The position numbers were made by a program, and so were the translations under genes. The notes beneath the pieces were generated by a model, which was given only the letters and a program-made list of their open reading frames with translations, had not been told where the DNA came from and ran no database searches. From NCBI GenBank assembly GCA_951406725.2, contig OX597822.1:34782001-34846000 (forward strand): a stretch of 64,000 nucleotides of DNA. The letters are read 5' to 3'. This document shows, one piece after another, positions 1 through 64,000 of the stretch; position 1 is the stretch's first letter; each line of letters starts with the position of its first letter. This DNA is from Octopus vulgaris (Eukaryota).

Positions 1-79
1 ATACACACACACACGAACAGATACTTATATATGAATATACACATATGCGCATTTAAATATATATATACACATGCACAAT

Positions 80-136
<57 letters not shown>

Positions 137-615
137 GAGAAATAGACAGATAAATATTCATATAAATACATATGCATACGCATCACGCACAAAAACAAAT
201 AACATCTATAGAGTTTTATTTATGCATGTATCTACGTGTATATCTGGTCAATTTTTGAAACTAGAAGATGAAAAGACCGCCCAAAAACAGAAGCGATAAG
301 CCGGTGCATTCAAACGAAGAGCCTTGTGAAATATGATACGACCAACTTTACACAGGCAACCCCTTGTCACTCTCACCAAATGCAATGCAATCACCCACGA
401 TTAACAAACTTGTTGGAAACCCCCAAACAACGACGCTATTGTTTACTATTATGCTATATAAATTACAGACTTGAATTTATAAAAGTTTATGGCATATAAA
501 TAGCTGTGAGTATAGTCTGAGCTTTGATAGGCAAATGCATTTTGGTGTCACAGCTTCTGAGATATGTCTGTAGTTAAGACACGTGGCTCTGAATTAACTG
601 ACTTGAACTGGGTGT

Positions 616-652
<37 letters not shown>

Positions 653-683
653 TACTATGTATGTGTGGGTATTTTTTATCATT

Positions 684-1058
684 TATTTGTTTCAACCATC
701 AGATCGCTTCAGAACCGCCTTGGAAGTTTTTGTTCAAATAAATCGACCTCAATACTCTATTTTTGCCTCGTACTTATTCTATCCGTTCTTTTGCCGAACC
801 TCTAAGTTACGGGAAGGTAAACACATTAACACCGGTTGTTAAGTAGTGGAGGTGGTGGTGGTGATGGTGGATAAACACAGAGAAAATGATACACACATAT
901 ACATGCACATACACAAACAGACATATATGCAATCCCCTCACAACGACTTGGGCCACCCGAGGAAATTTGAGAAAACACTTGCCGAAGATGCCACGAAGTG
1001 GGATTGAACTCAGAACCATGTAGTTGGAGACAAATTTCTTACCACACACCTCATGTGT
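684..1058 (-). mobile_element. SINE family A, degenerate copy (tRNA-derived, CORE-like)
   Basis: Matches the family A copies elsewhere in the window (gccgaacctctaagttacggg; cacttgccgaagatgccacg; gggattgaactcagaaccatg). Confidence 0.75.
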
Positions 1059-1584
1059 ATATGCGTCTTTTCATGCAATACAGAAAAGACAGTTGAAACA
1101 TTACTCAATAATGAAAGTGATCGCATTTCATTTAATGCTTCGAAATCTCGCGTCATCCCGTGTAAACTACATGAATACTAATACGCACAATTTATCATTC
1201 AACTCGCGAAATTCTTGGCTTAAGATACATATATATTGCAGCACCACGTTAATAATATAAATCCCAAAGCGGGAAAAAATGGGAAAAGAGGAATAAGGAA
1301 ACAAAAAAGGCAAAAACACCAAGTGCCTCAGTTAGTCGCACAGCACAAGGGTCGACGGAATCTACTGAAGCAAACCAAGAAGCTCGCAGCATTGGCTCTG
1401 ACGATAGCGAGGCTAAGGCGTTGAAAGGGCCAAGTACCCTCGTGGGTATCACCTGACACCTCGGTGAAGCAAGCGGCTAACAATAACAATAACTTGGCCC
1501 TTGGCGACCCATAACCTCCAAACGTTTATATACTTCCATATATATGTGTATGTGCATGTGTATGTATGTGTGTGTACATATATT

Positions 1585-1618
<34 letters not shown>

Positions 1619-1685
1619 CATGTATGTATATATGTATGCATGATGAATGTATATATACATGTGTGTGTATGTGTGTATGTATGAT

Positions 1686-1751
<66 letters not shown>

Positions 1752-1887
1752 CGGAGATGTACTCGCATAGCAAGTAATTTGATCTGAGATCGTGTGCTGA
1801 AACGAAAACAATTGCAGCGTGGGAGGTGTTTATAAGCCATTTAAGAAACACACAAAAGCCGTTCGATTCTCCAACATTTAAGTTTAA

Positions 1888-1937
1888 TTTGTCAAAATAT
1901 TTTCGTCGCTAAACTCCGCGACCTGTTCACTGACAAA
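1888..1937 (-). ncRNA. Minimal type I hammerhead ribozyme, G3:C8 core variant (mirror copy)
   Basis: Reverse-complement arm of the same palindrome; identical except the stem II loop (ggagttta). Confidence 0.8.
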
Positions 1938-1954
1938 GTCCGTGCTGCACGGAC

Positions 1955-2004
1955 TTTGTCAGTGAACAGGTCGCGGATTTTAGCGACGAAAATATTTTGA
2001 CAAA
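1955..2004 (+). ncRNA. Minimal type I hammerhead ribozyme, G3:C8 core variant
   Basis: tttgtca-GTGAACA-g-gtcgc(ggatttta)gcgac-GAA-aatatt-t-tgacaaa: 7-bp stem I, 5-bp stem II, palindromic AAUAUU in place of stem III, NUH triplet UUU. Confidence 0.8.
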
Positions 2005-2084
2005 TTAAACTTAAATGTTGGAGTGAATCGAACGGCTTTTGTGTGTTTCTTAAATGGCTTATAAACACCTCCCACGCTGCAATT

Positions 2085-2130
<46 letters not shown>

Positions 2131-2484
2131 GAAAGGCAGATAAACAGTAGCAGGCATGAAAAATGCATTCCAATTGAAAGTTCTGTATATATTGAAATGA
2201 TTAATCAAGATTTGTTTACATCATTTAATTTTGTAGGCAACTTTCCATGGGAGAAAATTACTTACACCTACGTTTAATTATCTGTCTTTTCTACTTCTAA
2301 ACGCTCGAAAACGATGTTCGTTCGCATAGTACACTTACTACCAGTACTCTACCTACTCGTGATGAGGGAGTTGATGTTTGGGAACACTACCGGCTGAGTA
2401 TCATTACACATTTTAGTGTAGCGTTGTGTAACACGTTCTTTTCTTACATACATACATAAGATATACGTATGTACATATATACAT

Positions 2485-3030
2485 TGTTTGTTTGTTCCTT
2501 CTCGAGCCACGCCTGGCTCATAATGGCCCGTTTCCCGGTTTCCTTGGCGTATAGGTTCCCCACCTGGATGGGACGCCGGTCCGTCACAGGTGAGCTGCTA
2601 GATGCAAGAGGAAAGTGTGATAGGTAGGAGAGTCCAGTTTGCTGGACATTGTTGTAGAGCTGAAAAAGAAGTAATTTCTACTCTTCTCCTCTGGAAGCCA
2701 TCTACTCGCAGTACCAGAGGGCGCACACTCTCCTACCCTGATGTAATCTCCAGGGATACAGACATCCAGCAACAGGACCTCCGCAATGCCATGATGGACC
2801 GTGAAGTCTGGCGTAGCATGGTAAATTCCATTGTCTCGACCACGGTCGAACAATGATGATGATGATGATGTGATAGAAAGTCGTGGCGAAAGAGTCAGCT
2901 GGAGTTCGTCATTAGGCGTGGAGCTTAGGTGATTCGCTCATAAATACACACATCGACCGGTCTGAGATTCGAACCCACGATCCCTCGACCGCGAGTACGC
3001 TGCTCTAACCACTAGCCCATGTGCCTCCAA
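2485..3030 (-). mobile_element. SINE family C (tRNA-derived), interrupted by an RTE fragment
   Basis: Reverse complement of head ggaggcacatgggctagtggttagagcagcg...gggttcgaatctc; matches the copy at 20267-20566. Confidence 0.85.
2624..2868 (+). mobile_element. 5'-truncated RTE-clade LINE 3' end with (TGA)n tail
   Basis: Peptide RRVQFAGHCCRAEKEVISTLLLWKP...AMMDREVWRSMV resembles RTE ORF C-termini; tandem-repeat tail; TSD tgtgatag at 2616-2623 and 2869-2876. Confidence 0.85.
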
Positions 3031-3294
3031 CACATACATATCTGTATGCATGTATTGTTTCGTGTGTATGACTGTGTATGTGCATTATTGCGACTACGTT
3101 ATCTCAAGAAGTCACATAAAGCCTTATCAGCCTTTAATTTTAGTTTTCAATTTTAGATAATTTTTATTTGGTTTCATTAGCTATCAGTTTATTTACTTTC
3201 CACGCATAGTCTCTAAGGTGAATCTGTGAATCTGTGGTTAGCAAGTGTATCAATTGTTGGAAACGAAATAGCGTGTAATATTAGTCATCATTTT

Positions 3295-3715
3295 TAAGGC
3301 CGTGAGCTGGGTAAAATGCTTAGCGACATTTCGTCTGTCCGCATGTTCTGATTCCAAATTCAGCCGAGGTTGACTTTGCCATTCATCCTCTATGGGGTTG
3401 ATAAATTAAGGACCAGTTGCGTACTGGAGGTCGATCTAATCGACTGAACCCCCACCCCCACCCCCAAATTTCAGGCCATGTGCCAATAGTAGAAAGGATT
3501 TTTAAGGCGGGGACCTGACAGAATCGTTAGCACGCCGGGCAAAATACTGTGCAACATTTCGTTCGTCTTTATGTTCTGAGTTCAAATTCCACCGCAACCA
3601 CTTTCATTCTTACAGGGTCGATGAAAAATATGTACTAGGTGGACACTGGAGTCGATGTAATCGACGTAGATCCTCCCCAGAAAATGGTGGCTGCATACGA
3701 ACATTTAAAATCCAA
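3295..3715 (+). mobile_element. Two tandem degenerate SINE family B copies
   Basis: taaggc...gagctgg head and gactttgccattcatcct...gataaattaag motif, repeated from ~3503. Confidence 0.75.
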
Positions 3716-4138
3716 TTTTATTCATAATCTAGTAACATAACTGAAATCCGTATGGCCGGTGTAAATATGAAAACATGATCATGGAGTTGTTAATCACATT
3801 CCGTCTTACTCCAAAAGTCAATCAAGCGTAACAGTACAATAGGCTTCTGTTCAATATTCCCAAATCACTATAAAGAAAACACGGTTTTCTCTTTTCTTCC
3901 ATTGCTATTCTTTGTATCTACTTTTACCAGTTCTCTGCTGTTCCATGTCGGAGGTTTTCTATACACATGTCTCTCTATTCTGAAGTGGGGGAAAAGCAAC
4001 TAGACACCATATCGTACGCAGCTTGCTAAGACACAAACACATATATGTATGTATATATATACATGTATGTAAATATGTATATATATATATATATATACGC
4101 ATATACGTATACACACACACATACATATATATATATAT

Positions 4139-4298
4139 GGCGTGGCTGTGAGGTGAAAAGCTTGCTTCCCAACAACATGGTTTTGGGTTCAGTCCCACTA
4201 CGTTGCACCTGAGGCAAGTGTCTTGTACTACAGACTCGGGCCCACCAAAGCCTTGTGAGTGGATTAGGTAGACAGAAACTGAAAAACAACCCGTTGTA

Positions 4299-4350
<52 letters not shown>

Positions 4351-4577
4351 TTTATGTATGTATTTGTGTGTCTGTGTTTGTTTCCCCACCCCCACCATCG
4401 ATTGACAACGGATGCTGGAGTGTTTAAGTCCCGTAAGGTAGCGGTTCGGCAAATGAGTCCAGTAGAATAAGTACTAGGATTACAAAGAATAAGTCCTCGG
4501 GTCGATTTGTTCGACTGAAGACGGTGCTCCAGTATGGCGCAGTCAAATTAGTGAAACAAGTAAAAGATTAAAAGAAT
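4139..4577 (+). mobile_element. SINE family A
   Basis: B-box-like gggttcagtccc, CORE-like ggcaagtgtctt, internal (TA)n, gaaacaagtaaaaga tail. Confidence 0.85.
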
Positions 4578-6837
4578 ATATGAATATACGGATTTTCTTC
4601 AGTACAACTAACAAGCATCAACTCAGCCTAAGTATATTTGATGGTTGTTGAGTCTTCTCAGTTGCTATGCCCTTTGACAGGTCTTGTTTTTCCTCAGACA
4701 GGGTGACCAAGATTTACACTCCTCACCAAGCCAGCTTCTTTCTCAATGTTGACAGCGCTTCTGCACATACATGTAAAGGCCTGGGAAAATTTTTTGAAAA
4801 AAACTAGGAGATGCCCAGTCATGAAATTTTCTTTTATGAACACCACTGCTGTTCATCCTAGGGAAGAGCCGCTGACTTGAGCCAAATCGTCATCAGTATC
4901 GTGGTAAGGGTTGTCGTTAGAAGAAAAATACTTAGAATAGATACCACATGCCATTTAAGAAAAAGAAAGTATAGAAAATATATTGCAAAGAGCTTCCGGT
5001 TTGGAGAAAGTTATTATCACAACTGAAATCTCTCCACTTCTGTTTCATTTCGTAATCTAAACAAGGCTAGAAGAAAGACGGCAGCCATTATACCAAGACA
5101 GCATTTGGGTAGTTAATGGAATGAGAGAGAATATGGTCATGGGTGTAGACTGGACAGAGCCGAGTGGACAGTCTGGCAAGCAACTAGCGGACATAATCAA
5201 ATAAACAGAATAGTCAAACTGGACCGAACCGAATGGCTAAGTGGCACTTCCGTCGATTACGACGTCGCAGGCGCCCTTGCCTCTAAAAATTCTGGCAATG
5301 TACTGTCCTACTCGCGCAACTTTTGTTGATCGATCTCCCAGATTTGGCGTGTGGCAAAAATGACCTGGACAGAATTTGAACTCAAAACACACAGAGCCGG
5401 AATAAATAGCATGGGACATTCTATGTAACGCTTTAATTTTTGCACCCTTTCACCGGCTTTCTTATCACTAATGGTAGAATCTTAATTGATGTTTCTTGAT
5501 TTATATCATTAACTTTGCTCTCGTCCATATTACTATCTCGAGACAACTTTCTCGGTCAAAAGTTATCAGGTTATTGGTCAATTTTTAATTGGCTTGTGAC
5601 AGTTATGTCTATCAGCAAAACGCACTAGTCATAATAGTCATTTCCAGTAGGTGCTAAATATGTAATATGAATGATACAGTCTTACACATATAAACAGTAT
5701 TGGTATTGTATAACTGACAAGAATATATCGTTAACATTCTCTGCTAAGCTGAATGCTGTCTACATGAATAGAAAAGGACTCCAGAAGTTATTTCAATGAG
5801 TGTCGTTTTTAATCACTGTACAAATATGATGATAGTTTCTGTATCGCTTCACTATCTCAGTCGGTTCATAACCATTATTTGACTTCAACTAAATTAATAT
5901 TGATATATATATATACATATCTAGTAATATTATGTTACACAGAAGATGTCCGCAAGAGAAATCATACAATTTCTCCGTGAAACAATTTACATTTCGCCTT
6001 CAAAATACTTTCACTGCATATAAACAATAAATCTCTATGGGCTTCAGTTTTATCAAAGCCATTTTCAAGAATGTCTCTTATGATAAATATGATTAGGCCT
6101 GTAACAAGAATACTGGGGAATATGGTTATTATAAACATAAATGTAGCAGATGATCGGATAGGTGCTGAACTACTTGTATCATAAGCGTAATTATTATGTG
6201 TCAGTGCCACGTATCGAGGAAGTGTTCATGACTCTTTATTTACAAGAGAAGTCCATTAAGCAAAGGCCTCCACCGGTTAAATTGATCACACTGCTGCACA
6301 TGTATAAGCAAACGTACAAAGACTTTAAGGCAGGTTGGCATTTCTCCATGCATACCACGCTCCCATCAAAATATCTTCGATGTGTCTAAGGGGGCCGTTA
6401 GAGATACCGTAAGACAACTCGTATAACTTTATAACAGTTCCGCCAATCCACCAAATTAAATTTGTACTTTTTATCAACCCTGAAAGGAAAAACTGCAAAC
6501 TTTACCTCGGTAGAATTTGAAATCGCTTCGCAGAGAATCGGGAAAAATCGTGATGCGTTGGATTTACTGACTCACTGCCTATTTCGATTAAATTCAAAAA
6601 GGAACTCATAAATACAAAGAACTCACTGTAATAAACAACAGTAGATTCGTGACATTTGAGATTATTTCGATGGTTTTAATGATGGAGGAAAGCGTTAAGA
6701 GAGGTGAACTTCGGAAGTCAGATTTATTGTCATTAAAGCCGCCTTCGGACTATGGCTGAACGTGATTTTCTGCCCCGAGGAAGTTCTTTTCCAAGTGACC
6801 GACGGTGAAAGGTGTGTGGAAGATTTACCAGTTGCTG

Positions 6838-6868
<31 letters not shown>

Positions 6869-6903
6869 CTTCTTCTTCTTCTTCTTCTTCTTCTTCTTCT
6901 TCC
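6838..6903 (+). repeat. (TTC)n microsatellite
   Basis: About 22 perfect units; produces the poly-F and poly-K ORFs. Confidence 0.95.
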
Positions 6904-7189
6904 AATCAGGACTCACGCCATTAGCCACAAAGAATAATCTCTAATTCGAGCCTACTCTAAGCTACTAAAATGCGTGTGGCAACTTGAAGATCCTCTCACC
7001 ACACGTAATAGACTGGCGGTTGCACGGACGCGAAAGCTACGTTGTTATCCTCATTCTGTAAACAGTGGCTTTTAACGGGTGGAGAGCTGAACCATCCTGG
7101 GGTACAGAGGATTCGCAATCTAGACTAGGGTTTGAAAGTTTACCACACCATAGTGGGTTACACCAAGGTTCCTCTGTTTTATGGGAGGA

Positions 7190-7381
7190 GTAGGAAGAAA
7201 GAGTGAGAGAAAGTTGTGGTGAAAGAGTACAGCGGGGTTCACCACCCCTCCCTGCCGGAGCCTCGTGGAGCTTAGGTGTTTTTGCTCAATAAACACTCAT
7301 AATGCCCGGTCTGTGAATCGAAACCGCATTCTTACGACCGCGAGTCCGCTGCCCTAACCACTGGGCCATTGCGCCTCCACA
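7190..7381 (-). mobile_element. SINE family C, 5' portion
   Basis: gcgagtccgctgccctaaccactgggccattgcgcctccac is the reverse complement of the tRNA-like head. Confidence 0.85.
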
Positions 7382-7904
7382 CAGCTGCTGTTGGACGCAA
7401 GTCTCCTCTCACCATGCTTCCGGTGTAATGCCGAGGCCGACACTGCTTGACCCCAGTCAATTTGCAAATATTGCCGTTAGAACATTGAAAAGTCTAAGTG
7501 TGTCACCGATCGTTCGAAAAGCTCCCTCAATAGTACTAGATTGATACATCATTATGGGTCACGAAAGAATGTAATGCACAGTTAACCACAATGGGATTTG
7601 AATTAATATGGCAGACAGTTCTAAAATACAATAACATTGCAAGGTAGTCTAAACGATTTTATAAAGAAGCTGTTAGTTGCTGAATTCATGTGTTTGTATT
7701 TACTATCCAAACGAGAATGTTTTCGTGTTGTCGGGATAATAACTACGCGCATGATATAGCAAAGTACCAAACCTAAAGTTTAGCAAGGACAGTATAAAAC
7801 TATTGAATTATAAGTATAGGTACAGCTTATTAGACTATAAGACCATTGAATGTAAAGTAACAATACTATTGCCGTTTTCTGAGGCATTTTAAATTTTATT
7901 TTTA

Positions 7905-8121
7905 CCTGTTTCTGTCGTTGGACTGCGACCATGCTGGTGCACCGCCTTAACAAGTTATTAGTCGAATGAATACACAGTACTTTTTGTTAAACCCCACGAC
8001 TTATACTAGCGACGCTTTTGATGAACCGCTAAGTTACGGGGAGTTAAACAAACCAACACTGGTTGTAATGCTGTGATGAGACACAAACACAAAGACAAAC
8101 AGACAGACAGACACGCACACA

Positions 8122-8168
<47 letters not shown>

Positions 8169-8315
8169 GACGGGATTCTTTCATTTCACAAATTTCAAAT
8201 ACAATGACAAGGTTTTAGTCGGTTCTAGAAAGGCATTTGCTGAAGATTCAACGCTGTGGGACTGAACTAAGAACCATGTGGTTGAAAAGCAAACTTATTA
8301 CCTCCCAGCTGCATC
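7905..8315 (-). mobile_element. SINE family A, degenerate
   Basis: gactgcgaccatgctgg...gaaccgctaagttacggg...(CA)n...gtgggactgaac. Confidence 0.75.
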
Positions 8316-8505
8316 TGTTTATCTTATGAAGTAAACGAAAGTAAAAATCAATAACAAATGTAGGATGAGAGATTAAGATAACAGTTAAGAGTGAAAAACA
8401 TAATAACAATAACAGTAGAATGGATAGAGTTCTTGACCAAAGTCATTTTAATTCATTTACACATTCCTGCAAGTAATATTTATCATAGCTGATATATTTC
8501 ACTGG

Positions 8506-8935
8506 TAAGGCGGCGAGCTGGCAGAAACGTTAGCACGCCGGGCGAAATGCTTAGCAGTGTTTCGTCTGTCTTTACGTTCTGAGTTCAAATTCCGCCGAGG
8601 TCGACTTTGCCTTTCATCCTGTCGGGGTCGATAAATTAAGTACCAGTTGCACACTGGGGTTGATGTAATCAACTTAATTCCTTTGTCTGTCCTTGTCTGT
8701 CCCCCTCGATGTTTAGCCCCTTGTGGGCAATAAAGAAATAAGACACGTTAGAACACCAGGCGAAATGCTTAGCAGTGTTTCGTCTGTCTTTACATTGTGT
8801 TCAAATTCCGCCGAGGTCGACTTAGCCTTTCATCCTTTCGGAGTCGATAAATTAAGTGCTAGTTGCGTACTGGTATCGATCTAATCGACTGCTCCCTCTC
8901 CAAAAATTTCGGGCCTTGTGCCTAGAGTAGAAAAG
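8506..8935 (+). mobile_element. SINE family B, dimeric (MetaSINE-like domain)
   Basis: Two copies of gtcgactttgcctttcatcctttcggggtcgataaattaagtaccag; TSD gatatatttca(c/t)tgg on both sides. Confidence 0.9.
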
Positions 8936-9179
8936 GATATATTTCATTGGATTTTTTGCACTAATTTTGAAACAGTCCGTGTTTTACCATGGCAAGAATA
9001 TTTTTTAAGATATGACTATCTGTATATTTTTGTTCCTGTCGGTCTTATGCTCTGAGATACACACTGAACTACTTTATAGAATCATATTTGAATGTAGAAA
9101 TAAAGGTATAAGTTCATATTTATGCGCTAACTTTTTAACAGATTTGTTTTCATTTTTTGTAGGATTATAACCTATCTAA

Positions 9180-10580
9180 ATTAAGCCTGAAGCATGTTTT
9201 CCAGTTTGTGGTAGGGTCACCGCTTTATCACAACGACAGCTTATGAAAACTGATCTTATAAAGATACACAAATAATATTTTGATTGACAACCTACGCTCA
9301 CAAGAGTCGACACGGGGACCTCATTAAATTTGTATAGCGTATTGAAATGATTTGCGCGTTTCCTTGAAGAAAAAATAACCACCAGCTGGTTGTGCAATAA
9401 CAATAGTTTGGGGTGAGGAGAAATATGTTTCTTAAAAAATGATTGTACAAAATCATTAGCGCCAACCTGGGTTCGCAAGTAGAGTTCTATCCTATATTGA
9501 AACACTGCGTATTGCTATTTTCCTGCAAGATAGTCTCTGCTTTATTGAAGGCGAAGGAATAGATATTGGGGAAGCTTCAATTGCTGGTGGTTCTTGTAAA
9601 CTTTCGCCAAGTTCCTGGGAATACAAGCCAGTAGAAGAATAATAAATTCAACTTGTTTTACACAAGCCATTTTGAACAACGTTAGGAGGGATTTAGGTCT
9701 GTCAATCAATAATTCAGACCTCCTCTCATTTGAAAAGGATGTCGTAGTGACTGTAAGTTACTACAGAAATCAAATTTTGGATTAGCACTTTACTTCAAAG
9801 TGGACGTTCCTTTCTATTATTGTCATGGCATTAATAGACTGGACATCTTGTAAGTGGATGGTGACTTTCTGTAGTTTGATCACTACAAAGCTTTAATGCT
9901 GTTTTATTGCATTTAAAAGGATCTTATGTTAACATGGAGATCCTTTTTAACGTAATTCAATGCAATAGCGACTATGGGTTTTTTGTAGCGATCTTAAAAT
10001 AGCTACCATATGAATGTCTCTATGCTTGTAGGACAGTTGAGATTTTACAGAGCACCATCATAATAGAATTTACTAATCAAGTATTCATATATTCGCGGAA
10101 GAAATAATATTCAATCACACCTTTGAATTGATCAGAAGAAAACGTTTCGTCTGATTAAACCAATTTTTTGAAGATATTCATTAAGGAATATCTTCATTAA
10201 GTTGAGGGAAAAAATCAAAGAAATATTGATATCTCAGAAATATTTTTAAAATTAAGTGCTGCAAAATTTAGAACCGAAAATCTTCTAGTGTATTAAAATC
10301 AAACAGCTTATGATGAAAAACTGAGCATCTCAGATAAAAACATATTTTGTGCTAACTTAAGAAATTACAAACTTTCTTTTCAAACTGGTGACGAGAAACT
10401 GATCACTTTAAAAGATAGGAATTGCTGCATGAATCCGAAATTCCATTTATTGTATTTGCTTCCTGAAAATCTTGACGCAGTTATTGCTGAACATGGAAAC
10501 AGATTTCAATTACGAGATTAAATTTATGGAAGCTAGCTGTTAAGTATTCTGCAATGCAAACATGATGGCATACAACTACA
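9180..10580 (+). pseudogene. Chapaev3-like transposase relic (many stops and frameshifts)
   Basis: Collinear motifs: FPVCGR..YF; QESTRGPH*IC; GW*LSVV*SLQSFNAVLLH at ~9859 (cf. WRLFIDSSKxSLKAVLLH); WVFCSDLKI (cf. WxICGDLK); CMNPKFHLL..PENLDAVIAEHGNRF at ~10430-10505 (cf. MSLKxHFL..PENLGAVSDEHGERF); NMMA. Confidence 0.8.
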
Positions 10581-10807
10581 AAATATTACATTGTCATAAG
10601 TACATCATATTTACATGAAAAATGCTTTGCTTTCAGAAATGTATGCACTATATACATATATGCGCATATATAGAGTGCAACTTCTTTCTCATGGTTTACA
10701 TCATTCTGTGAGCATCTTTGTATGTGAATGCTGGCATGCGTAGATTAAACAGGTACAATTATTTTACCAAACATGTAAGAGAGATGGCATGGTATGTTTG
10801 CGTCTCA

Positions 10808-11206
10808 TAAGGCGGCGAGCTGGCAGAATCGTTAGCATACCGGGCGGAATGCTTAGCGGTATTTCGTCTGTCTTTACGTTCTGAGTTCAAATTCCGCCGA
10901 GGTCGACTTTGCCTTTCATCCTTTCGGAGTCGATTAAATAAGTAACAGTTACGCACTGGGGTCTATGTAATCGACTTAATACCTATGTCTGTCCTTGTTT
11001 GTCCCCTCTATGTTTAGCCCCTTGTGGGTAGTAAAGAAATAGGTATTTCGTCTGCCGTTACGTTGTGTTGGAATTCCGCCGAGGTCGACTTTGCCTTTCA
11101 TCCTTTCGGGGTCGATGCACTGGGGTCAGTGTAATCGACTTAATCCGTTTGTCTGTCCATGTTTGTCCTCTCTGTGTTTAGCCCCTTGTGGGAAGTAAAG
11201 AAATAA
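10808..11206 (+). mobile_element. SINE family B, dimeric
   Basis: Full head and duplicated body; TSD gtatgtttgcgt(c/t)tcata. Confidence 0.9.
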
Positions 11207-11562
11207 GTATGTTTGCGTTTCATATTTTTTTATAAAGGTTTTTTTCATATGTGCTTATTAGTCTTTGACATATAGTTTGAAATAATACCATTCTTAGTCA
11301 CGAAACTGTAAACTTTCCGAGATATCACGTAACTCATCATGAGTATGAAATGATGGTAAATATAACGTGTTGTTCACGCGTGTTCCTGGATGTGCCAAAG
11401 CATCATGGGAATATCACCATAGGAGATGAGAATCACCTATCTCTATGTCATAATTCCCGCGTTGCCATGGTGCCGATGTTGAATTTAAAATTCAAACAAC
11501 TTTTTCAATCATGGTAGATTTTCTGATTAACTTCTCGATTCAAATCCTTTCCTCGTTCGTAA

Positions 11563-11775
11563 AAGGCGGCGAGCTGGCAGGATCGTTAGCCCGCTCGGCA
11601 AAATGCTTTACATCATTTCGTCCGTCTTAACGTTTTGAGTTCAAATTCCACAGCGGTCAACTTTGTTTTTAATACTTTCAGTATCGATAAAATAGTTACT
11701 AGTTAAAATCTGGGGTCGATTTAATCGACAAACCCGCTTTCCGAAATTTCTGGCCTTGTACAAAAATTAAAACCA
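11563..11775 (+). mobile_element. SINE family B, degenerate
   Basis: aaggcggcgagctggcagg...gagttcaaattcc...ggggtcgatttaatcgac. Confidence 0.75.
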
Positions 11776-11904
11776 ATATATGATTCGTATTTTACAAGCA
11801 AAGCTCTTAAGGATATTTTTTATGGTTCATTTTTCTATGAAATTCCCTATAAAACTGCAATGCCGTCAACAAATGTTTCATATTCTTTTCTTTTTTTATT
11901 TTTC

Positions 11905-12300
11905 AAGTCATATTTGACTGCGGCCATGCTGCAGCACCGCCTTTAGTCGAACAAATCGACCGTAGGACTTATTATTTGCAAGCCTAGTACTTATTCTGTC
12001 GGTCTTTTTATCGAACCGGTAAGTTACGGGGACGTAAACACACCAATATCGGTGGTCAATTGATGGTGGGGGAACAAACATAGAAGCACAAACACACACA
12101 CACACATAAATATACGACGGGCTTCTTTCAGTTTCTGTCTACCAAATCCACTCAGAAGGCTTTGGTCGGCCCGAGGCTATAGTACAAGACACTTGCCCAA
12201 GGTGCCACGCAGTGGGACTGAGCCCGGAACCATGTGGTTGGGAAGCAAGTTACTTACCACACAGCCATTCCAGTGCCTATAAGCCACTCCTGCGCCTATA
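11905..12300 (-). mobile_element. SINE family A
   Basis: Near-complete reverse copy ending in gccactcctgcgcctata; a further tail fragment follows at ~12300-12370. Confidence 0.9.
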
Positions 12301-12713
12301 CTCTTTACGCTTTTACACTTTTACTTGTTTCAGTCATGTGACTGCAGCCATGCTGGAGCACCGCCTTTAGCATGTAAAATTATTGTACGCTATATTGATG
12401 AGGCATAACTCCTTGTTGTTAATGCATGGTAAACTGCCGAGAAACTATGGCATTGCTGTGTCCACTGTAACTGTTAAGTTATAAAGTTTATAGTTTTCAT
12501 GTTTTCATTGAAATATCTATATTATATGCTTTGCTAGTTTATGGTTTTGTGTTACTGATGAAAGTCTTCATAATTTTTAAATCCAATGCCGATGATCTAT
12601 TCAGTCATTAGAACAAAGAACTTAGAATATTAATGTACTAATGGGATTAGTAAAGCTATAGCGAATTCAAAAAATACTTATCAAAATAAGTGTATTCGAA
12701 TACATACACTCGT

Positions 12714-12946
12714 TATTTCTTTACTACCCACAAGGGGCTAAACATAGAGGGGACAACCAAGGACAGACAAACGGATTATGTCGATTACATTGACCCCCAG
12801 TGCGTAATTGGTACTTAATTTATCGACCCCGAAAGGATGAAAGGCAAAGTCAACCTCGGCGGAATTTGAACTCAGAATGTAACGGCAGACGAAATACGGC
12901 TACGCATTTCGCCCGGCGTGCTAACGATTCTGCCAGCTCGCCGCCC
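12714..12946 (-). mobile_element. SINE family B
   Basis: Full reverse copy; TSD gaatacatacactcgt. Confidence 0.9.
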
Positions 12947-15727
12947 TGAATACATACACTCGTGCTATGCTTAAATTCGACGTCTTGTTACAAATTTTAC
13001 GCTTACACACATATAACAATATATAACAATGTTCTAATAATATTTTGTTGTCTCGGGCAAAGCGTGCTAACTACGCCTATTATTGACATTATTTCCTTCT
13101 TGGTGACGAAACCGGGAAGATCATAAAGTGCGCCAGTGCACACACACACACACACATAAATATATATATATATATACTTCTCTCTCTCCGTATCTATCTA
13201 TTTATCTATCTTTCTATCTGTGTGTGTTTGTGTGTGCGCCCGCGTCTGAAGAAGTCTTTTGTTGTTGCCTCGATATAAAATTATAAATCTCTGCATAAAT
13301 ATAAAACGTAATAGAATACGGAAACTACAATCAAAATTTCACTTAGAAAAAACGCATTTGCATCTGTAATGTGGAAAAAAAAATGTTCCATTCTCTTGAC
13401 GTACGGCATTCTATTATGTTATACATGTTAGACTGAGGTGATAAGTTTGAATGAAAAGAATTACATTATGCTAAAATCACGATACCTTTCAAAATACATA
13501 CATGCCATTACATTCACGTTTTTTGCTGTTATAATTTTAGAAGGCTCCAATAGATTTCTGATATTTATTACATTGTCACTGGCATAACTCCAACTCAAAA
13601 TTTGTTGAGATGTAATGGATTGTCATTTCGGCACATGTATCGCAAAGCATTTCGTCTGATGCTTTAACGATTGTATCAATCGACCGCCATTGTTGACACC
13701 TAGTAATCGTTTATGATTTAGTCATGAGGTCAGAATTTTGGTGAGAGATACTTTATTCGTATCAAACCTTGAGAGATGAAAGGTAACGTTTACCTCGCCG
13801 GAATTTGAACTGAGTATGTAAAGACCGAGAAAAAATAACGCAAAGCCTTCTCTCTGACGCTCTAACGATTCTGCAAATGCATATTGCCAGCAATTAATAA
13901 TAGTATATAATATATTTACAAACTACAATCTAATCTCAATATAATGGTATATATGAGTTTTAAATGACCATCATAAATCTATCTCAATTCAATTGTCAAT
14001 TTTCTATTGTCCTTCTTTAAAAGAGAAGATCGACACAGATTTCACTTACCTTTCAATGACGTGCTGGACATTTTGCTGGAATAATTATCTAATATTGTAA
14101 CTATTAAATACAAATCATTCAACACCATGAAGCATAAAATTAAAATAAGCCAGGATATATAACAGTGTCCCAATGTATTTACGCAGAGTGTTTGTCAAAG
14201 TACTTTCAGTATTTTGTCTATTATTGAAAATATTCATTTTAACTGCGTTGTATAAAATTCAATTCAGTTTCTTCATATAGTATTAAAAAAAATATCCTTG
14301 TCAGTTGTTGGAATACGAAATACTAAATTATATATTACAAAGCGCTTTCCTAAATAGTAATTGATTTTTGGTCAGTCATTTCTTTATGAAGCTAATCGAT
14401 TTTTATTGCAGGAACATTAATATCGGTCTCTGGACATAGATTTATTTCAATTTGTGTGGCATATCATTCTTGTATTTCCTCTTTAAGGAAATCTACGCTG
14501 AAAATAATTAGTAAAACGAACAAAATACGCTCATAAATACAAAATTATGTGAGCTCAGTGGCAAATTTATATTTTACTATCATTTTCAAGAATCAAGCTA
14601 TTCACTATATCTCAGCATCGAGTTATTTTGCTTCATTCATTCAATAATTACGTTGGGAACAAATTAATGCTATTTTCTAGATCCAGTTTTATTCAATTTA
14701 ATTTTCTGAGTTTTCTTCTATGCATTTCCTGTCTAGAATTCTCATTAACGCTGACGAATTTTTCTTCTGATTAGAGTATTCCATGTATACCACTCCAATT
14801 CAGTCTCTACTTACTCACGCCATACCGTCGTCTTTTACAGTCTCTCTGTTCTCAGACACCTTCCAAAACACTTAACTCATTATTTCTTATTCAGCTTTCA
14901 ATTTCGCCCGGGAATTACTTCCACTGGAACAGTTTTTCCATAGACAAAGATTTACAAACAGTCGTTGGGTATATGGAAAACTTGTCTCCACAAAATTTAT
15001 TACTGCGCATATCAAGAAACACTTTGTATCTCACAACCTCAAAATTTCTACAAATGTGAACGCACATGATCTCTGTTCGTCTCTCATGGCAACTCCGCAT
15101 ATATTAAATTGGTAAGAATGTACCCCCATATCTCTGTATGTATCTACTACTTCAACCTTGGTGAGAGGCTATCTCTTCACAAAGTTCAAATGAAACCTAT
15201 TCTCAAATCAAATCCATATTCAAATCAAATCCATATTCAAATCAGGCCCATATCCAAGTCACACCCACACCTACACCCATGTCATACGGCCCATATTCAT
15301 ATCAGCCACATAAACACATCTCCATAAAAATACATTTAAGCATGTAGTTTTCCTTTCTAATTTTTCTGGGATTCTTTTGTTGTTGTTATTTGACCCCAAA
15401 CAGCCCTATTGATCACATGTGTAATAAAAATTATTCCAGCCATGTCCATCATATCTTTTCACGGTTTGCAGAGTCCCCATTGCTACATGCATTTGGGCCA
15501 GATCTGAGTTTTCAGAAAACTTTTTTCCATTCCGCCTTTCCACCCGCGTCAGAGATCCTATAACATACCAGAAGTATTGTGCTTCGTTCCAGACTATGTA
15601 ATAAAACAGAAAAGTGAGCAATTTAGGAAGAATTTGGCCGTTATTTCTCGCACTAGATATAACTAATCAAGGCTGCCTTGTTGTTAGTAATGAAAGTCAA
15701 AGTCGTTAAATGATATATATATATATA

Positions 15728-16127
15728 TCTTTATATATAAAAGAGAGGTTGTGTGCTGTCTGTCACCTACGATTTAGATTCCTAACTACTCCCACATTTT
15801 GCGGTGCAGTTTAACCAAAACCGGGTATCTTATAGTCGTGATTCATATCGAGTCCTTCTGGGTATTAGCGCGCGTCTACGATGAGTCTACGATTAAAAAA
15901 AAAAAATTACCATCAATTTTTCCCATTTCTAATGCATTTTTGACATATATAAGGGAAGTAACTCTCTAAAAATTTATTATTAAATCTCAGAACGTAAAAA
16001 GCTACAGTAACCCCCCCCCCCCTTTGTGGTTAGCCATAATGAGATGGCTATTATATTTTACATCACTAAAAATGCTTATATAGTTATTTCCCTTACAAAC
16101 CCGAGCAACGCCGGGCGATACTGCTAG
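15728..16127 (+). mobile_element. Non-autonomous Helitron
   Basis: Starts A|TC, ends CTAG|T, subterminal hairpin cccgagcaacgccggg, no TSD, sits in (TA)n; second copy at 60419-60913. Confidence 0.85.
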
Positions 16128-16139
16128 TATATATATAAA

Positions 16140-16545
16140 TTGTTGTTGGCATCCTTTTGTCTTGGGAGACAATGGAGTTACGCATAAACTAATCCAGTCT
16201 GTTTTTTACATTTCATGTCCTCTCCAGTTTCCTCTCCAGTTTAGCGCAGGCCTGGGCTAGATGTAAGAATATCCTGGGTAGCCCAATCGTCAGGATTCCT
16301 CTCTCGACCTTGCTGACGTAGTCCAAAGGAGTGCAGAGCATTACGTTTGGCACCAGCTTTGTTGCAGGAGGTGCCGGAAGAGTGTCGAGTTAAACACTAA
16401 ACCGCCTACAGGGCTCCGCTCCGGATTTCTTTGAAGGTTGTCTCCTTTCCGTATCCCTGGATAGGGACCAATACCGGGTACTGTCAGCCAGAGCCAGCTG
16501 AGCCCAGGACTCGCGTCAGGCAAGGTCGTCACTCCCTGAAGTAAG
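16140..16545 (-). mobile_element. Short RTE-derived non-autonomous (bipartite) element
   Basis: Reverse strand ends tccattgtctcccaagacaaaaggatgccaacaacaa, resembling RTE 3' ends, preceded by GC-rich 5'UTR-like sequence with no RT ORF. Confidence 0.55.
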
Positions 16546-16629
16546 GAAGAAAATCGTTATCCACTACCTACATATATATATATAGTTAAATGTTATATAT
16601 ATATATATATATGTGTGTGCGTGTGTGTT

Positions 16630-16672
<43 letters not shown>

Positions 16673-17056
16673 GTGTGGTGTGTGTGTGGCGTGTGTGTGT
16701 GCGCGCATGTGTGTACTCACACAAACAGACGATGAAAGAATTTGTGTATATCATAATTGAAAGCGTTGGACCTTGAAATCGAATATTTTCTGCCTGCTGT
16801 TAAAAAGTTAATTGGCCGAGTTGTTAGTGTTCGAGGAATTTTGAGATACTTTGCGGGTCCCTACATTCTGAATTCAAATCCCACTCACAAAAGAATTACT
16901 TTTATCCTTTCGAGGCCGATCAGATAAAATGACCGGCAACGTGGGTGCATAGTCAGAATTGAGTTGAAAGGGGTATCTTACGGTGTTTGTTTTGGCTCTT
17001 TGCCATCTCAGCACTTGGCTGCTAATTTAACCCATGACCCAAGTTAACACCAATAA

Positions 17057-17284
17057 CCTATTTCTTTATTACCCACAAGGGGCTAAACACAGAGGGGACA
17101 AACAAGGACAGACAAACGGATTAAGTCGATTAAATCGACCCCAGTGCGTAACTGGTACTTAATTTATCGACCCCGAAAGGATGAAAGGCAAAGTCGACCT
17201 CGGCAGAATTCGAACTCACAACGTAACGCAGACGAAATACCGCTAAGCATTTCGCCCGGTGTGCTAACGTTTCTGCCAGCTCGC
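17057..17284 (-). mobile_element. SINE family B
   Basis: Reverse copy; TSD taacaccaataacct. Confidence 0.9.
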
Positions 17285-17911
17285 TAACACCAATAACCTC
17301 TCCTTGAGTACCTGTTGCGGAATTCATTGCGTTTCAAACACTGGAGCTAGGTCTTCGGTTTATGTTCTGTTCTGTGTGTACCTTCTACAAATAACAGAGA
17401 CCTTGAAAAACACAAGGAATTTGTCTTCTAGCATAACGAATCTCATATTACTAAAATTTAATTGTTGTAAAATAGGAAGAGGCATGTGGAAGGTGATTAT
17501 ATGCATGTTAAAGAAAAATATTGTATTGATTGAAAACGTTAGGAAATATGTTCACGTTCGAGTTGAACAAAAGAATACGCGAGCAAGCTGTGTATAATAA
17601 AGTTAAACAGGAAGGTGAAGGTGGGAAAATCATCAGATTTGAAATGGAATGACACAAAAGATGATGCCGATTGGAACATCGTGTCTGATGATCCCAGTCT
17701 CGTTTGAAATTGCTAAACCTCTTTGAATTATCCTGATATATACTTATGAGACACGCATGCTATTCTCTATATGTTGCATAGTTAAATGTCCATAAACAAG
17801 CAAGAGCAAAATGATAAAGGCAATTTAGAACGGAAATTTGATATTAGGGGACGTTCTTCGGCGTTTCTCCCTGAAGGATTTTCATAAAGAAACAATCCTT
17901 TTTTATTTTAA

Positions 17912-17990
17912 AACACACACACACGCATATACATATATAGATCTAACTTTTATATATAGATAATATATATACCTAACACAAACACACGCG

Positions 17991-18052
<62 letters not shown>

Positions 18053-18103
18053 TATATATATATATACATACATATAACTTTTATATATATATATATTTAT
18101 ACA

Positions 18104-18152
<49 letters not shown>

Positions 18153-18365
18153 CATATAACTTTATATATATATATATATATATGCACATATATATATCTA
18201 TACATACATGTAACTTTTATATATATATATATATAATATACATGCACATATATACATATACATATATCTACACACACATTACATATATATATACATGCAC
18301 ATATATAAGGAGAAATCAAGAAATAGAGAAAGAGTCACACACACATGCACACACACACACATATA
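17912..18365. repeat. Compound (TA)n/(CA)n microsatellite array
   Basis: Direct reading. Confidence 0.9.
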
Positions 18366-18390
18366 AATGCACATCTCCACCTACATTCCA

Positions 18391-18568
18391 TATTGATTTC
18401 TTTACCATTTTATCAGAAACTGCTTTAATCGAAGTTAGCATAAACTATGGAAGTTAAACATCGATATGTCCATGTGTGTGTATGTGTATTAATATATATC
18501 GCTGTTTAACTTCTATACAATCTATGTTAACATCGATGGAAACATTTTCTGATAAAGATATATCAATA
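18391..18568. repeat. Imperfect inverted repeat (~70-bp arms)
   Basis: tttatcagaaa...gaagttaaacatcgatat pairs with atatcgctgtttaacttc...tttctgataaa. Confidence 0.7.
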
Positions 18569-18910
18569 CCAAATATAGAATAAAATATACATTTTTTATA
18601 CCATAAGTGTAACATCCGAAAGGAGCCGCCTTAAGCTACACGATATTCAGTTTTCTATGATAAAAAATAAATATACACACATATATGTTTATATATCTCC
18701 TTCCTCTCTCTCACTCTCTCTCTCTATATATACATATATATATATATAATGTAACATCATAGTATATGGTTCAGACGCTGGCTTTGCGCATTTAAAAATA
18801 ATATTAAATTCGATTTGTTTGACCAAAGACTAACATGACGGCAGTTCAATGACTGAAGCAAGTGTAAGATTAAGCATAAAAAATATGCACCCCCCCACAC
18901 ACACACGCAT

Positions 18911-18944
<34 letters not shown>

Positions 18945-19744
18945 GCACCTGCACGTGTGTGTGAACGCTTTCGTGTTCGTGTCCAGAAATATGATTGCCG
19001 ATGTCGTTTACTTTGCTTTCCCTTATGTCTCACGCATCTCCAGTTCGACAAACGGATATCATCAATAAAATACATACGCGGCTGTATTAAAATACTGGAA
19101 TCAATATAATCGATGAAAGATTCTTGAAGACGTTGCTCTGTTTCTAAGGGCAATGATTAAAAGCACCAACAGATTGAATAAAAATGGTCGTGTACTATAA
19201 TGGATTTAATAATCTTCACCACACAATTAATTGGTAATTCTTATATCGACGTTCAAGGAATTACTGTAAAAAGTGGCAGAAAATCTATTCCATGAGATCT
19301 GAAGACAGAATTCAATACTCAAAGTTACATTTAAATATTGAAGAACGATCAGTCAGCAGAACCATTAAAGTGAAACATTTCTCATAACTCGCTCCGTTCT
19401 TAATTCTATTCCCACCTTACACCCTTTTGTGTTTAATAAAAATAAAATCCCACTCAAATATCGGTCCCTATGACATTAACTTATACGCGCTCTGAAAAAA
19501 CGACTTACTTTATCACTAAACCAGATATTATTTCCAGATACTGATAAATATTTCTTCCTTTGGTCTAAGAGTTATTCAATCGACTAAATCGAGCCTAGTA
19601 TTTGACTATTTGTTATTTTTCGACCGCTGAAGTAAAGTATTGAAGTAAATCCCGGGTGTAACTTTTGAACTTAACAACGTTTAGATACCGCAACTCATTT
19701 AATTCATTACCCTTTTTACTCCGATATTTACGAGCCGTATTTAC

Positions 19745-20073
19745 GAAGGCGCATGGCTCAGTGGTTAGAGCATCGAGCTTACGATCGTGAGGTTGTGAGC
19801 TCAAATCCCTGACCGAGCTGCGTGTTGTGTTCTTGAGCAAGACACTTTATTTCACATTGTTACAGTTCACTCAGCTGCAGAAATGAGTTGCGACGTCACA
19901 GGTGCCAAGCTGTATCGACCTTTGACTTTCCCTTGGATAACAGGTAGAGAGGGGTGGCCGGTATGCATGGGCGACTGCTGGTCTTCCATAAACAGCCTTG
20001 CCCGGACTTGTGCCTGGGAGGGTAACATTCTAGGTGCAATCCCATGGTCTGTGTCGTGACCGAAGGGGGTCTC
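19745..20073 (+). mobile_element. SINE family D (tRNA-derived)
   Basis: A box tggctcagtggtt, B-box-like gagctcaaatcc, gttcttgagcaagacacttt; copies at 61887 and 63461. Confidence 0.9.
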
Positions 20074-20266
20074 AGATTTACGAGCCGTTTAATATGAATA
20101 CTACTTTTAACATCGGTTTCAAATTAGTGACACAGACCCAGTAATTACGAGGGAGGAGTTAAATCGAAAAAAAATCTGATCCCTTGATCAACTGGTACTT
20201 ATTTAATCGACCCCAAAAGAATGACAGGCTATACTTTTTTTAATATTGGTAGACTATAAGATGACG

Positions 20267-20566
20267 CTGGAGGCACATGGCCTAGTGGTTAGAGCAGCGG
20301 ACTCGCGGCCGAAGGATCGCGGATTCGAATCTCAGACAGAGCGATGTGAGTGTTTATGAGCGAAACACCTAAGCTTCACGCAGCTCCGACAGAAGGTAAT
20401 GGCGAATTTCTGCTGAATCTTTCGTCACAACTTTCTCTCACTCTTTCCTCCTGCGTCTAGCAGCTCACCTGCGACGGACCGGCGTCCCGTCCAGATGGGG
20501 AACCTATACGCCAAGGAAACCGGCTCTTATGAGCCAGGCGTGGCTCGAGAAGGAATAAACAACAAT
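20267..20566 (+). mobile_element. SINE family C
   Basis: tggcctagtggttagagcagcggactcgcgg...ggattcgaatctc; short aacaacaa tail. Confidence 0.9.
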
Positions 20567-20569
20567 AAG

Positions 20570-20950
20570 ACGACGAACTGGCAAAATGGTTAGCACTGCT
20601 CAACGGTATTTCGTCCGCCTTTACATTCCGAATTCAAATTGAGTCTTCATCATTTTGGGGTCGATAAAATAGTTCCAGTTGGGTACCGAGGTTGATGTAA
20701 TCAACTTACCCCGTCCACCGATACAGCTGGCTTTGTGTTCAAAGTATCAAATCAATATTAGCAGGTTTAAGGCGGCGAGCTGTCAGAATCTTCAGCACTC
20801 CGGGCAAAATATATAGCGGCATTTCGTCCATCTTTATCAAATGTCGTCGGAGTTGATTTTGCCTTTCATCCTTTCGGGATTGAAAAAATAATTACCAGTT
20901 ACGTCTTATCCTCTCCCTCGAAACTGTTGGTCTTGAGTCAAACTTTGAAG
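20570..20950 (+). mobile_element. Two degenerate SINE family B copies
   Basis: gaactggcaaaatggttagcac...ggggtcgataaaatag; second head taaggcggcgagctg at ~20768. Confidence 0.7.
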
Positions 20951-20964
20951 TCAATGTTCTTTTT

Positions 20965-21380
20965 ATACTCTATGCACAAGGCCCGAAACTTGGGGGAGGG
21001 GGGCAGTCGATTAGATCGCCCCCAGTACGTAACTGGTACTTAATTTATCAACTCCGAAAGGATGAAAGGCAAAGTCGACCTCAGCGGAACTCAGAACATA
21101 AACACAGACGAAAACCGCTAAGCATTTCGCCCAGCGTGCTAACATTTCTTATTTCTTTATTGCCCAGAAGCGGCTAAACATAGATGGGACAAACAAGGAC
21201 AGACAAAGGGATTAAGTCAATTACATCGACCCCAGTGCGTAACTGGTACTTAATTTATCGACCCCGAAAGGATGAAAGGCAAAGTCGACCTCGGGGGAAT
21301 TTGAACTCAGAACGTAACGGCAGACGAAATACCGCTAAGCATTTCACCCGGCGTGCTAACGTTTCTGCCAGCTCGCCGCC
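20965..21380 (-). mobile_element. SINE family B, dimeric
   Basis: Two reverse copies of the gaaaggatgaaaggcaaagtcgacc module, ending gccagctcgccgcc. Confidence 0.9.
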
Positions 21381-22036
21381 ATAGTTTCAAGTTAATATTG
21401 GTAGACGGCCACAAATTTATCGCAAAAATACCTCCCACTAACTGACTAGTATTAAAATTCATTAAAAAAATATTGAAATTTATCTTGAATTATTTTCAGT
21501 CATTAAGGAAATGTTGACAGCCAAAAATGATAGAGTGTTAAACTGAATAATTTAATATAACGTCCATGTTTACTCAAATGTAGATATGAATTGGACCCGA
21601 TCTGGAGAGCTAAAAATGATTACATTGCGTTACCAATCTAGAATGCTAACAACCATCAAGATAGTTTGGTCAGTGATTCAGTGTTGGAAGATAATATATA
21701 ATAATTAGAAGATACGTGTAAAAAGCTGAGGCTGGCGACTTATGATAAATAATATATAGTAACCGTTGTGTTATGAAAAGAACTGGAAGACATGAGAAAC
21801 AAGCAGTTACACACAATCATATACACACACACACATACATATTTTTGTATTTCATGTATTTAATATACTTAAATCTATTGACCTGTCAAACTTGCTCATC
21901 TTTACATTTATTTCACTACCCCCTCATGTTTAAATCTCTAGAGAACTGCTATGTATATTCTATAGGCAGAATATTTGATTTCCATTTATGAAATATATAT
22001 ATATATACATACGTATGTATGAGTGTCTTTATCTAT

Positions 22037-22109
<73 letters not shown>

Positions 22110-22361
22110 CATATATATATATATATGCTTGTGTGCATGTTTGAAAATTTGTGGTGTGTGTTTGTGTATGGTGTGTGTTCACGTTTATTGGTATCTGTAT
22201 GCCCACCACAGGCGCGTTCTTCTCCTTTCCTCTGTCTTTCAGAAAATGGCATCAGCCTTTTCTAGCATGTTCGTATTTTAATGAACATTTTGTTACGTTT
22301 GAGTCCTGTCGTGGTCAGATTTCCTCCAACGTTTTTCATCCACAAGATGTTGTGTCTAAGC

Positions 22362-22433
22362 GTACTATGCAAGTACAATATTATGGATATAAGCGGTATC
22401 GCTTATATCCATAATATTATACTTGCATAATAC
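22362..22433. repeat. Near-perfect 72-nt hairpin
   Basis: gtactatgcaagtacaatattatggatataagcg-gtat-cgcttatatccataatattatacttgcataatac; 34-bp arms, 2 mismatches. Confidence 0.9.
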
Positions 22434-25233
22434 TGTTTCGAAACACAGATACTGACAAAAAAAAAATTTGATTTTAACATTATATTGATGGTATAATTTT
22501 CCTTATGGTGTGTAGCTGTTTACTTGCAAATGAAAAAAGTTTCATATTACCAGAAATTAATGGAATTATAAAGAAAACCATTTGCCATACCTGAAACCAT
22601 TACCAAACCTTTCCATCTAAGACGTTAAATAAATATTCAACGGTGGCTCTCCCATAATTTTCTGGTGAATGTATAGATTCATGGGTAAATAGTCTGAGCT
22701 TATGTAAGAAAGAGCATTAGGCATACATCGATAACTAAACAGTCACTTTTTGTATTTATATATTGAATGGTTTCAGATATTACATAGCGTTATCTATTAC
22801 AGATATATATATGTATTTTTTTAAGCAAACCAAGAACAGTGTAGGTAAATATAAGTATAATAATATATTGCAAATGTATTTCTGATACACCATCTTAAAA
22901 AGTAAAGGTTTCTTTTTGCATTATAAAAATAGATAACTAAGGAACTCCGATATTTTATTTTTCATCGACACAAATCTTTTAGAAATTTCAGAGGAAAGTT
23001 ATTTTAAATGTTTTCAAGAATTGATGTACGCGATATCGATTGGATTTAATTGTAAATTGTCAGAATGTTTGCTATATATTCGATTATTACTATTGACCGA
23101 ATACAAAGCACAATCTATTCCCATGATGTAAATTAAATAGTTATTTACATTTTTCAACATTTAATTATTCTCCAGTTAGCAAATATCCATACGTCTTGTG
23201 ATAATCCTAGATTCAATTATCGGACTATATAAGAGAGAAATAATTACCAAGAAATAATAAATGTGTACTGGTACAGCAAATGAACGCATATAATAAGAAA
23301 TTGTCAGAAAAGAAATAAATATAAATTCACATATCAACATATCAATTAAACAATATTTCGTTTTGAAATAACACTGTCAGGAATTGATTATTGCTTTTCA
23401 GTTTGTCACAGAATTTTCCACGATGGATATGTCACGTATGAGTCGTGTATTGTGAATGACTAATGATCTTTCAATTCCTATTATGATTGTAATTCTCAAC
23501 ATATCTTTTTTAGTTGTGTACAATATAGTTTTATGCATCAATTGTATGTGTGAATGAAATTTGAGATAATATATCTAAATGCATCATATATGTTGTTTGT
23601 GTTGATTTAAAAGTAGAATTTGATCGAAATATTCATTGGAAAAACAAAATAAAATAATTTTATTGCTGGAAAGGATGAACCATAAATTCCTGCTGTTTTT
23701 ATTTTCTTTCTTTTTTTTTAGTAGTCCTTGAAAATTAATAACTGATCTTCTCCACAAGTAAACTAATATTTACACAAATGATGTAGGGAAAGGTTGTTCG
23801 CCGATTCCATCCACTCCAATATCTTCCTCTCAAACACAAATAAATAAATAATAAAAACATCTCCTAATGTTGCATATTAACCGAAGTAAGATTCCTAGCT
23901 GAACGGCAAGGAGAATTGGACATAATAGAGCATAATAGAAACATGTTTTCTTTCACGTGTCTCACCAACTTCCTTTCGATTTCTACAACCAAGGCAGCAT
24001 GACGTAAATTGGCCATGATTTTTTTCATTGGAAAAGATAAACATCTATCTCACGCTGAATTAAGGTTAGTGTTCTGAGTCGGAAATAAACAAACTTGCAG
24101 TCTAATGCCTTGAAATTTTGTAAGCATCACACTCTATAATAATATAAGAAAATTAGCATTTTCCCTGTATTATTTAACTAGGATAGGTTTTATAGCGCAG
24201 GATTATTTATATGGGTTACACTATATTTAAGACCTGATCTTTATGCTAGTACGCTTAGAGGTATTCAATACGTTGAACCTATCTTTCTCCTTATAAATGT
24301 TTATTTTCTCCTCAAAGCAATATTTTATGGATTCATTTGAGTTGTAGAAAAATGATATTTTAATATATATATATGATGATATTTGATATATTTGAATATT
24401 GAATATACTTGAAAATACCATTTCTTTGTGTAACAATGGTATTTGATTATATTATAATGAGACAGTATTGTAATTTTAGTAAAAAGAGAAAATATAACAA
24501 TTATGAAATACATTCTCTGTTGCAGGGACTCCACCCGTCTTTCACTAAATGATTCCTCTTTATATATTAATATAAACTGTCGGGTATTTGCCGTGGATAT
24601 AATGAAATAACAGTGAACATTTTCATTACGCTAATTTTCCCGTTGAGAATTGGAAATTCTGTCCATCTAGTTGAAGTTGATTTATGATCAGAATATATAG
24701 TCAAATAGGTGTTAAAGCTAAGAATGATAGATGTAAATACAGGAACAGATAAAGCTATACGGCTTCGATCCCATATGCAATAACTTAGGCTCCACTAGGA
24801 AAAAAGGTGTGGAACCAGGGTTTCATTAATAACTTCTAAATGGAATTTGGTAGAGGCTGAATGTACAGAAGTTCATCGGCCCCATGCATGCATGAATCCA
24901 TCCGTCTATCGACACATACATATATAAATACATACAATCATCTATCCACACATATATCCATCCGTCCACCCATCTATCCATATTTATATATAAAGGGAAT
25001 GAAAGTAAAAACAAAACACACACATTCACAGAGCAAGTATAATTTACCAACGTCAATAGTAAAACCAAGCTGATCAATGTTGAATCTTACACTTGAAATC
25101 TGTGAGAAAGAAGCAACATAAGAAGCCACGAGGAAGTGATTTCATAGTTTGTAATTGATATAGGATATTGATTTTATGTAGATAGTCACGTACAAATATA
25201 TTTTAAGGAAATATGGAAAGCCAGATTGATATT

Positions 25234-25597
25234 CTTTTCTACCCTAGGCACAAGGCCCGAAATTTTGGGGAAGGGAGCCAGCCGATTAGATTGACCCCAG
25301 TACGTAACTGATACTTAATTTATCGACCCCGGAATTTGAACACAGAACAAAGACAGATAAAATACCTATTTCTTAACTACCCACAAGGGGCTAAACACAG
25401 GGGACGAACAACGGCAGACAAACGTATTAAGTCGATTATATCGATCCCAGTACGCAACTGGTCCTTAATTTATCGACCCCAAAAGGATGAAAGGCAAAGT
25501 CGACCTCGGCGGAATTTGAACTCAGAACGTAACCGCAGACGGAATACCGCTAAGCATTTCGCCCGGCGTGCTAACGATTCTGCCAGCTCGCCGCCTT
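25234..25597 (-). mobile_element. SINE family B, dimeric
   Basis: Reverse copy; TSD aaagccagattgatatt. Confidence 0.9.
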
Positions 25598-25854
25598 AAA
25601 GCCAGATTGATATTGGAAACTGTCTTACCACATTCATGCTGTTAAAAATGATATCACTGCCTTAATAGAGAAATATAGACACAGAGCCTGCTTTAACTTA
25701 TGTACAAACGAACAAAAGCTGCCTCGTCCAATTCCTCCCAAACCACTGCGAATTTAAAGATATCGCTACTGATGTGTAGGCAGGTATAAAGAAAAGAGCT
25801 TGGGGATGAACGCAATAACTTGAGTAAATCTGTGTTGTCTAAAGTGTGAAAACA

Positions 25855-26150
25855 CTCCTTTACTCTTTTACTTGTTTCAGTCATTTGACTGCGGCCATGC
25901 TGGAGCACCGCCTTTAGTCGAGCAAATCGACCCCGGGACTTATTCTTTGTAAGCCCAGTACTTATTCTATCGGTTTCTTTTGCCGAACCGCTAAGTGACG
26001 GGGACGTAAACACACCAGCATCGGTTGTCAAGCGATGTTGGGGGGACAAACACAGACACACAAACACACACACATATATATATATACATATATACGACAG
26101 GCTTCTTTCAGTTTCCGTCTACCAAATCCACTCACAAGGCATTGGTCGGC
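25855..26150 (-). mobile_element. SINE family A, 5'-truncated
   Basis: Near-consensus body and tail; head missing. Confidence 0.9.
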
Positions 26151-27366
26151 ATTGGTCGTGACAGTATGGTTTTATCTTTATAGAAAGGCATTCGATACCA
26201 TTGCGTGATCATGCCACAGAGTCGCAGAGATTGCTTCGATGTAGCTTTGGATCGGGAGTTGTGAGACTTGGAAGTGATTGTGCTACCAGTGATAGTCCTA
26301 ACTGGACACAAACTGGGACTTCACCAACCCTAGCCCCGTTGCCTGGTTGAGAGTCTGATTCATAAAAGTCTCGAAACACCAAATGATTCCTACAGGAAAC
26401 ATCACATGATGATTAAGCTATAATTAATTAAAAATCTATGTACTTTTCGTCACGTGTGTCACGCCCGTTTTGTCATCCAGAATAGATGAAACCATTTAAT
26501 CGACGCCTATACAATTGGATCTCTCAATGTAATGAGTGTAGGAATGGAAAGATCTTCGAGATTTTAATTTAACGTTACGTACTCCTTTTCGCATTAAAAT
26601 GCACTGTAAATGATTGGAAAATAGTCGAAATTACTGTAAAGTAGGCATTGCTTGAAAACGCTTTTATTCTTCAGACTACAAGCATTAAATTCTTTACGTC
26701 TTGAAATTAGAACAAAAATCTTGAACAATATCTTTCATTTTAAACGAATTTGACGTTTTCGCATAAATCTTTTTTTTATATAAAATCGACGTACCATTCA
26801 CCTAAAGCTCTTACAATACCACTCAATCTAAGAGCACCATTGCATTTGTAATCGCTGAAAGTTGGAAATTTCTTTTCGTATATTGAATGTGAAATATTCA
26901 CTGTAAATATATAATCTTCCTTGTCAAGCAAAAACCATTTACCTGATGGAATTATTTTATCACAATTTCCTCCCTATAAGACAGCATTTTACTCTAAGAA
27001 ATTTACAAAATTGAATTTCTTTGTTTTATTTTTTAACTATCATTCCAACTTAGCTATATGCCATCACATTTCATTTTTACGAAACGTATATGCACATTAC
27101 CTTTTAGAATTGAAATCAAGCTGGCATTTAGATTTCAAATATTATTTCTTTCAGAAGTGAAATAAAATATTTTATCAAATTTATGTTTCATAGGCGCAGG
27201 CATAGCTGAGTATTTACATTGTAACGACATAGTTTCTGGTTTGGTCCCATGCGCAACATCTTGCGTAAGTGAATTCTACTATAGAACCGGATCGACGACA
27301 GCCTTGTGAATAGATTTGGTAGATAGAAACTGGAAGAGAATTCCTCCGTATGTATATATGTCTATA

Positions 27367-27520
27367 CAGGGTGCGTAAGATATTTGAGGACAGATATATA
27401 ACAGATAACTTTATCATAAAATGCTGTGAGGATAAAAATAAACGTTCTTTTCTATAATGTTATTCAATAATGCCACCTTCAGCTTCCACAACTGCTTGAT
27501 ACGATTGACAAGAACCCTTT
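27367..27520 (-). mobile_element. Tc1/mariner 3'-end fragment
   Basis: Reverse strand encodes QAVVEAEGGIIE*, typical of a Tc1/mariner transposase C-terminus; ends in a TIR-like ta|cagggtg. Confidence 0.6.
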
Positions 27521-30032
27521 AAAACGGTGACTCAGCACGATCGCATTCCCGGATTTGAAACAAGTAGCAGAATAAAAAAAGAAGCTAAAATGGCTATAAG
27601 CTAATTGGAATGGTCGTCTGAATAAAGAAATTAGAAATTGGAAGTAGTCACTTCGTAACTTCTCACCAAGATTCCAGGGGAATAACAATTTAGCTTTCAA
27701 TAAAATCCTTTAGCCACAAGTAGGAATCCTTTTTCGTTATCACTTTTATTAATTAACTACAAATTTGTCCTGTTCGAAGAGCCCCCTAATCACAGGAACC
27801 CTAAACATGATCACACGGTATATTTCTCTTCAGAAATAGAGTATACAAGACATATAGAAGGTATGAAGATGATCTGGTTGCTATTTCTAGCAGGGTAGGG
27901 ATTATGTAAGAAAGACTTCGCTGGCTTAGACTACCTGTATTAGGTTTTACTCTTTTATTGATCTGTACCTTGTAGGTTTGTAGTGATAAGTTTGTAGGCA
28001 ACCTTATTTGAATCCAGTGCTGTCATGTTTTGAGAGTCATCTAGAGTTACCTCCCCTGTCACATCGTTAACAACTAGGTGGCGCTCGTTAGATAGATATA
28101 AAAAGACACGCACAACCAAGTAATATCCTCTTTTCGCTCCCACGTGGCCTGCAGCTAACTACGTCGTCTCCATCCCTGTTCCTACTACGGGGCAACCCCG
28201 CGTTGATTTGCATATTGTTAAATCCTCTATACCAGTCATGGAAGGCGGCAAGACGAAAACCTCTTCTTATTCAACTTCCATCCTTTTCTGTTGAATGTTA
28301 ATATACAAGCTGTGTAAAAATGGTCTCATCCCGGATTGGAATAAATTCTCCATGTGCATGAAGTCTCCGAAAACTCATACGAATGTTGTTCCTCACTGGA
28401 TTAATTCCTACAGCTATCGAAGCGTGACCGAACATTATATTTAATTAGTGGGCTAAAAGATCACTAAAAGTTCAATTCCAATTGCAGGAAAAGTATTTTC
28501 CTTCAAATATCTTTGGATTGTCTTTATGTAGATTGTGCTGCTCTGTATTCGCGTCGAATGATGTTTGCTAAACTGCCTAGCCCGTCCCCACTAGGTATCG
28601 ACCAAATTTTTGAGACTGCAATCCGAACCTGTCTGGCCCACTAACATTCTATAATAATATTCTGGGTGCAGATATTTTTATTAGGCTGACTATCTCGATA
28701 TCTGAGTGGAACATGAGTTATGGATATCCTTGTAGTTCAGAAAGTATTGGATTTCATTCGTGTTACTTTCCTCACTTTAAAATAACAAGTACTTCCAGGA
28801 TAGTAATTCTAAGAAAAGAGTAAAAGGGCATTGACAATAAAGGTGCCTGATGATATTTCGTATATTGATTCGGTTAGGAATAAAAAATTTTTGCGTGAAA
28901 AAAGTATTGGATAACATATAATATTAAGATACTTAGGCGTTGAAAAGCGAAAATTTTGAAACAAGTAAATTCTAGTAGGTGTAATCATGAGAAAGATAAA
29001 TTTATTTCTGAAGCTCCAACACATCATTAGGTTTGATTGGGAACAAGAATATTGTTTTGTTTAAATTAAAAAAAAAAAAGGATATAATCCTGTAAGAAAG
29101 GAAGTTATAGGTGCAGAAATGTATATACCGTTTAATATATCTATAAAACAGAAATATAATTTCAATTCATTAAACGGTATTGATATTATATTGTTTCAGT
29201 TCTACTTTATCGTTGCAATCATCGGAAATGATGAGTTTACGACGTGGCAACTTTCAGAATGTTATCAAAAGCAAATGCATCAACAATTTTAAAATGTATT
29301 GACAGGTAATCACGTTTTGATAGTAATACTTTTTTGAAGGAGAGGAAAGGAAAAATGAATAAAATTGTTAATTTTTTTTTTGTTTCCTCCGTTTTAAGAA
29401 AATGAAAATTTACGCGTTTTAAGAAGAATGTGCTAAACCGAGTTTACTGTGTATCAGCTCTATTTGAAGAATACTAATGGAAATACAAATTAAAGGTAAA
29501 ATATTCCAAATAGATTCTTTAAGCTCAGATGCCGAATAATTTTGACGGTATAAACTATAATCTATAGTCAGATTGCTATATGTTTAGGAAGTTAAGTACT
29601 ACTTAATGTGTTATTAATATTGATTTTTATAAACCTAATCTCTCCTAGTAAAATAAACAGGATGTAGTATTCGTAAAGTCAATTTACTCCAAATATCAAC
29701 AGTTTCAATGCCATTTTATAAATTACAGCACTTCTCACAGAGCCAAGATATTAACATCTAGACGATTTGGTCAGGCAAGCTTTAAGTACGTATAATACTT
29801 AGGAACATCGCTTTAGTGTATTTACTGATGGTAGTGTTTAATGATAATTTTAAAGGATATTTGCTTTGATAGTAATTCATTTATAATGAAGAAAAATAGT
29901 GTGAAATTCTTTTAACATTTTTTCCTTGAAAATAAATTTGGAAATTTACACTTGGTAAAATTAAGTATCAAAACGTAAGTCTCTGCGCATCAAAACTTTA
30001 GGAAGAATCATAGTGGGGATAGAAATCAACTT

Positions 30033-30415
30033 TAGGCGACGGCGTGGCTGCGTGGTAAGAAATTTGCTTCCCAACCATATGGTTCCAGGTTTAGTCTTAC
30101 TGTTTGGAACCTTGTACAAGTGATTTCTTTTATAGCCCCGGACCGACTAAAGTTTTGTGAGTGGATTTGGTAGATGGAAACAGAAAGAAGCCCATCGTGT
30201 GTGTGTGTGATTGTCCCCTACCTCCGCTCGACAGCCAGTGGTGATGTGTTTACGCCGCTGTAACTTAGCGGTTCGGCAAAATAAACCATACAATAAGTAC
30301 CCGACTCATAGAAAACGTATTGATGTCGACTGGTTCGACAAAACTTCTTCAAAGTCGTGCTTCAGAATGACCACAATTTACTAAATGAAATACGTGAAAG
30401 ATAAGAGATAAAAGG
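30033..30415 (+). mobile_element. SINE family A, degenerate
   Basis: ggcgtggctgcgtggtaag...gagtggatttggtagatggaaac...taacttagcggttcggcaaa. Confidence 0.8.
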
Positions 30416-30455
30416 AAAGGCTTTTACAAGGATTTCTAAAGAGAAAAAAAATCTT

Positions 30456-30713
30456 ACAGTTCTATATTTAAGAGATGAGGAATTGTGTACATTATTTCCA
30501 TTCGAGGGATGTTTGTTGTTCCGGCTGATATACCCTCCAGCCTTCTTCATGCGTCTTGGGGAAATTTCGAACCTGGGTTCTCATTCCTAAGGTACTTTTC
30601 GATGTTATTATTATTATTATTATTATTATTATCCAGGTAACTGCTTGGAATCGAACTCGGAATCTTGGGGTTAGTAGCCCGCGCTCTTAACCACTACGCC
30701 ATATTCTCGTGGG
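30456..30713 (-). mobile_element. tRNA-headed element with a hammerhead-like 3' part (family E, copy 1)
   Basis: Reverse strand: A box tggcgtagtggtt, B box gagttcgattcc, (TAA)n, then atgaaga-a-ggctg(gagggtatat)cagcc-ggaac; homologous to 52304-52512. Confidence 0.75.
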
Positions 30714-31319
30714 AACAAAAAAAAATCATCTTCATAATTTGTATTGCTGAAATAAAATTTGCTTTTTGTCAAATAAGAATGTAATAGAAGGAGTCACAAT
30801 GCTAGCCTCTTAAGACAATAATCTCCGCTTTAAATCAAGTATTTCAGAGATATACATCTGATATTAACATTATGTCAACATACGCACTCAAACGCAGCAT
30901 CCAGGTTGATCTAAATTCAAGAGATGTAAAAGTTGGGATTATTCTAAAATTCTTCAAATAGCACTAAATTATCCTTTTAATCGCACCATGCCAGCCATCA
31001 TATCTACATGAATCTCTCTCTCTCTCTCTCTCTGTATTTGTCTATCTATCTATCCATCTATCATCTATCTATATATTACGTATCTATTTGTCTGTTTGTC
31101 TATCTATCTATCTAACTATTTGTCTGTATATCTATCCAGTTATCGGTCTAGCTATCTATCAGTCTGTCTCTCTGTGTATCTATCTGCCTATATATCTATG
31201 TATCTATCTGTCTGTCTGTCTATTTATCCAGTCATCTATGATTTATCTATCTATCTATTTATCTATCTATCCCTCTATCTATCAATCCATGTTTCTGTCT
31301 TTCTATTATCTATCGATCT

Positions 31320-31521
31320 GGCGGCGAACTGGCAGAAACGTTAGCACGCCGGGCGAAATGCGTAGCCGTATTTCCCCCGAGGTCGACTTTGCCTTTCATC
31401 CTTTCGGGGTCGATAAATTAAGTACCAGTTACGCACTGGAGTCGATGTAATCGACTTAATCCGTCTGTCTGTCCTTGTTTGTCCACTCTGTGTTTAGCCC
31501 CTTGTGGGTAGTAAAGAAATA
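31320..31521 (+). mobile_element. SINE family B inserted in a (TCTA)n array
   Basis: 16-bp TSD tattatctatcgatct at 31304-31319 and 31522-31537. Confidence 0.92.
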
Positions 31522-32030
31522 TATTATCTATCGATCTATCGATCTATCTATCTGTTTGTCTATCTATCTCTCTATCTATTTATCTCTCTAACTGTCTGTC
31601 TGTCTATCTATCCAGCTATTTATCTACCTCTGTGCGTGTGTGCACACGCGCGTGTATATGCATCTATGTATATCGCATAATACCGTTCGAAAACAGGATG
31701 TGATGGATACGGTTGGAATATCTCTTGGTCATAGGCGTGGTGACTGAGCACCGACGTGAGACTAGATGGAAATTTATCATCGATGGAATCTGTTCAGGGT
31801 AGAAAGTTATAAATATCTTTCACATCGTCCTCAAATCACAACCAAGTATTTTTTCTGAAGAGATAGAGAAAGAAAGAAAAAGAGCGGAGACATTGTAGTC
31901 TTTCGTATACAAAAATATGGAATGTGCATGACTGCGAAGCTCTCATATTATTAATTTACTTTATTAGAACGAACAACAGCAAAATAAACACGAGACCGCG
32001 CATATATATATATATATATATATATACACG

Positions 32031-32265
32031 GTTGTGTCTGGGAAAAGTCATTTTCTTTTTGTGACTTATAATTTCACACACTCACCGGTAAAATTTCCAA
32101 TTATTTCTTTTTTTATTTTTCTAAAGTTTTCGTTGCGCCTTACAATCTTTTCATGCATGACGCAACGAAAATGTTTGGAAAATAAAAATAAAAAGGGGAA
32201 ATTTTACCGGTGAGTATGTTAAATTATAAGGTACAAAAAGTAAAATGACTCTCCCCAGACACAAC
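32031..32265. mobile_element. Fold-back Penelope-like terminal module (inverted repeat, ~100-bp arms)
   Basis: gttgtgtctggg...ctcaccggtaaaatttcc...ttttcgttgcg pairs with cgcaacgaaaa...ggaaattttaccggtgag...cccagacacaac; lies between (TA)n tracts. Confidence 0.75.
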
Positions 32266-33487
32266 AGAATATGCTTCAACACACAGACTCATAAACAATC
32301 TTGCAAACCAAGTCCAAAAACGTAATATATATATATATATATATATATAGGTTCAGAAAAATTTAGATTCAGATGAATATGGTACTTAAGTTAAAGGCAC
32401 CAGAATTTTGTATGTATTATCCATATAAATCAATTGGGGTGATTATAATCAAAATAAGCAACAAGGATATCCAATTATTTGGATATATATATATATCTTA
32501 GTTCATTAAGTTATAATTGTTAAATAATGACTTAGACATATTTTACATGGCCACTTTTGTGGGTATTTTTGACAAATAAATAATACCGATAATTGCATAT
32601 ATGTCATTCACCATTGTCAGAAATCTATCATAACATTGTAATAGATATTTAGCAATGCTATTGTATTGCTCCTATACCATGAAATTATTTATATACATTG
32701 TTATATTTTAGAGATAATAGATATCACGAAAGAAACATACACATTGCCATAACCAAATATTTTCTGACACAACACAGACACACATATACAAACACACACG
32801 AGATGCACTTGAATGGATATAATTATGTTTTGATAATTTGGATTGTTTCCTCATACGCCTTCAAGGCTTCGTGTGTCTGAATGTAGGCAAGAGCACTCAT
32901 CGATGAATCTAAATGCATGAAACGGAACAGTTATTTGAATTGTTTAAGCTGCTTAAATCTGTTGAGCGCTTTTAAATTGGCCGTGTGTTTAGTGAAGTTG
33001 TTGGTCAGGTGATAAGTCTAATGGTTTGTAATATCGTTGCTGACGTTCGATACGATTGCCTGACACCAAGAGAGTTTTGTTTCAGATATCCACCATTTAG
33101 ACTGGCATTACTCGTATAGGAAGGCAGCTACTCCACACTTTGTTAGGCCATCCAGCTCCATATGAATCAAGGGTGAAATAAAATTTAAAATCATCAACAA
33201 TTACAATGCAACTAGCAAGACAGAGGAGCCCGGTCCTTCTCACTAATTAGTAGTTTCTAAGTTTAATTCTTTTAATACAAAGTGATTTTTCTTTGGTCTG
33301 TAACTGTTTATGTGGACCCATTAAAATATGAGCTAGAAAGCTGACCGGTATAAATATGTTTGGAGATACTGAGGAGAAAAAAGAAACAAAGGTAAAAAGG
33401 GTTAAAATGTATGGCTTGGGAGAAGTTTCACTCAGTTTATCAAGTTTAGAGTACGCTCAGAACCTACATACAAAATATGTTCTTTAT

Positions 33488-33670
33488 AGGCGTAGGAGTG
33501 GCTGTGTGGTAAGTAGCTTGCTTACCAACCACATGGTTCCAGGTTCAGTCCCACTGCGTGGCACCTTGGGCAAGTGTCTTCTACTATAGCCTGGGGCCGA
33601 CCAAAGCCTTGTGAGTGGATTTGGTAGACGGAAACTGAAAGAAGCCCGTCGTATATATGTATATATATGT

Positions 33671-33704
<34 letters not shown>

Positions 33705-33898
33705 CTGTGTGTATGTTTGTGTGTCTGTGTTTGTCCCCCCAAAATCGCTTGACAGCTGATGCTGGTGTAACTTAGCAGTTCGGTAAAAGAGACCGATAGA
33801 ATAAGTCCTGAGGTCGATTTGCTCGACTAAAGTCCGTGCTCCAGCACGGCGACAGCCAAATGACTGAAACAAGTGAAAGAGTAAAAAAGTAAAAGAGT
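33488..33898 (+). mobile_element. SINE family A
   Basis: Near-consensus head ggcgtaggagtggctgtgtggtaagtagcttgc; CORE-like ccttgggcaagtgtctt; (AAAGAGT)n tail. Confidence 0.92.
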
Positions 33899-35387
33899 AT
33901 CATGATACCTATTTATAGCAGAAAAAGAACCTTTTGCAGGACTAGACCTGCCATCGTTTCTGCCATGTCTAACCCAATTGTCATATTATCGGCATGTCAT
34001 AATTCTTCCATACTTGGCACATTTTTTTGGAAAATGTGGAATGCGGTAGTGAATATTTATGACATAACGTTGTATAACAAAATGAAATTCTTTTGTGCAT
34101 CAATAAAGGAACTCTGTATTAAAAGGGTATTTCCAAAGAAACATTTATTCAGCATATATTCTTTTGACATAAATGGCAATGACAAAATTCTAACAGCAAC
34201 CATGTTAGAAAGAAACCATTTTATATATGTTCACCTTTACGCAAGACAGTGATATTAATACGGATAAAAATTGTAAACGTCAAATGATATTCAGCATGTA
34301 ATTCGATGAAAAGTATTACATTTCTATTGCTCGCCAAAGCTGGCATTAAGTGAGGATGAGACATATATACGATATATTATCAATGGCCCTAATGGAATAT
34401 ATTAATGTAATTCAGTATATCACAGCCATTGCAGTTGCTGGCATTTAAAAAAATTATTTTGTCGTTGCTCTTTAAAACAGAGATAGGAATAAAAATCTGA
34501 TATATGAAAACACATTTTGTTACTGCTATTTCAAGCTATTTTTAAAAAAAAATTTATATCGTTAATTCACTTTTGTGAGATTTACTTCATTTTAACTGTA
34601 TATTTTAAATGAATAATCACATGGCAATGCTCAAGCATGTCAGTTGTTCGGTGAATGAGATTAGTTAAAGACTATCAGAATATACATAAATCCATGAAAC
34701 CTGTTCCCAATTTGTAGAAACTGAAGAAATATTTTCACACAAATTTTTGTGTATGTGTGCGGGGTTGAAGTAGAACTGTTTCGGATATTTCACGGCATAT
34801 TTATATATCTTTCTAGCTTTTAAAACAATAAATTATCCCTTTTGAATAGACGTTGTACTGAATGTACTCGGGACATTAATATATAGTAAGGACAAATTAA
34901 AGAAGGGTGGTATTGTAATATAAAACAAAATTGATGTTATCAATATCAGTTCATAAAACACATGATTTAATATTCTGTCAATCGATGCTAATTCCTATTT
35001 GACACATATAAATACTTAATTCTCTATACAATACATGTTCTTCATTCAATATGCGTTCATTGCCAACATAATATCAATTTCTAAAGCTAAACAGAATAAT
35101 TTAGAAACGTGACCGAATGTATAATCGACATTCATCGATACTGGTTTCGGAAAGTTCCTCTTTCAAGAAGTAAAGATGTAGGAAATATGGAAGTGACAAT
35201 TGTATATTGCGAAATCAGGACGTAGTGAGGTTAAACTTTATATTGCAAAGCATTACTTTATGTAACGTATGACATGAATGAGTATATTGAATGATATGAA
35301 ATGAATGAGTTTATTAAATGGTACCAGCTTCACTCACTCACTCACCGACTTACTCACTCTCTCCCTCTCTTTCCATATATAGAAATA

Positions 35388-36439
35388 TTGAGTTGGCAAG
35401 GAAGCGATTTGGTTTTTGTAGATAGAGTAACGATTTTTTAAAATGAGCTAGCCGTTAATTTTAACTTACTTTAGAAGCAGAATGTTCGTAATTTTGTTTA
35501 CAGCTGTTAGTTCAGTGTCAATTTTAACATGAAGTTCAAAAGCGAACATTTTCGTCATATTTTGCTGTTTTTTTTTTCCATAAAGGCAAGAAAGCTGCTG
35601 AGGGTCGAGGAGATATGTGAAGTTTATGATGTTGGTTGCTTAACAGAACACACATGTCAGAAATTGTTTTAAAAATTTCGTTCAGAAGATTTTTCACTCA
35701 AAGATGACCAACGTTCTGGTCGACCTACTGAAGTTGATGATGACCAAATCAAAGCTATAATTGAATCTAATTGTCATATAACTGAACGAGAGGTTGCAGA
35801 GGTTAAATGTATCACAAGCAACAATTGAAAATCAATCAAAATGTCTTGGACCCGTTCAGAAGTTCGATATTTAGGGTCCACATAAATTAAAAGAGATTCA
35901 CTTAACACAACGAATCAATATTTGCGATATGCATCTCAAACGCAATGAAATCGCTCTTCTTTTGAGGCGAATCATCAATGGTGATGATAAATAGATTGTC
36001 TACAATAACATCAATCCAAAACGATCATGGTCCAGGCGTTATGTACCAGCACAAACCACATTGAAAGCTGAACTGCATCAAAAACGTTCATCCTGACAAG
36101 TTGATGGGATTATTGGAGCTTGGTAGGGAAGTGATGTTACATCCATCATGTAACCCTGACCTTGCAATATCAGACTAAAATTCTTTCGAAGTTTGCAAAA
36201 TTCTCTGAACGGTAAAATTTTCAATAAGAATGATGACCTGAAATCGCATTTGCTTCAGTTTTTGGCTGATAAGGACGAGAATTTATATGAGCGCGAAATC
36301 ATGAAGTTGCCAGAAAGATGGCAAAAGTTCATGGAACAAAATGGAAAATATATAATTGATTAAAGTTCATTCTGTGTATGAAAAAAAGGACTGATTTTTA
36401 TTTCGCCCGAAAAAACAAATTACTTTCTTGCCAAATCAA
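35388..36439 (+). mobile_element. Mariner transposon relic with both TIRs, internally deleted
   Basis: TA|ttgagttggcaaggaagcgatttg ... caaattactttcttgccaaatcaa|TA; relic ORF from 35529: MKFKSEHFRHILL, DFSLKDDQRSGRP, IINGDDK*IVYNN, PDLAISD, KLPERWQKFMEQNGKYIID. Confidence 0.92.
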
Positions 36440-36443
36440 TATA

Positions 36444-36558
36444 ATATATAATGTCTCTCTCTCTCACTATCTCTCTCGTTATATAATATATATATATATA
36501 TATATATAATATATAATGTCTCTCTCTCTCACTATCTCTCTCGTTATATAATATATAT
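36444..36558 (+). repeat. Local tandem duplication (~45-bp unit twice)
   Basis: atataatgtctctctctctcactatctctctcgttatataatat occurs twice. Confidence 0.85.
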
Positions 36559-36684
36559 ATATGTATATGTAAGTATGTATGTATGTACATATGTATGCAT
36601 GTATGAATGTATGTACGTCTTATATATCGGTCGAGTCATTCAAGGAACATTCACATCAGAAATCTTGCAAACCAAATACAGGAA

Positions 36685-36726
<42 letters not shown>

Positions 36727-37205
36727 TTGCATCCGCCTCAATAATCTTTATGTTTTATCCTTTGCTTCATTTTTTTAATGTTATATTTCGTCTGCTTTCA
36801 ATTATTCTTCAACTTAAACGGAATCTTGCATTGCTTTTGTCTTGTGCTTTTTGTTCTTGTGATCGGTCACGTCTTCTCCTCTTCCATATTCGCATCCAAG
36901 ATTGAATTTCTCTTGTCATAAATTTCGCTTTCTGTTTGCAGTTCCTAGCTGTAACTGCAACTTTCTTCCTTTGCTTGATTTGCTTTTTGCTTTAATCCTA
37001 CCTCCATTTTTTCACCTTTGTTAACGCTGAGCCAGCCACATAATTCATTATTTGTTCCTTTTAAGAATATATATGTAGTTCCCTACACTTTCTTATACAG
37101 TCTGTCCCCACTTCTACTCGTAAGTTTGAAATACCTTCCAGTTATTGAAAGACTTCCAAATAGTAGGGCATATTATACAATTTTTTCTCCTCCTTTCATA
37201 TTTCT

Positions 37206-37241
<36 letters not shown>

Positions 37242-37754
37242 AGTCTCTCTCTCTTTCTACCTCTGTCGTTCTCACTATCATTCATTCATTCTCCTTACGT
37301 ATGTTATTTCATTGTGCTCCCATCTTTAATTTCCTCTTTCTGTTATAGAGTTCGATTTATCGTCTCATATCATTTTTCTCTTACTTGTGCTATGATTTCT
37401 TCTGTCTCTATAGCTGGCTGTCTCAAGGCTATTATCCGCCTCTTACTTTTTCAATCGAGCACTCACCTTTTCATTTATGTAATCCATCATTCTTTATAAG
37501 ACTGTCTTTCTCTTTTATGTATTTCAGCATTATCGCTGATTTCTTCTCCCATATTTCATGCTTTTGGCGTTACTTCTCCATTCGGTCTTTTTCATGCCTT
37601 CCCACGCATCCTACCAAGGTTAATATATTTGATTGTCTATTCATTATAAAACTTTATTTTAATTCTTAGGTAATAATATGTTGTTTTGTGTTATTACTCG
37701 TTATCAACGGAACATAATTTTCTCAAGCCTCCTTCGATAAATTTTATGTATTTA

Positions 37755-38057
37755 TGCGCCCTTTTCAAGCCTGGCCAGGCTCATCGGCCCGGTTTCCCGG
37801 TTTCTATGGCGTATGTGTTCCCCCCAGCTGGACGGGACGCCAGTCCATCGCAGCGTTACTCAAGAAACACGAAGAAAGAGTGAGAGAAAAGTTAGGGCGA
37901 AAGAGTACAACAGAGGTCGCCACCCCCCCTACCGGAGCCTCGTGGAGCTTTAGGTGTTTTCGCTCAATAAACACATACAACACCCTGTCTAGGAATCGAA
38001 ACCGCGATCCTCCGACCTGCAGTCCGCTGCCCTAACTACTGGGCCATTGCGCCTCCT
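37755..38057 (-). mobile_element. SINE family C
   Basis: Reverse copy ending gggccattgcgcctcc; TSD-like cctccttcgataaat on both flanks. Confidence 0.88.
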
Positions 38058-38829
38058 TCGATAAATGGACAAGTAAAAATTAGTGTTAAGAATACTTTTG
38101 ACCAATTAAGTTGCGTAATTACAAAAAGTGAATCAAAGAAAAGAATACGTGAGTAAATCAGCAAACGTATGCAAGTAATTAAAAGTAACTGAAACATTTG
38201 CGCGTTAAGTAAGGGACAACTAATATCCGTGAAAATTAGTTATAATGTGTGTCATCAGCAAGAAAAAACTCCAACAGGTAATAGTTTATAGTTTGTTTCG
38301 ATGAGGCGAGTCGGTAAAAAGCAGAATACTTATTTTCTTCTTTTCCATATTTTTGTGTAACTATAAGTTGTGATTTCACATATTGAATAGTTATGTACGA
38401 CAATGGATAACGAAGGGCCATACTTGATTCACATATTTTCGCAACAGATTTATAACCCAGCGAGGCACTCATCGCATCGTCAACAGACTTGGTAGAGATA
38501 GCAGTCACAAGTCCTTTAGAACATACTCGCACTATTTTGATGGACTGACGCAATCCTCTGTTCTCAGTGCATCAGAAAAAGAGAAAAAATAAGATGGACT
38601 TGCCTGTAATGTAGTTAGCCATAGCTGCTCGATGAAGTCTGTGTGGGGTATAATAACAATAACAAGAACAATAAATTCTTTTTTTTATATATCTATAAAT
38701 ATATTTTGCAGAATATTATTAGATTTCATGGACGTTTGAATTTTTTTAACAGCATCCCACGAACATCCCCAGTAACTGAGACCTTCGATTAGATGTATTC
38801 CTAACTTTACATCCTAGATATAATTGAAC

Positions 38830-39135
38830 TTGGCCCAGTGGTTAGGGCAGCGGACTCGCGGTCGGAGGATCGCAGTTTCGATTCCCAGACCGGGCTTTGT
38901 GTGTGTTTATTGAGCGAAACACCTAAAAGCTCCACAAGTCTCCGGTAGGGAGTGGTGGCGAACCTTGTACTCTTTCTCCACAACTTTCTCTCACTCTCTC
39001 TTCCTGTTTCTTGAGTAACGCTGCGATGGACTGGCGTCCCGTCCAGCTGGGAGGAACACATACACCACAGAAACCGGGATACCGGGCCCATGAGACTGGC
39101 TAGGCTTGAAAAGGGCGAAAGAAGAAGAAAAAGAA
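38830..39135 (+). mobile_element. SINE family C
   Basis: tggcccagtggttagggcagcggactcgcgg...gtttcgattccc; (GAA)n tail. Confidence 0.88.
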
Positions 39136-39649
39136 GTATTATCCAAAATGGTTAACAAATATTTTCAAAGAGAATATATTCTATAATTTGAGGTACCGAC
39201 TCGACCACGCAAGTTCTCCCCTCTTGGTTTCGGATACTGTCGATGTTCTTGGTTTCCTAGAGTTAAAAAGTATGTTTGAGTTAATACGCATAACGTTTTA
39301 CTCAGAAACAGCCAGTATATTTATATGTAAAAAACATTTATCAGTACAGATAAAAAAATGATGTCTGTCTGTCAGCTAAGCATATATCATGAAATTTATA
39401 TAGAGAGGATGTACATATGCACAATTTCCTTATGCAGAAAACTGTTGAATTTCCTCGGTCGGAAATTTAATGCAAGTGTGATTCATAACGGAAATATAGG
39501 ATTATTTCTCAGATTTAAAAAAATTATTATTCATATCGCAGACAATATACTCTGTAAATAGATCTTTATGTCAAAATATGTTGCCAGATATGTACATACA
39601 TACATAAATCCGCATATATATACCCGCATATCTACACACAAACACACAC

Positions 39650-39693
<44 letters not shown>

Positions 39694-39762
39694 ACAATTG
39701 TATATCTCCATTTTCTTTTCATTATACACGCACACATATATATATACACACATATATATTTA

Positions 39763-39812
<50 letters not shown>

Positions 39813-41963
39813 TACAGACATGCATACACATATAAATACATATGTGTGTATGCGTATACAAGTATATATGCGCATATGCACACATGTATATATATGAATT
39901 TATAAGCGTGTGTATGTGCGTAGATATATGCCTGTGTTTGAGTGAAATTCAAATAGATCGGGAAAGAAAAAGAGAGAAAAGATTGATTTATTTTCAATCG
40001 CAAAATTGATGTTGTATTAAATTTTCCTATAACTGCAAAAACAACCTAAAATGTTTGCTGTTAACTTGTGATATCAAATGTTTCGAAGAAGCGCAAAGCT
40101 ATACTTCACTTTAATAAATCTGCTAGTTATGTGTGAATAATACTGATACCCTGTTTGCAATTGATCTTGACTTTTGAACGAGGGATGTCTCATTTCATGG
40201 AACTTCGATGGAGAAATGTGAGGAGAATCTTCTAGTTCACCGACTCTGGATTCAAGAAAAGCTGCTGACTACTGGCGGATTTCCTTGTGTCATGGAATGG
40301 GCTGATAACATGATGCTCATGCTAGTGTGGAATTAGTGTAGTTTCAAGTATTATAGATTTTCTTACAGTGGAATATCTATTCTAAACAGCTGTAGTGTCC
40401 CAAATAGTGAATGAAAAATGATCGAAATCCTAATTACGAAAGCAAGTGTGTAGAAACTGCAAGAGAATTACATGTGAGCTTAAAAATAGATAACTTTGAA
40501 TGAAAATTTGTGGACGGTTTTCACACAAAAGCCTAAGTAAGACAAGATGGTGGATATAATGAAGGAGCCGTTTTTCTTTTAGTGTCTAGATAAAATAACA
40601 TTGTCTCGATTCTAGACAATGTTATTTCTTTTAGGGAATAAGAGGGCATATAAATTATAAGCTAGTGACACTTGAGAGCTAGAGGAAATGATGCAAATGA
40701 TGCAGCAAGAAATGTGTGGCTGTTTATACCAGGGGCGTCAAAGCAAGATCAGATGATATTTGTGTTGGCGGATATTCTACATATATCGTTGAATAGGAGA
40801 GAGAACTGGTTAATGATTTCTACGTATTTCTATTTGAATTTGTCATGTGAATATTTGTTGCTAGATGGGAAAAGAAAATCCACTACATCACTGATAGGAG
40901 CAATATTTATTATTGATAGAGTGAAGTCTGCCATTGAAAATCCCGGACTAAATGAACAGCAAATACGAATACAAAATAGAGCGATTGTCGATATGGGAAT
41001 AATATACCGATAACAGCGCAATCCACGAAATCATTTCTGTATCTTATATCTGTGGGATAAATAGGAATGAAAATGTAAATATCTTTCTTCTTTCCAACTA
41101 ACGTGCAGAAAAGAAAACAAAACAAAAACGAGAGCGTGCCTAAGGGAGACTGCCTTCCGCCATATCAGATCATTGGTTGTTGACTCAACTTCTATTCTTC
41201 AGAGATAAGCATACATTAACTGCTTATAAAACAGTTATGAATTAGGCTACCACATTAGTGGATAGTCAAATTTACATATTTGTGCTTTTGAGGCTTCCTC
41301 ATAAATTAAACAATATCTATTTATGCACGACAGAGCGTCATAAGAACTAAGATGAATTTATAAGTAGCTGGTCCGAGTTATCGACTAGGGAAGAAAAATC
41401 GGTACGCCTTTTCTGAAGTGCTATCGATCAACACACTCCCTTTCCCCCGCTTATCAATTAGAGAGAAGCGTTGTGTTTACGTTCATATTCTTCCTTAATC
41501 CACAGTGAGCTTTATTATACTTAGATATTGCTGTTCTTCTGGTTTACTCTGTATTGTGCATAAATATGTAGTATTTGGCATATCGAAAGCCAAAATATTA
41601 TATAATTATATATCATGACGGAATAATTTTGTTAGAATTAAATAATGTAGTATTAACTTTGTTGATTGGCAAAATGCATTAGGAAATTAAATTTGTTTAA
41701 TATATATTTTTCCATAATCGAAAATGGAAAAAGAAAATGTCGTATAGAGATTTAATCACTTAATACGCTGTAGCGAACATACGTATCCTATATTCAATAT
41801 AATGGAGGTTGATACGAAGACGTAAAATATATATTTCAGGAAAAAAATGAAAATGATATGAATCATAATCAAACATTTCCTTTACATATAACGAACAATT
41901 CATGACATATTCAAACTTTTACCCACACTTTTTGTTAAGATACGTGCAAAATGTTCGTATGAG

Positions 41964-42014
<51 letters not shown>

Positions 42015-42347
42015 GTGTGGGTGTATGTGTAAGTATGTGTGTGTATATATATATATGTGTGTGTTTGTGTGTATATGTATAAATATTTATAGGTATATAT
42101 GTATTTGTGTGTAACAAAAAGATAGATAGATAGATGCTAATGTAGATATATATTGTTATATTATCAAGTACACTCAGACGTAGGAAGACCTTTTCGTGCA
42201 AGCATATGCATACATTACATGCTTGCGCGCGCGTGTGTGTGTGTGTGTGGATACATTTTTCAAAGGAAAGAAAATAATATTCGTTCTTAATGCAAGTGCG
42301 CATGGATATCTATTTATCTACCTACGAACACATCTATCTATCTGCCA

Positions 42348-42430
42348 ATATATATATACATACATATATATATATATACATATACATACATATATATGCA
42401 TACATACATATATATGCATACATATATATG

Positions 42431-42491
<61 letters not shown>

Positions 42492-42591
42492 GTATATATA
42501 TACATATATATATATACATATATACATATACATATATATATATACATATATACGTATATATACATATATATACATATATATATACATATAC

Positions 42592-42639
<48 letters not shown>

Positions 42640-42710
42640 ATACATATATATACATATATATATATATATATACATATATTTATATATATATGTGTGTGTG
42701 TGTGTGTGTG
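42348..42710. repeat. Long (TA)n/(TACA)n/(TG)n microsatellite
   Basis: Direct reading; source of the IY-repeat ORFs of 91-212 aa. Confidence 0.95.
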
Positions 42711-43360
42711 AACTTGTACGGCAATATGCTAAAGAAAATGATACATATTTACTCTGGAAAATTGAGTTCTATATTGCTGCACTTACCTATCCGCCATATG
42801 TTTGTGAGTGTTTGAGTGTGCGTGTGTATGACCGTATGTATCTATGTATATATATTTATACTGATGCACACGCATCATATATACTCTCCTATGTGGGTAT
42901 CAATTTGTGTCCGTGTAAAAATTGTTGACACTATTTTTTATAATTTAGTTACCTGTAAAAATCTAATCCCAAATATGATTATATCACAGAATCTTCTATC
43001 GCCGAGAGCAAGTAATCAGTAGATGCGTATTTACTTTAGTAATACTTTGTTAAGTTGCTCATATCAAGACGTAATTCAAAAACACAGCATCAGGGGATTA
43101 GCGAAGCGATTTTGATGAAAATCTAAAAAAATACGACCGATATAAATTTTATTCCTCGTACTCGTGAGCGGAAGAGTTCGGTTTTATGACTTAATCAAAG
43201 AATATATTTTCAGGGCGAGTCAGCACTTACGTTTACTCATTTATACAAGAAAAGCGGCGTTGGTTTCTTTATCCTATGAGTAATACAAGTACACATATCT
43301 CTATAGAGTAGAGCGAAAATGCGATTTAGGTAATTTGAATAAACTTAAAAGTTCTCAAAG

Positions 43361-43398
<38 letters not shown>

Positions 43399-43459
43399 GA
43401 GAGAGACAAGAGAGAGAGAGAGAGAGAGAGAGCAAAGTGTACGTACGCCGTTATATATA

Positions 43460-43720
<261 letters not shown>

Positions 43721-43995
43721 AGAATACAAAATGGGACAAGAACGCAAAACATCCGGACAGCTATGTGATACAAAATGGGACAACAAAACATCCAGATAGA
43801 CGATTGAAAGAAAAGAAGGACGGGTCATTCGAAGACCTCTATCCTCAGTCAAGCACCAGAATATCCTCGCAATGTCGGCTGATTTACCTTGAGATCGCTC
43901 CAATCTGGCCAGCGCCAAGAAAAAACTAAGCTAAGAGCATTAGATTCCTTGGAAGAAAGCAGCGAATGTATACAAAAACAAGGACGGAAAAGGCA

Positions 43996-44030
<35 letters not shown>

Positions 44031-44086
44031 GAGAGGTAGGGTGAAGAGAGAGAGATAAATTTGTTTACATAGATCAAATTATATAA

Positions 44087-44292
44087 ACGAGGGAATGCTG
44101 AAAAATTTCTGGAGTTGGGTAACATAAATACAGAGGGAACAGTTAATTATGATTTTATTGAACATATCACCTCAGATTGACACATTGCTGATGTCCTTCA
44201 TTTTCCTAAGTGAGGTGAAAAAATTCGGATGGTTGAGCCTCTCACCAGACCTTTCACGGTACCCTTAAGGCCAGAAAACTTTCAGTACCCTG
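44087..44292. mobile_element. Tc1/mariner-type MITE
   Basis: Degenerate TIRs cgagggaatgctgaaaaatttctgg / ccagaaaactttcagtaccctg|ta; ~205 bp; non-coding. Confidence 0.6.
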
Positions 44293-44394
44293 TATTTTGT
44301 GTGTGTGTGTGTGTGTGAATTCACTCATATGCACACACGCACGCACAAAATAAAAAATACACATACATATATACCGTTTATATTTTCTTTTAAT

Positions 44395-44789
44395 TATTTT
44401 AGTCATTGGACAGCAATCATGGTGGTACTCTCTGGTAGTGTTTACTCCCACGAATCAAACCCCAGTACATTTTTGCCGAACTACTAAGTCACCACGATGG
44501 AAAAAAAATCACCAGATCTGCAGCAGTAGTGAGAGACAAAAGCAGACGCAAAAACATACACACATACACATATTCATACATATGTACGCATACACACACA
44601 CGCGCGCACACACATACACACACACACACATATACATAAGACATACTTCTTTTAATTTCCTTCCACCAAGTTCACTCAGAAGGACATGGTCTGTCGGGAC
44701 AGTAGAAGACTGTTCCCCAAGTTGCACAAACTGGGACTGAACTTGAAACCGTGTATTTGGGAAACATGCTTCCTATCACAGTCTTCCCT

Positions 44790-44847
<58 letters not shown>

Positions 44848-45320
44848 TTTTACTCGTTTACTTGGTCCAGTCATTTGACTGCAGCCATGCTGGAGCGCCG
44901 CCTCGAAGGTTTTTTTTTCAAGCTTAGTGCTTATTCTGTGGGTGTCTTTTTGCCGAACCGCTATGTTATGGCGACGTAAAAACCAACACCCATTGTCAAG
45001 CAGTGATGAGCAGGGTGAGAAACACAGGCACAAAGATACACTAACATAGACAGACAGACAGACAGACACACACACACACACACACACACCACACACACAC
45101 ATACACACACATACACACGCATACACACGCATACACGCACATGCGCGCGCACACACACACACACAAGCACACACATATATATGCAAATCCACTGACAAAG
45201 CTTTTGCCAGCCCGAAGCCGTAGTAGAATATACTTGCCAAGGGTGCTATGCGTGGGAATGAACCTGGAACCATGTGGCTGGAAAGCAAGCTCCTTATCAC
45301 GCAGCCACGCCTGCGCCTAG
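44395..45320 (-). mobile_element. Two tandem SINE family A copies (~44395-44793 and ~44845-45320)
   Basis: Each has a tttttgccgaac(t/c)..ctaag/ctatg segment, (CA)n and a reverse head. Confidence 0.8.
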
Positions 45321-46184
45321 ATACAGGTACCCATACGTACACATATACATGCATCCAAACAAACATTTATCATTTACATTTATGTGTATATAAATGTATG
45401 TGTACATTTATCATTTATATTTATGTGTATATAAATGTATATAAACATACGTATATACACACACGTAGACACATAAACCCATACATATGTACACACACAT
45501 ACAAACATCTATGCAATAATTACATCATTTTGTTACAACATAATTACAATCGATGAGTGCTTTGTGTCTCTAAATTACCTATTTTGTGCAAATTCGTGTG
45601 TGAACGGATGTAAAAATGCTAGCAAAATAGACACAGAGTGTTTAACAGCCAGAGAAAATAGAAATGGCAGATTTGCGTTAAGCAATTTTTCTTCGCCTAA
45701 TTTGAAATAATTTCCTTGCGATCGCTGATGATTTCTCAATTTCTTTTCGCCAGGAAATATTTCAATCGAATGTAAAAGTTTTGTACTTAAAATAGCTGAA
45801 TTCTCTATTAGAAGTTTTCCAAATACGCTCACTATTTTCTCCACAAATAGATATAGTATAGAGCCTGACCAAAAGACCTCACGTTGGCATTTAACTACAT
45901 CAGTTTTCGTATCGAATAATCGTAACCCAGCACGGTTACTTTCGCATTGTCATGAAATAAGTTACCTTTCTGTAGCACAGAAGGTGGGTGAGCTGGTGGA
46001 ATCTGTAGCACTTCGAACAAAAGGCTTAGTATTTCGTCGGGCTCTTTATGCTCTACGCTTAAGCCCCGTCGGGGGCAACGTTGCCTTTCGTCTTTTGTAA
46101 TCGATAAAATAAACTTACAATCAATTACAGGGTTAACATAATCGCATGAAAATTGCAGACCTTCTGTCCAACTTAGAAATTGCA

Positions 46185-46377
46185 GTTAGTGCTTATTCTG
46201 TGGGTCACTTTTTGCTGAACCGCTAAGTTATGGCGACGTAAAGACCAACACCGATTGTCAAGCAGTGATGAGCGGGGTGACAAACACAGGCACAAAGATA
46301 CAAAAATATAGATACACACACACACACATGGACGCACGCGCGCACAGGCACACACACATGGACGCACGCGCGCACAG

Positions 46378-46426
<49 letters not shown>

Positions 46427-46552
46427 TACATATATGCAAATCCACTGAAAAGGCTTTTGCCAGCCCGAAGCCATAGTAGAAGTACTTTCCAAAGGTGCCA
46501 CGCCGTGGGACTGAACTTGGAACCATGTGGTTGGAAAGCAAGCTTCTTATTA
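46185..46552 (-). mobile_element. SINE family A, close paralogue of 44845-45320
   Basis: Shares private variants (cttattctgtgggt, cagtgatgagc, aggcttttgccagcccgaagcc-like segment); contains a 30-bp internal tandem duplication. Confidence 0.85.
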
Positions 46553-46639
46553 CTTTTAACTACATCAGTTTTCATGTGGTAAAAAAGAACAAAATTCCTG
46601 ATGGAATTTGAACTCAGTTGTCCGATGCTTGCAAATTAA

Positions 46640-47560
46640 GGGGCATCAACCCAAGTATTTAACTTGACTGTCGATTATTCAAATGCTAAGATTTTTGCGT
46701 TTCTTATTCTCGTTTTTCTTTCTTAAATTCTCATCCATGAGAAACCGTTTCCTCTTCAAACTTTCCTTCCAAATGTTTCTATTTCGCTTGTTTTCACAGC
46801 ATTGATTTCTGTTATATTTTTACTTACCTCTCCTTAATATAATTTTGTGTTGGAGATGGATTGTTTCGTTTGTTCTAGAAAAATATTTGTTGATTTTCCT
46901 AACTACAGATTCTTTGTAATTTAGCGAGGATCTTTTGTTTAAGAATCTCTTTGATGTCTGGTAATTAATTTTGTTATCGTATTTACGTTATACTTGTGTC
47001 TCTTTGTTTCATTTCTGTCTTCTGATATTGATTTCATTAAAGATGAAAGCTGTGTCACATCTTTATATATCTCCCTTCCACATTATTTGTTTGGATTATG
47101 ATATTCTTGTATAAGCTGATCCGAGGGAGCATATACGTTTACTTTGTAATAAATTTGGTTCTTACTTATATTATATGCTTTATTGGAAATTATTGATGTT
47201 GGCATCGGATTTCCTAAAATCTACAATGGCGAAGTTTCCGCTGTTTATCGTTGCTGCTATTTTCTCGTTAAGTTTTATCTTGTATTTCGTTGGTTCATAA
47301 GTTCTATTGATTATTATTCTTAAACTGCTCCCACCTTTAGTGTATTGTTGCATTCAGAATTTCCATCCATAGAATTGTCTATTCTTAAATCGTTCTCACA
47401 TTCCGTTCTATTCATATTTTCGAGTGAGTCGTTCTCTTCTGGGATATGCTTTTCATAGGTTTCACTTCTAATAATATTTAGTTTGATCGGTAATCTACTT
47501 TTACAAGAACACTGTGCGAGATGCTTGGGTGTTTTTATAAAAAACAAAAAAAAAATCAGC
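46640..47560 (-). pseudogene. R4/Dong-like non-LTR retrotransposon relic (region upstream of RT)
   Basis: Reverse strand KEILKQKILAKLQRI (46907-46952) then ...SKNITEINAVKTSEIETF, resembling the LKQKxxAxxQRIRRY...FW segment of R4-clade ORFs; many stops. Confidence 0.55.
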
Positions 47561-48224
47561 TGCGTCACACCTATGTAGACTTTAACCTAGAAATATTTCC
47601 GTTTGGTATTATCCACATCCATTTTTTTCCAGCTTGTGAGAGCCTGCAAACTACTCAGAGTTATTGCCCTTCCCCTCCTGACTAACTTAAGAAAGAAACA
47701 AAAAAAACAAAAAAAAAAACAGAACAAAATCGTAAAAAAAAGACAATTGTAATAAATTTCAAACGTGTAAGAATCTATTGAGAACAATAGGTGCCACTTT
47801 GCCTTTGACGATCTAATCAGCAACATTCTACTTGCTTGAAATAGCTGCCGAGGGCTACCTCTAAACATAGATCATATATATTCTCAAATAGATAGAGAGG
47901 AAGCTCGTGGCTGAAACACCTGTTTAATTATATTTAGTATGAGGTAAGTCAATGAGGACAAAAAAATGGCAATAATAACGATAGCAACAACAACAACAAC
48001 ACCAACAATAATATTGGAGTAGTGAGACGCCGATTACATCAACTATAGTACTCTATAATGAAAGAATGGAAGACTAAGTCGACCTCAGTGGGGTACGAAC
48101 TCAGACCGTAAAACACGGACAAAATGCCGTTAAGCATTTTGTACGGCGTTTTTAACGATTTACCAGATCACCACCACCACCACCACCACAGGAGGAAGAC
48201 AGGTTTTCGGGAAGGTGATGAGGT

Positions 48225-48260
48225 CTTTTACGTTTCAAGCCTACGCTCTTTAACAGAAAG
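48225..48260 (-). ncRNA. Degenerate minimal hammerhead motif
   Basis: cttt-ctgttaa-a-gagc(gtag)gctt-GAAAC-GTA-aaag; stems I and II and the ACGU palindrome present, core has two deviations. Confidence 0.5.
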
Positions 48261-48335
48261 GAACGCGAGAAAATAAACAGAGAAAGAATTAAAAAAAGCT
48301 TTAGTAGCTACCGGTCGATCATGGTAATATATATA

Positions 48336-48402
<67 letters not shown>

Positions 48403-48411
48403 TTTTATATT

Positions 48412-48920
48412 GTGACCCCCTTCGCTCATGAATGACCATGGGATTGCACCTAGAAAGTTACCCTCCGAGGCACAAATCTGGGCAATATTGTTTATGGAAC
48501 AGCAGCAGTCGCTCGTGCATACCAGCGTCCCCTCTCCACGCCACTGATGTTACCAAGGGAAAGGTAAAGGCCGATACAGATTGGCACCAGTGACGCCGTA
48601 GCTCAATTATTAACATGCAAGTGGCTGAGCACTACACAGACACGTGTACCCTTAACGTAGTTCTCGGGGAGATTCAGCGTGACACACCGTGTGACAAGGT
48701 TGGCCCTTTGAAATATAGGTACGACAGAAACAGGAAGAAAGAGTGAGAGAAAGCTGTGGCGAAAGAGTACAGCAGGGTTCACCACAATCCCCTGCCGGAG
48801 CCTCGTGGACGTTTAGGTGTTTTCGCTCAATAAACACTCACAATGCCCGGTCTGAGAATCGAAACCGCGATCCTACGACCGCGAGTCCGCTGCCCTAACC
48901 ACTGGGCCATTGCGCCTCCA
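48412..48920 (-). mobile_element. Composite SINE: family C head + shared internal module + family D tail
   Basis: C head ~48725-48920; module ~48610-48722 also found at ~50045-50160; D 3' half ~48412-48605. Confidence 0.75.
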
Positions 48921-48924
48921 CACA

Positions 48925-49016
<92 letters not shown>

Positions 49017-49080
49017 AGATAGAGAGATAGAGAGAGAAAGTGAGTGCGATGGAGAGAGTGAGATAGAGAGATAGATAGAG

Positions 49081-49140
<60 letters not shown>

Positions 49141-49900
49141 TGATAGTTAGATAGTTAGGTCCTTCAACAGTATTTGTGTGTGTGCGTGTGTGTCTGTGAG
49201 AGAGTGCGAGCGTTGGTGCTTGCGCGCATGTGTTCAAGTCAATACATATATTTACATTTGAAAACAAATTGATATTAGCATTATTATTGTTTTCATTTTA
49301 TAAGTCAAAATGACATTAAATTCTTTTAGCACCAATTCCAAACACAACCTGATCGATAATTCTCTCGCTTTAACAGCCTTTGAAAGTTTTCTGACAGTTT
49401 GTTTTTCAGTAGAAGTTTTTAGTGCCAAACTACTTTCAAAGACAAAAAATATCTTTGCTATAAAATTATTGATTGTCTGTCAGGTAAGATAAGTTATATT
49501 TCCTTCTTCTATTAATCACAGCATTTCAATAAAAGTTTGAGTTTTGGTGTCAACTAGGTTTCAGATATTAACTCTTTCATGTTATATGTTTCTCTGGAGA
49601 ATTTGCATTCATTGTTTTCTTGTTTCATAATCATCTCGTTCACATATATACATAAATTGCCTATTTACAATCGTAATAAGAAAAAAAAATGTAAGAATCG
49701 TTGTCTGTGTTAATAGACAATCATAATACCGAACATGGTATTCACAAACTACTGTCACTGAGAACATGATACATTGAAAGGAATTGAATAATTTTAAACC
49801 AGTGTCTAGAAAAGAATCTTTAGTAACATTAAATGGTTTATTTTGTTTAAGATCGAGCGAGATTTAATACGAGGGAGACAGGGTTCCATTTTATATGGGG

Positions 49901-50212
49901 TGAAGGCACATGATTCAGTGGTTAAAGTGTTCCGTTCATGATCGTAAGTTCCTGAGTTCGATGCCAGGTGGTGTGTTGTGTTCTTGAGCAAGACAATTTA
50001 TTTCACTTTGCTCCAATCTAGTCAGCTGGCAAACATGTATAGTACCTATATCTCAAAGGGCCACTCTTGTCACAAACTGTGTCACGCTGATTTTCCCTTA
50101 GAACTACGTTAAGGGTAGACGTGTCTTTGACGTACTCAGTCATTTTTACGTTTATTTTAAGAGATGATCGGATGAACCGGTGCACTGGTCGTCGTAACCG
50201 ACGGTGTGCCAG
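49901..50212 (+). mobile_element. SINE with family D head and alternative 3' module
   Basis: gaaggcacatgattcagtggtt...gttcttgagcaagaca, then aaagggccactcttgtcaca...gaactacgttaagggta. Confidence 0.75.
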
Positions 50213-50331
50213 TAATTTATAACGGGTTAAATGATTGCAGAATTCGATATACAGAACGGTAAGAGGCGTAGTGAGAAGTGCTCCTTGTATACTAACCGCA
50301 GAGGTGGTATGCTTTATTCAAGAAAAGAAAT

Positions 50332-50750
50332 ATAGGTGCAGGAGTGGATGTGTGGTAAGCAGCTTGCTCTCCAACCAAATTGTTCCGGATTCAGTCCCAC
50401 TGCGTGGCACCTTGGGAAAGTGTCTTCTACTATAGCTACGGGCCGACCAAAGCCTTGTGAGTGGATTTCGTAGGCGGAAACTGAAAGGAGCCCGTCGTAT
50501 ATATGTATATATATATATATGTGTGTGTGTATGTGTGTGTGTGTGTGTTTGACCCCCCCCCCCCCAACATCGCTTGACAACCGATGGAGGTGTCTTTACG
50601 TCCCCGTAACTTAGCAGTCTAGCAAAAGAGACCGATAGAATAAATACTAGGCTTACAAAAATAAGTCTTGGGGTCGATTTCCTCGACTAAAAGGCGGTGC
50701 TCCAGCAATGCCGCAGTCAAATGACTGAAAATGTAAAAGAGTAAAAGAGA
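50332..50750 (+). mobile_element. SINE family A
   Basis: Near-complete copy. Confidence 0.9.
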
Positions 50751-50891
50751 ACTAAAGAGGCCACAAACCAAAATATAACTCAAAGCAGGGTCATAGCTAG
50801 ATTTCTTTCGTCATCGTAGTCTATCAGAATGGAAAATTCGAAAATGTTTTTGCCCGTTAACATGGTTTGTTAAATTATAAGGAAGACTATA

Positions 50892-52073
50892 CGTGGTCTG
50901 ATCAATAAGTATACGGACTGTTGCCATAATAACGAAGCTAAAGCACACAGAGTAAATCTGATTGGCTCAGATTGACATTGAACTCTGCTGTGCATGCGCA
51001 CTAGGTTTCAATGTTCTATTTCACTTCCGCTATTACAGTACTTCTTCGAAGGAAGATGTGTAGCGTGAGATCGTTGCATTAACCACGACAGAGAAAGTTG
51101 AGTAGAGGATATGCCTCAAATTTTGTCAAAAGCTTGGTGATACCTGCTCTGAGGACTCTCTTTTAATTGCTTCAGTCATTTGACTGTAGCCATGCTGGAG
51201 CACCGCCTTTAGTCGAGCAAGTTGACCCCAGGATTTATTCTTTGTAAGCCTAGTACTTATTCTATCGGTCTCTTTTGCTGAACCGCTAATTTACGGTGAC
51301 GTAAACACACCAGCATCGGATGCTGGGGGGACAAACAGACACACACATACATAAATACGACGAGCCTCTTTCAGTTTCCGTCTACCAAATCCACTCACAA
51401 GGCTTTGGTCGGTCTGAGGCTCTGGTAGAAGACACTTGCCCAAAGTGTCACTCAGAGGGAATGAACCCGGAACCATGTGATTGGTAAGCAAGCTACTTAC
51501 CACACAGCCACTCCCGCGCAAACGTAAAGTTTTCTAAAAGTTTTCATCGTCCTCGACACAGTCAGGGAGATCTTGTGCAACAGAAACCCGAGTGTCTGTT
51601 TGGTCATTTGAAAGCAGTTTTCGCAGAAACTTGACAGACACGCGTCTCATAACCAAATCTTCAGTGATAATCGACTGAACTGAACTGTAACTAAGCTGCA
51701 TATCATCTGATAACTCGCGGATGGCGATTCGACGATTTCCCCTCAGAGCCGCACGCATATCTGCGATGATTGGAAACGTCTCGTACACTTCGGTACCACT
51801 CATACCCTGCTCTCCATAAACATTCTGCAACATTGCGTAGGTCTCTGAGCAGGTATCACTATGACAACTTTCTATGTCATGGTCAATGCGAAGATTAAAC
51901 GCTACACATCTTTACTCCAAGCACTGTTGTAAACAGTGGAAGTAAGCAAGGACGTTAAAACTTAGCGCGCATGCATGGCAGAGTTTAAGGTCAATTTTTA
52001 CTAAGCAGCTTCACTCTGCGTGCTTTAGCTTCGTTACTATGGCAACAGTCCGGATACTTGTTGATCAGACTCG
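50892..52073 (-). mobile_element. Mariner derivative with ~260-bp inverted ends, interrupted by a SINE
   Basis: TA|cgtggtctgatcaataagtatacggactgttgccat pairs with atggcaacagtccggatacttgttgatcagactcg; transposase N-terminal relic 51534-51833 (RRIAIRELSDDMQLSYSSVQSIITEDLVMRRVSVKF). Confidence 0.85.
51157..51520 (-). mobile_element. SINE family A nested in the mariner derivative
   Basis: Near-complete reverse copy. Confidence 0.9.
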
Positions 52074-52303
52074 AATAGTTATATTTCACAAAATGTCAAG
52101 AGACCAGTGTATATAGACAGTTGAACATAATATCACATTTCCGAATTGTAAATTATCGGCAGAGTTATAAATCACATGGCCTCTCTTTCTTGTTTATATA
52201 TATATATAATGCATGCGCGCATGTGTGTAAAGGACATTAGGATGTAAAGAGATGCTACCAATGCCGCTAAACATTTTGTGCGATTCCAAGATTTTGTGCG
52301 ATT

Positions 52304-52512
52304 CCCAAGATTCCAAGTTCGATTCCAGGCAGTGACCTGAATAGTAATAATAATAACAACAACAACAATAACAACATCGAAAAATACCTTAGGAATAAGA
52401 ACCCAGTTTCGAAATTTCCCCAAGACATCTTATGAAGGCTGGAGGGTATATCAGCCGAAACGTTGTGTTAACAGCAAACAAGATGAGGACAAATGTAAAT
52501 AATGTAACATAT
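52304..52512 (+). mobile_element. tRNA-headed element with a hammerhead-like 3' part (family E, copy 2, 5'-truncated)
   Basis: B box aagttcgattcc, (TAA/CAA)n, then gacat-cttatga-a-ggctg(gagggtatat)cagcc-GAAAC-GTT-gtgtt at 52424-52469. Confidence 0.75.
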
Positions 52513-52604
52513 CTTTATTATTCCCAAACTACCTTCTGCGCATGCGTGCTTATAGTTGGTACTATTGTGGTCATGTGATCAAAGTTTGAGCCTGATCACG
52601 TCAC

Positions 52605-52636
52605 AAACTCAGACACACAAACATATACACACACGC

Positions 52637-52669
<33 letters not shown>

Positions 52670-52839
52670 CATATATACGACGGGTTTCTATCAGTTTCCG
52701 TTTACTAAATCCACTCACAAGGCTTTGGCTGGCCCGAGACTATTGTAGAAGATGCCCAAGGTGCCACGCTCTGGGACTGAACCCGGAACCGTGTCGTTGG
52801 TAAGCAAGCTACTTACCACACACCCACTCCTGCGCCTAT
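52605..52839 (-). mobile_element. SINE family A, 5' half
   Basis: Reverse head ending ccactcctgcgccta. Confidence 0.85.
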
Positions 52840-53577
52840 GTACTCAATATCTCAATAATACTCACCTCAGGAAGTCAACGCCTTGTCCGTCTCAAACCGT
52901 CTGTCACATGACAAATTTTCCCGATACAACTCAGAATCTTTTAAATTCCTATAGATTCAACTTGTCTATTAAGTGGAAGCGCAAGTCTGTTTAGCTTGCT
53001 TTTTACCTACAATCTTTAACAACGTACTTCGCGGCCTTCGTGTATCAACGAAGTCTTCATATCCTTTAGCAGCACGATGAATCCCCACTTAAAGTGACTC
53101 GATGCATCTTAGTCTAATTCTCGCAAGGTTCACGTTCAAGTAAGCGGAGAACATGTTTGAATATATACGATAGGCAAGTTATGCAGACTTAATAATTTCT
53201 TTATCACTCACCGAACAACGCATTTCGCATCATAGTTTTCGTTTCCACTGAGCGCATTGTAGCATTAAGATAAGCTTTGAAATATAATGTCACTATCCAA
53301 ACGAAAGGCTTCATACATCTGTAGAAACTCATACACAGTCTATCCATCCCTATTTACCAAAAATAACAGACTGGAGGTTTATTAACAAGTTGAGCTCCTA
53401 TCATTTGAACTTATCCATCTATATCTTCGAGTGTAAGAGACTGTGCCTCAGCATTAACCGTGCAGAATGCATGTTTAGTACCAAAGAAATTCTAGTCCAT
53501 CACTTGCTTTGTACTAAAAAACAAACAAACAAACAAAAACAATAGGCACAGGAGCGGCTATGTGGAAGTTTGCTTCC

Positions 53578-55210
53578 GGTTACCCAGAGTTCATTTGGTT
53601 TTTTGATTTTGTGCGAAGGAGACGTGTTTTTTTGGCTGTGCGACGTTTTACCTCTTGTGCTATGGAGGGACGTAGAACAAGAAGTTGCGTGGGCTTAAGT
53701 TGTTCTGTCTTGAGCGTTGAGGGCTATCCTTTCTCCGAGTATATGTCGTCAGATGAGGAATTGGTCAATTACTTGAACAAGATAGATAAGATTATAGAAA
53801 AGAAGAATTATGCAACGGCGACGAGAGAAGAAATTGAAGAAGTAAACCTGAAAGAGCTAAGCAAGTTCAAGGAAATATTAAAAGTAAGGAGAACGACGTG
53901 AAAGTGTCCCTCCCCCAAAAGAAGTGTTAAAGGAGAATGATGAGAAAACTATATTTTATAGAACTTACTCGATAGCAGCCAGGAAGTTCGAACTTATGTC
54001 AACAGCTCAAATGGAACAGGCACTCAAACCAATCTGGCAGGGAATTACATACCTCGCTAGAAGTAGAAAATTTGGAACAGTGGAGGTGCGGTTTCGGGAC
54101 GTAGCTACCGCCAGGCTGCATTCAGCAACACCGCTGAAAACGAATGAGGTAGTTCTTATGCCCGTTTACCTTGGCAGACGTGCTTCCAGAGTTAGGGTAG
54201 AGGAAATACCCCCGGAGGTCGATGTAGACTGACTAGTTGCTGCCGTACTGCTAGGAATGGAGGAGAAGGTGGTGGTCTTACAGGTTACCAGAACACCGCA
54301 TAGGATCTGACAGGGACAAACCCTTGATATGGTGGTACAATTGGCGGAGGGAGACATAGAAAAAGATTGTAGAGAACATCACAGTTGGAAAGATAACTTT
54401 GAAAGTTAGAGTGGAGGGAAGGATTCCAAGGTGTTATAAATGTGGCCTGAAAAGCCACATTAGAACGGAGCGCCCTCCACCACCAGAAAAGGCTAAAGAA
54501 AAACAAGAGAATTAGAATGTGGCTGGTACTCCACTACCTGCGGAGGTTGAAGAAAAGGAGAGTGAAGTGGCACCACAGATAAAGGCCAGTACCAGAGTCG
54601 AAGAAGAGGAGATAGACAAGGAATGGGAAACAGCTCGGAAGAAGAGAAGAGGAAAAAAAGGCACGCGCTTTAAAGGACGAACCCCCGTCCCACATCCACC
54701 CACACCCACTCTACCCCCGCCCTTGGAGACTCCAATTTCCCCACTCCCGCCCTTGGAAAATGTGTTATAGTGAACAGTGGGGAAAATGAAGAAGTGTATA
54801 ACGAAATAGACTCGTGAGACAGTATCATAAAGCTGGATGTATCAGTAAAGGGGATGCCCGAGTACCTTCGTTGTGTAGTGACAGACCCAGCATACATATT
54901 GAGATTAAAGGAGTTTGAGGAAAACTGTGACTATAAGTGCTGGGTCAAGGAACTGGACACCAGCTCAATACCTAAAAAAGAAAGTGTTTATATTTTAAAA
55001 ACGCACAATGATAGCTGTCGCGAATATTTCTGTTGTAAACTAATTTTTTTTAATGTTGTATTAACAGGTTCAATGAAGTCACTCGGAGGTGGGCACAAAT
55101 GGCTTTATTTCATCTTTCAATGTATTAATTAATTGTTTTCATTTTTTTGTCCCCACCTTGTGCTATCCCTTCTATGTAAGGCCTTTATGACCAATTTTCA
55201 CGAAATACAA
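53578..55210 (+). mobile_element. ORF1-only L1/Tx1-like non-LTR element (HAL1-like) inserted in a SINE A head
   Basis: TSD aag(t/c)ttgcttcc at 53566-53577 and 55211-55222; SINE A head before it and body after it; T-rich 5' leader; A-rich 3' end. Confidence 0.8.
53662..55020 (+). pseudogene. Gag-like ORF1 relic with a CCHC zinc knuckle
   Basis: Joining frames across frameshifts and stops gives ~450 codons, with V.EIPPEV and ..LKVRVEGRIPRCYKCGLKSHIRTE(R)P (knuckle 54432-54473, last Cys tgc>cgc) and EWETARKKRRGKK; resembles L1/Tx1 ORF1. Confidence 0.8.
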
Positions 55211-55310
55211 AAGCTTGCTTCCCGTGTTTCCGGGCAGGTGCCTTCTACTATAGCCTCGGGTCGACCAAAGCCTTGCGAATGGGTTTCGAAGACGAAAACT
55301 GAAAGAAGCA

Positions 55311-55357
<47 letters not shown>

Positions 55358-55656
55358 TTCTTGTATTTAGAAATGGCCATTTTGCTAGTTTAGCCAATAA
55401 AAACACACGCACTATATATTTGGTGTTACTTTGCTTCAGCGTTATTTGTTTTTTACAATAATTTTAATCTTATTTCGGCAATAGTTCTTTCGTCACACTC
55501 CTGCGACCTCATCAGTGGTCCTTTGCTTTCTTCTTTCTTATATGTGTGTCTCTCCTTTATTGGCTAAACTGGCAAAATGACCATTCCAAAATACAGCAAT
55601 ATCCGTTTCAACACACGATTTCACGTCAAGAATCTTGCAAAACAAATATATAAACG

Positions 55657-55727
<71 letters not shown>

Positions 55728-55945
55728 TTTATATATATATATATGTATTTGTGTGTTTGTGTGCTTGTCCCTCCACCATCGCTTCACAACCGATGTTGGT
55801 GTGTCTACGTCCTCGTAAAGTAGCTGTTCGGCAAAAAAGCCCGATAGAATAAGTACTAGGCTTACGAAGAATAAGTCCTGAGTTCGATTTGTTTGACTAA
55901 AGGCGGTGCTCCAGCATGGTCGCAGTCAAATAACTAAAACAAGTA
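55211..55945 (+). mobile_element. Remainder of the interrupted SINE family A, with a Penelope-like insert (~55335-55657) in its (TA)n
   Basis: cttctactatagcctcgggtcgaccaaagcc...(TA)n...insert...(TG)n...gactaaaggcggtgctccagcatgg tail. Confidence 0.8.
55477..55521 (-). ncRNA. Minimal hammerhead motif, canonical core, weak stem I
   Basis: Reverse strand ggacca-CTGATGA-g-gtcgca(ggag)tgtgac-GAAA-gaac-TA-ttgcc. Confidence 0.6.
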
Positions 55946-56613
55946 AAAGAATCAAAGAATAAGTGCGCCGGGGATTCTAGTATAACTCCGGTGTTCCTTT
56001 TAATTGTTCCCGTCCTGGGAGTGCTTAAAGGCACAGCCTTTAAGGCTCTTAGTCTAACAAATCAAACGCAGTAGACGTTTTCTACTCCTCTGCTTTGCCG
56101 AACGGCTCATTTAACCTGACTTAAACAAACCACTCGTTGTGAAGCGATGGAGGGGTTTTAATAAACAGACATAAAAGTACAAATACACGCGCGCACGCAC
56201 ACAAACTTAAGTATTAGTAAGTTCAGAAATGTAGAAGAAGGTACTTGCCAAGAGTACAATGCAAAGGGTCTGAGCCCAAAACCACGTCGTTGCAAAACGG
56301 GTTTCCTAACCACCGAGCCATGCTGGTTTATGATATTTTAATAAAAATAAAATATTAAGTAATTTAGCATGTGTTACTTCCATACAACCAGACCTCATCG
56401 CACACTTGACCCTCAGTATAACCGTGAATGGATTTAAGACAAATGGAATGAGCGACAGCGAGAGAGAAAGAAAGAGATGGGGGGAAAAGTGAGAGGGAGC
56501 ATAACAGAGTGAGAGGGTTTAAGTGATAGAGAATAGGATACAGTCTCAGATCAGAGCGAGAAAAGAAGATACTGTTTATTTGTTGTGCAATTTAAATTTC
56601 AGTTTCATTTCAT

Positions 56614-56900
56614 GTATATTTATAAAACTAAGAATGTAAGTCTGCCTGTCTATCTGTCTATCTGTCTGTCTGTATGTGTGAATCCCTAAAACTCGAGAAA
56701 TACCCAACCCATTTCGTTCAAATTTGAGATTGCATTACTTTGGGCCCATGGAATGTCATGAACCAAGAAAATTTTCAACTTCTTGCCAAATGCGTGTCCG
56801 GCGCAATCTTTTAGACTGGTTCGGTATTACGTGTCAAAAGTGAAAAAATAAGATCCATATTGTAATGTGATATATTGTTTCACTTTTATCGTTTCACTTT
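56614..56900 (+). mobile_element. Probable Helitron non-autonomous 5' fragment (second family)
   Basis: tatatttataaaa leader, (CTGT)n tract, then aaaactcgagaa...atttcgttcaaattt, a layout common in animal Helitron-N elements; 3' CTAG end not seen. Confidence 0.45.
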
Positions 56901-57288
56901 TGATTTTGTGATAAGACTATAATATTGTTTCACTTTTATTCTTCCACTTTTAATTCTAACGTGATAATACTAATATCATCTTATTTCTATAATACTTAAA
57001 ATAAATGAATAACTTATATCCTAATGTGAACAAAATTACGCATCGGCAACTTTCTACTTTTACGGCTACGACAGCGGAATGGTGTGTCAGTATATGTGTG
57101 CTGACTGACATAATGAACGGCTGGAGGTGAAACTCTTGACAAAAGCCAATGAGGTGGCAAGTCCAACGTATATAAAAAATACACATTTACCGTTCAATTA
57201 CCAATTAATGATTATCGCAGCAGCTGCTAAGTTCCAAGTTATTTACAGTCACATGTTAACCCTTAAATTAACATTTAATACATGCGTT

Positions 57289-57584
<296 letters not shown>

Positions 57585-57914
57585 TTGAGGCATTTACCGT
57601 TAAATTAGCAGTTTGTACATGTGTTTCTACTTAGTTAATTTGCTTATGTTTGGTTTATTTACACTGCATACGAAAATGTAGACATACAACTGCTTACAAA
57701 AATAGAGATTAATATATAATTTTATAAAACTTCCTTTTATTCATGTTTATCGTGTTTAATATGTGTTAGAATTTCAATTTTGTTTATAATTTTATTTTTA
57801 TATTTTTTATATAATTTTTTACAATTTTATTTTCTTTCCTGTTGGACTGCTCTTTTTTTTTGTCTATTTTGGCAGCAATCATTTTGTTTACCTCCATTCC
57901 TAAGATGGAGCAAT

Positions 57915-58180
57915 CGTCGAGCTGAGCTTAAAGAATACATTCAGTTTGCAGTGCAGGAGCTAATTCCTGAGATGGATCAAAATGTGTTCCACAACGCTAA
58001 AGATAGATTTGAAGTATGCAGAGATAGACATGTTGAAAATTTTCAATAAATGTTTGACGTAATATATATAAATCTTTTTGTTTTGGTATCATAATTAATA
58101 AACACAAATTCTGTCAGCTGTTTTTTTTTAATTTGCTTAATTTCATTGAAACAGACAGTTAATTCTGGAACACCCTTTAT
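57915..58180 (+). mobile_element. Tc1/mariner-superfamily 3'-end relic
   Basis: ELKEYIQFAVQELIPEMDQNVFHNAKDRFEVCRDRHVE resembles a transposase C-terminus; TIR-like ttctggaacaccct near 58164. Confidence 0.55.
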
Positions 58181-58419
58181 GGTGTAGCATTGTTAGTTGT
58201 TGGGTTGGTCGAGTACATATTAATATCAAAGGCCTTCTCGCCCTAAACGACCCATCTTTTTGTTTAGCATATTGTATCAAGGAGTATATAATCCAAAATG
58301 TATTACATTTATAGGCATGGCTGTGTGGCTGAGAAGCTTGCTTTCCAATCTTATCGCCTTGGGTTCAGTCCTACTGTGCGGCACGTTGGGGAATTCTCTT
58401 TCATTACAGCTCTGTCCGA

Positions 58420-59016
58420 CAAAAGAACAGCAAAGAACAGCGAGTTTCAAGATGACGAGTCATTTGATGCTTATTCACTTCGTGTGGCACCTACTCATCC
58501 AACTGTTTTACCTTGCCGGTTTGTTTCAGATGGTCCAATACAGTTGGAATCGAAACATCAAATCTTGCTGCTAACTCATGCGTTGTTTGAGATGTATCTA
58601 CTTCCACTATACTTTCCAGGCCATTATCCACCTTGGTCTCAGGTCTACCACGGTGTTGGTTTTCAAGAGAAAAGTCACCAGACTTGGACTTCTCCAACCA
58701 TCGACGTACAGTGCTCCCATCGCCATTTATCCACCAACTATCTCATTGATGTTTCGAGCTGCCTGGGATGCACTGGTCCCACAATGGAACTCATATTCAT
58801 ACACAGCACGAATTTTCGATCTTTCCATGCGTGCACAAAAATTGATTTACAAGAGAACACAATATTATCAGACACCATGAATTGCATTTCGAAGAGTGTT
58901 GATGTAACTCTTCAATGTTGTAAACCAAAGAATTGTCGGGGGAAAAGAAACATTAGAGTTAACGACTGTCGAAATTGGGGCAAAAGAAAACCGGATATTC
59001 CATTCTTAATGACCTG
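58420..59016 (-). mobile_element. Mariner 5' half relic
   Basis: SGDFSLENQHRGRPETKVDN...TTHELAARFDVSIPTVLDHLKQTGKVKQLDE*VPHE (HTH region and WVPHEL-like motif); TIR ta|tcaggtcattaagaatgg at ~59016. Confidence 0.9.
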
Positions 59017-59100
59017 ATATGCATGCATATGTGTGTATGTGTGTGTGTGTGTGCGTAAGTGTGTATGTATGTGTGCGTACGTACACATACATATATACAT

Positions 59101-59159
<59 letters not shown>

Positions 59160-59621
59160 TGTATGTATGTATATATATATATATATGTATATATATAAGT
59201 ATATATATATAGGTATATATAAATGCGTGTGTTTATGTACGTGTGTGCGTGTGTGTGTGTGAAGTGGCAGCACGTAGAAAGCCTCTAGGAACAACTTTAC
59301 TTTTCACGTACTTGCAATTTATAATATGAATTATAGTCCAATATTTTTCTTCAAGGCTCCTTCTTTTCTACCAGTTTGTCGCCTCCTACCTACCTATATA
59401 TCTATCTATCTATCTGAATGCATTTGTGTGCGTGTGTTATATATTTCACCATTAATATATAGATATTTGACATATATATTCCTCTTTGGTCCAGTATTCT
59501 AATTCGGAACAATGCTGTTGGGAATGGGCAGAAATATAACCTATATAACCTACAGTGAACTGAATTTAATCATTTTCAAAGACACATTATTTGCCCTAAA
59601 TATACATAAATATACATATAC

Positions 59622-59706
<85 letters not shown>

Positions 59707-59832
59707 TAGTCACATGGATAGATAGATAAATAGATAGACAAATGGATAGATAGATAATGTATATGTATATATAATATATTATATATATATATATATATAT
59801 ATGATAATTATATATATGTTTATACGTATATG

Positions 59833-59887
<55 letters not shown>

Positions 59888-60360
59888 CTTTGCATATATA
59901 TATATAGATGTGTGCGTGTGTGTTTATTCATATTGGAGGACATTATCTATAGACACCCTTTTCCAGATCTATTCAGCCCTTTGTACATATTGAAATTAAT
60001 TATTATTCCTCTGCTGCACGCTTTGTGATGCTAATTTCCTCGTAGACATTGACTTCTTCTATACTTTTACCATTCGCAGTTTTATTGATTTCTATTTTTA
60101 AAATCTTTGTAATGTGTATACATTCATGGAACAATTTCTATCATTATTGCTGTTAACCCTATACCGTGTATTGTTAATAGTTCTTTACACTTCAAATACT
60201 ACACTTTTATGTGGCGGGTACAAGAAACTTGAAAGCGTAGACGAGCTCTAAGGATTCTCACGGCATTTGAACAACATTATTGCATGCAAGCAATCATAGT
60301 AATATATCTTGTATTTGTTACAGTATCGTTGACATTTTAGTTATGTGAGTATGTGTGTGT

Positions 60361-60418
<58 letters not shown>

Positions 60419-60424
<6 letters not shown>

Positions 60425-60913
60425 TCTAGTTGTGTGAGTGTCTGTCCCCTTCGATTTAGATTCCTAACTCCTCCCATATTTGCGGTGCAGTTTAACCAAA
60501 TTCGGGTATCTTATAGTCGTGATTCATATCGAGCCCGTCTGACTATTAGCGCGCGTCAACGATGAGTCTACGATTTTAAAAATAATTTAACATCATTTTT
60601 TATTCCATTTTAATGCATAAAATGCATCGTATGTCGATGGCGGCGGAGTTGGCGTCCACGCTCACAGCTGCACCTGTTTGCTTCTCCCCCTTCCCTCCCT
60701 CGTGAAGCTGTGGGGAAGGGAGTGTAAAGAAATCAACGTCGTAATGCGTTGTGAAGGAAACCAGCGTTCTTTTAGAACAACGACTTCATGACTTGAAGAC
60801 ACCAAAACAAAAATGGCTAAGAAAGCCCGAATTTATAAGGGAAGTAACTCTCTAAAAATGCTTATATAGTTATTTCCCTTACAAACCCGAGCAACGCCGG
60901 GCGATACTGCTAG
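60419..60913 (+). mobile_element. Non-autonomous Helitron (same family as 15728-16127)
   Basis: Shared 5' and 3' parts, hairpin cccgagcaacgccggg, CTAG|T end; different internal segment; 5' end lost in (TA)n. Confidence 0.85.
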
Positions 60914-60931
60914 TATATATATATATATAAT

Positions 60932-61337
60932 CTTTTATTCTTTCAGTCTTTTATCAGTTTCAGGGATTTGACTGTAGACATGCTGGAGCACCACCTTTAG
61001 TCAAACAAATCGCCCCACACAACTTGTTCTGGTACTTATTCTATCGGTCTCTTTCGCCAGCCCGCTTGTTTACCGGGACGTAAGCACATCAACATCTGTT
61101 GTCAAGCGATGGTGGGGTGACAAAGACGCGCAAATACATACATACACACGCATACATACACACACATATATACGAAGGGGGTTCTTTCTGTTCCGTCAAC
61201 CAAATCCACTCACAGTGCCTTGGTCAACCGGAGGTTTTAGTAGAAAACATTTACCCAAGGTGTCACGGAGTGGGACTGAACCAGGGACCATGTGGTTGTG
61301 AAGAAACATCTTACCACACAGTCACTCCTGCGCCTAT
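60932..61337 (-). mobile_element. SINE family A
   Basis: Reverse copy ending cactcctgcgcctata. Confidence 0.85.
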
Positions 61338-61358
61338 ATATATATATATATATATGTG

Positions 61359-61393
<35 letters not shown>

Positions 61394-61418
61394 CTGTGTA
61401 CATATATATATATATGTA

Positions 61419-61585
61419 TAGGCGCAGGAGTGGCTGTGTGGTAAATAGCTTGCTAATCAACCACATGGTTCCGGGTTCAGTCCCACTGCGTGGCATCTTG
61501 GGCAAGTATCTTCTGCTATAGCCCCGGGCCGACCAAAGCCTTGCGAGTGGATTTGGTAGACGAAAACTGAAAGAAGCCTGTCGTA

Positions 61586-61622
<37 letters not shown>

Positions 61623-61631
61623 GTGTGCGTG

Positions 61632-61676
<45 letters not shown>

Positions 61677-61882
61677 TTGTGTGTGTGTGTGTTTGTCCCC
61701 TAGCATTGCTTGACAACCGATGCTGGTGTGTTTACGTCTCCGTCACTTAGCGGTTCGGCAAAAGAGACCGGTAGAATAAGTACTGGGCTTACAAAGAATA
61801 AGTCGGGGGTCGACTTGCTCGACTAAAGGTGGTGCTTCAGCATGGCCGCAGTCAAATGACTGAAACCAGTAAAAGAAAAGAA
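61419..61882 (+). mobile_element. SINE family A
   Basis: Near-consensus full copy. Confidence 0.92.
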
Positions 61883-61886
61883 TAGT

Positions 61887-62220
61887 GAAGGCACATGGCT
61901 CAATGGTTAGAGCGTCGAGCTTACGATCGTGAGGTTGTGAGCTCGACTCCCTGACCGGGCAGCCTGTTATGTTCTTGAGCAAGACACTTTATTTCACTTT
62001 GCTCCAGTTTACTCAGCTTTAGAAATGAGTTGCGACTTCACAGGTGCCAAGCTGCATTGGCTTTTGCCTTTCCCTTGGATGACACTGGTGGCGTGGTGAG
62101 GGGAGACCGGTATGCATGAGCAACTGCTGATCTTCTACGAATAACCTTGCCGGACGTATGCATTGGAGGGCAACTTTCTAGGTGCAATCCCATGGTCTGT
62201 GACGTGACTGAAGGGAGTTT
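61887..62220 (+). mobile_element. SINE family D
   Basis: Matches 19745-20073. Confidence 0.88.
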
Positions 62221-62321
62221 CAGCATGTATATATATATATATATTTATATATGTGTGTGTGTGTATATATATACATATATATGTGTATTTATATGTACAT
62301 ATTTTTATATATGTGTATATA

Positions 62322-62412
<91 letters not shown>

Positions 62413-62437
62413 AGGTTTGGAGATGATGTACAGGTAT

Positions 62438-62684
62438 TATATATTAGAAGAAATGAGGTAGTCAGATCGGATGGTTCATATTTATAGATATTTATTTATA
62501 TATTACATTTTTTACATATATATATCATATCATTCAAATTTGATTTGAAGACCCCACTGGAATGGGAGAAAGCGCTAATAATCCGAATGATATGATCTGA
62601 ATGATATGATATATATATGTAAAAAATGTAATATATAAATAAATATCTATAAATATGAACCATCCGATCTGATTACCTCATTTC

Positions 62685-62696
<12 letters not shown>
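62438..62696. mobile_element. Fold-back Penelope-like terminal module with a central hammerhead motif
   Basis: ~100-bp inverted arms (gaaatgaggtagtcagatcggatggttcatatttatagata / tatctataaatatgaaccatccgatctgattacctcatttc); (TA)n on both sides. Confidence 0.8.
62540..62582 (+). ncRNA. Minimal hammerhead motif, slightly decayed
   Basis: ttgat-TTGAAGA-cccca(ctggaa)tggga-GAA-agcgct-a-ataat; palindromic AGCGCU, triplet CUA, C3>U. Confidence 0.65.
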
Positions 62697-62733
<37 letters not shown>

Positions 62734-63258
62734 GTGTGTGTGTATATATACATATATATTTAATATCTATTACATTATAAACGGTGTTTATATTGACTAG
62801 GAATAAGGTACGCGATGAATATCCAAACAATCTTATTTAAACTGCATTAAACTTTGGCAAGCTTAACTTTAAGTATTCTGAGTTACTTAAAAGGTGATGT
62901 TCCTTTCTCATTCTTCTATTTGTTGATACCTTTGCTTATCTACCAATGCGATGTTTCACTTTAAGGATGCTTATTTACCCATCCATTATGATATTTCGGC
63001 TGTTGTCGATTGTTTGAAATATGTTTTAGCATTGTCATTCTAGCCCTTTTTAAACAATCACATATGATTCTTCGCAAAGAATCAACCTTCAAATAAGAGT
63101 TTTGCTTCCACTAGTGAAAGCTAAACGTATCTTTCAGAAAGCCAGGCATTAAAATACGCTTCAACACTCGAATTCGCATAAAGATTCTTGCAAACCAAAT
63201 ACAAAACGAAATCTATCTATCGATATATACAGATATACATTCATACATACATATATAT

Positions 63259-63289
<31 letters not shown>

Positions 63290-63371
63290 CATTCATACAT
63301 ACATACATACATATATACATTCATACATACATATATACATCCATACATACATATATACATACATTCATACA

Positions 63372-63404
<33 letters not shown>

Positions 63405-63411
63405 GTATGTA

Positions 63412-63460
<49 letters not shown>

Positions 63461-63463
<3 letters not shown>

Positions 63464-63798
63464 GACGCATGGCTCAGTGGTTAGTGCGTCGAGCTTACGA
63501 TCGTGAGGTTTAGAGCTCGAATCCCGGACCGGGCTGCGTGTTGTGTTCTTGAGCAAGACACTTTATTTCACGTTGCTCCAGTTCACTCAGCTGTAGAAAT
63601 GAGTTGCGACGTCACGGGTGCCAAGCTGTATCGGCCTTTGTCTTTCCCTTGGATAACACTGGTGGCGTGGAGAGGAGAGGCCGGTATGCATGGGCGACTG
63701 CTGGTCTTCCATAAACCACATTGCCCAGACTTGTGACTAGGAGGGCAACTTTCTAGGTGCAATCCCATGGTTAGTGTCGTGATCGACGGGGGTCCCCC

Positions 63799-63800
<2 letters not shown>
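63461..63800 (+). mobile_element. SINE family D
   Basis: Matches 19745-20073; flanked by (TA)n. Confidence 0.9.
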
Positions 63801-63862
<62 letters not shown>

Positions 63863-64000
63863 GTATATGCATACAAACACATGTATATATATATTCCAGC
63901 ACATACAGACAGTGATTCTGCTACACACATACATTCTAATGCATACTTCCTTATTCTATTAATCCTATATATATATTTTAATACACGCATATATATTCCC

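Follow-up and report, generated by a model that had tools for sequence, protein, structure and literature searches.

We consider it probable that the palindrome near the beginning of the window, as we call the whole 64,000-nucleotide stretch of Octopus vulgaris DNA analysed here, is composed of two head-to-head 5′ fragments of a Penelope-like element (PLE) encoding a reverse transcriptase (RT) and a GIY-YIG endonuclease, inserted into a (TA)n microsatellite, each carrying a natural hammerhead motif with a G3:C8 pair, and that it likely derives from one capped RNA on which synthesis began at two internal sites, nicks in the two target strands serving as primers. The window copy lacks the first bases of the transcript and is an ordinary dead insertion of a known element type. 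Its features are collected in Table 1.

Table 1. Features of the palindromic insertion and its flanks, in window positions.
Feature	Position	Strand	Basis
(TA)n target microsatellite, left flank	1689..1749	.	sequence
Long arm: PLE 5′ leader, hammerhead and codons 1-30, up to the downstream (tail) priming site	1750..1946	-	copy alignment, L172 comparison
One-sided "tail" of ~56 nt, between two inferred reverse-transcription starts	1750..1805	-	copies; analogy to PAc as described in the available text of PMC11167929
Codons 1-30 of the PLE ORF (~1,050 aa), reading on into the ORF of L172	1751..1840	-	
Minimal type I hammerhead motif with core pair G3 (1930):C8 (1925); cut expected between 1895 and 1894	1888..1937	-	
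Head-to-head arm junction, 3-nt microhomology 1947-1949, differing among copies	1938..1954	.	
Short arm: leader, hammerhead and first 11 codons (ATG 2054), ending at the upstream priming site	1947..2088	+	
Minimal type I hammerhead motif, predicted cut after 1997	1955..2004	+	motif search, folding, aligned relatives
(TA)n target microsatellite, right flank	2089..2127	.	sequence

The near-perfect 283-bp inverted repeat that the original prediction described was recovered, as 1806-2088, aligned to its own reverse complement, shows 97.5% identity in 285 columns. The arms differ by a mismatch in loop II, a gap of 2 nt and the base at the centre, 1946. Those bounds hold for the inverted repeat but not for the whole unit, which spans 1750-2088, abuts a (TA)n run at both ends and is asymmetric, its left arm carrying 56 extra nucleotides with no counterpart on the right. 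The loop-II mismatch and the gap were probably acquired after insertion, since the other copies listed in the family alignment lack them. TA-rich flanks are present at nearly all of 30 aligned copies. Around the insertion, short interspersed repeats of apparently SINE-like character lie at 931-1027, 4169-4265, 2962-3020 and 3306-3594, and the window holds no ORF of 200 aa or more, except two of uninformative look.

Regarding the parent element, longer copies do adjoin RT/GIY-YIG ORFs, a point that had been marked for checking. The PLE ORF, with YVDD and GIY-YIG motifs, lies upstream on the same strand and ends ~1.1 kb before the hammerhead motif, while in L172 the tail itself runs in frame into the PLE ORF, so that window positions 1840-1751 (minus) correspond to the first 30 codons. 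The Pfam GIY-YIG model matches the parent ORF (E 9e-5), the Pfam RT model gave no match to it, and 1,000 codons including YVDD are open in L171. A pLTR or partial tandem including the ORF start is seen in L172 and L175, and an inverted 5′-truncated copy with the tail at one end only in 33/33 short and 12/12 long pairs. In the protein P0004, inspected by eye, CxxxCxxC precedes the GIY-YIG motif, with two Cys inside and a His downstream. Judged by these sequence features, the window family is a canonical EN+ Penelope-like element and its parent shows Neptune/Nematis-type characters, a placement made by features, the RT tree holding unnamed homologues only. The closest protein found, P0005, is labelled Octopus vulgaris and has 60% identity across residues 350-850; part of its sequence matches 150 scored places in the source genome at 97-100%. 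More distant PLE-like ORFs with minimal hammerheads (C3:G8 and U3:A8) occur in the same genome (L136 1926-4365, L106, L137 and L147), and the window family inserts next to elements of this set.

The window contains just two occurrences of the core motif, 1962-1975 (+) and 1930-1917 (-), a number reached in 0/100 shuffles. Each arm folds with a stem I of 7 bp and a stem II of 5 bp (z -3.4 and -2.6), and both stems keep a pair probability of at least 0.93 when the whole arm is folded; motif search and folding thus agree with the two divergent hammerheads predicted, one on each strand. In the plus arm, stem I pairs 1955-1961 with 1998-2004 and stem II pairs 1970-1974 with 1983-1987, with G3 at 1962, C8 at 1967, an extra G between A9 and G10.1, G12 at 1988 and the palindrome at 1991-1996; U17 falls at 1997, consistent with the cut predicted after that base. 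The motif possesses the further elements of a minimal type I hammerhead, namely U4, G5, A6, A9, G12, A13, A14, A15.1:U16.1, H17, an extra base before G10.1:C11.1 and a palindromic helix III, and its assignment to PLEs was correct, the arms being a PLE leader plus the start of the ORF. The consensus identities C3 and G8 are absent, with G3 in 250/255 arms and C8 in 246/255, which makes it a variant. Set against the flanks, the comparison put forward in the original prediction, this conservation within the family is about the same, as expected for young copies decaying neutrally, and does not discriminate. Lineage-level differences within the family fall in loop II, the leader, distal stem I, the UTR and the ORF, and CpG decay affects stem II. 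The view that CUGANGA descriptors would miss the motif is supported. An Rfam search of 1000-3000 returned no hammerhead match up to E 10, only hairpin-driven miRNA-like matches below gathering, and the C3:G8 relatives L305, L315 and L320 likewise score below gathering. A duplex of the 6-bp palindrome amounts to only -0.2 kcal/mol, and no hammerhead dimer formed in unconstrained co-folding of two monomers, a procedure unable to score one. In one copy, L392 (G000:C2:15126209), the ribozyme has been lost neatly and entirely from between the two stem I strands, as though the RT had skipped over the folded structure.

The family is abundant. In a DNA search of the source genome (2.8 Gb), 40 of 1,588 candidates were scored, and those that match at full length are 96-100% identical. 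Genome-wide, the G3/C8 core pattern has 11,781 matches, against 253 with the reversed control, and 83 of the first 100 listed belong to the window family. For sequence lying downstream of the ribozyme, a pair of overlapping pattern searches counted 7,936 and 1,154 matches. The window family therefore comprises roughly 9,000-10,000 motif-bearing arms, in several subfamilies differing mainly in loop II. A search with the canonical core (326 matches, control 118) revealed no C3:G8 subfamily of this family in the first 100 listed, which were scattered single mutants, chance matches and one U3:A8 sister family. Four truncated ORF fragments of the family at G000:C23:13059080-13104404, spaced ~12.5 kb and 20 kb, are probably a segmental tandem duplication. 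The O. vulgaris repeat annotation lists Penelope families, and its main text never mentions hammerheads or ribozymes (PMC13282606).

The exchange at positions 3 and 8 had been read as covariation and not decay, which was borne out by related families with C3:G8 or U3:A8 and by compensatory changes in stem II. The P0005 sister family resembles the window family in its N-terminus, which is homologous, and in both end points, and carries C3:G8 at the corresponding place, with the hammerhead-ORF-hammerhead arrangement intact in 8/8 loci fetched. This very young sister family (L305-L312, e.g., L305 1134-5722) has many open frames of ~1,310 codons, and its hammerhead bears C at core position 9 and a non-palindromic helix III. 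A third family of the source genome, tied to its ORF at L235, has U3:A8. Among metagenome relatives, a hammerhead follows the ORF in 3/9 loci, with C3:G8 in L315 and L320 and U3:A8 in L317, which also has C9; in 6/9 none occurs within the contig. Thus, six ORF-anchored families, found without requiring a 3:8 pair, all pair there, as G:C in the window family, C:G in L305, L315 and L320 and U:A in L235 and L317. The window also holds a second (TA)n-flanked inverted unit (55360-55660), from the sister PLE family, where a canonical C3:G8/A9 minimal hammerhead at 55515 (minus) offers a natural control.

When 11 motifs were aligned, three of the rows picked by a pair-requiring scan and the L320 row gapped in four stem-II cells, 62/62 cells pair, the 3:8 pair being C:G in six, U:A in three and G:C in two. 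Five of the six pairs change on both sides, including four of the five stem-II pairs; 0/500 shuffles reach the observed value and slid controls are 17-67% paired. Besides the constant pairing at 3:8, U4, G5, A6, G10.1:C11.1 and GAAA are invariant in 11/11. From these alignments, a Watson-Crick pair at 3:8 is kept by covariation among the related families. In the RT tree, the window family is sister (100/98) to a clade of L305 and L235, and because C:G and U:A lie outside it, G3:C8 is derived on the window-family branch; it was seen in only one family lineage. As the youngest intact sister family and L317 both carry C9, the core may be relaxed in this clade of elements. C9 in these relatives, and the conservation of G3 and C8 within the window family at no more than the level of the flanks, speak against strict catalysis.

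The G3:C8 hammerhead is a putative ribozyme, and in the inserted copies ~99% of arms span the predicted cut intact. Among 99 arms, taken from the first 100 of 1,154 listed matches, 68 retain the ribozyme upstream and 27 have a genuine start among the 12 positions tested, the remaining four being an internal deletion, a complex copy and two arms starting further upstream. Of these 27 starts, 8 lie at the predicted cut or one base after it (P=0.07 for the 12-nt window), and a peak of the same height is seen 9 nt upstream. A pile-up of 5′ ends at the cut, suggested by 17 hand-picked loci, was dropped because this larger sample is not significant. The start pattern is compatible with cleavage as well as with its absence and fits PAc, the Poseidon element of Anolis, where the text available of Frangieh et al. 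2024 gives unprocessed RNA as the main substrate (PMC11167929). Public sequencing runs yielded no usable evidence of expression, the four examined consisting of contigs that reveal neither strand, ends nor cleavage. A structure conserved without cleavage, as a protein-binding or translational element in which only the fold matters and G3:C8 is tolerated, seems doubtful to us while keeping an appreciable share of the probability. It would agree with the arms that span the cut, with C9 in sister families, with PAc insertion in vitro, which hammerhead mutants did not affect according to the same text, and with the poor in vitro cleavage of minimal PLE hammerheads (PMC4209133, as far as its text was available). 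Against it, the invariant core and the always-paired 3:8 (11/11) form the pattern that catalysis requires.

The inverted pairs were studied in 65 of 191 matches, with the 5′ start motif as the sole criterion of choice; these are the first 66 in the list after removal of one duplicate. Short inverted pairs make up 33 of these loci, and all 33 join one long arm (codon 30) to one short arm (near codon 11), the short arm ending at the usual site in 32 and being slightly shorter, at 138, in one. The unpaired arms are 27 long, 6 short and 2 other, so that long-plus-long pairs would be expected often under independent choice. All 12 kilobase-scale pairs are also long plus short, and in four of them the two arms terminate in the ORF at points no more than 10 nt apart. 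A common three-site haplotype is found in both arms of 28 of 29 scorable pairs, four of the 33 having been dropped for gaps, compared with a mean of 10 and a maximum of 20 in 20,000 shuffles; rare variants are shared by both arms in four pairs, vs. 136 one-arm differences. This concordance of haplotypes could also arise if a single master is active at any one time, and conversion between arms could account for the shared rare variants. Hybrid pairs with discordant arms number at least 5 of 64 (L007, L026, L040, L179 and L183), L026 being the only long-plus-long pair, which suggests that two RNAs are sometimes used or that exchange occurred later. The junction varies among copies, and the common type recurs on all three haplotypes.

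At the other end of the arms, a hand count of the first 100 of 491 listed starts gave 55 that continue in the template and 45 that leave it at one site, 29 of these having G where the template has T or C (P 3e-8 against 25%). A 5′ cap can be reverse-transcribed as an extra G. In L135 (7140-7165), the inferred transcription start is immediately preceded by branch-point-like and polypyrimidine/YAG bases; since these upstream bases resemble a 3′ splice site, the extra G could instead derive from a spliced exon. No matching splice donor was found in L135, L171 or L172. The intron of D. virilis Penelope ends at its hammerhead, according to the text available of PMC4209133.

In the mechanism that we propose, transcription would start ~23 nt upstream of G3, with the cap copied as an extra G. 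A dimeric RT-endonuclease would begin the two cDNAs at different points, near codon 11 and at codon 30, both running to the RNA 5′ end or stopping early and then being joined by microhomology (3 nt here), so that the outcome would be a dead-end palindrome with a one-sided tail. The hammerhead would be a slow ribozyme needing a dimer or the element's protein, and rarely cleaved in the RNAs that get inserted.

This twin priming on one capped RNA is favoured over the published self-priming model because of the long/short rule, the arm concordance, the cap-like G and two long pairs that are not fold-backs. In the model of Arkhipova et al. 2013, the inverted arm would come from self-priming or fold-back of the first cDNA, or from antisense RNA, and self-priming on an antisense template is what the portions available of PMC3846280 propose for PLEs. 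Such an origin would explain why haplotypes and rare variants are common to both arms and why 4/12 long pairs end at nearly the same point; we hold it to be unlikely, however, as the short arms of L130 and L171 extend 1.8-2.4 kb beyond the long arms in the 5′ direction, each arm holding sequence that the other lacks, so that neither was copied from the other. The capped-start arm is the short one in at least 17 counted cases and the long one in 15, single short arms exist, the extra G marks the sense-strand 5′ end, and in some pairs, such as L047, both arms reach the extra G with one base between them. It is also improbable that the arms come from two separate RNAs held together, possibly via the palindromic helix III, and concordant through the same active locus. 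The hybrid pairs (at least five), among them L026, point that way, and the text available of PMC4209133 treats minimal hammerheads as thought to dimerise; but long plus long occurs in 0/33 sampled pairs although unpaired arms are mostly long, the internal end points shared in four long pairs are hard to obtain from two molecules, and the palindrome duplex is very weak.

The palindrome had also been given a role as a regulatory switch. Read-through RNA would indeed form a very stable duplex (-241 kcal/mol), as predicted, but its use in masking the ribozyme is not supported, the junction being remade at each insertion, many arms being single and the window copy having lost the first bases of the transcript. 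The palindrome is an insertion by-product, and nothing suggests selection on it. We give very little credence to such a switch or to a self-propagating non-autonomous unit (MITE, retrozyme or SINE), to which the high copy number and the prevalence of one junction type would lend themselves. The ends are asymmetric and inside the ORF, the junctions vary, with the common one on all three haplotypes, 32/65 sampled loci have no short inverted pair, and there is no tandem direct array. A MITE or foldback DNA transposon was rejected because the ends of the unit are asymmetric, its centre varies and its partner is an RT instead of a transposase. A Pol III SINE was rejected as well, as the B-box-like word at 1861-1869 lies on the antisense strand and differs in older subfamilies. 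Non-LTR retrozymes are defined by tandem direct repeats, each with a type I hammerhead, in the text available of 10.64898/2026.07.22.740005; copies here are single or head-to-head, without tandem direct repeats, and this class was likewise set aside.

On the most far-reaching reading, the hammerhead would be the first natural G3:C8 example, fixed as wild type in a recently active retrotransposon, and the thousands of palindromes would record a general Penelope mechanism, in which an RT-endonuclease dimer carries out twin priming on a single capped and uncleaved RNA, at two fixed sites in the ORF start, explaining inverted pLTRs, the one-sided tail and solo pLTRs and replacing antisense self-priming. 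This joint reading is put forward tentatively, as a possibility about which we are somewhat more doubtful than assured. The long/short rule, the arm concordance and the cap-like G make one-sided-tail inverted repeats testable in the existing in vitro system. G3:C8 completes the natural series C:G, U:A and G:C at the hammerhead general-acid base pair within one clade of elements, and the family is a natural test case for whether PLE hammerheads are kept for catalysis. Searches for ribozymes that rely on CUGANGA hence return counts that are too low, in this genome by ~10,000 motifs.

Compared with the PLE hammerheads of Cervera and de la Peña 2014, the present ones share the type I fold without a real helix III, the palindromic 15.2-16.2, the extra base between 9 and 10.1, G10.1:C11.1 and opposite-strand pairs, 100-700 bp apart (PMC4209133, available text). 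That text describes low in vitro activity and a U3-A8 variant, G3:C8 being unmentioned in it and in the supplementary files searched. Natural covariation at 3:8 is also found in Perreault et al. 2011, where the portions available report only U3-A8 (PMC3088659). Engineered C3G/G8C gives partial rescue (PMC8495972, in the text available), and in PAc the same double mutant partly restores cleavage of a hammerhead that needs its protein (PMC11167929, from the text available). No natural G3:C8 hammerhead was found in the literature searched, where figure-only supplements lie outside a text search and a prior report is possible; G3:C8 is thus probably an unreported natural variant, with its novelty provisional.

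Regarding EN+ PLEs, as described in the available parts of PMC3846280 and PMC8557442, the window family resembles them in its single ORF with RT and C-terminal GIY-YIG, partial tandems, inverted 5′-truncated copy, pLTR with the first codons, tail on one arm only and (TA)n targets. The tail of ~56 nt differs from the 30-40 reported there, and a large share of the copies here are tiny capped-start fragments. With Neptune/Nematis (PMC8557442, same limits) it shares the CX2-5CxxC linker before the endonuclease, the CCHH motif and (TA)n targeting.

No twin-priming model for PLEs was found in the literature searched. In LINE-1 twin priming, two primers from opposite target strands act on one RNA and a microhomology join follows, giving an inversion without duplication at variable sites. 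The two opposite-strand primers on one RNA and the microhomology join are common to both systems, whereas here the priming sites are fixed and the 5′ part is copied twice. The closest parallel in the published text available is PAc (PMC11167929), where two internal RT start sites bound the tail, both strands are nicked and extended, targets are AT-rich, the hammerhead lies next to the ORF start and unprocessed RNA is inserted; the text examined draws no link from the two start sites to inverted pairs. Unlike the present family, in which the ORF starts 57 nt after the cut, that of PAc starts inside the ribozyme, and the G3:C8 pair that was engineered there is wild type here.
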